Source: Guillardia theta CCMP2712
Lineage: Eukaryota > Protista > Cryptophyta
Assembly: GCF_000315625.1 (NCBI RefSeq)
Contig: NW_005434621.1
Span: 126,744-190,743 of the forward strand
DNA length: 64,000 bases
Reading direction: 5' to 3'
A program made the translations under genes and the position numbers. The notes beneath the pieces are model-generated. The model was not told the origin of the DNA, did no database searches, and saw only the letters and a list, made by a program, of their open reading frames with translations. Of this stretch, positions 1 to 64,000 are shown piece by piece; position 1 is the stretch's first letter; each line of letters opens with the position of its first letter.

Positions 1-1038
1 GCAACATGGCGCTGGTGAAATACAAGGTAACAACGAATGACATGCATATCTTCTTTCAATGATTGTTGTTGTCAGAGCATCCCTTTGAATCCAATGATGA
101 TCGCGGCAAGTAGCATTTGCACCGTATTCGGAATTACTGCATCTGTCGTTCTCGATCCCCTGCATGTATGGCTATATTGCTTCATCTCTTCCATCTTCTT
201 CATTTTCGAGATGGTTGTCGCGTTTGCAATCTTCGCGATAACAATTCATGATTTCCAAACAATCGGAAGCCCAATGTCACTCAAGGTGGTTGAAAGACTG
301 AAACTCATGCGTATAGTGTTCTATGTATCCTGGATGGCATACCCTATTCTTTGGAGTTTTTCTTCTACAGGAGCGTGTATTATGAGCGAGAACACTAGTT
401 CAGTGCTGTATCTTCTCGGAGACGCTCTTTGCAAGAACACTTACGGAATTCTCCTGTGGGCCACAACTTGGGGGCTCCTGAATGGAAAGTGGGACAGGGA
501 TTACGTCAAGGGCAGGAACGTGGACGGCACTTTGATGCCAGAGTATGAGCAGGACTTGGAGAAAGGGAACACAGAAAGGTACGAGGACGCAAGGGCAGGA
601 GAGACCTTCGAAGTCAAGATGTTTGGAAGGACCTTGACCTCTGTTAGGAGGTCCAGGAGGAGGCCCAGGCGCGACATCGTCTTCAATGGCGGCGACCGGA
701 ACAGGTTGTCGGACTCTGACTCGGAGAGGAGGAGGAGGAGGAAGAAGTACCAGCGCAAGGACAGCGAGTCGGAGAACTCCAGCGACGAGAGCATGGGCTC
801 CGAGCATGAGAAGAACAGACGCAAGGGCAAGAAGAAGAACAAGGAGAATCGCAGGTCGGCACCTCCCAAGGAAGATTCAACCTCCGACACACTCCGAGAC
901 GCCGAGATCAAGAGGATTATGGACCTCATGAAGCGAAATGCTGGCAGCGACATTCCCGGCCTTGATGGCGATGGAAGGCTGCGAGATGATGGTGGTCTCA
1001 TACCCACGAGGAACGAGGAGCATGATGATTCGGCTTAG
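1..1038 (+). CDS. GtACR1: Anion channelrhodopsin GtACR1, 3' part (5'-truncated by window); exons <1..26 and 76..1038
   Basis: Exon end NMALVKYK, GT-AG intron 27..75, then SIPLNPMMIAASSICTVFG...WMAYPILW...LLGDALCKNTYG...EDARAGET. This matches the GtACR1 sequence as I recall it. D234 codon at 421, retinal Lys K238 at 433-435. 118 upstream residues plus 320 encoded here gives 438 aa. Confidence 0.97.
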
Positions 1039-1749
1039 GAGAATGAATTCAAGCATCTACACACCTGCCTCTCCCCCTCTCTCCTTCTCGTCTTTTCGCT
1101 AGTGGCTGCGGTCGCTAGAGCTATTTTACACTTGCAACCTTGTACCACGCAAAGCTTCTTCATGTTGCCATCACTGAGATTTTCTCACTGACACGTCTCC
1201 CTGAAGCTTCATGATGGATTCTCCTCACCATAATTTCACGATTACGTTGGTCCTTCCATCCCGCCTGAAGGCATGATCGTTTCATCTCACAAGCCATCTC
1301 ATGTGTCAACATCCATTTCCCTTCCTCCCTCCCCCACAGCGTCTCCCTCCTCCCTCCTTCATAGTCCACATTCCTTTCGTTCCTTCCCCCGTCTCCTCTA
1401 CGGATCAACCCGGCAATTCTCCCCGCATCGGATCCCTTCTCGCATTCTACCGCCATCCTCGTACCCTCCTTTCTTCCTCAGTCTTCCCTCGCATCCTCTG
1501 CCATCTTCCCTCGCACATCCCACTGTACAGGCTTGCTCGACCCGCATCCCTGCCCCCCCCCCCCCCCCCTCTCAATAAATAAGAACCCCGCACTCCAGTG
1601 GGCGCATCTCAAAAGCGATTCATCCCTGCCCTCCTCCCGTCCTCCTCCTCCAGCCTCCCTAGCAGGAGCGACAGCTGATCTTGCCTCGTCTCCTTCTTGT
1701 CCTCGTCCCCTCCATTGCGCCCACAACTCGACCGTATCAACAGTCAGCA

Positions 1750-3013
1750 ATGCTGGGAAGAGCTGTTGCCTTCGCTTTCCTCCTCCCCCTCGTTCATTCC
1801 TTCAGCCTGCACGGACTTGGTGCAGTGCCGCGATCGTTGCCCAGGAAGGGCCATGAATGTCGCAACCATCGCAGCACAGTCTGCCTTGCAGGCTCTCGGG
1901 CATTGTTGCTTCCCAAGCCGTGCAGCTGGTACGCCATGTCCGGGGGGCATCACGACAAGAGGAGGAAGGAAGCCAGGAAGTTGAAGATAGTGAGAGCACA
2001 CCTTGTCATTGTCATTGCTCTCCCTCCCTCCCTCCCTCCCTCCCTCCCTCCCTCCCTCCCTTGCTCATCCCTTCTCCGCCTAGGGGGACGTTCCGGCAGG
2101 GAGCTCTCGTGTGAGCAGGAGGCAGTCGGCCACATCGGGAAACCTGCGACTGACTCGGTCGGACATCGAGTCAGGCCTCGCGATATCGGGGACGAGCAGC
2201 AAGTTCTTTCGTAAGCTGGTAAGGCACTGCGAGCATGCCATGACGACAATCATCGGCCTCCTGTGATGTTTGCAGATCCCCTTGCGCGACATCGGCATCG
2301 AAGGGGTGGAGATCGACAAGAGAGATGACGGCGATCTTGAGGTAAACCTCCTGCTTCTCTCCATGGTGCCTACGGCAATACTTCTTCTCATGTGATACTC
2401 CTCTGCAGATTGACATCGAAGTCCAGCAAATGGCTTCGGAATACTTCCTCAAGGTTCACATGCAATCCCATCTACTCTGCACTTGCAACAGGTTGGTCCT
2501 CTCGTGAGGATGCTCTAGTTGCTTTGTGCTCTTCTTCTGTTCGCTTTTTCTCCTTCTGAGAATTCACCAAGATGTCTAGAAGAATTTCATCTTCCCATCT
2601 CAAGTGATTTCTCGCTTGTGCTTGCATCACGGCGGAAGCTCTGTCAGGTGAGGAGCAGAAGGTCCGCTTGGTTGGTGTAACCCTGCGTTGCAGATCGCGA
2701 AGAGAAGGGCAGACGACGTGAGTGAGATCTCAGAGAACAAAGGTTTGGCTTTGCGCCTGCGCACGCTGCTGAAACCTGAGTAGATCTGGTCGACGATTCC
2801 ATCATTGACTTCTCAGCTGGCATCAACTACATCGATCTTGACGTAGATATTCTCTCTGCGCAGCTTGCTCTGATGATAGCGTTGCAGCCTGAGGTTGGAG
2901 AGTCGCTAGGAGGAGCGATCCCCCTACGAAAGGTCTGTAGTCCAACCTGCAAGGGTCGCTGCGCTACATGTGAGTCAAACGACCTGAGCCTTCCTACGCA
3001 AGATGGAAGCCTG
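1750..3013 (+). CDS. Multi-exon hypothetical protein, probably plastid-targeted
   Basis: ATG 1750 gives MLGRAVAFAFLLPLVHS-FSL: a signal peptide followed by Phe, typical of bipartite plastid targeting. Several short exon-like segments follow with GT/AG sites (IPLRDIGIEGVEIDKRDD; DDSIIDFSAGINYIDLDVD). Exon structure and end are approximate. Confidence 0.4.
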
Positions 3014-3355
3014 ACTGACTTCTGGTGAAGGTGGGCAGAACCTCAACCTGCCAGGGAACACATGCCGATGTCGCCGTGTGCCACAGGAGGAGAGACAAAG
3101 TACAGGTGCCCAGAGCTCTTTTCACGCTCTCATATGCGTCAAAGACCTCACAATGTCTTCACAGGCAGTCTCAACATGGCAAATCTGCAGAAGCTTGCAT
3201 CTCTGCGACGGCAGCTGAAGCAGGAGGAGGACGAGAAGGAGGAGGGCGGAACATGAGAGTAGTGCCGATAGAATAAAGCACATGTCTTAAGCATGGACGA
3301 AACAAGTCCTCGGTCTACACGGACCCACGGTTGTATTTCTACGATGCGAAGGGTT

Positions 3356-3657
3356 TTAATAGATGTTGATGACATCTCCGAGCCACTCGTTCTGGTACTC
3401 GGTGGGGTCGACAGGCTGTTCGTACAAGCCGAGTTAGCTCTTCTTATTCTTCCTCTTCCTCCCCCTCCCTCTCTTACCTCAGTGATGTGGTAGGTCACTG
3501 GTGAGTCATCGAGGTCGTCGTAGATGTTGTCGTAGACGCCGCTGGGCATGCCCTGGAAGAAGGAGGGCATGCCGTCACACCAGTGTCCACCCCAGGTCCA
3601 TGGAGCATCATCGAGCATCGAGGATCTCTTAACGATCTTGAAGAGGGGAGAGCGCAT
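3356..3657 (-). CDS. Micro-protein family copy 1 (79 aa); exons 3657..3478 and 3415..3356
   Basis: MRSPLFKIVKRSSMLDDAPWTWGGHWCDGMPSFFQGMPSGVYDNIYDDLDDSPVTYHITE|PVDPTEYQNEWLGDVINIY*. GT-AG intron 3416..3477 with CTAAC branch site. Paralogous to copies at 5189 and 10390. Confidence 0.85.
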
Positions 3658-4879
3658 TCTGTTTCAATAAGGTCAAATCAGTGCGCGAGTTATACAACCT
3701 AACGTCTTTCTCGACCAATCTCTAACTACTGCAGAGTTCAGCTATCGATCGTCACGGTACGTCGATAATGCACAACATCGCAGAGATACATCAAAGACCA
3801 AATTATACTGGCTTCACATCCAATCGAGGCTCAGGAAACCATTTCGGCAGAAAGTGTACCTCTTGGAAAATTCACGGTTTCCTGCAAAGCTTTGACAACT
3901 TCCCTTCCAACATCCACGGTAGGAATCTCTGATCAGCTGCATGAAGGCTTGTAATTCCACTACACTCCTCCTCTTCTCCTCCTCTTTTCCTCATCTTGCT
4001 ACCTCCCTGTCCTCAACTTCGCTGCATGTGCATTGCGATCTGAAACATCAAATGATGAAGAGACAGCGCGCGGGCCACATCCCCTTCCTAATCTCCTAGG
4101 AGCACTACCCCCTACCCCCCCTTCTACTACAATTGAACGCCACCCGTATTGTTTGTTTTGAGTAAACTTTAGTATGCTATACTTCATCACCCCTGCTTCA
4201 AGGCGAGTCATATGTATCCCACCAGGGGTAGGGGTAGTCAAATAGCGAAGGGTCACTGTTTTGACTCTTGGATTGGTTCTAGCGAGGTCTTAGTTTGAAA
4301 ATACTCCAGTAGAACCGGGTCCTAGTAATTTGTCATGACCTAGCATAGATTTGGATTCAAAATGTTTATCTGCTGTGTTCAATTTGAGCCCTTTCGAAAA
4401 CAAGTGATATCCATAGTACCCCATAGATTATCGATAACATTTGGGGTAAGGGGACACATGTTTGAGAAAACATATTTTTCCATAGGGTAGTACATGAATT
4501 TATTGGTTTCAAAGATTTTCATGACCATCGTGAAATATTTCCCGGAGAGTTATCAAAAGACAGCCGAAGCGTACGAAAGGTCACGAAGGTAATGCAGTAG
4601 TCCACTTCCTCTTTGTCGCATGTTGTTCTCCTTTCATGATCGACTCCTCGTCCACCCTTCTTACATCCTCCATCAACCACCACCATTGCAACACTCTTGC
4701 TCTCGTTTTCCGCTGCCTCTGCTCTTGATTCCGCTGTCCCCTTCTCTTCATCCTGAATCAAAACAACCTAGCTGTCTTGTTGACGTCAACTTTGAACCCC
4801 TTCGTTTCTCTTGCTCCGACATTTCGGATCGAACCCTTTCTCGTAGTGATGTTCAGGGAGACGAATTGATTGCTCTTTC

Positions 4880-4926
4880 GTAACAATGGTTTAACATTGT
4901 AACAATGGTTTAACATTGTAACAATG
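4880..4926. repeat. 19-bp tandem repeat (gtaacaatggtttaacatt) x2.5 with internal CAATG/CATTG inverted arms
   Basis: Read directly from the sequence. Confidence 0.85.
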
Positions 4927-5188
4927 TTCGGAGTTTTCCTGTGGCTGTGTGTGCCACAAAGCTTGTTTGGAATGTGTATCATGCTCCTAGCGCTCCCTTT
5001 CGTGTTCAAGATGAAAGTTGAAAGATGCATATGAATCAGGCTGTGATTGCACTGTGCCTCCTCCACTTACATGAGAGCACGGTATTCTGTTGCAGTCATT
5101 CACGCTTGGATGTATACGAATCCTTGTTTCATGGGATTCGCTAGATTGCAAAGCGACCATCATGCTGACAAAGCATTTGCAGTCAAAC

Positions 5189-5474
5189 ATGATGTTCAAG
5201 GTGTTGCCAATCCGCTCCCTCGAGCTCGCCCCCTGGACCTGGAAGAGCAGCTGGAACAAGGACATGCCCTCCTTCTTCCAGGGCATGCCCAACGGTGTCT
5301 ACGACAACATCTACGAGGACCTCGATGACTCACCTGTGTCCTACCACACCACTGAGGTGAGAGAGAGGGAGGAGGAGGAGGAATAAGAAGAGCTAACTCG
5401 GCTTGTACGAACAGCCTGTCGACCCCACCGAGTACCAGAACGAGTACATTGGCAATGTCATCGGCATCTACTAA
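5189..5474 (+). CDS. Micro-protein family copy 2 (75 aa); exons 5189..5356 and 5415..5474
   Basis: MMFKVLPIRSLELAPWTWKSSWNKDMPSFFQGMPNGVYDNIYEDLDDSPVSYHTTE|PVDPTEYQNEYIGNVIGIY*. Intron 5357..5414 at the same position as in the paralogues. Confidence 0.85.
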
Positions 5475-5773
5475 GCCTTTTCTCTCCCCGTTGCTAGTGT
5501 GTTGGCAATAAATTTGATACATACCTGAGCAACGTCGTGTGAGAGTTGACCACCCCCACATCTTACTTCCTCGAGGGTTGCGGTTGCTGTGAAGTCTTAC
5601 ACGTCATGCGTTCACCTCTCGCCAAATGGGGCAGGATTGGCTACAACCTCTCTGTTGCGTTCCAGGAAACAAATTTTGCTGCCTCACCGTCGTCGATACA
5701 GCTTACGGAATGATCAGCCAATATCACCAAATGGTGCCCCTGCAGCAACTAGACGCCAACCAGAATCTCCTGA

Positions 5774-5774
<1 letters not shown>

Positions 5775-5814
<40 letters not shown>

Positions 5815-5920
5815 ATGCACGTCAATACCCGCCTCGTTCTCCTCCTCATCGTTCTCCTCCTCATCGTTCTCCTCCTCATCGTTCTCCTCCTCCTCGTTCT
5901 CCTCCTCCTCGTTCTCCTCC
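5775..5920. repeat. (CTG)n tract followed by 15-bp (cgttctcctcctc[a/c]t)n minisatellite
   Basis: Read directly from the sequence. Confidence 0.85.
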
Positions 5921-8900
5921 ACCTCTCCCTCGGAATTTACTTCAGTCGGGCAACTCCCAAAGTACCCTACAGGGGGGTGGTCTATTATGAATTTTTTCTT
6001 TAAGAAAGACGGGGTGGGGGTGGGGTTTGACAGAAAGTTGGCAATGGCTGGGGAGGAACTTGAACGAGGGTGCAAGCTGTGCTTGGCAGGATCAAGCAGA
6101 GGAGGTGAGAGATCTTGACAGCAGGGATAGACAATTTCCTCACGATCGGCATGGCAGCCCTCGCAGATGTCAATGCTTTCCTGTCAAGCCTCCCTGGGGC
6201 GAGTGTAGAAATGCGTCCTGTTGGCCCGGATGGCACTAACTTGTGTGTACGAGTCTTCCCTCCTGGCTCCTTCTCATCACCCCCCCCCCCTCTGGTCCCT
6301 TCAAAGACCATTTCATAAGAGAGTGCACAACAATCTCGATTGATGTACCACATCCTGCCATCTCTCTGCTCGCCCTCCACATCCCCTATCCTGCCCTCCC
6401 TTCAGACATCTCGCCCTTTCGCTGGACTCTTCTACCGTTTTTCCTTTTCCAGCTCTAAGTACGCATTATGTGAAGTGTAATTTCAGCAATCTCGATGGAT
6501 GCAACGCCTGCATTCTTGTTGCAGACGCCAACCAGTCAAGACTTTTGGTCATCTCTAATCCACTTTCACCAGCCCCTTCTCACTCGAGATCCAGGTGTCC
6601 AACTCAGATGCTGATACAGCACTGACCCACCACTGTCTTGAAACTATCATCCAGAAACGTGCGGATGGTGCGGATTTTCACCTCCTCCCTCGTCTTTCTT
6701 GTCAACCCTGTCATCGTCTGAGGGCCTGAACATCAGTACAGGAGAGCTTCGGGGTGTTGGTGTTCTACTCGTCGTCGCAGGAGGACGAGCAAGGGGCTTC
6801 AAGGATCCAGCGGAAGGACAGGTGCATGGAAAGATTGCTCTGCTGTCGTGCTGATGATGTTCTCTTTCGCAAGATTTTCTCCCGAGCTGTTGAAGAGCTA
6901 TTTGCAAGCACGGGACAAAGGCTTGCATTGGATCTTGTGAGAAAGGGTGCGGAGACTGGATTGTACAAGGAAGATGTTTGAAATCATGTATGAAGGCTCT
7001 GCAGTCTCCTGGACAAAGGTCCCCTCACCAGCTCAACTCAGATTCATAGAAGGTACTAGATTCACCCTTGACTACGTTTTGTCAAAGCTTTACGTGACTT
7101 TGCAGAAAAGTTCCAACTCACATCAAAGGCTGTCGAAATCAGCACACCTCGATCATATTCAATGGTTTACATATTGGGATGAATAGATGTTTTCATGCAA
7201 CTGATGCTATCGTTAGGAAATAGCTGCCACTGCGCTGGGAGGGGCGTTAGTTTTGATTGGACTTGCTGGACTCAGGGATTCGAGGAATAAGGTAGAAATA
7301 AAATTCTATTCCAGATGTTATATAATATGTTCTGACATGAAACAGGCAGGAGAGAAAAGAAAGGTCGGGAGTAATGTGAAGGTACAAGTGTGATGAACTT
7401 GTTGCTCCCTTTCAATCTCTTATTGCATCACTGGAAGGACTTACTTTCTATTGGAGTTGGAATCGCGATCTGCTGTGTAACGGCTGCAAGGATGTCGGGA
7501 TTGAATAGAACATCGTAATTACACACATCTTCTTCTCATCACGTCATTCAGGAAATCTGCTTGCTGGCTGATAGTCTAAAGCTTGTCAGAAGTGAAACGG
7601 AGGTGGGACAAGAGGATAACGGATACCGGACACATTTCCATCGGATACATTCCATTTCCACACTTGAATGGAGCTATACTGAAACATTTCTTTGCATCAG
7701 CACTGAAGTTCGTATTCGAATCGAGGACAGAAGGGTGTTCTGTGTTCCAAGACCGATTCCTCGCCGTCATCATGCACTTAGAAGGGAATGCAAGGGCGGT
7801 GAGAATAGCCAGGAAAGAATCACGAGCAGTAAGAGGAGCAGGAGCAGGAGGAAGAGGAGGTGTTTGTCTCGGGGGGAGGAGAGATGGAGGGGCGGAGGTT
7901 ATTAGAGGCGTGCGGGCCGATGTTTCACAAGTTCAAAAAGGTGTGGCAAATGACAACGGCGCAGGGTATGACCCTTGGTTCTTTTTCCTTTATCGCTATT
8001 AGGAAAATATTCACCTTTCGTGGTAGAGATGAGGCTCTCCCCTCCCCTCCTCCCTCCGGGCACCCTCCCTCCCCTCTGCTCCTCCCTGCAACCTCTCTCT
8101 AGACCTCTAGCGGCATCATCAAAGCATGTCCTGGAGGAGAGAGGATGCTGAGGGTGATAGCGAAAGAGCAGGACCTTGATCGATAGAAATTTACGTGAAG
8201 GCACATTGAAAGCACATTATCGTGTGTAGCTCCGTGCTCCGTCACCAAAATCGCCCTACAGCTGAGAGTGGAGGCCAATGATGTACCTAGCTGAAGAGAG
8301 GGAGGGAGGAGGATTGGAGTGAAGGAGCTCCTCGGGTGGAAGGATGGAATGACCGTTGGTGCATGCGAACTCACCTTCTTCGCATCGCAAGTTCTCATCA
8401 GCTGATAGTTTTACAAGCCTCTCCGCAGGGCACCTCTTGCCGTCAACAAGATTTGATTCCATCAAGCAACCATGGAGGTTCTTTCTCCTGCTCAAGTCAA
8501 CTCTGCTCACTGAATACCCCCAGGGCTCCGGTGCTGGCAGCAGCGCGCCGAGGGGATCCCAGCAGCAGCAGCAGTCTGGGCATCAGTCAAGATCGGCAGG
8601 AGGACAGTCTGCCATGAGGTCGGCTTCCAGAAAGTGAGCATGAGCTCTTAATGCTGTTGCCTCGGATGACTCACATGCTGGCAGCTCCGGCCGGGCGAAC
8701 TTGAAGCGGCATGAAGGACAAGCGCAGCCCAACTACTTCCTTGCTAAGCCTGGCGATGCGAAGAGGCAGATCCAGTACAGAGAGAATCCCTTCCTCCTGC
8801 GCGGTCCCAACATGGGCAAGACATGCCTGTCGTTCGGCTACCCCCGGGGGGTAACCGTCATAGCATGAACCGCGTGTCCTCCTGACCCCTGACGCGACCA

Positions 8901-10389
8901 GGGGATGGCAGATCGAGCATGTGACTTCCACTGGAAGGAGGACGATCGAGACACAGCCAACGGCAGGTGAGCAGCATGCGCCTGACTGCAGCGTCGCTGA
9001 GACCCGCACAGGTGTAAGTTCAACCATGACTGTCGGTTTGGAGGGGGCGCTCAGCATACAGGCAAAGAGATAGCGGCGGAGTTTCTTGTTGCTACTGACG
9101 TGCAGCTAGACCCAAAACCGAAGCGCATCTGGGATCGGATGGACTCGTTGGTGAAGCAGAGGACAGAGAGCGAGCGGCCGCTGATGCATGCACTCAGGGT
9201 CGAGCTGTCGTGCAGGCCAAGGTAGAGAATGTTCCACTGGACATGCTGCACCCGAACTACCGACATGTCCTCAAAGCAAAGGCAAGTAGCTGAGTATCCT
9301 CCCGTGATCTCTTACCGCCCTGAGCTCAGGAACCCAACGTCATGCAGCAGCTTGTTGAGCCGTTCAAGGGAGCTGGGGGGGCCAAGACTCCGGGCTGGAG
9401 CCCAGCGGTGGAGATGAACCTGGGGCACGGACATGGAGCCAACGCCTTCCAGCAGCATCGGGTGTGTGAGCTGCTAGGCTTTGCTTCCTCCTGACTAGCT
9501 GGGACCAGGGGCCGCTAGGAAGGAATCCTCTAGGACAAGCTGGGAAAAGATATCCGTTCACACAGGTGCTGGAGACTGATGCTTGCTGTCACAAGCTGCA
9601 TGCGTGAAGTGAGGTCTTCAGGCAAGGCAGAACATGGTGGAAAGTCTATGGCGGGCTGTGGTTGGAGGGTAACTTGTCACTGAGGTGTGGAGGAGAGGAT
9701 GTGAATGTCTTGCTCTAGGTCTGACCGGTCCGAGTGTTCGCTCCACTTGCTCCTTACTAGCTTCAATCCCCGGTATTGTTTCTTGCAACCAAAACTACTC
9801 TCTCGCTCTTTCACTGAACCTGTTTCAGCTCTATCCATGAAGTAGTAGCAAGGCAACTGACCCCAAAGGTGAGTCTGACCTCAATTGCACCCGAGCTAAC
9901 AACAACACTTGAAGCAAGCTGAAGCAAGATTCGTCATGGCCCTCATCAAGCCACGAGCGCTATCCAGCACATCCCAGTCGGACATGAGACCCGCAACAGT
10001 AGGCTACGAGTCTACAGAAAACAGGAGAGGAAACTGGCCATTCGCTCTTGACGGTTTTGAGCAGCCTGACGATGAAGTGAACCATGATCTCATTATGTTG
10101 AGCCATCTGACAACCTCACGTGCAGATAGTGAAGGAAGCTGATTCGATCAAGCAGTCGTCTCCCAATGTACTGACGAGAAATACATGGTTTTGCTTTGCT
10201 AAGCCAGATGTGTAGGTGACCAAAGAGGATTTCAAGGGGTTCTGGGAGCGTGCGAGTGATGTTGTGAGCGATGATGGATTCTTTGCTTTACTGCTCCACA
10301 ACTGCTTTCGATGAGGCAGCACATCTTAGCTTAGCTGTGTATTGTTCTTCTATTGAACAAGTATAGAGCAAGTTGCTCCACCAAAATGT

Positions 10390-10672
10390 TTAGTAGATTT
10401 TGATGACATCTCCGAGCCAATGCTCCTGATACTCGGTGGGGTCGACAGGCTGTTCGCACAAGCCGCGTTAGCTCTTCTTCTTCCTCCTCCTCCCTCTCTC
10501 TCACCTCAGTGGTGTGGTAGGACACAGTTGAGGTATCAAGGTCGTCGTAGATGTTGTCGTAGACACCGTTGGGCATGCCCTGGAAGAAGGAGGGCATGTC
10601 ACTGTTCCAGCTGCTCTGCCAGGTCCAGGGGGCGAGGTCGAGGGAGCGGATTGGCAACACCTTGAACATCAT
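10390..10672 (-). CDS. Micro-protein family copy 3 (75 aa); exons 10672..10505 and 10449..10390
   Basis: MMFKVLPIRSLDLAPWTWQSSWNSDMPSFFQGMPNGVYDNIYDDLDTSTVSYHTTE|PVDPTEYQEHWLGDVIKIY*. Intron 10450..10504. Confidence 0.85.
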
Positions 10673-11439
10673 TTTCTACAAAAGGATGTCAACCCATTAT
10701 CACCATTGAGAAAAATTTGATTTGTCGAGATACAAAACGCATGTTACAGAGTTTGTGAAAGCAGGACATAACATCGGGAGCATCGCAGCCAAATCATATT
10801 CAACTTTATGAGAAGTTATGACAACATATAAATCACCAAATTCATCCATTTCCCTTGACCATGCGTGGGGAGGAGTAGAAACAGACAAAAGAATGTATAT
10901 TTTGCACGAAAAAAAGCAAGAGAATACAAGACAAGTCACAGCATTTTTGAAATATCATCGTAGCGAATTTCTTCAAGCGTCTTGTATGAATGCAGGTAAA
11001 GGTATGTGAGGAGTGTACAAGAAATGTGAACAAGCAGGCAAAAGAGATGCCTGCAGATAGACAGCAGTGATCACAGAATTCAGACAACCAAGTCACGAAA
11101 AGATATTATAGCAAAGAAAGGATGTTGCAAGACTTAGCATATGGTGGTGGATGCGGTAGTTGTGCAGGATAGGCAAATCAACCATACGCACAGTCAGAAA
11201 CAAACACAAGGCATTTCATTGCATGGGAGTAGCTAGCAAGGAGGAAGGTAAGGGCAAGCAGAAGCGTGTGTATCGAGTGGGATCGTTGATATTCGGACGA
11301 GGCAGAGAAAGCAAGCAGCAGCTTTTCTCATCGCGCCACATTCAGCATGTTACCTCTTCGATGAAAGGGCAGGTTGACTCTTGGGCTACTGGTAGGAACA
11401 ATTCTCCGTTACACCTTGTCCCCTGAAAAGCCATTTCGT

Positions 11440-11995
11440 AACGACCGTGACCGGTGACCGGACTTGGTCACAGTACCGTACAGTACTGGCGTCCCCGGCC
11501 GCGCCACTGTCGGGTGACTCGGACCGGGCCCGGCCCGGACAGCGGTCGGGCCGGCCCGGCCAGTCGTGACTCAGACGCAGGCTGGCCTACCGTACTAGGC
11601 CCGGCCCCCCGCTTCACTCAGCGGCCGTACGGTCACCGTCAGTCACGGCCACACTGGCCGCACTGAGCGGCCGCGGCGCAGCGGTACCGTCGTACAGTGA
11701 CGGTAGAGGCTCGGAGGACTCCTAACTGAGGTTGCCACCGTCGCCGTACTAGGCTAGGCTAGTGCCACTGGTTACTGACTCGCCGGATCTCGCGGCGGAG
11801 TCCGATAGTACGAGCCCGGCACCACTGCCCGGCCCCGGCGGCCGGGCGGCCCGGCCGCCACGCCAAGTTTAGTAGCACCGTGTAAGTTAACTAAAGTCGG
11901 AGTCCCGGCGAGCCTCGGCGCGGCCACCCGGTCCAGGCCAGAGGCCCCGGCGGTCAGCGGCTTGCTCGTAGTTAAATCATTATAGGTACTCAAAA
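11440..11995. repeat. GC-rich short-palindrome island (CCGG/GGCC/GTAC/GTGAC words)
   Basis: Abrupt composition shift. Same word usage as the islands near 29.0, 32.1 and 59.3 kb. No credible ORF. Confidence 0.6.
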
Positions 11996-12485
11996 GAACT
12001 CTTTTGGATCAAGGAGTTCCCCCTGAATCACCAAAAGCTACAGTTTGGGGCTCATATGGTTTTACTACTCTATCTTTACTTGTCGGTTGGAAGGGAGGGG
12101 GTGGGTACATGAAGGGTGTAATTTCGGTCTTTCCGAAGTTCCCACGGTGGGTGGGGTGGGAAGAAGGTAAAACACTTTTAATTTTGATTTAGTGAGTAGG
12201 TGGTGGGTGGGTAGGCTTGATATTTGTAGGGGTGGATATGAGTTTAGTGCAAGGGGTAGATGCAAGCATAGATTTCTTTCGAGCAGGAAGTGTAGGAGGG
12301 TGGGGTACTGCCTGAAGGATGCACAGGGATTGAAATGATGCTTGTCATGTGGTTTGGAGGGTGAAGAGAGGAGCAGGAGCAGGAGGAGGAGAAAGAAAAT
12401 GAAACGATCAAGAGACAGAATGATGATTCACAAAACTTCAGTGGCTAGACAACCCTGATGAAACTGCGGGAGAAGTAAGGAAGGA

Positions 12486-15400
12486 ATGCAGGGAGAGGAC
12501 AACATGGAGGATGGAGGTAAATCAAATGGCGGTGAGACTCAGAGCAAGAAGATGGGGGGGTGGAGAGATAGAATGCGCAGGGTGTCCGCATTGCCTGAAC
12601 AGCCTCAGACCATGGCCAACGACTTGCTGGGAAAACGGCGCAGAGCGTCATGGTCAGCGCCTGTGGTCGAAGAACGGAACGGAGAACCAAAACGGTTTGA
12701 TCTCGTTTCCTACACGAGCCGAATGGCTAAAAATACTCTGAGCGCTACTGGAAAACGACGTAGCTTTGCAAGGCTCGAAAGCTCGCCTTCAACCTTGTCT
12801 TCAGGGATACTGCACGCCAGGAGAGGAGCTCATTTGAAATCATGCCTGAAGAGCGACGTGAAGGGGAGGAGCAGTCAGAAGAGCGTGGTCAAGCGCCAGA
12901 GGATCAGGTTTGTGCTGCCACAGGAGAAGACCGCCTTGTTCAAGGTTGACCTCCTTGAACCCGACAATGTCTACTTGAGCAGCTGGCTTTACTTCTTCGT
13001 TGTCCCCTAGCCTACGAGTTGTGGGCTGGTGGGTTCAGACTCGCTCTGGGGGAGCCCAGTAGGAGCGGGTGGCTGTTTGCCTTGGATCTGACTTGTGACG
13101 TGCTGTTCTTGATCGATGGTCTCATCTACATGAACACGGCTCAAGTGCTGCACATGCAAGGAGCTCACGAGAAATTGAACGCCCAGGCTGTCGTCCTCAG
13201 AGATCGCAGGGCGATCATCAACAAGTATGTGTTCCAAAAGCTTCCCCTTGAGCTCTTGCCCAGCCTCTTCTTCTTGCCTTACTCAGATCCTTCTACGCCA
13301 CTCTATGCCTGGTGGATTCTCATGATGCTGAGGTTCCTTCCGAGGTCTTACAGGCTCTATCGCTTCTTCCGATCCATGGAGATGAACTTATCAGTGTCGA
13401 TCAGCAAGCTGCAGCTCATCAAGTTCGCTCTAGTGATCATCATGTCCAGCCATTGGATTGGTTGTCTTTATTTCTGGGTTGCAAGGATCCAAAATGACAA
13501 TGATACCACATGGATCTCACAGATCAACACTTTCTTCCCGCTCTACTCCAACGAGACTACCATACCACAGAAATACCTTCTGTGCCTGTACAAGGGCTTT
13601 GACGGTCTGTCGTCTATTGGATATGTTCCTGTCGTTCCAAACAATGCTCTTGAAATGATCCTGAGCATTCTGGTCATGTACAATTCAATCTTCATCTCTG
13701 CCTACATTCTGGGTAGCCTCTTCCACTACCTGCTTGTCTCGCAGAAGGACCCCCTCACTGAAGCCCATAGGAAGAGGATGGCAGAAGTTATCACCTTCGC
13801 AGAAGCTCGTCGCCTTCCAGCCGGCGTCCGGAAGAAGCTCATTCAGCACTTCGAGTTCCAGTACAAAAAGAGCGTTCAAAGGAAAGCCTCGGCCTCGTTG
13901 AAGCTGCCCCGGTCGCTTGAGGTGAAGGTGGCGAACTCAAGGTTCAGGCCAACCATCGACAAGTGCTGCAAGCCCAGAGGTGTCTTCTACAGGTGTAACC
14001 CGCAGTTCCTCAACAACCTGGTGACCCTCCTGAGGCCCGTCTTCCTTATGCCGGGGGACCAGTTCATCCGAGCGTCGGAGATGGTGCTGGAGCTCTCGTT
14101 TGTCATCGACGGCAGCGTGGAAGTGGTAGACGACGATGTCGTGAGGAAGGTGATTCGCTCCGATGTGGAGGACCCTTCCATCATCGGAGAGATTTCCTTC
14201 TTCCTTGGCGTCGTGCAGCAGTACTCCGTCAGGTCACCTCTGGATGCCGATATCGAGCTGCTCGTCCTGAGCAGGGAGGCGGCGCAAGAGCTGTTTGCCA
14301 ACTATCCAGAGCAGATGGAAATCATCACCAAGAACATCCTCTCAAATTTCAACCTGGATGTCTACGGCAATGACATCGTAGACAGCGAGAGGACGGTGGT
14401 GGAGGAGAACGAAGACCCCGACGCGATCGCGCTCAGGAAGCTGATTCAGGACACGGTGAAGAGGAGACAGGAGGAAGCTTTCCTCTCCCTGTCGTACGCT
14501 GCCACTGCGGGAGACATCGAGGAGGTGAAGAGGGTACTCAGGAAGGGCGTGGGGATCAACTCCTGCAACTACGACGGGAAGACCGTGCTGCACATGGCGG
14601 CGTCGGAGGGGAACTTTCGAGTTGTGGAACTGCTGCTTGAGGAAGGGGCTTTGAAGAACCAGAAGGACAGGTGGGGCAACACTCCGCTGCAGGACGCGAT
14701 CAACTCGAACCAGGGCCCCGTAGTCCAGCTGCTGGTCCAGTGGAGCTGCGAGCTGGACCCTGAGACTTCGACGGCGAAGCTGGCCATGGCCGCGCACCAG
14801 GGGGAGCTGGAGGCGCTGAAGTTGATCATACAGCACGGAATAACGCCCAACACCACCGACAGCGACTTGAGGACCCCCCTCCATCTCGCAGCCTCCCAGG
14901 GGAACGACAAGGTGGTGGAGTACCTGATCAGCATGCAGGCAGATGTAAACGCCAAGGACAGGTGAGGCAGGTTCTTTGCTAGCCCCGCCAGGGTGACGCT
15001 GAAGCAGGTGGGGGAGGACGCCGCTGCAGGACGCGGTGGAGAACGGGCATGTGCACGTTGCAGAGCAGATCCACTACAAGGGAGGCTTGCTGCCGCAGAG
15101 CGCAGGGCCGGAGCAGATCTGCAAGGCAGCGTCGAGCGGGGACGTCCCTCACTTGCGGCTGCTGCATCTGTGTGGAGTGGACCCAGGTGAAGTGGAGGAA
15201 GGTTGGGGAAAGAGGAAAGGAGGAGGAGGAGGAGGAGGAGGAGGAGGAGGAGGAGGAGGAGGAGGAGGAGGAGGAGGCGGAAGCTTGTCCTCTGACAGCC
15301 TCTTGCTCGCAGACAAGCCCAACTACGATGGGAGGCGGCCGTTGCACTTTGCGGCATCGAAAGGAAAGATTCTCGCGGTCTCGCACCTGCTGGGGGTGTC

Positions 15401-18400
15401 GGCAGATCCCAACGTGAAAGATCGGTGGGGCCACACGCCGATAGACGAGGGGCTGCTGGGAGGGACCTTGCGTCATCTCAAGTGCGCGAAGTTGATGGAG
15501 GCGCTGGGAGGGAAGATCGGAGTGTACGGGAGGAACGAGCACGAGAGGGAGGTGTTGGAGAGATTCAACAACCTTGAGATGTCAGATGTGCGATCTCTTA
15601 TCAAGACGTTGATAGAGAAGGGGTTTGACAACATGCGGATCACCAGGACTTCTGACCAAGAGTACTACACGGCTCACGAGACGTGTGTTGGGCTCATCCC
15701 GTGCGCGATCGAGATCCAGAGCTTGTTCCATGAGGTGGAGGAAAAGCTTTCGGAGCAGATCGAGCCGCACCAGCAGCTCTACGACAGGCTGAAGGAGATC
15801 ACGATGACTTGCGGGCGCGTGATCGACAAAGTGAACAACAGCAGGCTCGGGCCCATCGATGTTGGGATCACGGCTGTGATCGAGATGAAGCAGGATGGGG
15901 TGGAGGCGACCTCTCGCTCGTTCTTCCAGAAGCTCGAGCTTGGGATGGACATCACAGAGTTCATGAACGCCGTCGTGGATAACGACTCCCTTGCGCTGTT
16001 CGAGGAGCTGGACCAGATCATCGCCTCCATGGAGAAGAAGGGAAGGGACAGCAGGCAGGGGAAGCTGATGCTTGCCAAGGAGTTCAACAAGGCCCTCATG
16101 AACCTGAACAAGGTGGAAGACATGTGGTGTGAGCTATGCAACGCCTTCCATGCGGTGGCGGAACAGCAGAACCAGGTGCTGCTGGGATCAGGGTACTCCA
16201 GAGGAGCGTTCTTGACATACGAGACCTTTCCGCTGTTCCTCGAGCACATCCAGCTTGAGCTGAACCACCTCGAGATGCGAGAGCTCTTCTTCAGCGCCGT
16301 CTCTCCCACCCGGCATGACTGGGAGGTCAAGACCGTGACGCCCGAGTCGCTCCTTTGCAGAAGCAACGTGTTCCGGTCTGCCGTGTGCAAGGACTGCGAC
16401 GAGGAGTCGTCGAAGCTGTCGACCCTCGTCAAGTCCCAGGTCCTCAGAGTCCTCTGCTTCTCCCACCTCAAGTTCCTGGCGTGGAGGAGCAGGACAGTCC
16501 GGCTGACGCAGGGCCAGAAGTTTAAGAGTGAAGAGCCCTCGATGTTCATCGTCAAGTCCGGGAGGGTGCGGACGATGTTCCACAATGACGGCAAGGACAT
16601 CTGTCTCAGGCTCGAATACGGGGCCAACACCATGTTCGGAGAGGTCTGGCTGCTGACGGGCTTCGCTCCCATCCTCCTCATCCGCGCGACTCAGAAGTCA
16701 GAGCTGATTCAGATCAGGAAGTCGGACATGGCAGTGATAGTACAGGTGAGACGGTCTCCTGACCTTCCGCTCTCCTCCCCTCCTCCTCACTGACTCACCT
16801 GCTGAACAGGCAAGGTCGCAGATCGTGGTGGCCCTGTCGCAGGCCCTGTCGGAGGAGTCGGAGTTTGACAAGTACGAGAAGGAGATCCTGCAGGACTCCA
16901 TGCAGCTGGAAGATTTCTCGTCGACGCACGGCTCCTCCAAGTCCTCGGACCCTCCTCAAGACGGGAACGTGGGCAAGAAGGAGGAGGAGGGGGAGGAGGA
17001 GCGGAAGCAGCTGAGCCAGCGGGCCGGGTTGCCCAAGTCCAACATAGTCACTTTCAAGATCCGAGCGCTAATGGACAGAATTCACGATCACCTTCAAATT
17101 CACTTCCTCGGTCCCTTGCAGTCGATCTCGTTGGCGCTGGCGCTGTGGAGGGGGCTGGCCAAGTCCAACAAGAAGCGATTCGCTGTCGTCGGGAGCTCAA
17201 CGAGGGGGGAGCCTCGCAGGATTATTGACTGCGGCATCCGAATCATCGACAGCGCCTGGGACGTGTTTGCAGCTGGTTTGAACGTGGTCTACTACAAAGA
17301 GGTCGCTTCCGTCAGACAGTTCCTAGGAGAGGTAGAGCCCATCTACCTTGACGTACATCCCAGCTGCTCTCGACGTTTCCTACTTGCACTTCATCTAAGA
17401 TGTTTCTCCTCCTCCTCCTCCTCCTCCTCCCCTCCCTCCTAATCATGTCATCACCACCACTATCATCCTACCACCTGTACATGACGGTCTGCCTCCAGGT
17501 CGGTCAAAACTTCTTCACCACAGCTTTCGATCCGAGAAAGTGCCCCACGGAGATGAACATTGCAGAGTGGTACACGCGGTGGATCAAGTACATCGACGAT
17601 GGAGATCCGGAGCAGAACAGAAGCTTTTTCTCCAACTCCTTCTCGCTGTGGAAGGAGAGCTCGTACTCTCAGGAGGTGGTGGAGGTGGGCTACAAGGAAG
17701 CTGATACGCAGGAGAAGCAGGAGAAGCAGGTGGTGGCCATGGAAGTTATGGATCATGTGCTGAAGATCAAAGACTTGCTCATCAACAAGTCCATTGCTAC
17801 CCTCCTCTTCCATGATGACCTCCTGCCTGCTTATGAGCCTACTTTCTGTGCCACTGTCGGCAACACGTCCAAGGCCATGGCCCGCTCGCAGGTAAACCCC
17901 ACCTCCCCCCATAAGACCTCTCGTTCCCCCTGACTCCTGATCCTGATCCTGATCCTGATCCTGATCCTGATCCTGATCCTGATCCTGATCCTGATCCTGA
18001 TCCTGATACTGTTCTTTACGCAGATGCTTCCGTTCCTCTCCCTTCTCTTGACCGATTTCAACGGTGAAATATGCGAATTTCATGTCAACGAATTCCTGAA
18101 GGTCTGTTTACCTCTCCTACCTCTCCCTCACTCCTTGACTCCTTCCCCATCCCTCTCCTCCCTTTCTTCTCTTGTAAATTTCAAGCAGATTTTCTCTATC
18201 GATGGTCAGAAGGCAACGACAATAACGTGGCCGGAGATCGACAGGGTTCTGAAGGACAAGCATATCAATCAGCTGCGCTATGAGAAAGCTTTCATCGGCG
18301 AGAAGGGAACAGTTTTCAACCCTCTCTCGACGCCCCTCCTCTGTTGGAGGACTGTCCAGCAGGCCTGCGCAGTCCTCTATTTCATCTTTACCCCCATTCA

Positions 18401-21400
18401 GATAGCTTACCTCCCCTTCACCACCATGACGAACCCTGTGCTGGTTGCGTTCAACGTCACCTTGGACTCACTTGTCTTCATCAACCTCTTCATCTCCATG
18501 AACATTGCCTACATGAACAAACAGTGAGTCGAATTTCCATCGCCTCTCTCCCTCCTCTTCCTTCCAAGCTCCTCTGTTAATTCCGTTTCACATGCTCCCT
18601 GATCTTGCCTTGCCCTTTCTTCTCCACCCTTTTCTATCACTCCCCTCCTCTCCCTCTCCCGCCCTCTCCGCCTCCACCTCGCATCCTTAAGATTCCCGCA
18701 GGTCGCGCTGGGTTACTGAGAGGAGGAAGATAACGAAGCATTTCCTAGCGCACGACTTCTGGCTTGACGCCTTCGTCGCCACTCCCTTCGACTGGTTCGG
18801 GTTCCTCAGCGGCGGTTCCCTCCAGCTCTGCAGCTGGTTCCGCCTGCCCAAGGTCCTCTACATCATCAGCATGGCACGGGACTCGAAGCCCGGCTACTTC
18901 AACCTCAACACCTCCAACCAGAACGTGCGGCTCGCCATCCTTATCGGGGGCGTCCTCCATATCATCAGCTGCTTCTGGTTCCTCATGGGGAGGAGGGGGA
19001 TCGGAGAGAGCCCGTCCTTGCCCACCTGGTGAGCTCGAGCTCGTCTGATGTGTTCAGCTAAGCTGCCTGCAGGTACGAGCCTCCTCTAGAGTCATCGAGG
19101 CGAGGAGGAGGAGGAGGAGGGTCGGCGACGGGAGGAGGCAGCCAGTACACCAGCTACGGGGGCATCTACTCAAACCAGTCCGGGGCCTGGGACCAGTACC
19201 TGCTGTCCTTCTACTGGATCTCCAACACAGTCTCGGGGAACGGAGTCATAGGTGATATGGACCCGCAAAACTACGGGGAGCTGGGCTACACCATCTTCCT
19301 GCTCAGCATCCAACTCACGCTGTTCAACTACGTCATCGGAGAGATCTCCACGGGAGTGCTCAAGGGAGACGAGAAGCTACTCAAGGCGAGGGAGGAGATC
19401 GGAGCTGTCGAGAGCTACCTGGCTGGCTTCGAGCTGCCCAACGAGCTCAAGCTCGAGATCCGCCGCTACTTCCACGGGACCTCCGGGTCGACCAACTTCA
19501 TCAGCGCATCCGAGATCTTCGACTCCGTCTCGCACTCCCTCCGCATGGAGATCTCGTCCAACATGACCAAGGAGCGGCTGGACAACGTGTCGCTCTTCCT
19601 GGGCTGCAGCCCTCAGCTGAAGGCAAACATCCAGGGCCTCGTGCGGGAGATGCACTTCGGCTCCGACGAGTTCCTGTACCAGTCCAACACAGTGGCGCAC
19701 GAAATGTACTTCATAGTGTCCGGCTCCGTAGACCAGCTGATGCAGGACTCCGAGGGGAACTACATCCACGACCAGACGGTCCCTGCTGGGGGGTCAGTTG
19801 GGGACCTGAGCTTCTTCTTCGGGGTCAGACACATCAACAGCGCGAGGGCGAGCAGGTCGGGAGCGATCTGCCTGCAGCTGGTGCGGTCGCAGATCATGCC
19901 GATCCTCAAGGCGTACCCCGACGACGAGGAGATGGTGGCGCAGAATGCTTTGCGGCAGTTCCAGCTCACCAAGTATGCTCGGAGCGCTGCTGGGACGAGC
20001 AGGTACGGGAAGAGCATTGCGAGCTTCGGCACGCTGCGGTCGGCGCAGGAGATCATCGAGCAGAGGGAGGAGGCGCTGAAAGGAGACGAGGACGAGATCA
20101 GCCTGCCCACGGCGTACCAGCAGTCGGTGCAGGAGGAGGCGAACTTTGATGCGGTCATCCTGTCCAACATCGAGCAGAAGGTAGCGTTCCTGAACCAGCG
20201 GAGGAAGGCTGAACATATCGCCGCCTTCTGCGCAGCTGCAGGGCGGGGGGAGACGGACAAGATGGAGAGGTTCCTCAAGATTGGACTGCACGTCGACGAG
20301 ACAGACTCTAACGGGAGGACGGCGCTCCATGTGGCTGCTTGCGAGGGCCAGGTGGAGGCGACCAAGTTTCTCCTGCAGCACAGAGCCAGCGTCTCGATCA
20401 AGGACAAGTACAAGAACACTGCTCTGCACGATGCTGTGCGGCACGGGCACGACCAGCTCGCCGCGCTGCTGCGAGCGCAGAATCAGACGCTGTCCCTCCC
20501 CAGCCCGGAGGCAGGAGTTTTCCTCTGCAAGTTCGCATTCAGGAACGAGGAGCAGCAGATCCAACGCTTCCTCGCCAACGGCGTGGAAGTCAACGAGCCC
20601 AACTACGACGGTAGAACAGCGCTGCACATCGCGGCGTGCGAGGGGCACCTGGGGCTGGTCAAGTTCCTGCTGGGCAGGGCGGCGGATGTGAACTGCAAGG
20701 ACAGGAAGGGACGTTCCCCTCTCACCGACGCCCTCCGGCATGGCAGGGTGGAGGTGCAAGACATGCTACGAGACGCAGGTGGGCAGCTGCTGGGGATCGA
20801 CGTGGCGTCGGAGCTCTGCATGGCGGCAGCGGCGGGGGACGTGAAGGCGATGGACGGGCTGATCAGGAACAGAGCGAGTCCGGACTCGTGCGACGAGCTG
20901 AACAGGACGGCTCTGCACCTTGCCTCTTCCAACGGAGAGATCACCGTCCTCGATTTCCTCCTCCGTCGCATCAGCGTCAAGATCAACATCAACCCCGTCG
21001 ACATGCACGGAGGGTCCCCGCTGGAGGACGCGTACCGGGAGGAGCAGAAAGTCGCCATCGCCATCTTGCAGGCGCACAAGGCGATGAGGAGCAACGACCC
21101 GGAGCTGCTCGAGATGCAGGACATGCAGAGGAAAGCGACGCTGTCGCGGCAGCGTCAGCGGCGGAGGCCCCAGGTGGAGGAGACCATCGAGGGGAGTGAG
21201 GAGACGAAGGCACTGGTGTGGGTGAGGGGGAGGATGGGGAAGCTTGTCCCGAACCAGCTGAGCATGGTGATGGCCATCAAGGAACAGCTCGACGCCGACC
21301 TCGACCAGCTCTCCGCCATTCTCAGCAGGATGGAGGAGAGGGCTGCGGAACTGGCAGTCAAGTCCGGGGGGAAGAAGAATGGAGGAGGAGGAGGAGCGTC

Positions 21401-21913
21401 GGAGGAGGTGGAGGAGATGAACAAGGAGATCATCTCCGCTGCCCAGTGCTTCCTTACAACTGTCTCAACGTGGACAGAAATCCTGTCTCAGATCGTGAAG
21501 TCGACTGGGGAGGAGCTGCCGCAGTTGGGCATCCTCCTGCTTTCTTCGCACAAGTACAGGGTCACGGCAGAGGAGCTCGGGGGGATTTTCAACAAGCTCG
21601 TCGACACCTCCAACTTCATGGAGCAATCCCTCCATCGCCTCCTCCAGGTGTGTACAAACCCTCCTCCTGTTCCCCCCTCTCTCCTCCTCCTTGCTTCCTC
21701 CTCTCTGCTTCCTCCTTCCCCTCTCTCATCATCTACTGCTCTCCCACCCCTCCTCCTCATCATGACGCGGCGGGGCAGGTGATGGAGCTCGAGCTTCCAG
21801 AGGAGTTGGGCGAGCAGGAGGCAGCGAAGAGGAATAAGATCGAGAGGAAGATGATCGAATCTTTGGGGTTCGCGACCAAGAGCATGTTGCAGAACGTCTT
21901 TCGCTCCTTATGA
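12486..21913 (+). CDS. Giant tandem two-module 6TM cation channel: [S1-S6, CNBD, ankyrins]-linker with extra CNBD-[S1-S6, CNBD, ankyrins]; plant Shaker (AKT/SKOR)-like modules
   Basis: Module 1: S4 LRFLPRSYRLYRFFR, S5 SHWIGCLYF, pore LYKGFDGLSSIGYVPVVP, CNBD IGEISFF, ankyrins NYDGKTVLHMAA / DRWGNTPLQDA. Module 2: FWLDAFVATPFD, LHIISCFWF, pore FYWISNTVSGNGVIGDMDP, CNBD VGDLSFF, ankyrins NGRTALHVAA / NYDGRTALHIAA. Frame-preserving GT-AG introns checked at 14962..15007, 15187..15312 and 16746..16809; later introns are approximate. One frameshift at 13004-13010. Confidence 0.88.
17934..18006. repeat. Intronic (TCCTGA)n hexamer microsatellite
   Basis: Read directly; lies in a channel-gene intron. 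Confidence 0.9.
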
Positions 21914-22135
21914 TTCTCCTCCTTCTCAGACTCCCTCCTCCATCCTCTTCAAGAAGTCGTCCTCCCTTGGCCCATCGTCAGAGCAGCGCCATGGGCAGGT
22001 GGAGGAGGCGCAAGAAGGAGAGCAAAGCGAAGGATGGAAGATCAGGAGCAGCAACGGGTGCTGGAGCAGAGCCAAGAACAGGAGCGGGAGCAGGAGCAGG
22101 AGCAGGGGCGGGAGGAGGAGGAGGAAGAGGAGGAT

Positions 22136-24737
22136 TCACCTGATTGCCATCAAGGCCTCGAGCGCTACCCACCTGCTCGTGACGCAGATGAAGTCATGAC
22201 GCAAGGAGAACAGGGAGGGCAAAGACGCGCACCCGGTCTGAGCAGTGACGAGGAGGTACTCGTTGGTGGGATCCTGCGAGGACGGGACGGAGTGAGAGGA
22301 AAGAAGGGGTAGGAGGTACAACGGATCGAGGAGAAGGAGCAGGAGCAAGGGAGCAGAAGCAGGACCTTGGAGAAAGAATAAGCGCCTAGCGTGAGGGACT
22401 GGACGAGACGAGAGCAGATGAGGCAGTGAAGAATTTCCTTCTCGTCCTGCAGGGAGTGAGTGAGTCATCGTGAATGCAAGGAAAGTGTTCATACCTGTGT
22501 AAGGGAGACTTCCTTGTTGTATCCTACAATGTCAATGTCATGTTGAAGAAGTAAAGGTGAGAGATGTTGGAGTGCAGTGTAGCAACCGCGATCACAGCAC
22601 GTCATGCATGACAACAAAACAAAACACTTGTCTTGATCATCGCAACACACAACAAATGCATTACATCAAACATGATAAACAACAGCAGAGGTGCATGTAA
22701 GGAGTGAGACGCCGACCCGCGTAAATATGAGTGGCGGTAGTCAAGATGTCTTTCTTTCCCAACATCAAGTAGGCCATGCAGATTGCCAGCTGCCCGCATC
22801 GTCACCAGGAGCATGTCAACGTCATGAGAGTCACCTCGAAGATCAGACATGTGTATGTACAGTCGCCAAAGTCAATGATGCCCTGCACTCTCCTGCGGTC
22901 CTGCCATGGTCTTCTTTATCCTCCCGTCCCTCCTGCCGCCATGTGCGGACCTGGTCGATGAGGATGTTCTGCTCGTTGGCGTCGTTCTGGATCACTGCCT
23001 GCAGCAAGAGTGAGAGTGTCGACCAGGTGGGAGGAAGGAAGAGGAAGAGGAAGAGGAAGAGGAAGAGCAAGAGCAAGAGCAAGAGCAAGAGGAGGAAGGG
23101 GAAGGGAAGGGGATCAGCCAGGAGGAGAAGAAAGATGCAAGAGGGTCAGCATCATCGACGCCAGGAGGAGCAGAGGAGACAGAACAGCACGGCACTGGCT
23201 CCATCACCTTCCTCAGGCTCTCCATCTTGGGCGAGACCTTCTCCTCAAACCTCCGTATCACCTGCGAATGAGTCGCCATGAGGAGGAGGGGGGGATGGAG
23301 CTCAGGTCTCTACCTCCCTCTGCAGCGCTCTCCTGCCCTCGTCCTTGATGAACTCACTGCTGTCCGTCAGCACAGAAGCTGCCGGGGGGGCTGGCAGGGA
23401 GGCACCTGAAGCTGGACAAGCTGGGAACGTTCTTTAGGTCCCATAGGAGATCACGCTCCTTCAACGCGCTGGCAGCTCCTTCAGCAACGAGGGCAGAAGA
23501 ACGCAGCAGCTCACGAAGGGACTTTGGGCATCGCAAGCAGGACTTGATCCATCTTGCCCACAAACCTGGACGCCTCCTGCTCAGCGGCTGCTCGTAGTCG
23601 AGGACGGGGCAGCGATACGCCAGCCACCCTGCTTCCAAGTACCTTCCTATGTCCTGAAGCAAGGCAGGCGACTCCTCCTCCCGCTGGCCGATGATGCTCT
23701 GCTGAACTTCACCGCCTGAGGGGCGAGGGGATGGAACACTCACCCCGGGAATGTACTGGAGCAGACGAACCGCGTGCTGACGTGAGTCTGCAAGAGAGGG
23801 AGAAGGAGAGTGAGCCGAGGAAAGAAGAGGAGGAGGGAGGGAGGGAGGGAGGGAGGGAGGGAAGAAGAGGAGGGAGGGAGGGAGGGAGGGAGGGAGGGAA
23901 GGGAGACGAGCGATCAAGAGAGCATCGGGGTAGCAGCAGTATACAACAACGAGAGTCAAAAACACGCAAAGTGCCAACCGCTTCCCGAGATGCAGGGGAG
24001 GATGATACATCCGACACAGGACGTGTTGTCCGCGGTCTTGATCGGAAGCGGCACATCGACAGCATGCAGACTGTGAAGCATGTCAAGACAGGAGGCTGGA
24101 GATCAAACTGTTTCACCTGAGGTACGATAGCACGTCGTTTTGTGCGACGACGAGAGGAAGATTGTCTGACTCGACTCCGTTGTGGATCTGGACCATGGTG
24201 AGGGAGCAACTTTAGGAGGAGAGAACAACAAGCGCACGTCTGGCGGTCTACAACAAGGGAAGCACATCAAAGAGTTTTGGTGTCACAACATCACAACGAA
24301 CAAGAATCGTGACAGTTATCAAGAATCACGACAGCGAACAAGCTTCACGAAAGCGAACAAGTCTCAAACAGACATCATAACACCTCATACGATCACATCA
24401 CACCGCAGCATGTCATCTGCCTTTACCTTCATCACCACGTCCACGTACTGGTCAGGCTCGTTGGCGAAACAAATCTTTGAAAGAAAGAAGTTGCGGTCGT
24501 CGTACGAGTCGAACTCGTCAACCTGCTGGACTCTCAGCTGGGAGTTGCCTGGGCACCAGAGCACATCACATGCGTCTGGTCAGTCCTGACAACTCCGAAG
24601 ACCTCCCTTGCATGCCTGAGGACCTGCGGGGGCGACCTTGTTATGGGTTGCGACCGGGTCAACGAATGCCAGCTTACATCGTCCACAGATATCTTCGCTG
24701 GTTTCTGCTCTTTCCTCCGGACTTCCTGTGATTTCAT
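22136..24737 (-). CDS. Hydroxylysine kinase / aminoglycoside-phosphotransferase-fold kinase (multi-exon; 3' end approximate)
   Basis: Exon pieces in order: FDSYDDRNFF...VVMK, IHNGVES, HAVRLLQYIPG, LLWDLKNVP, VIQNDANEQNILI (Brenner motif with catalytic Asp and Asn), GIIDFGD, LAICMAYLM, DPTNEYLLVTAQTG. Confidence 0.8.
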
Positions 24738-24887
24738 CCTTCACTTTTTTGATGCAACGCAAGAAGCCAACGCCCGCTGTGTCCTTCCTCTTTTCTGCCG
24801 CGTCCTCTCCTCCTCATCCTCTCCATCCTCTGCTCGATCCCTATTCTGATCCTTACATTCTTCACTTGTTCTTGACTTCTTGTACGA

Positions 24888-24888
<1 letters not shown>

Positions 24889-24945
<57 letters not shown>

Positions 24946-25030
24946 TCCTTCATCTCCTTCATCATCATCATTATCTTCATCTCCTTCATCTCCTTCATCT
25001 TTATCCTCGTCCTCCTCGTCCTCCTCCTCA
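24889..25030. repeat. (TCA)n / TCC microsatellite
   Basis: Read directly from the sequence. Confidence 0.9.
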
Positions 25031-25553
25031 CCTCCGAAGCGCTCCCCGACATGTCGCAATCCCTCCACCTTTTATTATCACCCTACCCCCATGAATGACC
25101 TCTACCCCTGGTCTCATGACCCTACCCCCCAAAAATACCAATGGGATGATTTTTATGGAGTATATGTTTGGTGCAGAGCACAAATATGATTCTACTAAAG
25201 GATAATTCACTATCGTCCTGATATCATGTTGAAGAGGGTCCACTCTTCCGTGAATACCCCCTGCAGCATCACCACCACCCACTCTCCAGGGGAATTCTTC
25301 TACCCCTACCTCCAAATATGTCTCCGGCAAAGTGGTTCATGTGCCTTATGACAGGAGGAGGAGGAGGAGGAGGAGGAGGAGGAGGAGTATTTCTCAAGTG
25401 CGTACAAATCAACCCCTTCTTTCTCGTTCCTTCGCTGGCTGGGCAGCCCCGAAACCTCCCACCCGCCTTCTTTTCCCTCACTTGCCTCAACTCTCCTCCC
25501 TTTCATCATCTCCCTCAGTGCTCCGCCCATCACAGGTTTGTCGTTCATTATCA

Positions 25554-28426
25554 TTAATCCCTCTGCTCCAGCTCCTGTTCGCTGCCCTTGTTTCCCCTGA
25601 GCCCGACTGTCTCCACCTGCTCTCTGTCAACTCCTCACCTCCTCCGCCGCCTCCGCCTCCGCCTCGTACTCGCACTCGCACTCGCACTCCTCTTCCTCCT
25701 CCCTCTCCTCCTCCCCGCCCAAAACCCATTCACCTGAAGGTCGTCGCCCCATGATGCCAGTGCTGGCGCGTTCCGCAGCAGGATGACGCCAAACACGCAC
25801 TGGTACCGCCATGAGCGAGAGAGAGAAAGGGGAGCGAGCAGGGGTTATAGGAACAACCAGGACAAGGGAAGCGACAGAGGCAGGAGGATGGAGGAGGAAG
25901 AGAGTGGTACGGGAGGACATGTAGTTTCTTACCTGTGAAACGAAGTCGAGGATGATGTATAAGAGAACAGCAAGGTCGCTGGGCAGGGCTGAGCAAGTTT
26001 GAGGGATCAAGAAGGAGCAAGCAAACAACCCGACCATGCGCTCCGTCGATGAGGACCCAAGCCCAGGGATAGATCAGGATGGAGAGCTGTGGCCATCCAA
26101 CTTGAGGAAAGTACTGGCAGTGGAAGAGAGATGGCGGAAGGAGGGGAGGAGAAGCAGAAGGGCCGAAAAGAAAGAGATAGACGCACGGAAGAAGGAGGGA
26201 GGGTACACATGGGACTGAAATTGGCAGAGAAGATGAAAGGAGGTACCAGAGTGATACACATCAGGACGCCGTAGAGTTTACGTGTTGAACGACCTTGCCT
26301 ATTTCGATGTCAGAGCCGTCTCCATCCTCTCCCCTCCCTCCTCTCCCATCCATGAGCTTCACCGACCTTGCAGCTGCAGTCGGCAAGATCCCAATCATAG
26401 GAAGACAGACCCCAATGCAGAATGCGTTTCCAAAGACCTGAGATGTAGGTGGTTCAGTGGGAGTCGGGACTAACAATGGGAAGAGAAGAACTAAGACTAT
26501 CGAACACAGAGTGTGTCACAAGGGGAGAGGTGAAGGAGGACCGCGATCAGCAGGAAAAGTAGAGGCGGAAAGGGGTAATTCGAGAAGGGAGGAAGAGCTC
26601 ATACCCAGAATCCCCATCGAGAAGGAGTTGAGACAAATGCACCAACCATCCAGCAGAGCGTCTGGAAGCCAGTCAGAGAACGCCGAGGATGGGAAGGGAA
26701 GGTGAGGGGGGAACGGGGAGAAGAGACAAGAGGAGCGGGTGAGAAGTAGAGCAGAGCAGAAGAGGGTCAAGGCAACCATCATCGTGTTGCAGAAAAACAT
26801 GAAGACTCTTGTGCTGAAGCCAGCGCCAGTGATGAGGAAGAGATCGAGGAGGATGAGAGGAGTCGTGACGAGCTGCGGCGGGTTAGCATAGCAAGTTCAT
26901 CTCACTCACCCGCATCGGTCACCTGCGCAATGTGGCGACCAAAAAAGAGAGGGTAAGTCTGAAGTGTCTTCCATTCTGAGCAGGAGGAGGGTCAAGGGAG
27001 GGTACTTGCTCCCAAGTTCACCTACCGTGCGGATTCTGTGGCTCCCCCTGGTTCAGAAGTCAGCAGGTGAAACGAGCGACGTTGAGACTTACCAAGTGCG
27101 CAGAGAAAGGTTGAGAGTAGTGCCATGACACTGGAAGAGAAATCAGCCAATGCAACCCCATCGTCGACCCGATCCTGCTCTCCTCCCTCTCTCCCTCCCT
27201 CCCTCCCTCCCTCCCTCCCTCCCTCCCTCCCTCCCTCCCTCCTTTGCGCTCCATCCTCTCTTGCCCTCCCTCCCCCTCCCTTTCTGTCCCTCCTTATCCG
27301 TTGCGTCCTTTCCCCTCGCACTAAAGAATCGAGCAAACTTCTGACCCTCACCTGCTCCCTGAGGCCCCTTGATTCTCCACAGCGGCTGATTTGGAGGTCA
27401 CGCAATACGACATCATATCTTATGTTGCCAGCCTCCTGACCTGAATTCCGTTCCCAGTGGCCATGGCGAGATAAGACATCGTAGTGACGCTGCAAGATCA
27501 AGTCATCCAATGCTTCAGTCCAGCTTGACCCCGCAAACTTCTCACCTGGTAACAAAGAAGGTGTTGAAGTAGAGGAACCTCCTCGCGCTCTCTGCCCTCA
27601 GCCCCCAGCTGCGTAACGCGCTCAGTGGTGGGATATGGCAGGGAAGCATCTGCTTCTTCATCTCTTACATCAGGAACAGGAACGAGCAAATCAGCATCAC
27701 AGCAAAGTTGAGGTAGAGCAAGAAGACACCAAACGGTGAGACCCCAACAACATGCATGATGTTTCTCAACTCCATCGCCTTCCAACTCTCAAGAAAAGCT
27801 TCCTCCATCGCCGACATCGGATCCTGCTCCCCGGAACACGTCCCTGTGCCCCCGTCTGTGTTGGGATGGAAGAAGCTGACGTTGATGGATTCAACCTTCG
27901 GACACTTCCTGTCCCGGCAGTCTACCGCAACGACGTACCAGTTGTGGGAGAACTTGCCTTGAATGTTCTTGAAGGCATCGATCTGAGGTGCATGCATCGA
28001 GTTCTCCGTGATGGTAGCTTTCGCTGCCTTGCTGATCTCTTCGCAGGAACGGCCCATCATGTTCTTCTTCCAGAACGCGTCCCAAGAATTGTGCTCATCA
28101 TCGAAGAAGAAGACAGTCATGGGAGGCGAGCTGTCTTTCCTCGTGATCTTCACTGTCAGCCTCGGAAGCTTGTGGTCGGGGTCTTTATCCTCCTCTTCGG
28201 TCGTCGCGCCGATGCAGAACATCCCAACCAGCACCGATTCCTTGCCAAAACAAATCGGATTTCTGATTTGAATGTTTGTTGTGTTGCCTGACGCCTGCGT
28301 TACAATGGTCTCAGGGAGCTGAGTGAGCGATGGGACCATCGGGAGCTGTTTCAGCGTTCTCATGGGGAATGCTGCGGTGCAGCCCAACAGCAGTGCTACC
28401 GATGCACATAGCCGATTCACGCGCAT
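25554..28426 (-). CDS. 509-aa fusion: signal peptide + TMEM145/GPR180-like ectodomain + type-1 opsin 7TM lacking the retinal lysine (K to Q); 15 exons
   Basis: Exons 28426-27669, 27608-27546, 27489-27441, 27385-27352, 27130-27093, 27047-27026, 26975-26923, 26872-26777, 26661-26605, 26437-26367, 26298-26247, 26086-26035, 25988-25933, 25799-25734, 25616-25554. All introns are GT-AG; total 1530 nt and open. Opsin motifs: SYLAMATGNG (helix B), FFGRHIAQLVTTPLILLDL (C), RWGFW (E), IYPWAWVL (F), LYIILDFVSQCVFGVILLR (G). Confidence 0.88.
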
Positions 28427-28989
28427 TCCGTCCGGGTATCGTCCCTCCCTGAAAGACCCTGCATCAGCATCTCATACACAACACCAGCTGATCTTTCAGC
28501 GCAAACTGCTGTCAGGTCAGCTGATGGGGAGTCAGAGTTCATGTGTTCATGGCATGCACCCTCCTTCCTGTCCATTTCTTCAACCCTTTCCGAATCCTCT
28601 CTCCTCCTCTCCATTCCTCCCTCCAATCTCCTCCTCCCTCCAATCTCCTCATCCCTCCTCTGTCATCCCTCATCTCTCCTGCACGTCATTCAAGCACATC
28701 TTCTGACTTGTTATGCATGATCCCAACCATTCTCGTCCTCTTTGCAATCCCCGCCATCTGTTCTTCGCCTTCCCAGCGCTCTTCCTCTTCAGCTGTCATG
28801 CTGTCGAACCTCGTAAACTTCAACTTTGAGTAAATTTAATTAGTTAAGTGGAAGGGAGAAAACGCGGATAGGTTGGAAAGGCATATCAACAAGTCCGCCT
28901 CACTACTGACGTAACAAGAAGAGAGAGACAGTTGAAACCTCTAGATGGCAGCGGCGGTCATCATGTTGCTAACTTAGTAAGCCAACGGT

Positions 28990-29570
28990 TGACAGTGGGC
29001 CACTGTTCACGCCGGGTTCAAGTTGTGCACTCAGTCAGCACTACATTCATGACCCCCCGGTCCGGGCGTCACGTATTTAACTTGAAGCCTGTGAAGTTAT
29101 AAAAAATCAGTGCGAGGACTGGCATGGCAGGAGACTCAATTCAGTGATTCGACGTCGGAGCCTGCTGGGCCGCCTGAGGTGAGTGTCGCACAGGCCAGCG
29201 GCACGCGGCTGGCACTGCCCCCGGTGACATGGCGACTCGTGACTCCGAGTGAGAAGAGAAAACCCTGACATCCGATCCATCGGAGAACCAACCCCCCGGC
29301 CCGGCGGGCCGGGCCCGGGCGGCCTGCCGACCGGGTGATGACCGCTGTCCGGGTCCGATCAGGGTCCAAACTTCCGATAGTATGCCCTTACCTGTCCTCG
29401 TACTGATTTTTAACTTAACTTTGAGTAAATGTTAGTATGATGCCGCGAGCGATGGCAACGCCAGTATGGCTGATCTTTAACTCAACTTTGAGTAAAGATT
29501 AGTATGGCACAGTGACTCCGGGCGATACGACCGCTCGCCAACCCGCCGATCATGAAAGTACGACTATTGG
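28990..29570. mobile_element. GC-palindrome island carrying inverted copies of a conserved core (possible MITE-like element)
   Basis: Core tgtcctcgtactgatttttaacttaactttgagtaaa at 29393-29429, partial inverted copy at ~29093-29120, degenerate copy at ~29470-29500. Core recurs at ~32286 and ~59559. Confidence 0.45.
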
Positions 29571-29874
29571 GTGACAACTCGTGGATGACTCAGTACCCCT
29601 ATTTCTGAGTGTAATGTCCCCTTCATCAGGGGGTGAGGTACTGCCTAGTACTAATGACGATTTTGCCAATGACCACAAGCACCACCCACCCGTATTATGT
29701 GTTAAGTACCCCCACCACCTCCATTTCCTTCTCGAACCCCCTCCTGAGAGCCTCGAAACAAAGTACTCTGACCCTCCTACCCCTACTCAAATATTTTCCT
29801 CACGCCTTTCTTCTACCCCCTCTCCTTCGCTCCCTCGCTCCCTCGCTCCCTCCTCCTCAAACTAGTCCATCCTC

Positions 29875-32094
29875 ATGGTCCATGAAGCCAGTGCTCTGGC
29901 GTGGGGCCTTGCCTCCGCCGCATCCCTTCCAGCAGGGGCTCTCGTCGCCATCATAAAGAGCCCTCCCGACAAGATGTCTGCCAACCTGATGTCGTTCGGA
30001 GGAGGCGCCTTGCTGTTTGCCCTCTCCATCGAGCTCTTCGGAGTCACCCTTGCACACAAAGATCACTTCATGATTCACGAGTTCAACAAGGTACTTGCTG
30101 CACAACCCTCAACCTGATCCTTCACTTCTCACTTGCTCTACCAGATCATAGTCGTCATGGCCTTCGCTGCCTTGGGAGGAGGAGTAGTCTTCACTGGGCT
30201 CGATCACTTACTGAACAATGCTGGAGCTTTTTTGCGCAAGTTTTCTACTCTCCACTCAGAACAAACAAGAGGATACATGGGTAGGCTGCTGGGATCGAAA
30301 ACCATTTCAGCGTTACAATCTATTCGTGTGTTCCGTAACCTGCCTCGCTCAGCGCTGGAAGCCATTTTACCCCACATGCAGAAGATTACCTTCGACTCTA
30401 ACTCAAGGCCAATCCACTCTGAGATAAGCGAGGAGTCGCTGATCTATTTTGTTGTGCGAGGAAAGATCGCTTTGAATTTCTGCGACAAGGAAGGGAATGT
30501 CCTGCCTCTGTCTCATCGCGAAATCAAGAAGAACGAGATTTTCGGTCACGAAGCGCTCTTAGCCGGCGGAACAGTGCGTTGTACTGCTGTAGCAGTCACT
30601 AAGACCGTCTGCTTGGCAATTGCTCCTCACGCACTGGAGCTCGTGCTCAAAGAGTTTGATCACAATTATCAGGACTCCTGCTCAATCTCCCTCTCCATTC
30701 AAAAGATTGTAGAGACTAAAGAGGACATCCCGCTGGCTGCCATGAATGGAACAGACTATGAGACGATCTTTCAGGGCGGATGCTTCCAAAGCTTCACCCT
30801 TGAGCACAAGAAGGCTCTGTTCTACAACATGTTTCAAGAAGCGTACTTCCTGGGGGAAGAGGTCTTCCAGGAGATCGACAGCATGTCTTCGCTGTTCTTC
30901 ATTGCGAGCGGCAGCGTAACAGTGTCAGAGGGCTCCTGCACCTCGGTGATACGTACAGGTCAGCTACTTGGGGGAGATGTCATAGACATCAGAGCTCGCC
31001 GAAAGTCGGTCAGTCGAACTTCAGCTACAGCTTCTGCTGAAAGCAGGATTTACCGCATCCGAAGTGAAGAGCTTGCAAGGCTGCTCAGCGAGGATCCCAC
31101 CCTTGAGCCTGCGCTGCTGGATGCTTGCCTGTGGCAGCCAGCAAGCTCGCTCGACGAGAGGGATGAGTTTGAACTTGACGTCTCAGCTCAAGATTCTCCC
31201 CAGTCTCCACGGGACAAGGACACAACACCGCATGCGGCAGAGACCGCCGCTCTGCTGCACGGCGATGGCTGTCTGGATGGCATGAACAGGTCTGAAGCTC
31301 GCAATAGCTTTCAACAGCCCAGGACCTCCATCGCGGCAAGTTTGCGGAAATCATTTTCTTCCCGCAGAGCGTCTCATCAGTCCGAGCGCTACTCGGCTGA
31401 GCCGGTTATCAAGGGAAGGCTTTCTACGGAACTTGGCCGCATCCGAAGGCAGACGTCAGTGGACATCGAGAGAAGGAAGTCGCAGGATGCGCAGGACGAA
31501 AAGCTGAAGAACCCGAGCAAGAGGCCCAGCACAAGCGTGGAGGCCGCGAGAGCGTCCGTTGAGACCCCCGAACTCCCCAACCAGATCTTGGAGGAGAACG
31601 AAATGGCCGAGGCGGTGGCTGAGGACCTCAGCAAGGACAAGAACGTTGCGCTCATGATCTGGCTCGGAATTCTCATCGACGCCATCCCTGAGTCCATGGT
31701 GATTGGCTTTATCGTCGCCGAGGGATCTCGAAACCCCCTCGTCTTCGTCATCGGCGTTTTCCTCTCCAACTTCCCTGAAGCCATGGCGTCGGCTAACACC
31801 ATGAAGCACGTCGGCCTCAACACCGTCACCATCTTGCTCCTCTGGACGTCTACCTGCGTCATCACTGGCCTTGGTGCGATGTTTGGGGCCGCGATCATGC
31901 CGAGCTCGGGCTTGAGCGGAGACTTCGAGCTCTTCGTGAAGGCCATGGAGGGGCTGGCGGCGGGTGCCATGCTGACCATGATCGCTCAGACTATGCTGCC
32001 AGAAGCATGCGAGAAGGGAGGAGCCCTGACGGGAATCTTCTGCTCCTGCGGTTTTCTCTCAGCTCTGCTGGCGAAGCTCCTCCCCATATCATGA
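29875..32094 (+). CDS. ZIP (ZupT/GufA-like) metal transporter with two cyclic-nucleotide-binding-like domains in the TM3-TM4 loop (721 aa); exons 29875..30090 and 30145..32094
   Basis: TM1-3 include AASLPAGA and LMSFGGGALLFALSIEL. CNBD-1: IYFVVRGKI...IFGHEALLAGGTVRCTAVA. CNBD-2: LFFIASGSV...LLGGD. TM4 GILIDAIPESMVIG, TM5 VFLSNFPEAMASA, TM7 AAGAMLTMIAQTMLPEA. Confidence 0.9.
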
Positions 32095-32099
32095 GATTC

Positions 32100-32600
32100 A
32101 TAGGCCTCTCGGTGGCTCCGTCATCCGGATCTTCGGCGGTTAACCCGGCGGCGCGGCTATCATATCGGTCCAATATGCATGCCCCAGTGATTGAAGACGG
32201 TACCTCTTATGGCGCCGTCTCTTGTCTTCTCGCCGTATGGCCTGTGCGACAGCCAGGGCCTCCGAGCGGCCTCTATTCTCTTAATTGTCCTCGTACTGAT
32301 TTTTAACTTAACTCCGAGTGAAGAAACTCTGAGTGAAGAAAGAAGCCCGATAGGGCAGCGGCACTGCGGCAGCCTGTCACACTGTCAGAGTGCCGCCGCC
32401 CCCCGGCCTCAGCCGCTGAGCCTGAGGGTGCCCGGCCACTCGCGGCTCGGACCGTCCAGAGTCCGGTCACGCCCGGCCGCGGCCCGGATCGGACGGTCGG
32501 CGGCGACTCGGATCTGATGATCGGCGCCGGACGGTCCTGGCACCGCCGGCTCACAGTTTGGGCCCTCGTCCCCGCATCGCCCAGCGAGTTGACTAAAATC
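32100..32600. repeat. GC-palindrome island with conserved core at ~32274-32330
   Basis: ttctcttaattgtcctcgtactgatttttaacttaactccgagtgaagaaact aligns with the 59.55-kb and 29.4-kb copies. Confidence 0.6.
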
Positions 32601-32900
32601 ATGCAGATGGTCGCAAACTTCGGCTGCAAGGCCGAGCAGTGAGATGATGAGAGGGGAGGAGAGAGGAGGGAGGGAGGAGGAGCAGCAGCAGCAGGACAGG
32701 AGCAGAAGCAGCAGTGATGGGAGGAGGCAAAGGAGGAGGCAAAGGAGGAGGAGGAGGTCAGCGGGTTCGATGGGTACTGTCTTTCCAGATATGAGGTGCA
32801 ATGGCAGCGACCGTAGGCTGTACATCAGCACGATAACAGTGACATGGATGCTTGTGCAGCTGTTTGCGGCTTGACTTTGGTTCTTGCAGCTGACTTCAAG

Positions 32901-33459
32901 ATGAAAGCTTGCTCCCTTCACCTCCTAGCTCTTGCTTTGTCTTGCGTTGCGCTGCGATTGGACGGCGCTCCTCCTCCAGGAACTCGCATCAGGCAAACGC
33001 AGTGCACGTCCTGGCCCAGGCCCCTCAACATTCTTGGCTTTGCGAACCTCTGCGCAGACATGTACATGCACCCGTGTCAGAACACGGTCTCCGTGGAGAT
33101 TTACCTGGAGGGTGCAACAGACGACCTTTTCTTCCAGGTGAAGCTCGAACGCTCCTCCGTGTCGGTCTCAGCTGCTCTCAGGAAATCTCTCCGGACGAGG
33201 GAGGGTTCTGCGCGAAGCCACCGGCAACCTCTGCAGTGACCAGCGCGTGCGGAACTGACTCCATGATCTGCATGAGTTTTATCAAGGATGGTCAAGACAC
33301 GCTGCACATTGGGCCGAGGTTTTTGTCCGGTAGGGAGCGGAGGATGAGAGGATCTAGTCGCTGAGATGTTTGTCAGGTTGCCCGAGTGTCACCCTCAAGA
33401 ACTGCCGGACATTCCCTGGAGCTTATCTTCCGGAGATCCCGATGCAGCTTGACTGTTAG
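32901..33459 (+). CDS. Small secreted Cys-rich protein (3 exons)
   Basis: MKACSLHLLALALSCVAL signal peptide, then ...DDLFFQ|EISPDEGGFCAK...GPRFLS|GCPSVTLKNC...MQLDC*, joined by GT-AG introns. Confidence 0.65.
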
Positions 33460-33527
33460 TTCCTCTCACCTTGCTTTGATTGCTCCATCCCTCCCTCCCC
33501 CATCCCCCTCCTTCGCTCGTTCCCTCC

Positions 33528-34455
33528 ATGATGGAGAGTATGTCCAGGTTTCCAACTAGGATTCAACTGTTCGAACCTGCAAACATGCGACAAATGCATC
33601 GAAAAAGGTTCAGAGTGGCAGGAGGCTATCGAGGGAGCGTACTAATACTTCCATCAAGGGTGCGGATGGTGCAGCGAGGGAGGAGGGCAGTGCATGGAAG
33701 GAGGTCTTCACGGCCCGATGTGCTCGACCTGCGGTAGCAACTGCTCGTGCTCATGGAGCTACGGCCAGTGCAAGGTCACTTCCTGGGAGGGAGGAGTGTC
33801 TGTGTTGAGCCCTCCGTGCAGGTGCCGGAGGCTGACATGGAGAAATTTGAGCGCGACCTGAATCAGACAGCCGAGGCCCTGAAGAAAGCGACCAATGAGT
33901 GAGAAGAAGCTGCTGAGAGTTTCTTGCCTTGCTTGCTTGCTCTGTCCTGCCCACTCTCCATGTCCTGCTCACTCTCCATGTTCTGCTCACTCTTTCGGTC
34001 TCGCTGACTCTCTGTGCCAGGCTGGAGGACCTCGAGGACGTCATCCGTGACGGCAAGGCCGTAAGAACGAGCCTCGTGTTACTCAGGTTACCACGTCTGA
34101 CATGCCTCGATGGGTTAGGTGGACATCTCCGGAACTTCCTACAAGTGCAAGTGAGGATGCGTCTTGCCTGCCCTGCTCGCCCTTGTGACAGCCCAGCAGG
34201 ACTGATGGGCAGATGAAGAGCTCTAGAGCCATCTCGACGACCTTTGCCGTCCTGATCTGCCTCTTTACCTTCCTGGGATCGACACTCGTGGGGTACGCAA
34301 CCAACCCCTTCACGCGTCCAGGTTGTGTGCCGACATGCTGCAGGTGCTACTCTGGGAAGCAAGGATACGCCGATGCCCTGTTGGAGAGGCTCTCGTCGCT
34401 GAAGAGGAGGGTGATGTCCAGGAACACCATGGACGCAGGGTCGCTCTACTCTTGA
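33528..34455 (+). CDS. Hypothetical protein with C-terminal TM helix and Cys motif (5' structure uncertain)
   Basis: The last exon-like ORF 34213..34455 has a hydrophobic helix followed by PGCVPTCCRC. Upstream exon-like fragments are present. Confidence 0.35.
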
Positions 34456-34702
34456 GAGCTCCACGCGTAGGAGAAGGGGAGGAGATGGTGGTGGAATGAG
34501 CCAATGTGAGTGAGAGGAGAGTCAAGGAGGAGGAGGGTAAGGGTGAGGAAGGGGATGGGAGGGAAGCGGAGGAGGGTCTAGGAGGGGAAGGAGGAGAGTG
34601 AAGGAGGAGGGAGAGAGGATGATTTAGTGTTTGTTTGACGGAGCCGTGGTATCTTGCCTACTGTTCTATCTGTGTGCTTTTAATATCTACAATGTGTCCA
34701 CA

Positions 34703-36908
34703 TTAATCTTTGTCTACGGGCATTCTGTCGATGTCAATGACGGTCTCGTAAGGGATCTGATTCCTTACAAACTTGAGCTTCACGTGCAGCTCCGTCGTCT
34801 CCCTCTGCAGACTGGTCAGCTCCTCAACCCCCGCAAACTTGTCGGCGTCACCAGAAGCCGCCTTGCTTGCTGCAGGCTCGTGATTTTCACCTGCCCCCTC
34901 GGTCAGAACAGCGAGGTGGGAGGAGAGGGCAGGGAAGGAGCGGGAAGATAGAGGGGATGGAGGGAGAGGAATGGCCGTACCTCCTCCACATGAGTGAGGA
35001 TGTCTCCACTGTAGATGGCGGGATGAGCTTTGGCTGCAGAACCTTCCTTGAGGACCTGGTAGATGTGAGGAGTAGAAGAGGAGGAAGGAAAGAGAGGAGG
35101 GAGAACAAGCAAGGCAGCATGGAGCGCAGGAGGAGGAGGAGGAGGAGGAGGAGGAGGAGGAGAGGGCATCAGAATGGAGGGAGAGGAGCTACCGAGTGAA
35201 CTTTTACAGCTTCTCGGGTGTTGCCGATCAAATTGAGAGCGCGTGAGAGGTTGGAGGGTTTCCAGGACTCGAGGACAAGACCGATGCCGAAAGCAGGCCT
35301 CCCTTCCTCCAGCCCCTCTCCCTCCCCCCCACCGTTTCCCTCATGCCCGTCTGCCCTGCCCTGCTCCTCCCCGTCACCTTTCGCCTCCTCCTTCAGGCCT
35401 TCTGAGTTTGACCCCTCGGTCTGTCCTCCCTGGGATAAAGGCTTCACGGAGGCACCCTCCTGTTTACCCTTTCCTCCTTCTCCTCCTCCCTCTCCTCCCT
35501 CTCCTCCTCCCTCTCCTCCTCCTTGTCTTGGATTGTTGCTCTGCGTATCTTGTTTCCTATCTGACGAAAACTTGAAGTTCGAGAACATGTTGCTGAGCAA
35601 GGACATCTGTGTCTTGTCCTGTGCCCTGTCCTGTACCTTCTTCTCCCCCTCTCCTCCTCCAGCTTCCCTCCCCTCCCTCTTCGAAGTTCCATCCTGCTCT
35701 TGCTTGCTCGCCCCTGGGATGTTAAGCTCCAGGAAGTCGAGGATGGAGCAGATGAGGAGGCCCTGCTTCCTCGTGTGATTCATGAAGGAAACCTCAGCCT
35801 CCGATGGCCCGCACGTGAGCTTCGACAGAAACCCCTTGTTCTCCTTCCTCTCCATCCTGAACGCCCTCTTGTGCTGTACGATTGAAGAAGAGGAGGGAGG
35901 AGAAGGAGAGAAGGAAAGAGGACAAGGAGGAGGGAGGAGGAGGGAGGAGGAGGAGGAGGAGGAGGAGGAGGAGGAGGAGGAGGAGAAGGGAGAGGAACAG
36001 CGTGAGACACCCTGAACAGAACTCTCTTTCAGAAGCTCCTTACCAGGCCAATCACTTGTAGGCCATTAAGAAGCACAGTGCCAGGAGGGAGAGAAGAATC
36101 ATCAGCATCGTCCACATGGTAGGTGAAGGTGGGCGACGTCAGCCGCAGGATCTTGGTCTCTACCAACTTCTTTTCTCCCGTCTCCTCTAGCTGCAGGTCA
36201 GGCAGGTCAGCATCGCCGAGAGGAGCAGCAACATAGTTGCATACCATGACGACGTGCGCGCGCTCTCCGTTCTCCACTCCTGCGTTCCTGCCCCTGTGAA
36301 GCTCCACAGGAGGGACCGCTGGCCCAGGGTCCGAGCAGGCGACGAAGGTGAACCCGAGCTTTGGGGAGGAGAGGAAGTGGGTACGGGGGAGGAGCGGGAC
36401 CTGGTGTCTGTCCCCTGTGGAAAGATCGAAGATGGCGACACAATCATCAGCGTCGAGCTCTGACGGCAGCGCGTCGCTGGTGGTCAGAATCCCCACCATG
36501 TCCTTGAACTGAACGTAGATCCCGCAAACTTGCTTGCTCCTCCTTCGTAGACGGCAGATAGCGTTGTTGAGCCGCACCCTCCTCTGGTAGCTGCTCAGCA
36601 TGGGCTCTCGGCCATGCATGCGATGCGGGACATCCTCGGACCCAGGCTCTCCGCCCAGCTCTCCGCCCTTGGGGTCCATCGTGGGATGAGGGTGATGATG
36701 ACGGGGGTCAAGGTGAGGTGAAGCCTTGGTGGAAGCTACTGGATCATCCTGCGAAAACAAATCAGCTGGGGGGGAGGAGACGCACAATGCATGCTCGAGT
36801 TCTGTTAGAGCAGCATGGGAAGAGCAGAAACGTGGTCAGGAGCATCTTGACTTTTCTTTTGTTCGCTATCGTCCAAAAGTTCACTGGATATTTCCTCCCA
36901 TCCGCCAT
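34703..36908 (-). CDS. Catalytically dead trypsin-like domain + C-terminal PDZ domain
   Basis: GILTTSDALP, FLSSPKLGFTFVAC and TYHVDDADDSSLPPGTVL...VIGL resemble the LTNxHVLP / LDFTxVA / YxxDTxxGSSGSPV motifs with the triad residues lost. PDZ: FGIGLVL...IYQVLKEGSAAKAHPAIYSGDILTHVE. Ends approximate. Confidence 0.55.
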
Positions 36909-38197
36909 GTTCGGTTGTTCTCTTCCTCCACATCTTTCCCTCCTTCGCGCTACACAGCTTCTGTTCCTCGCCCTCGTCCTCGCCCTCGCCCTCTCTGACC
37001 TTCGCGCTTCCACAAGGTGTCCCTTCCACCATTTTTGCCTTGTCATTCTTTACTCCCTCATACAGCCCGCACGGTAGTCTCATCCCCCGCATAAAACATG
37101 GAAATGCTGCCGTGGGTATGGCCGCGGGTAGCCAAGGGAAGAGCACGAGGATCGTTCGATACATGTGATGCAGGAAGATGAAGGACGGAAGCTAGGAACA
37201 CAACATGAGCGCTTCTATCTACCATCCTTTCTTTGCCACGAACCTCTTTCCGAATGTTTCCCTTTTTCCCCAAACACCTTTGGTAACTCGCATGCTAACT
37301 GAACCTTGATCCTCCTCCCCACCTTCGGCGTCTCCCCTGTGTTCTTGTGCTCTGTACCACATTGGACGTGTTGTGCAGCTGCAAGGTTGGTCATCAGTGA
37401 AGCTGTGTGCATCCGGGGGCGCCGGGCGGAAATAAGACCCTTCAAGGCGTTTAAGTGGATTGCCCCTGATTTTTGTTCCAGAGCGACCATGTCTTCGAAA
37501 CAGCTTGAAGAGATTCATCGTGCATTCCAGGGGCCACCTCCTCGTCAGCTGTCCAGGTTGCCTGAGAGGAGTTGTACCGCAGGGGTTTGAAGTGCTTTTG
37601 CACGCAGGGCAGGGAAAATGGTTCTGTTTACTTGGTTAACGCTCGCTGTTGTCTTTGTTGGGTTGTACTCCCAAGGCTACTGCCAGACACCTCAATGCTG
37701 GATTCCTCTCACGGTTTGCCGATGCTGAGGATCGGAGCACTTCTAACGTTTGAGTTGCAGATTGCTGTTTGGTTCTCTGGGGTTATGATGACGATCTTTG
37801 TGGTAGGGTTGCGGGTTGTGGTGGACGAGTTGGAGGGTGACTTTGCTGCAGGCTACTGAAGGTGTTGATCCGGAGATAATGAAGAAGAAGGAATCATAGT
37901 CCGCAAGATGTACATACCTGTTCTATTCATGTTATAAATGGATGAAAAGATGCACACGTTTCTCGATTGGGCAATTGGATGGAAGTGTAAACATGCCAAG
38001 AAATCGTATGAAGCAGCCTTGTCACAACGACAGCATATATGAGCCTCAAGCTCCTGTAACTCGACCGAAGGAAAACAGCACAAGCAGCTGTTGCAACTAG
38101 TTTACAAGGTTCTGTCGATGTCATGACCAACAATGTTTAAAGAAGTGATGGAAGGGCAGCTCTTGGATTATTTCCTGATTCAATATTCCACTCTAAA

Positions 38198-39478
38198 TTA
38201 TGAAGAGGCCTTTCCTCCCTTCTTCTGCTGATCGCTGAGAACGCGCTTCACGATCTTCTGTTCCTCAATCAAGAATGCACGGATGATGCGCTGACGAACG
38301 CAAGTTCCGCATCTGTATCAGGGTGAGCATGAAGAGCATCGAATCAGTAGGGAAGTAAGCTCACCTTGCTCCACCATATGCACGAGAAACTCTCTTCATA
38401 CGCTTAGTAGTTGACTTGAGCTCGCAAGGACGGAGAGCCTTGAGGCCGCGGAGAACGCATCCGCAGTCTCCGCACTTGGGGACAGAGGCGGGTTTCTTCA
38501 CATACAAGATGTTGAGCCTGAGATCTCTATGAGCCACGAGCATACAGAGAGTGCCGGACAACACAAGATCAACAGGGGATGTGAAGTGGATGATAGAGGA
38601 GAGGAGAAGTGGGAGATTGTTGTTGAAATGGAGAATCAATGCGGAAACGAGTTTTCACCTGCCCCCGGGAGTCTTGACGACACGGGTCTTGTTGCTCTTA
38701 GTGTTGTAAGAGTGTCTACGCCTGATAAAGATCGTAAGTCAACAAGGAAATCAACAACCTCATGCATATCTCACGTATCTCTACTCAGATCTATGCAATA
38801 CACTGCCCCAACATCACAACATATCGACTACAACGCTGCCACTTCTTGACAATCTTTTCGAGGACAACACAACATGAACAACCATGAATTCTTCACAGAA
38901 CAACAACATCAACAGCAACAACTATACAGCGATCACCAAAGTGCTATCGCAAGTTATCAGTCATTCACACATTAAAGACCATCAGTATCACCGAACAAAT
39001 TCTAACTGGGATAGTCTATAACGAACAACCACGCACAAGTTTCATACAAAAATATTCATGAATAAGACTTGATCAGGCACGATGTGATTCATATCATTGC
39101 AATGAGACGAACCCAACGCCCCATACTCAACTCCTAATCCTGACCTACTTCACCAGGCTATGTTTTCAAGGCAGATGGTAATAAGCCAATCATACAACAA
39201 ACAAGTTCACAGCTTCCTTGAAACATCTGAATTGACCACCAGGGTAATAACTTCTTCATCGCCATTACCCCTCACACCATCACCACCACCTAATTGCCTG
39301 CACCACGTACCACACATATCTCATCATCCCCTAGCGAGAAACAACAATGCATGCATGTGAGTCCTCTGTGACATCCTCTGAATCCGCATGTATCTCATCA
39401 TTTCGATATTCATCTGTTCTCTGCACCCGCACTTTCTCTCCGCGATCATCACCTGAACGTGAGCCTCGTGTCCTTCAT
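38198..39478 (-). CDS. RPL34: 60S ribosomal protein L34 (eL34)
   Basis: MKDTRLTFR|RRHSYNTKSNKTRVVKTPG|RLNILYVKK...PKCGDCG...KRVSRAYGG|CGTCVRQRIIRAFLIEEQKIVKRVL. First intron 38722..39452. Confidence 0.95.
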
Positions 39479-39991
39479 TGTCGCCTCCTCCGCACGCACG
39501 CGCCCTCCACGCCTTTTTTTTAGGGTACCCCCCACCCCCACGACCTGCCAGTTCATCACGATGCTCCACACCCACCCCATCAAATGGATACCACCCCTAT
39601 TTTTCAATGTTTACATGACGGGTGATAGACATACCCAGGGTGGTAATAAGTACCCTACCCTGTTTGTCATCGTACACTCACCCCCTATTCAGAAAGGATT
39701 TGGTACAGGTAGTCAACCACCCACAGAGTACCGTACCCAATGTAGCACGAGAGGCAAGAGTAGCATCCTACCCATGAAAGATCTGCGATTTTTCGATTGA
39801 GTCACTAAGTGAAAGAGGCAAGGGTCTCGAGTTCTCTTCCACAGACTCTGTCGTGAAACCAGACGATGCCGGCCCGGAATCTCAACCCCGGGCCCGGAGT
39901 TTTCAGTGACCCAGTGGCAACATCATCACCCTCATTCACTTTGAGTTGAGTAATCCCATCAAACTCTGGTGCCAGGTGTCCTCAGGCGAAC

Positions 39992-42616
39992 ATGGCGGAC
40001 AAGATGGACACCGACGGAGACGACAAGGTGCGGCATGGCGAGCACTGGAGGAGGAGGGAGAGGAGAATCAGATATCAGACGAAGGAATGCTTGAGAGGAG
40101 AGGAGAGGAGAGGAGAGGAGAGGAGAGGGATGCAGAGAGAGAACATGTGAGGGGCACATGTGGAGGGGAAGTAGGAGGGAAACAAGATTCTTTTACAAAG
40201 AACCTGTGTGCGAGATAGAAGGAGGGGAGGGGAGGAATCTGGAAGCTGGCAATCTCAAGGGGGTAACAAGATGAGAGGCGAAGGTGTAATTGAAGTGTGG
40301 ATCGAGGAGAAAGAAGAAGGGCCAATGGAGAGATCAGATATCGGATTGATGAACCCGTTGGGAGTAAGCAACAACAGTGAAGATTGAGGTTACAATACAC
40401 CCAGCGATATTAGCAGACAGAGGGGGGAAATGAGTGGACCACATCTCAACAAGATAGAATGATCCTGTAGGGAGGATTCAAAGAAGGCAGGAAGGAAAGG
40501 TTTCACACCTGAAGCACTGTACCTTTTGCGTTGCCAGTACTTGAAACAAAGTCGACAGAACGCCTGACAATTTGTTTTCTTTCAGGGCCAGGGTCAGGGC
40601 GAAAAGAAGAATTTCATAAGCTCGAAAAATAAGGATGACATGTCAATCTCTACAAAGAAGAAGGAGGATTTCGGACCACTTCTTGAAGCATCGATCCCTC
40701 AAAACAGAGATTTAGCACTGAAGGAAGGCAAGAAAGCGGAGGCAATAGAAAATTTGCTCACGGTAATAGATCAAGTTGTGATTTCTGTTGGTGATATTGT
40801 GTGTTTCAGGTTGAGAAGCAAACTCGTTTGGCGGGAGATGCGATTGCGACTGGGAAGTAAGTAGAGTTACTCTTTCTTGAAATTCGATGATTGTATCCTT
40901 CCAGGGTTGCCGTTGAGATCATCAAAATCCTTTATGAGACAAAGGACTGGGAGGGTATCAACAGTCATGTTATCCTCATCTCAAAACGGCGCCAACAATT
41001 GAAGCAAGTTTTGGTCGAAATCGTGCAGGTCATTCGTGTAAAAGCAATGTCTGGATCTTGTGATATTACTTTCAGGAAGCCATGAAATACATCGATAGTA
41101 CTCCAACTGAACCAATTAAGCTAGAGCTCATTCACGTACGACCTTTGGAGTGGTGGAAACATGATCTGACATTTGCTTTAGACTCTCAGAGCTGTAACTG
41201 ATGGGAAGATTCACGTTGAGTTGGAAAGAGCTAGATTGACAAGAACGCTGGCAAAAATCAAGTACAGAAGTCTTCTATTTGAAATCTGAGTGTCTAAAAT
41301 TGCGTGACGAACAGGGAGGCAGAGGGAAAGATTGCAGAGGCTGCTGATCTCATGCAAGAAGTTCAAGTAGAAACGTACGATTTGTGAATGATGTTGCGTT
41401 GTTGTCCCGTAAACGATTTTTTTTATCAGGTATGGGTCGATGGAGAAGGAAGAAAAAGTTGATTATATTCTCGAACAAGTCAGATTATGCTTGGACAAGG
41501 GAGATTACGTTAGAGGAGCAATCGTCAGCAAGAAGATTTCGTCCAAGACATTCAAGGATGATCAGTTACAAGAATTGAAGCTGCGGTATTAGTTGAATCG
41601 TATTTTCATGTCACGTTGACGGGGATCTTGCTTTGCAGCTACTATGAGCTCCTTAACAGAATCGCGGACGAAAAAGATGAATACTTTGAAATGGCACAGA
41701 ACTTCCATGAAATGTGGAATACCCCCTCACTTCAGGTACGCAAGCGAAGCCTCAACCCATGGAGCATGGCTAATTCGATGTCCTTTCAGGATAAGCCAGA
41801 GAAGTGGATGCCGTTGTTGAAGAGCGTCATTGTGCTGCTGATTCTTTCACCTCATGATAACCATCAAAACGACTTCCTTGTTCGATTGCTGGAAGAGAAG
41901 AAACTAGAGCAGATTCCTCCTTACAAGGTACCAAAACTCTTCCTTTTGAATGATTTCTTTATGATAGAACGATTTCAGGTCCTTTTGTCGCATTTCAAGA
42001 CTATGGAGCTTATTCAGTGGTCGTCGTTCCAAGAATTGTACAAGGCTGAGCTGCAAAGCCATGCTGCGTTTCAGGTACTGTGGAAGATGTTTGTTTTCTT
42101 TGGCTGAATTTTTGTAGGGTGATAAGGGTAAGAAGCGATGGGACGATCTGCACGCAAGGGTTGTGCAGCACAACATCAGGGTAGTCTCGACCTACTACAC
42201 GAACATCCGTATGGCTAGACTGGCACAGCTCCTTGAGCTGTCTCAGGAAGAAGCGGAGAAGTACGTGTGTGACATGGTCATACTTGTTTTTCATCCATTT
42301 TTCAAGTTTCTAACTCACGATGCAGGTTGTAGCCGGATCGTTGTGGTGTCGCATTGACCGACTGAAGGGAATCGCTACCTTTGCTCCTACAAAGGACCCA
42401 AGAGACACCCTCAACAGGTATTAGTGCTTTTGACAGCTGCATTGCTTTCTTGACTTGGCGATCCTTTAGCTGGAGCAACAATATTTCCGAGCTTCTTGGC
42501 AAGGTAATCAGAGTATTCAAGTTATTGGACACGAGCTTACTATGCCTCAGGTTGAGAAGATATGTCACCTTATCCACAAAGAAACTATGCTTCACAACGT
42601 CATTAAGCAGTCTTGA
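39992..42616 (+). CDS. RPN5: 26S proteasome lid subunit Rpn5/PSMD12 (many short introns)
   Basis: Motifs in order: LEKQTRL, ISKRRQQLKQ, VTDGKIHVELERARLT, EVQVETYGSM, ILEQVRLCL, LILSPHDNHQND, RVVQHNIRVVSTYYTNI, CHLIHKE. Confidence 0.95.
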
Positions 42617-42734
42617 TCCCCTGCTTTTGAGAGTAAATTTCTCTGATTCTTGTGCATTTCTATCTTTATCCTTTGTGCGACACTTGTAGCTCTTACAAGA
42701 TCAATATTTAAGTTTTCTCTTGTACCTCTTATCA

Positions 42735-43626
42735 TCACAAAACCCCAAAGTATCTTCTCTGCTCCTCAGCCGTCTTGTCGTCTTCTCCAATTACACATCG
42801 ACACATCATAATTCTATTTCACATACCCATCTTCTTCTCGTCTTGAGAAAATTCAGCCTCTACAACCTTCTTCTCTGCGCTCTCACTGTGTCCAAGGCTC
42901 TGTGACCTGCTCGTTAGTCTCCCACCCACCATAACGAGCAACGACCTTCTCTGGTGAGATGATATCCCTGACTCGCTGCTTGATCTCTTTGGCTTCAGGA
43001 AACCTTCCTTCCGTCTTCCTGCTCCATATCGTCTTTCCATTCAACCTGTTGTCACCTTCACGACCTTGAGAGAGTGAGCGCCCCCCCCTTCACCGGATGT
43101 CAAACACCCCGCCCGGCCGGACCCGAGATGGGACAAGAGCCACACTTCCGATGTCGGCCTCGAACGTACTACTCCAACCATAAGAGAATACCCAGCTGAA
43201 GTCAATCACGTCTCACGTCAACAGCTCCTGGGCCAGCCAAGCTCCTCGCAGCATCCACCTACAACCGGTGCAATACCTGCATTACGCTGGTGAGGTCTGA
43301 TACGGGCAACATGAGCGACGAATACTCTATCTCCACGATGGGCAACTTGGGCATGTACTCTCCACTCTGATCGCACATACTGTAAAACTTTGTCTGTGGT
43401 CGAATCGACACCCCGCGCTCGCGATGCAGTCGAGGAGCAAATGCTGAGATCTGGAAACCGGATGTAGTTCCTGGAAACATGACTGAGCTGCAGTGCATGG
43501 GGGGCAGAGAGGAGGAGGGAAGGATGGAGGTATGCTGTGGAGGTAAGGAGCCAGGAATGAGGGTGGTGGAGGAGAGGAGTTCTCACCCAGCATGGCTAGC
43601 ACAAGAAGAAACGACGGAGCGCCCAT
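42735..43626 (-). CDS. Rdx family (SelW/SelT/SelH-like) protein, Cys form, with N-terminal targeting peptide
   Basis: VEIEYCTGCRWMLRGAWLAQELLTTF...GGVFDIRLNGKTIWSRK...FPEAKEIKQRVRD...SLGHS. N-terminus MGAPSFLLVLAML. Confidence 0.88.
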
Positions 43627-43996
43627 AGCGAGTCGGGGAGAATTCCAATGGGACACATGGTGGGGTAATTTCCACACAAAGGGGGGGTTGTGGGTAGCCT
43701 GCGTTGGGGACGGGTGCTTCTGATATGGAACAGGGGGGTAAAGGTGGTTGTACTTGAGTAAAACTAAAATTATTATAATACTTGGTACTCTTGTTGTTTG
43801 TAACTTTTACATTAATTGTAGAGGGTCTATAAGCTACTATATTTGACTTTTTAAAGTTAATTATAATTAAGAAGATACAATGCATAAATTATTATTTATT
43901 TCATATAGAAATTACATTTATTTAAAGTAATATATATATATTTCTGTTTTAGTTTTACAAGAAGTTGAGGTGGCGGCAGCGAAGAGGCGCGTCGCC

Positions 43997-46861
43997 ATGC
44001 AGTCGCAGGCGGCTGCTCAGCCATGGCGAGCGGCAGCAGCGGTGGCAGGTGAGCTCATGGTGGACAAGGGAGGAAGATAAAAATATGCGGCTTCATCCTG
44101 CACACACTGCTGACTTATCTCTCTGCTCACGATCCCTCCTACCTCCCGTGGCTCCAAGATGTCGTTTGTGTGTCTTCTCCTGCCACGTGTAATCTGTGTG
44201 TTGTCATCTGATGCTCGGAATCTCATTTTGTCTTGTCATTTTGGTTGTGAATACCATGTTGTGCCTCGGAGACATGTTGAGAGCACTCACAGCCCACTGA
44301 AACATCTTGCGCTGATTGACGATGTTTCACAGTTGTGCTGGTGTCGGTCGGCATCGTCGCGGTCTCTCTCTCTCAGAGTCGAGCGGGAACAACCGAGCTT
44401 CTCTCAGGGGACAGTATTGATTTCACAACGGCCAAGGGCCCCAATGGGGAGCCGCCGATGCACTTGTCTGGACAGATCGGTACATGACGTGACTAGTCCC
44501 TACAGCATGTTTTGACGATTTGCGAACAGTGTCTCTATCCGATGAATCAGCTCCATCATCATCCACTTCTACCATTGGAATTGCTCAGCCCACTCAGCCT
44601 CCAGGCTATCCATACCCCATGCCTGGAGGAGTCCCTCCGCAAGTGCAGGTGTCCATTCCTGCTCCCCAGGTCAGACTGGTCGCACTAGTACCTACCTTGT
44701 GACCTTGTCGATTCCCTGCAGATTGTTCCGCAGACTGTAACAGTCAGTGGTCCTTTGGACAATCTCCTCAAGTCCTTGACGGCGGACATTGCTCAAGATA
44801 ACCTTGCGATCGACGCCCTCAGGACCCAGGTGAAATTGTTGCGATCGAATTCCTGCGATGCTGACTCTTCTGCGACGTGAAGGTTGCCACTCTTGCCGCC
44901 GCCAACATGGAGCTCCAGAAGAAGTACGATTACATGGCATCAAAGCCTCCTCCTCCTGGCCAGACCGGACCACCGGGAGTTCGTGGTCTCACCGGTCCTC
45001 CTGGACCCCAGGTACTGACTCGATCTGGAAATAGCACCGCAGTTTCCTTGAGGTGGCGCCGTTTGCTGACCTTGTGATTGAAAGGGCTTCATGGGACCTC
45101 CAGGATTCACTGGCCCTCCCGGACGTCCAGGAATTGCAGGGCTTCCTGGACCGATGGGTCTCCCTGGCAAGGTGTGAAGAAGAGTCTCCTGTTTGGCAAT
45201 ACTCTTATCCTCGATACAGGTCGGACCTCCGGGCAAGCAGGGACCCTTTGGTCCTCCTGGAGTACCTGGACAGCCGGGTACAGCCTCCTCCTTGTTGCTC
45301 GTCCCTTTGTCTTGTCCTGCCTGTTCTTCTTTGTTGAATCGGTTTTGCAGGCATCACCGGACCACAGGGTCCTGCGGGACCTGAGGGTGAGCGTGGCCCA
45401 CAGGGACCAGCTGGTCCTACTGGACCGCAAGGATTGCGGTAAGTACATTTCAGAAGATGTGCGAGCCCAAGTGCTGACCGGTCTGGCAGTGGTGCTGTTG
45501 GACCTCCGGGCTTGACTGGACCTATGGGAACTCCTGGTGTGTGGCCATCACCGACCCGTCAAGAGCTGGTTGTGAGAGGTTGATCGTCAGGTACCCCTGG
45601 AGCCCCTGGATTGCCCGGCGAGGTTGGCCCGATGGGTCCCCCGGTAAGAGAGTTGGCATCGCGCCCCGCGAGGACTTGACTTGGGGCTCTGCAGGGTGCC
45701 ATGGGAAAACCATTGAGGGTTGCAGTCTATTTTGGAAAGTACACGGACTCTACTCGCAATGGACGTCTTCTGGTTCAATCCTTGGTACATGATGGCAATT
45801 GTGAGTTCCATTGAATTCTGATTCACGTCTTAATAGGTCCGTTCCGCCGGAGCTGTTGTGACCTACTTCTATGGCTTCACCAATTCTGATCTGGGACGAG
45901 CTTACCAAGCACAGGTGACAGCAACATCAGTGTGATCTTACATGTTTGACGCGCGTATCTTCAAGGTCATTGTCATTCCTGAGATCATGAACGGAATGCC
46001 CGACGTTATGCCTGATGCTGCTAGAAGTATGTCCCAGGTGAACTTGCAGTCTCTACGTTCGACCAGGTGCTGACGGTGCTCGATTCCAGTACATTGAGGC
46101 TGGAGGAAAGATCATTTTCGCTGGCTCCAAGAATGGTGCAGGTGACGGACTGCTCTTGGGTGCAATGTTGTAGCTGACTGGACTCACAGCCTTCATCAAC
46201 TCTATCTTCGGAACCTCGTTGGTGTACGCATTCATCACGATGCCAACGACAAGAACTGGAGCTGCAAGTGGAACTAGATTCATGCGGGTCAGCCCTCTGC
46301 TTCTTGGTGTCGTGCCTCGCTGATGTTCTCTGGCAGGTGTCTGGTCAACTACCGGCATTGCAGGCCGTGTACGGAGTGACCGACCTGAGCTTGGGTGGCC
46401 ACAAGCCTGGACAGGCAAGAAAATTCAGCCAAGTTCTGTCAATTCGAGCGTGACATTTCAACAGATGTTGTACTGCATGTACGAGGCAGAGGGCGCATGC
46501 AGCGTGTTCAGGATGAACTATGGTGAGTGGCTTTTGGACTTTCGCTCGCCTTGTGGCTTATTCCTCGAACAGGGAAGGGAGTTATGTACTATCTCGGCTT
46601 CGACTGGTACAACAGCCCCCGACAAGCCGACACATCACGGTAAGGACTTGCCTGCCCTTCGCTCTTCCCATGTCTGCCTGATTTCTACCATCTTTGCCGT
46701 TCCCTCTGATCGAGCTCTTCGTTCTTTCTTCATCGTTACGTGCCCTTCTCCCCCCTCCCCCCGTTCTGCTATCTCTGTTCCGAGCATCACTGATCCAATA
46801 TGCAGATGGGACATGGCGCTCGGGGCTGCTGTTCTCCCGGAGTATTCACCTTAGATTGTAA
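43997..46861 (+). CDS. Collagen triple-helix repeat protein with C-terminal globular domain
   Basis: About 43 consecutive Gly-X-Y triplets (GPP, GPQ, GER, GLP) spread over six short exons at ~44957-45645. Outer exon limits approximate. Confidence 0.8.
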
Positions 46862-47040
46862 CATTCTCGCTCTTCTCCGGCATGAGCCTGTTGCTATTAA
46901 TTCTTTTCCCGCGCTAAAAAACAGTAAAAACCGTCCTACTCTGATCCAATGGGGGCAAGACACAAAGGAGTTACATGCTTTAGGCTTGCGTGTGCAGTTT
47001 TGAGATGTTTTTCATTGCCAAATTCATTGCCAATTTCATG

Positions 47041-47895
47041 TCAAAAGGTGCTGATAAGCTCTTGCAAGCGGTTAACCTCCTCGTTCATCTGCACCAACAT
47101 GTCCCTGTCGATCTCAAACCTGCAGCAGCAAGAATGTGATCGGAAAAGAAAGGGCGTCAGAGACGTCGGTCGAACTCACTTGACAGTGTTGGTCTTGTCT
47201 TCATCTCTCGCGTTGGACATGTTCAACTCCATAATGGCGCAGGGCTGGGAGGAAGGGACGGGCCGATGTCAGTCGAGGTTGAGGGGGAGGAGGAAGGGAG
47301 GAGTCAGATGCGAATCAGGGGATACACCAAGGAGAAGGCAGGGGACGGTCGTGCTTACCTCATTCAGATCCTCTACATATCGGCTCTTGGTGCTTACATC
47401 AACCCTCCTGCGATGTTGAATCAGTCTCCGATCAGGGCACTCTCTTGCAGACCATGAAAGTCGCTTCAAGTTGTTCCCCCAGAAGCTCTGCTTCGTCGCT
47501 TCTTCGCGTATCTTCGCACAAACCCCTTTCATTCACAGACAGCGGGCAGGAATAGCCCTCAACCTTGGGTTCGTTCCTCCTCCATATCCTCAGCAAGGCT
47601 TCGGCGACCTCGGCACTAACCTCAGCCTCCTGCGGCATCTCCCGTCATGATCTACCAGGAGGGTAGGAGGGTGAGCACCTTCACATGGTCCTCCATCATG
47701 GACATCGTCCACGCCCCTGCGCTTGCTCTCGATAGGATTTCACCACAGACATCCATGTTCCCCTCCACGACTGCTCAACAGCATCAACAAGAAGTTCAGC
47801 GAGCATGTTCACATGCTCTGACCGGATCTCTCCGCGGGATCCTCGGGGTCCAGCAGGCTCTCAACCTTAGGGTCCATCTCTATCTGTCGTGCCAT
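47041..47895 (-). CDS. COMM domain protein, COMMD1-like (5' end uncertain)
   Basis: LLRIWRRNEPK|IREEATKQSFWGNNLKRLSW|RVDVSTKSR...LNE|PCAIMEL...FEIDRDMLVQMNEEVNRLQELIS*. Confidence 0.8.
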
Positions 47896-48045
47896 GAGTC
47901 CAAGGCAATACGCCGCAGGGAAGCATCCGCAGAAGAATGGTTGTCACCACCCTACCTCAAACTTGGTGATCCCACCATGCTGCTCCTGCACCTCTCTTAT
48001 CCTCCTCCCCCTCCTTCTTCTCTTCTCTTCTCTTCTCTTCTCTTC

Positions 48046-48078
<33 letters not shown>

Positions 48079-48999
48079 TCTCTTCCTCCTCTTCCTCCCT
48101 CCCCTCCCTCCCTCCCTCCCTCCCTCCCTCCCTCCCTCCCTCCTCCTTCCTCCTCCCTCCTCCTCCTCCTCCTCCCTCCTCCTCTCTCATCTCTCCTCCT
48201 CCTCCTCTCTCATCTCTCCTCCTCCTCCTCCTCCTCCTCCTCCCACACCATCGTGGTTCCTGCCACCTCATCTCCACCATTGCCTGGTATCTAAACCCCT
48301 ACAGAGCTAATCCCTCATTCTACCACCCCTTCGAACCTCCGCTCCCCAGTGTACCCCTACCTACACCATATCGTGCAAGTACCCACCCTCCTTACTCTAT
48401 GTTCCGTACTTTTGACCCACCCCCAGTGGGAAGATCTCGAGACCTTTTGTCTGCTTTGCTCACACCCCTACCCCCTTCTTTCCTTCTTGATACCCCTCAA
48501 TATGTCAGGAAGGACTACCCCACCCTCCGGGGCACCCACTCCTTTCTGTACCCCTTTCTTTCATAGTATTTGTACCCCTTTCCATAAGGGCCGTAGACTA
48601 CCCACTACCCCCTTTCTCTCTGTAACCTCAATGGGTGGTCAGAGAGCCCAAATAGTACCCTCAACCCCCTTGGATATCTTGTAAAGAGGGGGTGGTAAAG
48701 AGGTCTCCGAGTTTCGGTTTCGCCATGGGAGTGCGGAAGGCAGAAACTTTTCATGCAGAGGCGGGAGAGGAAGGGAGGGAGACGATGATGGCAATGAAGA
48801 TGATGAAGAAGATATGGAGGAGAAACAGGACGTACCAAGAGTAGAACGCAGGAAGATCTTGAGGAGAGGAGGGGAGGGGAGGACAAGGAAGGTGAGGGAA
48901 AATCAAGAGAAGGTAAAAGTGGGACTATGGCTTGTGTTTGAGAGAAGGAAAGACATACATCTTCAAAGGAGCGCTTCCTTCCCGTCCTTCCAAATATTC

Positions 49000-51061
49000 T
49001 GGTATGTCATTTCGCCATTTCGCTGACTCTGATTGTAGTTGTCGTCGCTCAACCCATCGGGAAGCATCCATGATAACGCGGAGGGAGAGGGTCAGCACGG
49101 GCAGGTCGAACAGGAGTGCTGCCCGCGATCTTCAGCAGCAGGAGGAAACTGCTCATTCCTCTCCTCCTCAGTCTGCATATCAGCTTCCGAGCACGAGGAG
49201 GAGGGAGAAGAGGGATGAAGGGAGCGAACAAGGTAGTACGACAGCGAGTCGAGAGAGGGCGAGGACAGGGTTGGTCAAGTTTGAGAAGGCAAGCGACCTG
49301 GTTCGCAGTCAGGTCGAGATGGGCACGGCAAGGAGCTCTCGTCGACGCTCTCTTCCCCTTGCCCTGGAATCGCTCTTGTTCCGCAAGGTGCGCAGCCTGC
49401 TGTTGGAGGGACCGTTGACTCAGAGGTCATTCTGCTCCCCAGGATCAAGAGCTCACGCCTCAGGAGGTCTCGCGCGTCTTCTATGATGCAGGAATTCGGT
49501 GAGATACGAGGAGGAGGAGGAATCCTGATCCTGATCCTGATCCTGATCCTGCTCCTGGAACAGAACTGTTTAGGGTGGACATTATCATAAGCAGGAGCAG
49601 AATACGAAAATGGGCCTCGAGGAGAAAGGAGGATGGTTGGATTGAAAGGAGGGAGGGAGATGTAAAATGCAAGAGGAGGAGGAGGGGTAGGTCTTGAAGG
49701 TTTCTTTGATTTCCTTGCAGGATCCCGGAAAACTCAGCGAACGAGATCGTAGAGCATTACAAGTTGACAGACGTTGAGTCAGGTTGACAGCCTGGAATGC
49801 TTCCTTTCGAGCCGTCTTGTCCTTTCTACCTCCCTCCTCCTCTTCACTCCCTCGCTCCCTCGATCCATCCCTCCCTCCCTCCCTCCCTCCCTCGATCCAT
49901 CCGTCCATGTTTGATTTCCCTCCATCTTCTCTCGCTGCTGTCTTTCCCCTGCGCTCCTCCTCTTCACTCCTCCTCCCTTCCCTTCCCTCTCCTTCTCCCT
50001 TCCCCTCCCTCTCTTTCCGCTCCCTCTTCTCACTTTCCCTCAGAAATGGAGCGGCAGCTGCTTCTGCGGAACGCGCTGGAGATAGCAGAGCTGAAGAGCA
50101 CACCAAGACTTCTGACGACAAGCTCTGGGTCAGAAAGGGGAGGGAGGGAGGGAGGGAGAGGAAGGGAGGGAGGGAGTGAGGGAGGGAGGGNNNNNNNNNN
50201 NNNNNNNNNNNNNNNNNNNNNNNNNNNNNNNNNNNNNNNNNNNNNNNNNNNNNNNNNNNNNNNNNNNNNNNNNNNNNNNNNNNNNNNNNNGTCAGTCAAT
50301 TTAATTATTTTGATCTGATAAACTAGACTACAAGTGATCATGGAGTTATATAGGAGCAACTGTTCAATTACAGCAATTCGACATGTCAAGGAGTAGATGC
50401 CCAGAGCTCAGAGGAGGGAGGGAGGGAGGGAGGGAGCCTGAGGGAGCCTGAGGGAGAGAGGGGGCGAGGAGGAAAGGAGATACGACATTAGTCGCTGATA
50501 GGAGGATGAAGGAACTTGGCGTCTTCGAGGTCGGACGAGGTGGCAGACTGGGAGGAAGCGAAGAAGAGGAGCAAGAGCGCGGACCTGTGGATGTGAGACC
50601 TGCTGGCTTGTGTGAATCCTGTTAGTCCATTGACGAAGTTTTGTTCTCCTGCCTCCTCCTCCTCCTCCTCCTCCTCCTCCTCCTCCTCCTCCTCCTCCTC
50701 CTCCCTCCTCCTCCTCCTCCTCCTCCTCCTCCTCCTCCTCTGTCTTTTTCTTTCAGAAGCCTTCCAAATTTCGCACACACGTTTGAAGGGGCCCCAAGGT
50801 CGAATGCAGTGGAGAAGATCGGGAGGAAGAGGAAGTTGGAGAGGGCAGAAGATGGGTAGCAAGATGAGGAGGGAGCGAGGGAGCGAGGGAGTGAGGGAGC
50901 GAGGGAGCGAGGGAGCGAGGGAGAGATAGGAGGGAAGCGAGCAAGCGGGTATTGGGGGGCGTGTGGGGAGAGCAGAGAAGAGGAGGGAGCACGAGCAGAA
51001 AAAGCAGGAGGAGGAGCACAGCGAAGGGTTGGAAGGAGGGGAGGGAGGGGAAAGCAAAGGA

Positions 51062-51160
<99 letters not shown>

Positions 51161-51370
51161 TGACTTTTGTGTTATGTTAGGATGAGAACAATCAGCGAAG
51201 AATCTCAAAAGAACAAGAAGAAATTCCTTGAGAAACGATCGTTCTCAGTCTCCGACATTGGAAAGAGACATATGCCACCTCCTCGAAGAGATAGCGTGAT
51301 CAAGCCTGAGGTAAGAGGAAGAGGACGAGAAAGAGCAAGAGGAGGAAGAGGAAGGGAAGAGGACGAGGAA

Positions 51371-51408
<38 letters not shown>

Positions 51409-53100
51409 AGAGGACAAGGATGAGGACGAGGGGGACATGAGGTGGTAATGTGAGGTAGCAAAGATTATCAAGACGGGGTTGCAAAAATTATGGTGACACG
51501 ACGTGAGGGAGAGGAGAGGAGGAGAGAGGTGGAGGAAGAGTTGAGGACGGGACTTGCCAGGGAGGGGAGGGTGGAGGGAGATGGAAGAAGGAGAGGAGGA
51601 GGATCAGGTGGGAACGTGGGGTCAGTGATGGAGAGAGCAGGAGAGCTCACCATCGTTCCTGCGGGATCAAGCGTGTCTGATCACGGTGAAAAGCATGCGG
51701 GGGCTGGCGGTGAAGTGACGAGAGGAACAGATCGGACAAAGAGAAGCGATCGAGCCAGGAAATGGAGTCGAATGGGACAACCAACATGTGAGAGACGCGT
51801 TGGGCTGCTGATCCTCCTCCTGCTGCTGCTGCTGCTCCTCCTCCTCCTCCTTCTCCTCCTCCCCCCCTCCCTCCCTCCCTCCCTCCTCCTTCTCCTCCTC
51901 CATCTCACTCCTCTCCTCCCTCCCCCCTCCTCCCTCCCTCCCTCTCCTCCCTCCCTCTCCTCCTTCTCCTCCTCCTCCTTCTCCTCCTCCTTCTCCTCCT
52001 CCTCCTCCTCCTCCTCTTTCTCCCTTTTTCCTGGCCCCTCCTCCTCTATGCTCACATGCTTTCTTTCCATCCTTATCCTCCTTTCCTCTCATCTTCTCCT
52101 CTTTCTTCACTCCTTTCCTCTCATCTCCTCTTTCTTCACTCCTTTTCTCTCATCTTCTCTTTCTTCACTCCTTTCTCCTCCCTCTCTTCTTGCCCCCCTG
52201 CTCCATCCCATTCATTGACATCCTTGCTACAGAGGTTGCAGAAGAAGGAGAGATACATGAAGAGGCTACAGCACATCAGAAAGAACAAGGTTGCGACGTT
52301 TCTGCTCTTCTCTCCTGCGACCTAAACCAGTGAACAGGAGAGAGTAGAGCAGTTCACCAAGGATTGCGAAGCAAGACACGACTCCATGTTGCCTCCTCCC
52401 TGTCTTGCTGCAAGCTACCAGCTGACCGTCACACAACAGGGGGAGGGCACATTTCGTGGACAGGATGGCAGCAGTAGACAAGTCACAGTCTGGGATCGGG
52501 ATCGGGAACACAAGGGTGAAGGAGAGAGCGTGCTGTAAGGAAAGTTTTCTAAACTTGTTCTCCTGCATTCAGGTCCCCGGACTGTACGACGTCGAGTATG
52601 ATAGAAAGAGGAGCACGAAGAACCTTGTTCAGATCCGTGAGGGACCGGCCATGGAAAGGTGAGAGGGGAGGAGAGAGGGAGGAGGATGCATCAAAAGGAG
52701 GAGGAGGAGGAAGTGTGAGGAGGAGGAGGAGGTACAGCAGCAGCAGCAGCAGCAGCAGCGCTGTCATCCTGACGTGTTTGTGCAGGAAGAGGTTGGAGAA
52801 TCTGGAGCGGGAGAGCAAGATCCAGGAGTTGCAAAAGTCGCATGATAACCTGAACGCAATGAAGCTGGAGAAGAAGTGAAGACAGAAACAAGACATGAGG
52901 AGGTTGTTGTTGACTTGTTCTACCTCAGATCGCAGAAGCTGCAAGAGATGGAAAAAGAAAAGTCGAGAGCGATCAGCGAAGAAGGCGAGTGATGTTTATC
53001 TCAACATGTCAATGGCTGAGATGTCAGCAGAGGTACAAGAAAAGATAAGGCTGCAGAAATTGAAGGAGAGGTGAAGCTCTTGACTTGAGGAGGAGGAGGA
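49000..53100 (+). CDS. Fragmentary multi-exon coiled-coil hypothetical protein(s)
   Basis: Short charged exon-like segments between repeat-filled introns (RLQKKERYMKRLQHIRKNK; VPGLYDVEYDRKRSTKNL; KRLENLERESKIQELQK). Interrupted by an N-gap. Confidence 0.35.
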
Positions 53101-55072
53101 GGAGGAGGAGGAGGAGGAGGAGGAGGAGGAGGAGGAGGAGGAGGAGGAGGAGAAGATTTTCCCGCAACGGCATGTTTGTTTCTACTAGATGCGTCCCTGC
53201 CTTCGCGAGAAGACTGGGTCNNNNNNNNNNNNNNNNNNNNNNNNNNNNNNNNNNNNNNNNNNNNNNNNNNNNNNNNNNNNNNNNNNNNNNNNNNNNNNNN
53301 NNNNNNNNNNNNNNNNNNNNTCGCGGAAGAACCTCGAGCTCGAGCACAGCCCACTCAACAGAGCCCATGCCGGACTTGATCTGAGGAGACACATAAGAAG
53401 GAAGGAGAGGAAAGGAGAGGGAGGAGAGGGAGGAGAGGGAGGGGAAGCGAAGGAGATGGACGAAGGGAGGGGAGGGATGGCAAGGACACGAGGGANNNNN
53501 NNNNNNNNNNNNNNNNNNNNNNNNNNNNNNNNNNNNNNNNNNNNNNNNNNNNNNNNNNNNNNNNNNNNNNNNNNNNNNNNNNNNNNNNNNNNNNNNNNNN
53601 NNNNNNNNNNNNNNNNNNNNNNNNNNNNNNNNNNAGCAGCAGCAGCAGGACCTTTCCAGCCACCCAGTCGCAGACGCGGTCGAGATTTCTCTTGGCGATG
53701 TCTTTCGCTCTCTTCCTCGCGTCCTCTCGCTGACTCTCCTCCCTCACAGCAGCAGTCTCCTCCCCCCCTCCTCCACTCCTCCTCCTTCCTACCACCACCA
53801 TTTCCTCCTCTTCCAACCCCCTTGCCCGAACTGCCTGTGTCAGGATCGTTGCAACCTGATGCGCCATCTCCTTCCCCATCCCCTCTGAAACCATCTGCCA
53901 TGGCACCTTCTCCTCCTCGTTCTCCTGCACACGAATCATCCTTCCTCCTCCTCCTCCTCCTCCTCCTCCTCCTCCTCCTCACCTTCCATCGAAACCCCAT
54001 CAGCCATAGAATGAGATTTCCCCCACGTGCGGGCCCATTTCCGTGAGGTAGAAGGGGTTCGTCTCTCGCAGGATGTGCCTCCTCCTCCTCGTCAGCTTCG
54101 CGCACACGTTCCTGAGCCATCGCAAGCCCGAGCTGAACGAGGGTCAGGGAGGAAGAGGAAGAGGGGAAGAGGAGGGGAAGAGGAGGGGAAGAGGAGGGGA
54201 GGAGAAGGGAGGAGGGAGGAGGACGAGGTCGGGCAGGAAAGCTCGGGAAGGAGGAGGAGGAGGAGGAGGAGGAGGAGGAGGAGGAGAGGAAAGTGGGATG
54301 AGATGATGGGAAGGGAGGGGAAAGGAGAGCAGAAAAGGAGGAGGGATACCGGAAGCGATAAGCATTGTTCGGCCCCCTCAACTCGAACGAGGACTGTAGG
54401 AGAAGTGAAACAACGGCAGGTCAGAAAAGCCAAAGGAGGAGGAGGAGGAGGAGGAGATCAGGGCGAGGAGGAGGATGTGTAGTGGAGGGAAGGAGCGTTG
54501 GGGGAGATCAGGAGGATGGAATGGAGGAAAATGCGGCAAGGAAGAGATCGAAATAGGAGGGTAGGAGGGTTGAGGGGTTGAGGGGGAGGAGTTGGAGGAG
54601 GCTCAGGGGGAGGATAATTTGTAGGACCTGCCAGTAGGCAAGGAGTGCCATCTTGAAGAGATCTACCCTTACATCGATGAACCGACTCTTCCTCCTCTCA
54701 TCCTTATCCTCTACTTCCCGCAACAGCTCCCAGCATCTCCTCCTCTTCTCACCCATCTCCTCCTCCCCTGCCCTCGCACTCTTTCTCCTGCCGTCCTCCC
54801 TTCTCCTCTTCGACTCATCCAGCAGACCCTGCAAGTCTGAGCAGCACAGTACCATCTGAGGGTCTCATCGTCAGCAGCAGGAGAGGAACATCCCTCAGTC
54901 CCTCTCCTCCTCCCCCTCCTCCTCCTCTCTCCTCCTCCTCCCTCCTCTCTCCTCCTCCTCCCTCGTTTCTCCNNNNNNNNNNNNNNNNNNNNNNNNNNNN
55001 NNNNNNNNNNNNNNNNNNNNNNNNNNNNNNNNNNNNNNNNNNNNNNNNNNNNNNNNNNNNNNNNNNNNNNNN
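50191..55072. other. Assembly gaps at 50191-50290, 53221-53320, 53496-53634 and 54973-55072 within GGA/CCT-rich sequence
   Basis: Runs of N. Confidence 0.98.
51064..51160. repeat. (CAG)n microsatellite
   Basis: Read directly from the sequence. Confidence 0.95.
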
Positions 55073-57900
55073 CCACGTCCCTCCTCCTCCTCCCCCTCCT
55101 CCTCCTCTCTCCTCCTCCTCCCTCCTCCTCTCCTCCTCCTCCCTCCTCTCTCCTCTCTCCTCTCTCCTCTCTCCTCTCTCCTCTCTCCTCTCTCCTCTCT
55201 CCTCTCTCCTCTCTCCTCTCTCCTCTCTCTCCCTCCATCTTTTTCTCTCTCGACCTCTCCTCTCTCTCTTCCTCCTCCTCTCCTCCCCTCCTCCCTCACC
55301 TCAAGCACCGGCACCACCATCTGTCTGAAATTCTCGAGGTCCCCGGCGCTCCGCCCGACGCCGCAAGCTCTTAGCTCCCGCCCCCCTCCCTCCTCCACAC
55401 TTTCATCGTCCTCTGACGCAAGCAGGCAGGCAAAGATGCTCCTCAACGCCTCGTCGCTCGGCCTCCCGCAGACAGCCAGCAGGTTGGAGTTGCTCATGTG
55501 CGGAGATAGCTTTCCTTGCAGCTCCCGCCGGTTCTCCTCCTGTCCCCTTGACACGAGATCAAGCAAGTGGTCCACTACCACCACAGACTGCAGCGAATCC
55601 CATCAGCTCTCTCCTCTCCCATCTCCTCTCCCATCTCCTCCTCCTTCGTGTATCCCTCCAAATCCTTCTATGCCTCCTTTCACTCCTTCCCCCTCTCCTC
55701 GTTCCTCCAGCCCTCCCTCACTCTATTACTTCCTCCTTCATGCCCCTGATTATTGCTCCTCCCCCTCGCTTTCCTCCTGCCTCCTCCTCCTTCTGTCTCC
55801 TCTCGCCCCACCCTCCTCCTTCTCCCTCCCTCTCCCTCTCCCTCCCTCTCCTTCTCCCTCCCTCTCGCTCCTGCCTTCTGCTCCTGCTCCTCCCTCGCTC
55901 TCCTCACCTCGGCGTTGAGGTTGGCGATCAACTGGTTACGATCTCGAACGCCGATGATCATCATCTCAAAGGGCTCCGAGAGCATCCACCCTCCCTCCTC
56001 CAGCTGCGGCATGTCCACCCATGTCAGCACATCCCGCAGCTTGTGCATGAACGAGTCTCGCTGCTTGTCGCGCGGAGGAGGACGGCGACCTTCGTCGAAG
56101 CCAGCTCCTGCTCTTCCTGCTCTTCCTGCTCCTCCTGATTCCTCATCCACGGACGTTCGACGATGAGAGAGCAGCAAGCGGTTGGACGTCACCGACATGT
56201 TGTCGATCTCTTGGAAGTGTTGGATCACCAGCGCCATCCTTAGCCACAGGTTCTGGTTCTCGAAGACGAACTGAGAGAACAAATTACATGTCACAGCAAG
56301 ATCTCACAAGCTTGCACCAAGAGCAGATATACAGACATGCACAATCAACGGAGCAGCAAGCAAACACAACCGTGCCTGCTCTGCATCGCAAGGGGCCACA
56401 GTGCACTACTCAACCTGAAGGGTGGCTCCGTTGATGAACTCGTCGTCCCCGTTGTCATCGTTGTCGTACTCTTGCATGTCACGATCGTCACCGATGTACT
56501 TCAAAGAGTCAAAACTCTGCGTGCAGTCTTCTGCCGGGCACCCTGCGTCCTCCATGAGCCAAAGTCGGATACAATCCCTGTGGAACAAGTGTCCGCAGGG
56601 GAGCCGGGTCGCGAACAAGGAGTTTCTCTCCTCCCCATCCTCGCATGTCCTCCACACTAGTTGGTTGTCCGTGTGGGAGATCAGCATGTGGCAGAAGTCG
56701 CACATCTCGTTCTCACTCTCGCTCACTGACAGCGTCACATCCTCCAGGTACTCGCCCACCTCCCTCATCTGCGCTATGACATGCGGGACGGGGCGGAAGT
56801 ACCGCAGGAGGATGTTCTCAAGCTCGATGGGCTGCGGCAGCTCATCGCCGAAGTCAAGATCGTCGAGATCCTCTGGGATCTTCGACACCCTGGTGCGGAA
56901 CTGATACATGTGCTGTAGATTCCTCGCCTCCTCCTCGTCCTGGTCCGGGGCCAGGCACAGGTCGCTCAGGGTCATGGCGTTCTCCCCGTAAGTTCCGATC
57001 CTGTAGGTCTGAACGTCCTCCACAGCCCAGCGGACCTGCGCCAGACAGATTCTCTCGGGTGCTGACCACCTCAACTCCTCCTCCCTCCCATCCTCCTCCT
57101 CGACCCCTTCATCGCTCCCCTCCTCGTGCTTGTAAGGGTTCTTGATGTAGAACTTCCTCAGGATGACGCCGACATGTCCGACTCCTCCGTCTTGATCCCC
57201 CCAGATCCATCCTGGTCCTCTCACGACGACCTGCAAGGTGCAAATGGATGAGTGGAGGAAGGGAGACTCTCGCACGCTACCTTCCCACGTGAACAGTTGT
57301 ACTCATCTACCTGCGTCAGCTGCTCCAGGGAGGTTGTCAACATCGGATGCTCCTGCTCACGTTCTTCCTCGGCGGATCCATGCAGGTGGCTCGAGTCACC
57401 GAGTCTCGCTCCTCTGACTGTTCCCTGCGACCCCTTCGTCAACTATCATGTCGCTGGAGGACACAGACCTCTCGCTTTGCATGAGACACGATCGCTAGCT
57501 CTGCAAGCTCGTGCCCACTTGAACCCTACACGTAGATCCTACAAGTCACCAGGATGCAAGCCCTTCCGCTGGACCAACCTGGTGCTCAACACAACTCTGA
57601 AAAGACTGTTCGCCTGCTGCACTCGTTACCCTTCTCAGGCCACCATCTCATCTCATCTAGCTTGCTCTTGCTCTCATTCTTCCACACCATGCATGAACGT
57701 TGTCTTCCTCCTCCTCCTCCTCCTCCTCCTCCTCCTCCTCCTCCTCCTCCTCCTCCTCCTCCTCCTCTCTCATCACTTGCTAGCGTTCCGCCTCTGGTTC
57801 CGCCTTGCTACGACATGTTGAGTTACCTGGCAGGCCCGGAGCTGTTAGAGATTATTCGTTACGGTCGATATGGTTCGTAACGGAAAAGCCAGATTTAGAT
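54620..57900 (-). CDS. MIB-HERC2 domain + RING-H2 E3 ubiquitin ligase (core exon ~57231..56415; outer limits approximate)
   Basis: VVRGPGWIWGDQDGGVGHVG...VRW...YRIG...DL (Mib_herc2). CDFC...RLPCGHLFHRDCIRLWL...CPAEDC (RING-H2). Splices on to FVFENQNLWLR. Confidence 0.8.
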
Positions 57901-59232
57901 TTCATGGTCGGCGACGGGGAAGCTTGTCTGGCCGACGTTTGGGTGGTGGAAATGGAAAGAGGAAGAGGAAGGAGAGTCTGATGGATGGAAGTTTGAAGCT
58001 CTGGTGGAAGGGAGCGTGATCTTGGTTTGATCCGAGAAAGATCTGCAAGACACATTTATCAAAGCGTCAGTTGAAGGGGAGTCGAATGGCGCCTACTTGG
58101 AAGTCAGCCATGACGGGCAGGGGACTGTCAAGCCCTGCCATGCATGTGAGCATGCTGTATGACAACTCATCGTCATCCATTGTGATCATCATTTCTCTTC
58201 TGCTCCCAAATGTGACCCAATGCAGGTGGGCAATCTGTCTGGCCTGGTGGACCAAGGGTACAAGCCGCAAGAGATAGATTGGCATGTTGTTTTTTGGATA
58301 ATTCTCATTCTGGGCTTTATTCTTTGTTTGTAATTCTTCACTATCATCCTCAGATTTCAATCGACTGACGCTGCCCCAGGGTTTGCATCACTCGCTGGTT
58401 GTCCCAGGAGGAGGGCGGATGTACCCTGCCCTTCAACCTTGGAAGGTGATAAGACGAGGAAGGTCGTCTGCTGCAGTTTGACTCTTAATCCTCCAGCTCA
58501 TATGAAGAGCTGGGCCATGACGCTGCCCCCGAACATGAAACCGAAACCAGGAGTGAAGAAGTCACAAGGTTGCGACAAGAAGTGAAGGAGCTGGAGAGCC
58601 GTGTGAAGGAAATGTCGTCGCGGCTCTCTGAGAGCGAGGCGAGGAATCTGTCGACAACGCAGAAGGTAGACGAGGTCTGGTCAGAGATGAGATACTCGCA
58701 GCCAGACGGGCGACCACGAAGGTTTCTCACTTGCTGTCTCGTGTTCGCATTCCTGACTTGTCGCCTCCAGCAACCGGTCAAGTTATCGTGGGGCTGATAG
58801 CACTTTGGGCTTGTATGACTTTGTCAAGCACAAATCCCCGCCGAATTTTGGCGAGCATGTTTAACGGGGTCCAGTGAATCGGTATGCTGATGCCAGGTAG
58901 GAAGGGCTTTGTATAGTGTTGTTGGGGATAGAAATGAGGGAAACTATTATTCAGAACGATCGGACTGATGCAAAGGAAATCCGTCAAAGGAGAACTCTCG
59001 GAATTCGAGATTTTCACCCTCTCCATTTTGATCACAAAGGTGTTCATCACGAAAGCAGCTAAATGTATCTCAGAAGGTCTGAATGTCAATGATTCGGTTG
59101 TAACATTTTCAGTAAAGTTTTGTCAGTACTTACTAGTAGACATAACGGGCCACTGCACAGCACCGCACCCTCACTCCGTGAATCATAGCTGTACAGCAGT
59201 GCACCATTATTGAATGTCGGCAGTGTGATGAA

Positions 59233-59720
59233 AAACTTTTACTCAAGCCAGTGACTCTGCGCGGCGTGAGTATCTTCGTTATCATCGGATTTAACCGTCG
59301 GGCCCGGCGTTAACTTTAAGTACCGTACGCTATCACTGACTTGAACTTTCAGCATACCGGGCCGGCGTAGCACTCAGTAGTATCTGCCTCTTTCTCGGTG
59401 GGCCCGGCCCGGCGGGCCCGTCGGATCGGACTCCGTACTAGTGACGGTGTTGGGCGCGGCCGGGTCACCGGGGTACCGTGACGGTCTCGGACCCCGTAGT
59501 GCTGGCGTCCGATCACCGGGTCTAGCGTCGCTTCACAAGAATTCTTACTTCTCCTGATTGTCCTCGTAGTGATTTTTAACTTACCTTGAGTAAAGAAACT
59601 GTGGTCACGGCGGAGCTGCTACACTCCCCCGCAAAGGAGAAAACTGAGCTGTGTGATGCGGACCGTCTTGTTTTCGGAGTTGCTACCCGGGGCCTCTGCC
59701 TCCCTCGGAGAGCCGGAAAC
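59233..59720. repeat. GC-palindrome island with conserved core at ~59548-59600
   Basis: cttctcctgattgtcctcgtagtgatttttaacttaccttgagtaaagaaact. Short inverted match tttactcaag at ~59238. Confidence 0.6.
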
Positions 59721-61236
59721 TGAAGGGGTCATCCTGACTTGTATACATGGGGTTCCCTAGCCGTAAGCATGTCAGCATTTGATCTGGGCCGACGAGATGT
59801 ACCTGTCAGCAACTGCGGTCAAATCTGGTCAAAAGTGAAATGGAAGGGGTCAAACGATGGTCAAATGAAAGAGACTTTAGAGGTCCAAAAACCCTGTCTC
59901 CCACCCATCCAGGTCAAGGAGTTTGAGTTACCCCCTACCCTATTCAATTTCAAAGTACCCATAGCTTGTTGGGGATAGTACCACCATGACCCACTCATTA
60001 CAACCTAAAAATACCCCTTATTTGTTGAAGTCTTCGTGATGTACCCGTCCCCATTTCACCTTCACCCTACATGAAACTACCCGTACCCCCCTATGAGAAG
60101 AAGGGTCAGAAGTCAGCTGTGTTACACACCGCAAGATCGGTCATGGCAGGCACAGAAAAGACGGGTACTATTCACTTGAAATTATAGGGTACGTGGAGGA
60201 AAATAAAAAGTTGTTGCCATACATACGAATCGTCGCGATTGAGATCAAGTTAAACAACCTTTCCACCCCCCCACCCTTTGATCATCATTCAGCTTCACCC
60301 TACCCCGATGTCGAGTAAGAAATACCCTACCCTCCAAATGTATTCTCAGTACCCTACTAAATCCAATAATCAAGACAACCCTACCTCCCATCTTGGCACG
60401 TAACTACCCTACCAGCTGCGGAAACGTGGGGCAAAATCTCAAGTTTGTTCTTTGCCTATTGTAAATTTTTAGACCCGCCGGTAAAGCACGACCCCGCAGA
60501 GAGTACGGTACCAATGAGTACCCCCACCCTGATCTTTTACTACCCCACCCCACCTTCTCTCTGTATTAGTACCGGAAATTCTTTGTAATTACAGTAGTCG
60601 TTGAGACATGAAAATACCCCCACCCACTCAATTGCTTGGATCCTTGACCCCCACCTCATTTCTGTTTTGTCCTTTTATAAACACAACGTTTCGGTAAAAC
60701 GCACAAGCTAACCACCCCCATGAAGTTGAACCCACCCCAAAATGGAAATTACGAGCAAACAAGCAAGTTGAGGGCATCTAAAAATACAATGCACCCGTCT
60801 TGTTGACCCTCAGTACCGGTAAGACAAATTTTCAGGGTTCATAACCCCAAAAACTATATGTCAAAATAACCGGTATATTGAGAATTCTTGGACAATTCAT
60901 GGGTCATGGTGATCACCCCACCCTTGTACGATCTAAAATACCGGTGTATTTGTTTACCCCTACCCTCTTGAGACCTCTTCATGTACCACCCCTACCCTGT
61001 TTTGGTCCGAACGTGGATTTTAAAGGTTTCTCCTTCGAGACTCGCGCACACCCTCGCACCAGCTCCTGCTCCTACACTCTCTGCTCCTTCTCTCCCTGCT
61101 CCTTCACTTCTTCACTTGCTCCTTCGCTTCCTCCTCGCTCTCCTCTTTCACTCCCTCCTCGCACTCCTCCAGGCACTTCTCGCTGCTCTCCACTAGCATT
61201 TCATCGACGCCGCTCCCCTCTCTCGTTGGATCAGCC

Positions 61237-61737
61237 ATGACTCTCACCCGTCAAGTGAGCGACACCTGCCTGCAAATGCACTTCAAGCCCAAATGCCAGA
61301 TCTCGATCGACGACGATCTTGTGCAAGAGGATGACGAACTCAACATGTTCGATGACGATTTGTCCTGGATGCCAGCAGTGCACAGCAAGTCGGAGAAGAA
61401 GAAGGAGGACGAAACTCAGTTCGCTCCTCCTCAGCACTTCCAGAGAAGGCCAAGATCCATCCCGCAAGCTGCGCCTCTGCTTGCAGAGGAACAGAGCAAC
61501 CGAGCAGCTTCTGGACGAATGTCGCCGATTATGAGGCACCGAATGCGAAAGATGTTCGCAGAGGAGTTCGGGGCACTGACAAGGTCCACCTCTGACAGCA
61601 TGCTGAGTACCAATAGCGAAATGTTCCGACGATCACGGAACCGACAGATAGGACAGGAGATTTCCACCTCTGAGGAAGCGAAACCAGCGCCGAGCCTTAA
61701 CCGGTTTGTCTTGCAAAGGAGTGGTGTATCCGCTTGA
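61237..61737 (+). CDS. Hypothetical 166-aa protein, single exon
   Basis: ATG in gccATG context after a pyrimidine-rich leader. Non-repetitive protein-like composition. AATAAA just after the stop. Confidence 0.55.
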   Translation: MTLTRQVSDTCLQMHFKPKCQISIDDDLVQEDDELNMFDDDLSWMPAVHSKSEKKKEDETQFAPPQHFQRRPRSIPQAAPLLAEEQSNRAASGRMSPIMRHRMRKMFAEEFGALTRSTSDSMLSTNSEMFRRSRNRQIGQEISTSEEAKPAPSLNRFVLQRSGVSA

Positions 61738-61899
61738 CTTCACATTGTAAATAAATATCTTATTTCTTCATCCTTGCCCTGCCTCCCTTGCTACAACGAG
61801 CATAGTCTAGTCACCCGACCTGTAACTCTGACATGGTGGGAGCGGACAACAAAGCTCTCGAAGCATGTCTTGAGAAGCCTCTCCAGGAAGTCTACATAC

Positions 61900-63300
61900 T
61901 CGTGGGAAGACCAGGATAGCTTTGAAGGTCTAGCGGAAGCAGGTCAGCGGAAGCATTCAGGAGGAGCTAAGAGAGACGAGGAGATAGGCAGAGAGCAACA
62001 AGAAGTAGACGTGCAGAAAACAACAAGAAGTAGACGGAAGAGAGGAAAGAATGGAAACAGCATCTTACCCATCTTGTTCTGGCTGGCCCCCACATCTCCC
62101 CTTGTCCTGCGTGTGCTGCAGAAGTTTGTAACCCTTGCGGTCGAGAAGCTTCCGAGCAAGGGTATCCTGACAGGCATGTCAGAGGAGCAGGAGCAGGAGC
62201 AGGAGCAGCAAGAGGAGAAGGAGCAGGAGCAGGAGCAGCAAGAGGAGCAGGAGCAGCAGGAGGTACAGGGCGGGTGGATATAAGAGGTTGAGAAGGACAA
62301 GGAGGAACAGAAGATCGCAACAAGACAGAGGGAGTGCCGGTAGGAAAGATTCTTACATGCTCTCCATCGTTCCGTACAATCAAAGCAGCATCTCCTTGCG
62401 ACATGGACACGCTGGCAGCTGAAGCAAGTAAGATAGATCATTCGAAGAAGAGGAGAGGAGGAAAAACCGATTCGAGAGGACATGTCCTTGCCAGGCACGC
62501 TAATGGCAGGAACCCCTTGCCACATGATATCTGTAGGGGTTTCAGAGAGGAGATCGAATGGGAGCAGATGGGAAACCAAGAAGACGGAAGGAGAGGGGAG
62601 AGGGAGAAGAGAGACGGAGAGAGGAGACTGACGAGAGAAGAGGGAGAGGAGGGAGAGGAGGGAGAGGAGGGAGAGGAGGGAGAGGAGGGAGAGGAGGGAG
62701 AGGAGAGAAAGGGGCTGAGGAGAGGATCTGAGGAGCCCGATCGGCTGGTCCTTCAAGTATCAGGAGAGCTGCTGACCTGTTTGCGCCTCCGAGAATAACT
62801 GAGCGCTGAGAAGGAGGGAGACTCCCTTGCTATCGCTGGCCTCCTGATAGCTCAAGTCTCAGCATCGCGGCAGGAACCGAAAGCTCGCCACCGTTGTTGT
62901 GATGAATGTCACGGATCCTTCCCTCATGTTCAACTTGTTTGCGATCTTCATGATCATATGTTGACCCTGGCAGGTCGTCAGACTGACAGCAAACATTCAT
63001 CTCCCCTTCCTCTCCTCCCTTCTTCCTCCTTCACGAATCTCCTCACCGAGAGGGCGGAGAGCAGGAGCGTCGAGTTGGTCGACTTGGTTGTCTTGAGCAT
63101 GCTCTTCAGGGCATCGAAGTCGAGCAGGGACATCTCGGCAAAGTTTGCAAGGATGCGATGCTCGGGTTTGAACGCACCGCCCTGCTGATGACGCAGGGGA
63201 TGAAGGAGCTGAGAGGACGAGAGTCAGCACATGCGCTGGATCTGTGTTGTATGCTGCTGGTTCATACCCGATGAGACGATGGCATGAGAAGAAGTTTCTC
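61900..63300 (-). CDS. Glycosyltransferase family 41 (OGT/SPINDLY)-like C-terminal fragment, divergent; likely continues beyond the window
   Basis: Exon pieces ILANFAEMSLLD and ETPTDIMWQGVPAISVPGKDMSSRIGFS resemble the GT41 xNFN and TxxDxLWxGVPxxTxxGxxxxSRxxxS motifs. Confidence 0.5.
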
Positions 63301-63399
63301 CGAGAAGAGAGGGGAGAGCTCGGGCGGAGTTGCGACGCGATCGGAGACGATGCCGTGGAAATATGGCTGAAGGAGGAAGGGAAGGCGATGAGAGCAGGG

Positions 63400-63404
63400 G
63401 GACA

Positions 63405-63457
<53 letters not shown>

Positions 63458-63600
63458 AAGGACGAGGACGAGGACAAGGACGAGGACAAGGACAAGGACA
63501 AGGACAAGGACGAGGACAAGGACAAGGACAAGGACAAGGACAAGGACAAGGACGAGGACAAGGACAAGGACAAGGACAAGGACAAGGACAAGGACGAGGA
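63400..63600. repeat. (GACGAG/GACAAG)n hexamer microsatellite
   Basis: Read directly from the sequence. Confidence 0.95.
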
Positions 63601-64000
63601 TGGTCGAAGAGCAAGAGAACGAAGAAGTAGTGATGGTCGTGAAGGAGTAGTGGAATAGGAGTATAGTGAATGAGCAAGGGCACACACAAGGAGAAGAGGA
63701 GGAGTAGCGGGGAGATGGTGCGAGGGGTAAAAGTCAGGTAAGACAATGCGTGTAAGACATCTTTACCGCTCCAGTTGTCATGGGATCGCACATGAAGGAA
63801 AGCTGATAGTAACACTTTCAGAAAGCCAGAGGAAAGAAGGAAGTGATAGGGTAGAGAGGAAACAAAGCAGAGAGATGATATGAAGAGAGGGAGAGCAAGA
63901 GAAGAAAGGGGGGGGGGGGGGGGGGAAAAATGGAACAAAAAAGGGTAGTTTAGGAAAAGGAAAAATGGGGGAAAAAGAAGAGGAGGAGGAGGAAAAAGCC

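What the first reader, a model, noticed from the sequence alone, without database searches (positions are those of the whole stretch)
25554..28426. Hidden chimeric receptor: TMEM145/GPR180-type ectodomain fused to a retinal-less microbial opsin
Seen: splicing 15 exons (all GT-AG, phases consistent, 509 aa) yields a signal peptide, a ~200-aa Cys-containing extracellular domain and a complete 7TM. The 7TM tracks bacteriorhodopsin helix by helix: FLYFNTFFVTSVTTMSYLAMATGNG, PLFFGRHIAQLVTTPLILLDL (BR PIYWARYADWLFTTPLLLLDL), CNTMMTLCWMVGA, RWGFW, ILIYPWAW, LYIILDFVSQCVFGVILLR (BR LFMVLDVSAKVGFGLILLR). The ectodomain motifs (MFC; VFFFDDEHNSW...SC; NWYVVAVDC; CSGEQ) resemble, from memory, the GOLD-like N-domain of TMEM145/GPR180, which normally precedes a GPCR-like 7TM. 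Established: Lys-less type-1 opsins exist in fungi (Hsp30/Yro2), haloarchaea and cryptophytes, and known rhodopsin fusions mostly add cytoplasmic enzymes or channels. Inference: an opsin scaffold repurposed as a ligand/cargo receptor or ligand-regulated transporter through an extracellular domain. I know of no description of such a fusion.
Basis: partly seen in the sequence, partly recalled or inferred. Interest (0 to 1): 0.9.

Follow-up and report, generated by a model that had tools for sequence, protein, structure and literature searches.

The report
Lysine-less algal opsin with GOLD-like ectodomain
This expressed 15-exon gene of the alga Guillardia theta (already catalogued as rhodopsin-like gene Gt_164142) joins a secreted-type beta-sandwich domain, most like the one on GPR180/TMEM145 trafficking receptors, to a bacteriorhodopsin-type membrane domain that has lost its retinal-binding lysine, so it probably does a job that does not need light.

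Summary
Spliced transcript contigs from three studies carry all 15 exons in one molecule. There are 14 GT-AG introns, a 509-codon frame (ATG 28426, stop 25554-25556) and a poly(A) end at 25530.

The 7TM is a type-1 opsin. The stored RefSeq protein scores Pfam Bac_rhodopsin at 55.7 bits, and a modelled orthologue superposes on bacteriorhodopsin (TM 0.91). No GOST-type TM family matches. Gln replaces the Schiff-base Lys, and D85, W86 and W182 are also replaced.

The gene is not hidden. It is GUITHDRAFT_164142, Gt_164142 of Konno et al. 2020. That paper trimmed off the ectodomain and used a RefSeq model that lacks helix G.

The architecture is a Cryptista-wide family. A monophyletic Gln clade includes this gene, and some relatives keep Lys and an intact pocket.

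The scan found the same architecture earlier on other DNA of this genome (s1-441129). Function is inferred: a non-photic receptor or adaptor.

The parts
25530..28450 (-). Whole mRNA of Gt_164142 / GUITHDRAFT_164142: 15 exons, 14 GT-AG introns, 5'UTR of at least 24 nt, 3'UTR 24 nt, poly(A) at 25530
   Evidence: Single spliced contigs in runs X1, X3 and X9 from three studies. Splice sites and phases checked exon by exon.
27669..28426 (-). Coding part of exon 1 (aa 1-252 plus 2 bases): signal peptide, ectodomain, linker helix and helix A
   Evidence: Translation. 100% match in the genome's own search. AF2 model m44393f5d2e72.
28367..28426 (-). Predicted signal peptide (about aa 1-20: basic n-region, hydrophobic core, small residues before Phe21)
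   Evidence: Read from the sequence. pLDDT below 50 for aa 1-31. No signal-peptide predictor was available, so this is inference.
27869..28312 (-). Beta-sandwich ectodomain (aa 39-186). Family-conserved residues are Cys59, Cys71, Cys128, Cys170 and Cys175, plus Trp163 and His187, and a conserved N-x-S/T sequon at Asn182
   Evidence: Alignment A1 of 24 family members. Model pLDDT 84-94 over this range. Fold searches.
27776..27820 (-). Helix between ectodomain and helix A (aa 203-217)
   Evidence: DSSP on the AF2 model.
27546..27608 (-). Exon 2: end of helix A, basic cytoplasmic A-B loop, start of helix B
   Evidence: Nearly invariant in the Gln clade.
27441..27489 (-). Exon 3: helix B
27352..27385 (-). 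Exon 4: expanded extracellular B-C loop
27093..27130 (-). Exon 5: B-C loop
27026..27047 (-). Exon 6 (22 nt): B-C loop
26923..26975 (-). Exon 7: end of the B-C loop and start of helix C. The motif R-H-I-A-Q keeps BR R82, with D85 changed to Ala and W86 to Gln
   Evidence: Residue table of the family.
26777..26872 (-). Exon 8: helix C (T89, T90, P91 and D96 kept) and helix D start
   Evidence: This exon alone matches PF01036 at E 0.0084, profile positions 76-111.
26605..26661 (-). Exon 9: helix D
26367..26437 (-). Exon 10: helix E and start of the cytoplasmic E-F loop
26247..26298 (-). Exon 11: basic E-F loop and start of helix F
26035..26086 (-). Exon 12: helix F (Y185, P186 and W189 kept; W182 changed to Ile). 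The RefSeq model starts this exon 27 nt too early
25933..25988 (-). Exon 13: first half of helix G. D212 is kept. The last codon, CAG at 25933-25935, is the Gln in place of the Schiff-base Lys (BR K216). This exon is missing from the RefSeq model
   Evidence: Gln aligns with Lys of archaerhodopsin-2 in the orthologue.
25734..25799 (-). Exon 14: second half of helix G and conserved cytoplasmic tail start
25554..25616 (-). Coding part of exon 15 with the stop at 25554-25556. The 3'UTR is 25530-25553

Best explanation
Shown: this is Gt_164142, an expressed 15-exon nuclear gene of Guillardia theta. Its 509-aa product has a signal peptide and a disulfide-rich, probably N-glycosylated beta-sandwich ectodomain of about 150 aa. 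A short helix follows, then a bacteriorhodopsin-type seven-helix bundle with an enlarged extracellular B-C loop. The bundle cannot form the retinal Schiff base (K216 to Gln), and its pocket is rebuilt (D85 to Ala, W86 to Gln, W182 to Ile). R82, T89, T90, P91, D96, Y185, P186, W189 and D212 stay.

It belongs to a Cryptista-wide family in which this ectodomain always precedes a type-1 opsin. Some members keep Lys and an intact pocket, so the ectodomain was most likely joined to a working photoreceptor. The Lys was then replaced once by Gln in the ancestor of a conserved clade that includes this gene.

Likely (about 0.6): the ectodomain is a GOLD-type domain related to the N-domains of GOST proteins (GPR180/TMEM145/GPR107).

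Inferred (about 0.35-0.4): the protein works without light as a receptor or adaptor. The ectodomain would bind an extracellular or luminal ligand or cargo. The polar former retinal pocket and helix bundle would couple or anchor it. The near-invariant basic cytoplasmic A-B and E-F loops and the tail would meet a cytoplasmic partner.
For: - Gene structure and expression: one spliced, polyadenylated contig in three studies; all GT-AG with phases closed.
- Identity: P0064 is GUITHDRAFT_164142 and Gt_164142, with RT-PCR primers at this ATG and stop.
- Opsin fold and family: PF01036 at 55.7 bits for P0064 and E 1e-8 to 1e-29 in homologues. The orthologue model matches BR at TMt 0.91-0.93, rmsd 2.1-2.7 A. 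phmmer finds archaerhodopsin-2 at 1.5e-16, with Gln opposite the Lys.
- Pocket residues.
- Family and taxa: 46 hits in an exhaustive search, and the long ones tested carry PF01036 except two. Taxa are Hemiselmis, Rhodomonas, Baffinella and Goniomonas. There are two further G. theta paralogues.
- History of position 216: the Gln clade is monophyletic at 99/99 support, and the Lys-bearers lie outside it.
- Selection: TM helices are more conserved (0.72-0.84) than the ectodomain (0.67), and the cytoplasmic loops are near invariant.
Against: - No sequence-profile method reaches significance for the GOST link. Pfam PF21892 scores 13.3 bits against a cut-off of 28.1. hhalign against G. theta's own GOST proteins gives prob 0.5-1.9%. 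The PDB profile search is empty.
- Nothing here tests ligand binding, localisation, partners or absence of retinal binding.
- The full-length model is of an orthologue (P0002), not of this protein, and its domain packing is of low confidence (pTM 0.50).
- RNA depth shows expression only, not protein.
Confidence: 0.55

Rival explanations
1. The ectodomain is a generic jelly-roll unrelated to GOLD/GOST, for example a TNF/C1q-like head. It would serve oligomerisation or adhesion (to the periplast or to other cells) on top of an opsin trimer. On this reading the 'GOST-opsin chimera' is only a look-alike.
Against: Three methods that rank families put GOST N-domains first: Foldseek, the Atlas shape search and language-model features for two divergent members. 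The position, straight after a signal peptide and before TM1 of a 7TM, is that of GOST proteins. The weak Pfam hit falls on the matching W-Y-x-V-A-x-x-C strand, at profile positions 90-127 of 131.
Confidence: 0.3
2. It is a light-independent regulatory or chaperone subunit, like the fungal opsin-related proteins Hsp30/Yro2/Mrh1. It would modulate a pump, a channel or the Lys-bearing rhodopsins of the same cell by hetero-oligomerising through the helix bundle. The ectodomain would be secondary.
For: Lys-less opsins with such roles are known in yeast, as cited in PMC7714340. The TM helices are the most conserved part. G. theta has about 40 other rhodopsin-like genes, one of them (GtACR1) 25 kb away in this window.
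Against: The ectodomain is itself conserved, with invariant cysteines across all family members, including Goniomonas. That argues it is central to function. No co-expression or interaction data were obtained.
Confidence: 0.2
3. It is still a photoreceptor. It would bind retinal non-covalently, or use another chromophore.
For: R82, D212, T89/T90, Y185, P186 and W189 are kept. Lys-less BR mutants can be rescued with retinylidene amines (established knowledge; Yamauchi et al. 2019 is cited in PMC7714340).
Against: K216, D85, W86 and W182 are all replaced, and they are replaced consistently in the whole Gln clade. No lysine lies in helix G.
Confidence: 0.04
4. It is a decaying opsin pseudogene, or an annotation artefact that joins two genes.
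For: The RefSeq model is wrong in its last quarter.
Against: There is an intact 509-codon frame across 14 correctly spliced introns. Transcripts are polyadenylated in three studies. Orthologues in several genera have 60-75% identical TM exons. The clade is monophyletic with Gln fixed.
Confidence: 0.02

Closest known systems
Lys-less microbial rhodopsins (Rh-noK) of Guillardia theta, Konno et al. 2020 (PMC7714340)
   Same: It is the same gene, Gt_164142, listed among 42 rhodopsin-like genes. The paper says nine of these lack the Lys and that six of the nine are expressed, without naming them in its text. Paralogues Gt_148137 and Gt_120936 share the architecture.
   Different: That paper aligned only the 7TM. 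Its dataset row starts at helix A and stops before helix G, because the RefSeq model lacks it. The ectodomain, the true residue at position 216 (Gln) and the family outside G. theta were therefore not described.
GOST proteins (GPR180, TMEM145, GPR107/108, TMEM87A/B, Wntless): GOLD domain plus 7TM
   Different: The 7TM here is Bac_rhodopsin (PF01036), not GOST_TM or GPR180-TMEM145_TM. No Pfam N-domain model passes its cut-off. G. theta has ordinary GOST genes elsewhere, and they show no profile similarity to this family.
Fungal opsin-related proteins Hsp30 / Yro2 / Mrh1
   Same: They have a type-1 opsin fold without the Schiff-base Lys and act without light.
   Different: They have no N-terminal ectodomain and belong to another lineage. 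Kinship within type-1 opsins was not resolved here.
Domain-fused microbial rhodopsins (rhodopsin cyclases, phosphodiesterases, histidine-kinase rhodopsins, bestrhodopsins)
   Same: A type-1 opsin is fused to another functional domain in a protist.
   Different: In those proteins the added domains are cytoplasmic enzymes or channels, and the opsin binds retinal. Here the added domain is extracellular or luminal and N-terminal, and in this clade the retinal site is gone.
Flotillin-associated rhodopsins (FArhodopsins) of marine bacteria
   Same: They are a conserved rhodopsin paralogue family reported not to bind retinal (titles and abstracts seen).
   Different: They are bacterial, have no ectodomain, and many keep the Lys.

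Membership tests
Type-1 (microbial) rhodopsin, Pfam PF01036 Bac_rhodopsin | Sequence match to the family profile above the curated cut-off | tested here: met
   P0064 (this gene's RefSeq protein, identical for exons 1-11) scores 55.7 bits against a cut-off of 24.6, at profile positions 5-194. Exon 8 alone scores E 0.0084. The orthologue P0002 scores 78 bits.
Type-1 (microbial) rhodopsin, Pfam PF01036 Bac_rhodopsin | Bacteriorhodopsin-type seven-helix fold | tested here: met
   The AF2 model of orthologue P0002 against BR 1kme/3har gives TMt 0.91-0.93, rmsd 2.1-2.7 A, 25% identity and E 5.5e-13. The window protein itself was not folded whole, because its exons were not joined.
Type-1 (microbial) rhodopsin, Pfam PF01036 Bac_rhodopsin | Schiff-base lysine in helix G (BR K216) | tested here: not met
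   The residue is Gln, codon CAG at 25933-25935. Gln aligns with the Lys of archaerhodopsin-2 in the orthologue. All 11 members of the clade have Gln.
Type-1 (microbial) rhodopsin, Pfam PF01036 Bac_rhodopsin | Counter-ion and retinal-pocket residues (D85, W86, W182, Y185, P186, W189, D212) | tested here: not met
   D85 is Ala, W86 is Gln and W182 is Ile. R82, Y185, P186, W189 and D212 are kept.
Type-1 (microbial) rhodopsin, Pfam PF01036 Bac_rhodopsin | Retinal binding and photochemistry | not testable with these tools
   This needs expression and spectroscopy.
Rh-noK / opsin-related proteins (type-1 opsin homologues without the Lys) | Clear type-1 opsin homology with no Lys at the Schiff-base position | tested here: met
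   The gene is one of the 42 rhodopsin-like genes of PMC7714340, which counts nine Rh-noK among them without naming them in its text.
GOST (GOLD-domain seven-transmembrane) proteins | N-terminal luminal GOLD-type beta-sandwich straight before the 7TM | tested here: inconclusive
GOST (GOLD-domain seven-transmembrane) proteins | Pfam N-domain model (PF21892, PF21870, PF21902 or PF21904) above cut-off | tested here: not met
   The best result is PF21892 at 13.3 bits and E 0.11, in 2 of 24 family members. The window's own exon 1 has none. hhalign against G. theta's CAND6-7_N protein gives prob 0.5%.
GOST (GOLD-domain seven-transmembrane) proteins | 7TM of the GOST_TM (PF06814) or GPR180-TMEM145_TM (PF10192) type | tested here: not met
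   Only PF01036 is found in this protein and in all homologues scanned. hhalign of the family against G. theta GOST proteins gives prob 1.9%.
Fungal opsin-related proteins (Hsp30/Yro2/Mrh1) | Membership of the fungal ORP clade | not tested
   No ORP sequence was obtained. Resemblance is by concept only.

The most novel reading that the evidence does not exclude
The family records, in living species, the conversion of a type-1 opsin into a ligand- or cargo-binding 7TM receptor. First a GOLD-type ectodomain was added to a working photoreceptor, and Lys-bearing members still exist. Then the chromophore was lost and a polar pocket fixed (the Gln clade). On the boldest reading, the GOLD-plus-7TM layout of eukaryotic GOST proteins, and perhaps other non-photic 7TM receptors, arose by the same route from Lys-less type-1 opsins. 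The Lys-bearing members would then be dual-input (ligand plus light) receptors.
Probability: 0.08. Interest if true: 0.9.

Novelty: new variant of a known kind. Interest (0 to 1): 0.6.

Why it matters
Known rhodopsin fusions add cytoplasmic enzymes or channels. An N-terminal extracellular or luminal binding-type domain on a type-1 opsin was described in no paper that I could find.

The family offers a natural series. It runs from Lys-bearing, probably light-sensitive members to a conserved Gln clade that has given up retinal but keeps the bundle under strong constraint. This makes three questions directly testable:
- what an opsin scaffold does without its chromophore;
- whether a GOLD-like ectodomain gates or targets it;
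- whether the Lys-bearing relatives are useful new light-controlled tools with an external ligand site.

It also corrects the public model of Gt_164142. Helix G exists and carries Gln. It also shows that three of the rhodopsin-like genes of G. theta (Gt_164142, Gt_148137, Gt_120936), all without the Lys here, share an unreported ectodomain.

Tried and rejected
- **Joined protein.** Exon 1 was searched by reference. The rest was judged from exon-by-exon translation, from the stored RefSeq protein P0064 (identical for exons 1-11) and from orthologue P0002.
- **Pfam on exon 1.** Nothing relevant.
- **Pfam on N-domains.** In 24 N-domains, only two faint PF21892 hits.
- **PDB profile search.** The ectodomain alignment gave no hit even at E 10.
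- **PF21892 and PF21902 in the genome itself.** No match. These models also missed G. theta's real GOST genes, so this test has little power.
- **hhalign of A1 against G. theta's CAND6-7_N domain.** Prob 0.5%, E 0.12, although the 35 aligned columns fall where expected.
- **hhalign of the whole family against G. theta GOST proteins.** Prob 1.9%. This gives no support for common ancestry of the 7TM domains. The GOST alignment was thin (4 sequences).
- **Attempt to collect diverse GOST N-domains.** The last homologue search gave only 2 hits, so no deep GOST profile could be built.
- **Unbiased structural search.** GPR180 was not separated from other jelly rolls.
- **Homologue searches with P0002, whole and 7TM only.** They did not list this gene's RefSeq model. 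It turned up only through the cluster look-up.
- **Organisms of the Lys-bearing members.** Could not be named.
- **Plastid targeting.** Considered because Phe follows the predicted signal-peptide cut (a cryptophyte plastid-import hallmark). The Phe is not conserved in orthologues, so I treat this as unlikely.
Full report

Yes, to the base. The gene lies on the minus strand. I laid one raw-read RNA run and the Logan contigs of three further runs on window 25300-28700.
- Runs X1, X3 and X9, from three studies, each gave one contig of 1.5-1.6 kb. Each contig covers the stretch in 15 pieces with 14 joints and no differing letters.
- X1 ends in a run of T before 25530 on the + strand, which is a poly(A) tail on the transcript.
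- The raw RNA-seq run gave only 9 reads, most in the orientation expected for a minus-strand mRNA, and one of them crosses a joint.
- After the small boundary shifts that the tool itself marks as equivalent, all 14 introns are GT..AG and measure 45-221 nt. The frame runs without a stop for 509 codons, from ATG 28426 to the stop at 25554-25556.

Exon 1 was used by reference. The rest was judged exon by exon and through stored database proteins.

**2. Which gene is it?**

- The cluster look-up for an exon-1 homologue returned P0064, 'hypothetical protein GUITHDRAFT_164142' (XP_005829306.1, 577 aa).
- Konno et al. 2020 (PMC7714340) list it as Gt_164142 among 42 rhodopsin-like genes. Their RT-PCR primers sit on this ATG and this stop. 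The gene is therefore annotated, not hidden.
- The RefSeq model is identical to the RNA-supported one for residues 1-431 (exons 1-11). After that it starts exon 12 27 nt early and reads through intron sequence in another frame, so it has no helix G.
- In Konno's alignment dataset the Gt_164142 row begins at helix A and ends before helix G. The ectodomain was cut away, and that row holds no residue at the Lys position.
- The transcript restores helix G, with the motif L-D-F-V-S-Q where bacteriorhodopsin has L-D-V-S-A-K.

**3. The membrane half is a type-1 opsin.**
- P0064 matches Pfam Bac_rhodopsin at 55.7 bits (cut-off 24.6). Even exon 8 alone matches at E 0.0084.
- Homologues with complete sequences score E 1e-8 to 1e-29. 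Nothing matches GOST_TM or GPR180-TMEM145_TM.
- An AlphaFold model of the orthologue P0002 (Hemiselmis rufescens; TM region pLDDT about 90) finds bacteriorhodopsin first. TM-score is 0.91-0.93 by target, rmsd 2.1-2.7 A and identity 25%.
- phmmer finds archaerhodopsin-2 at 1.5e-16, with the Gln opposite the Schiff-base Lys.
- In BR numbering the window protein keeps R82, T89, T90, P91, D96, Y185, P186, W189 and D212. It has Ala at 85, Gln at 86, Ile at 182 and Gln at 216.

**4. The ectodomain.**

Exon 1 encodes a typical signal peptide (read from the sequence) and a domain with no Pfam match.
- An exhaustive HMMER search of 1.84 billion representatives found 46 relatives.
- Every long one tested carries Bac_rhodopsin behind it, with two exceptions. 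One is a divergent member that still aligns through the 7TM. The other is a spurious Calx-beta hit.
- The alignment of 24 members shows invariant Trp163, Cys170 and Cys175, and nearly invariant Cys59, Cys71 and Cys128. It also shows a conserved N-x-S/T sequon. These fit a disulfide-bonded, glycosylated luminal or extracellular domain.
- The AlphaFold model (pLDDT 78.5 overall; 84-94 over residues 39-186) is a beta-sandwich with two short helices. A helix (203-217) and helix A follow it.

What the ectodomain resembles:
- The Foldseek top hit in the PDB is the GPR180 N-terminal GOLD domain, 9fow (E 3.5e-4).
- The ESM-Atlas shape search puts a GPR180/TMEM145 protein first, with GPR180 and GPR107-like clusters in rows 3 and 6.
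- The language-model feature search returns only GOST N-domain clusters (TMEM145_N, GPR180-like, CAND6-7_N, PTM1-like_N). The top score is 0.93 with 203 shared features. The same families lead for the 31%-identical relative P0009, at 0.88.

Against the GOST link:
- Pfam TMEM145_N reaches only 13.3 bits, in two members. That hit does fall on the matching W-Y-x-V-A-x-x-C strand, at profile positions 90-127 of 131.
- A PDB profile search is empty.
- hhalign against G. theta's own bona fide GOST proteins, which I located at contigs C123 and C4, gives probabilities of 0.5-1.9%.

I put the GOLD/GOST kinship at about 0.6. The fold class, a GOLD-compatible jelly-roll sandwich, is safe.

**5. The family and its history.**

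Members come from Hemiselmis, Rhodomonas, Baffinella, Guillardia and the plastid-less Goniomonas, so the architecture is old within Cryptista.
- G. theta has at least three copies: this gene, Gt_148137 and Gt_120936.
- Gt_148137 is locus L002. Konno's qPCR primers lie in it, and one 484-codon open frame holds the ectodomain and helices A-F. I read a next exon by eye that would give helix G, with Val at position 216.
- Gt_120936 is P0017, with Leu at 216.
- At position 216 the family shows Gln, Lys, His, Val and Leu.
- Two lineages (P0009/P0059 and P0022) keep Lys together with D85, W86, W182, W189 and D212. They look like working retinal proteins that carry the ectodomain.
- A maximum-likelihood tree puts all 11 Gln sequences, this gene included, in one clade (support 99/99). 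The Lys-bearers lie in the sister group among Val and Leu forms (midpoint root, some long branches).
- The simplest reading is that the ectodomain joined a functioning opsin, and the Lys was then lost several times. One of those losses was the single Lys-to-Gln change that has since been kept.
- Within the Gln clade the TM helices are more conserved than the ectodomain (majority fraction 0.72-0.84 against 0.67). The basic cytoplasmic A-B loop, the E-F loop and the start of the tail are almost invariant.

This is not a decaying gene.

**6. How it most likely works.**

Shown:
- an expressed, conserved, N-out 7TM protein of opsin fold;
- no Schiff-base Lys;
- a rebuilt, more polar pocket;
- a conserved cysteine-rich ectodomain plus an enlarged extracellular B-C loop.

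Inferred: it acts without light. The ectodomain, with the B-C loop, would bind something outside the cell or in the lumen of the secretory pathway, as GOLD domains of GOST proteins are thought to do (PMC9711517, PMC11605061). The bundle would couple or anchor this, and the invariant cytoplasmic face would contact a partner.

I give this receptor or adaptor reading about 0.35-0.4. The rivals are:
- a non-GOLD oligomerisation or adhesion head (0.3 for the domain identity);
- a regulatory subunit of other rhodopsins or pumps, like yeast Hsp30/Yro2 (0.2);
- residual photochemistry (0.04);
- a pseudogene or artefact (0.02).

**7. Comparison with what is known, and novelty.**

Lys-less type-1 opsins are known, and this very gene has been listed among the rhodopsin-like genes of G. 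theta, nine of which Konno et al. count as Lys-less. GOST proteins are known.
- No other paper mentions this gene.
- The scan itself has met the same architecture before on another piece of this genome (s1-441129, probably a paralogue). That follow-up reached the same reading.

It fails membership of GOST (wrong 7TM) and of retinal-binding rhodopsins (no Lys). It is best filed as a new variant of a known kind: a Lys-less type-1 opsin with an N-terminal GOLD-like ectodomain.

New here are the RNA-verified gene model with helix G and Gln216, the monophyletic Gln clade, the Lys-bearing relatives, the range across Cryptista and the conserved cytoplasmic face.

**8. Verdict.**
- Observation: confirmed.
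- Interpretation: partly supported. The opsin half and the fusion are firm, the TMEM145/GPR180 kinship is likely but unproven, 'hidden' is wrong, and the function is untested.
- Interest: 0.6.

Noticed in passing
window 25617-26113 (minus strand): The RefSeq model XP_005829306.1 (577 aa) mis-splices the last quarter. It has 9 extra residues before exon 12 and intron read-through in another frame in place of exons 13-14, so helix G is absent. The published alignment of Gt_164142 inherits this gap.
   Followed up: yes
L002 (G000:C191:3319-6942), ORF 1342-2796: Paralogue Gt_148137. The ectodomain and helices A-F lie in one 484-codon open frame, against 15 exons here. By my reading of the DNA, a next exon supplies helix G with Val in place of the Lys, and the protein ends in E-D-N-L. 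This splice was not checked with RNA.
   Followed up: partly
homologues P0002, P0047, P0048, P0051, P0052, P0037, P0022, P0039 (alignment A2) and L002: Many family members end in an acidic motif (E/D)-D-(N/D)-(L/I) at the very C-terminus. This is possibly a trafficking signal. The window protein ends differently (…E-Q-R-D).
   Followed up: no
P0009/P0059 (locus L006) and P0022 (locus L007): These family members carry the same ectodomain but keep Lys216, D85, W86, W182, W189 and D212. They are candidate retinal-binding 'ectodomain rhodopsins'. Their organisms are not named in the sources.
   Followed up: partly
window 28355-28375 (aa 18-24): Phe follows the predicted signal-peptide cut (…T-A-A | F-P…). 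In cryptophytes this can mark plastid import. It is not conserved in orthologues, so it is probably without meaning.
   Followed up: partly
window 27177-27249 (intron 4) and 25630-25719 (intron 14): Intron 4 holds a (CCCT)n microsatellite on the + strand. Intron 14 holds GC-rich hexamer and GAG-type repeats. The reads tool skipped both as repeats.
   Followed up: no
L003/L004 (G000:C123:162185-165994) and L005 (G000:C4:870714-874421): G. theta has ordinary GOST genes. One is GPR107-like, with CAND6-7_N (E 4.4e-10) followed by GOST_TM in one open frame. The other is a 506-codon open frame with GOST_TM. They show no profile similarity to the opsin-ectodomain family.
   Followed up: partly
window 25397-25533: A separate low-depth contig of run X1 (164 nt, depth 2.8) overlaps the poly(A) site by four bases (to 25533). 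It could be read-through or the end of a neighbouring transcript.
   Followed up: no
window 1-1038 and 25530-28450: Two rhodopsin-family genes lie about 25 kb apart on this contig: GtACR1 (per earlier notes) and Gt_164142. Their RefSeq mRNA numbers differ by nine. I saw no sign of tandem duplication, because the two belong to different clades.
   Followed up: no
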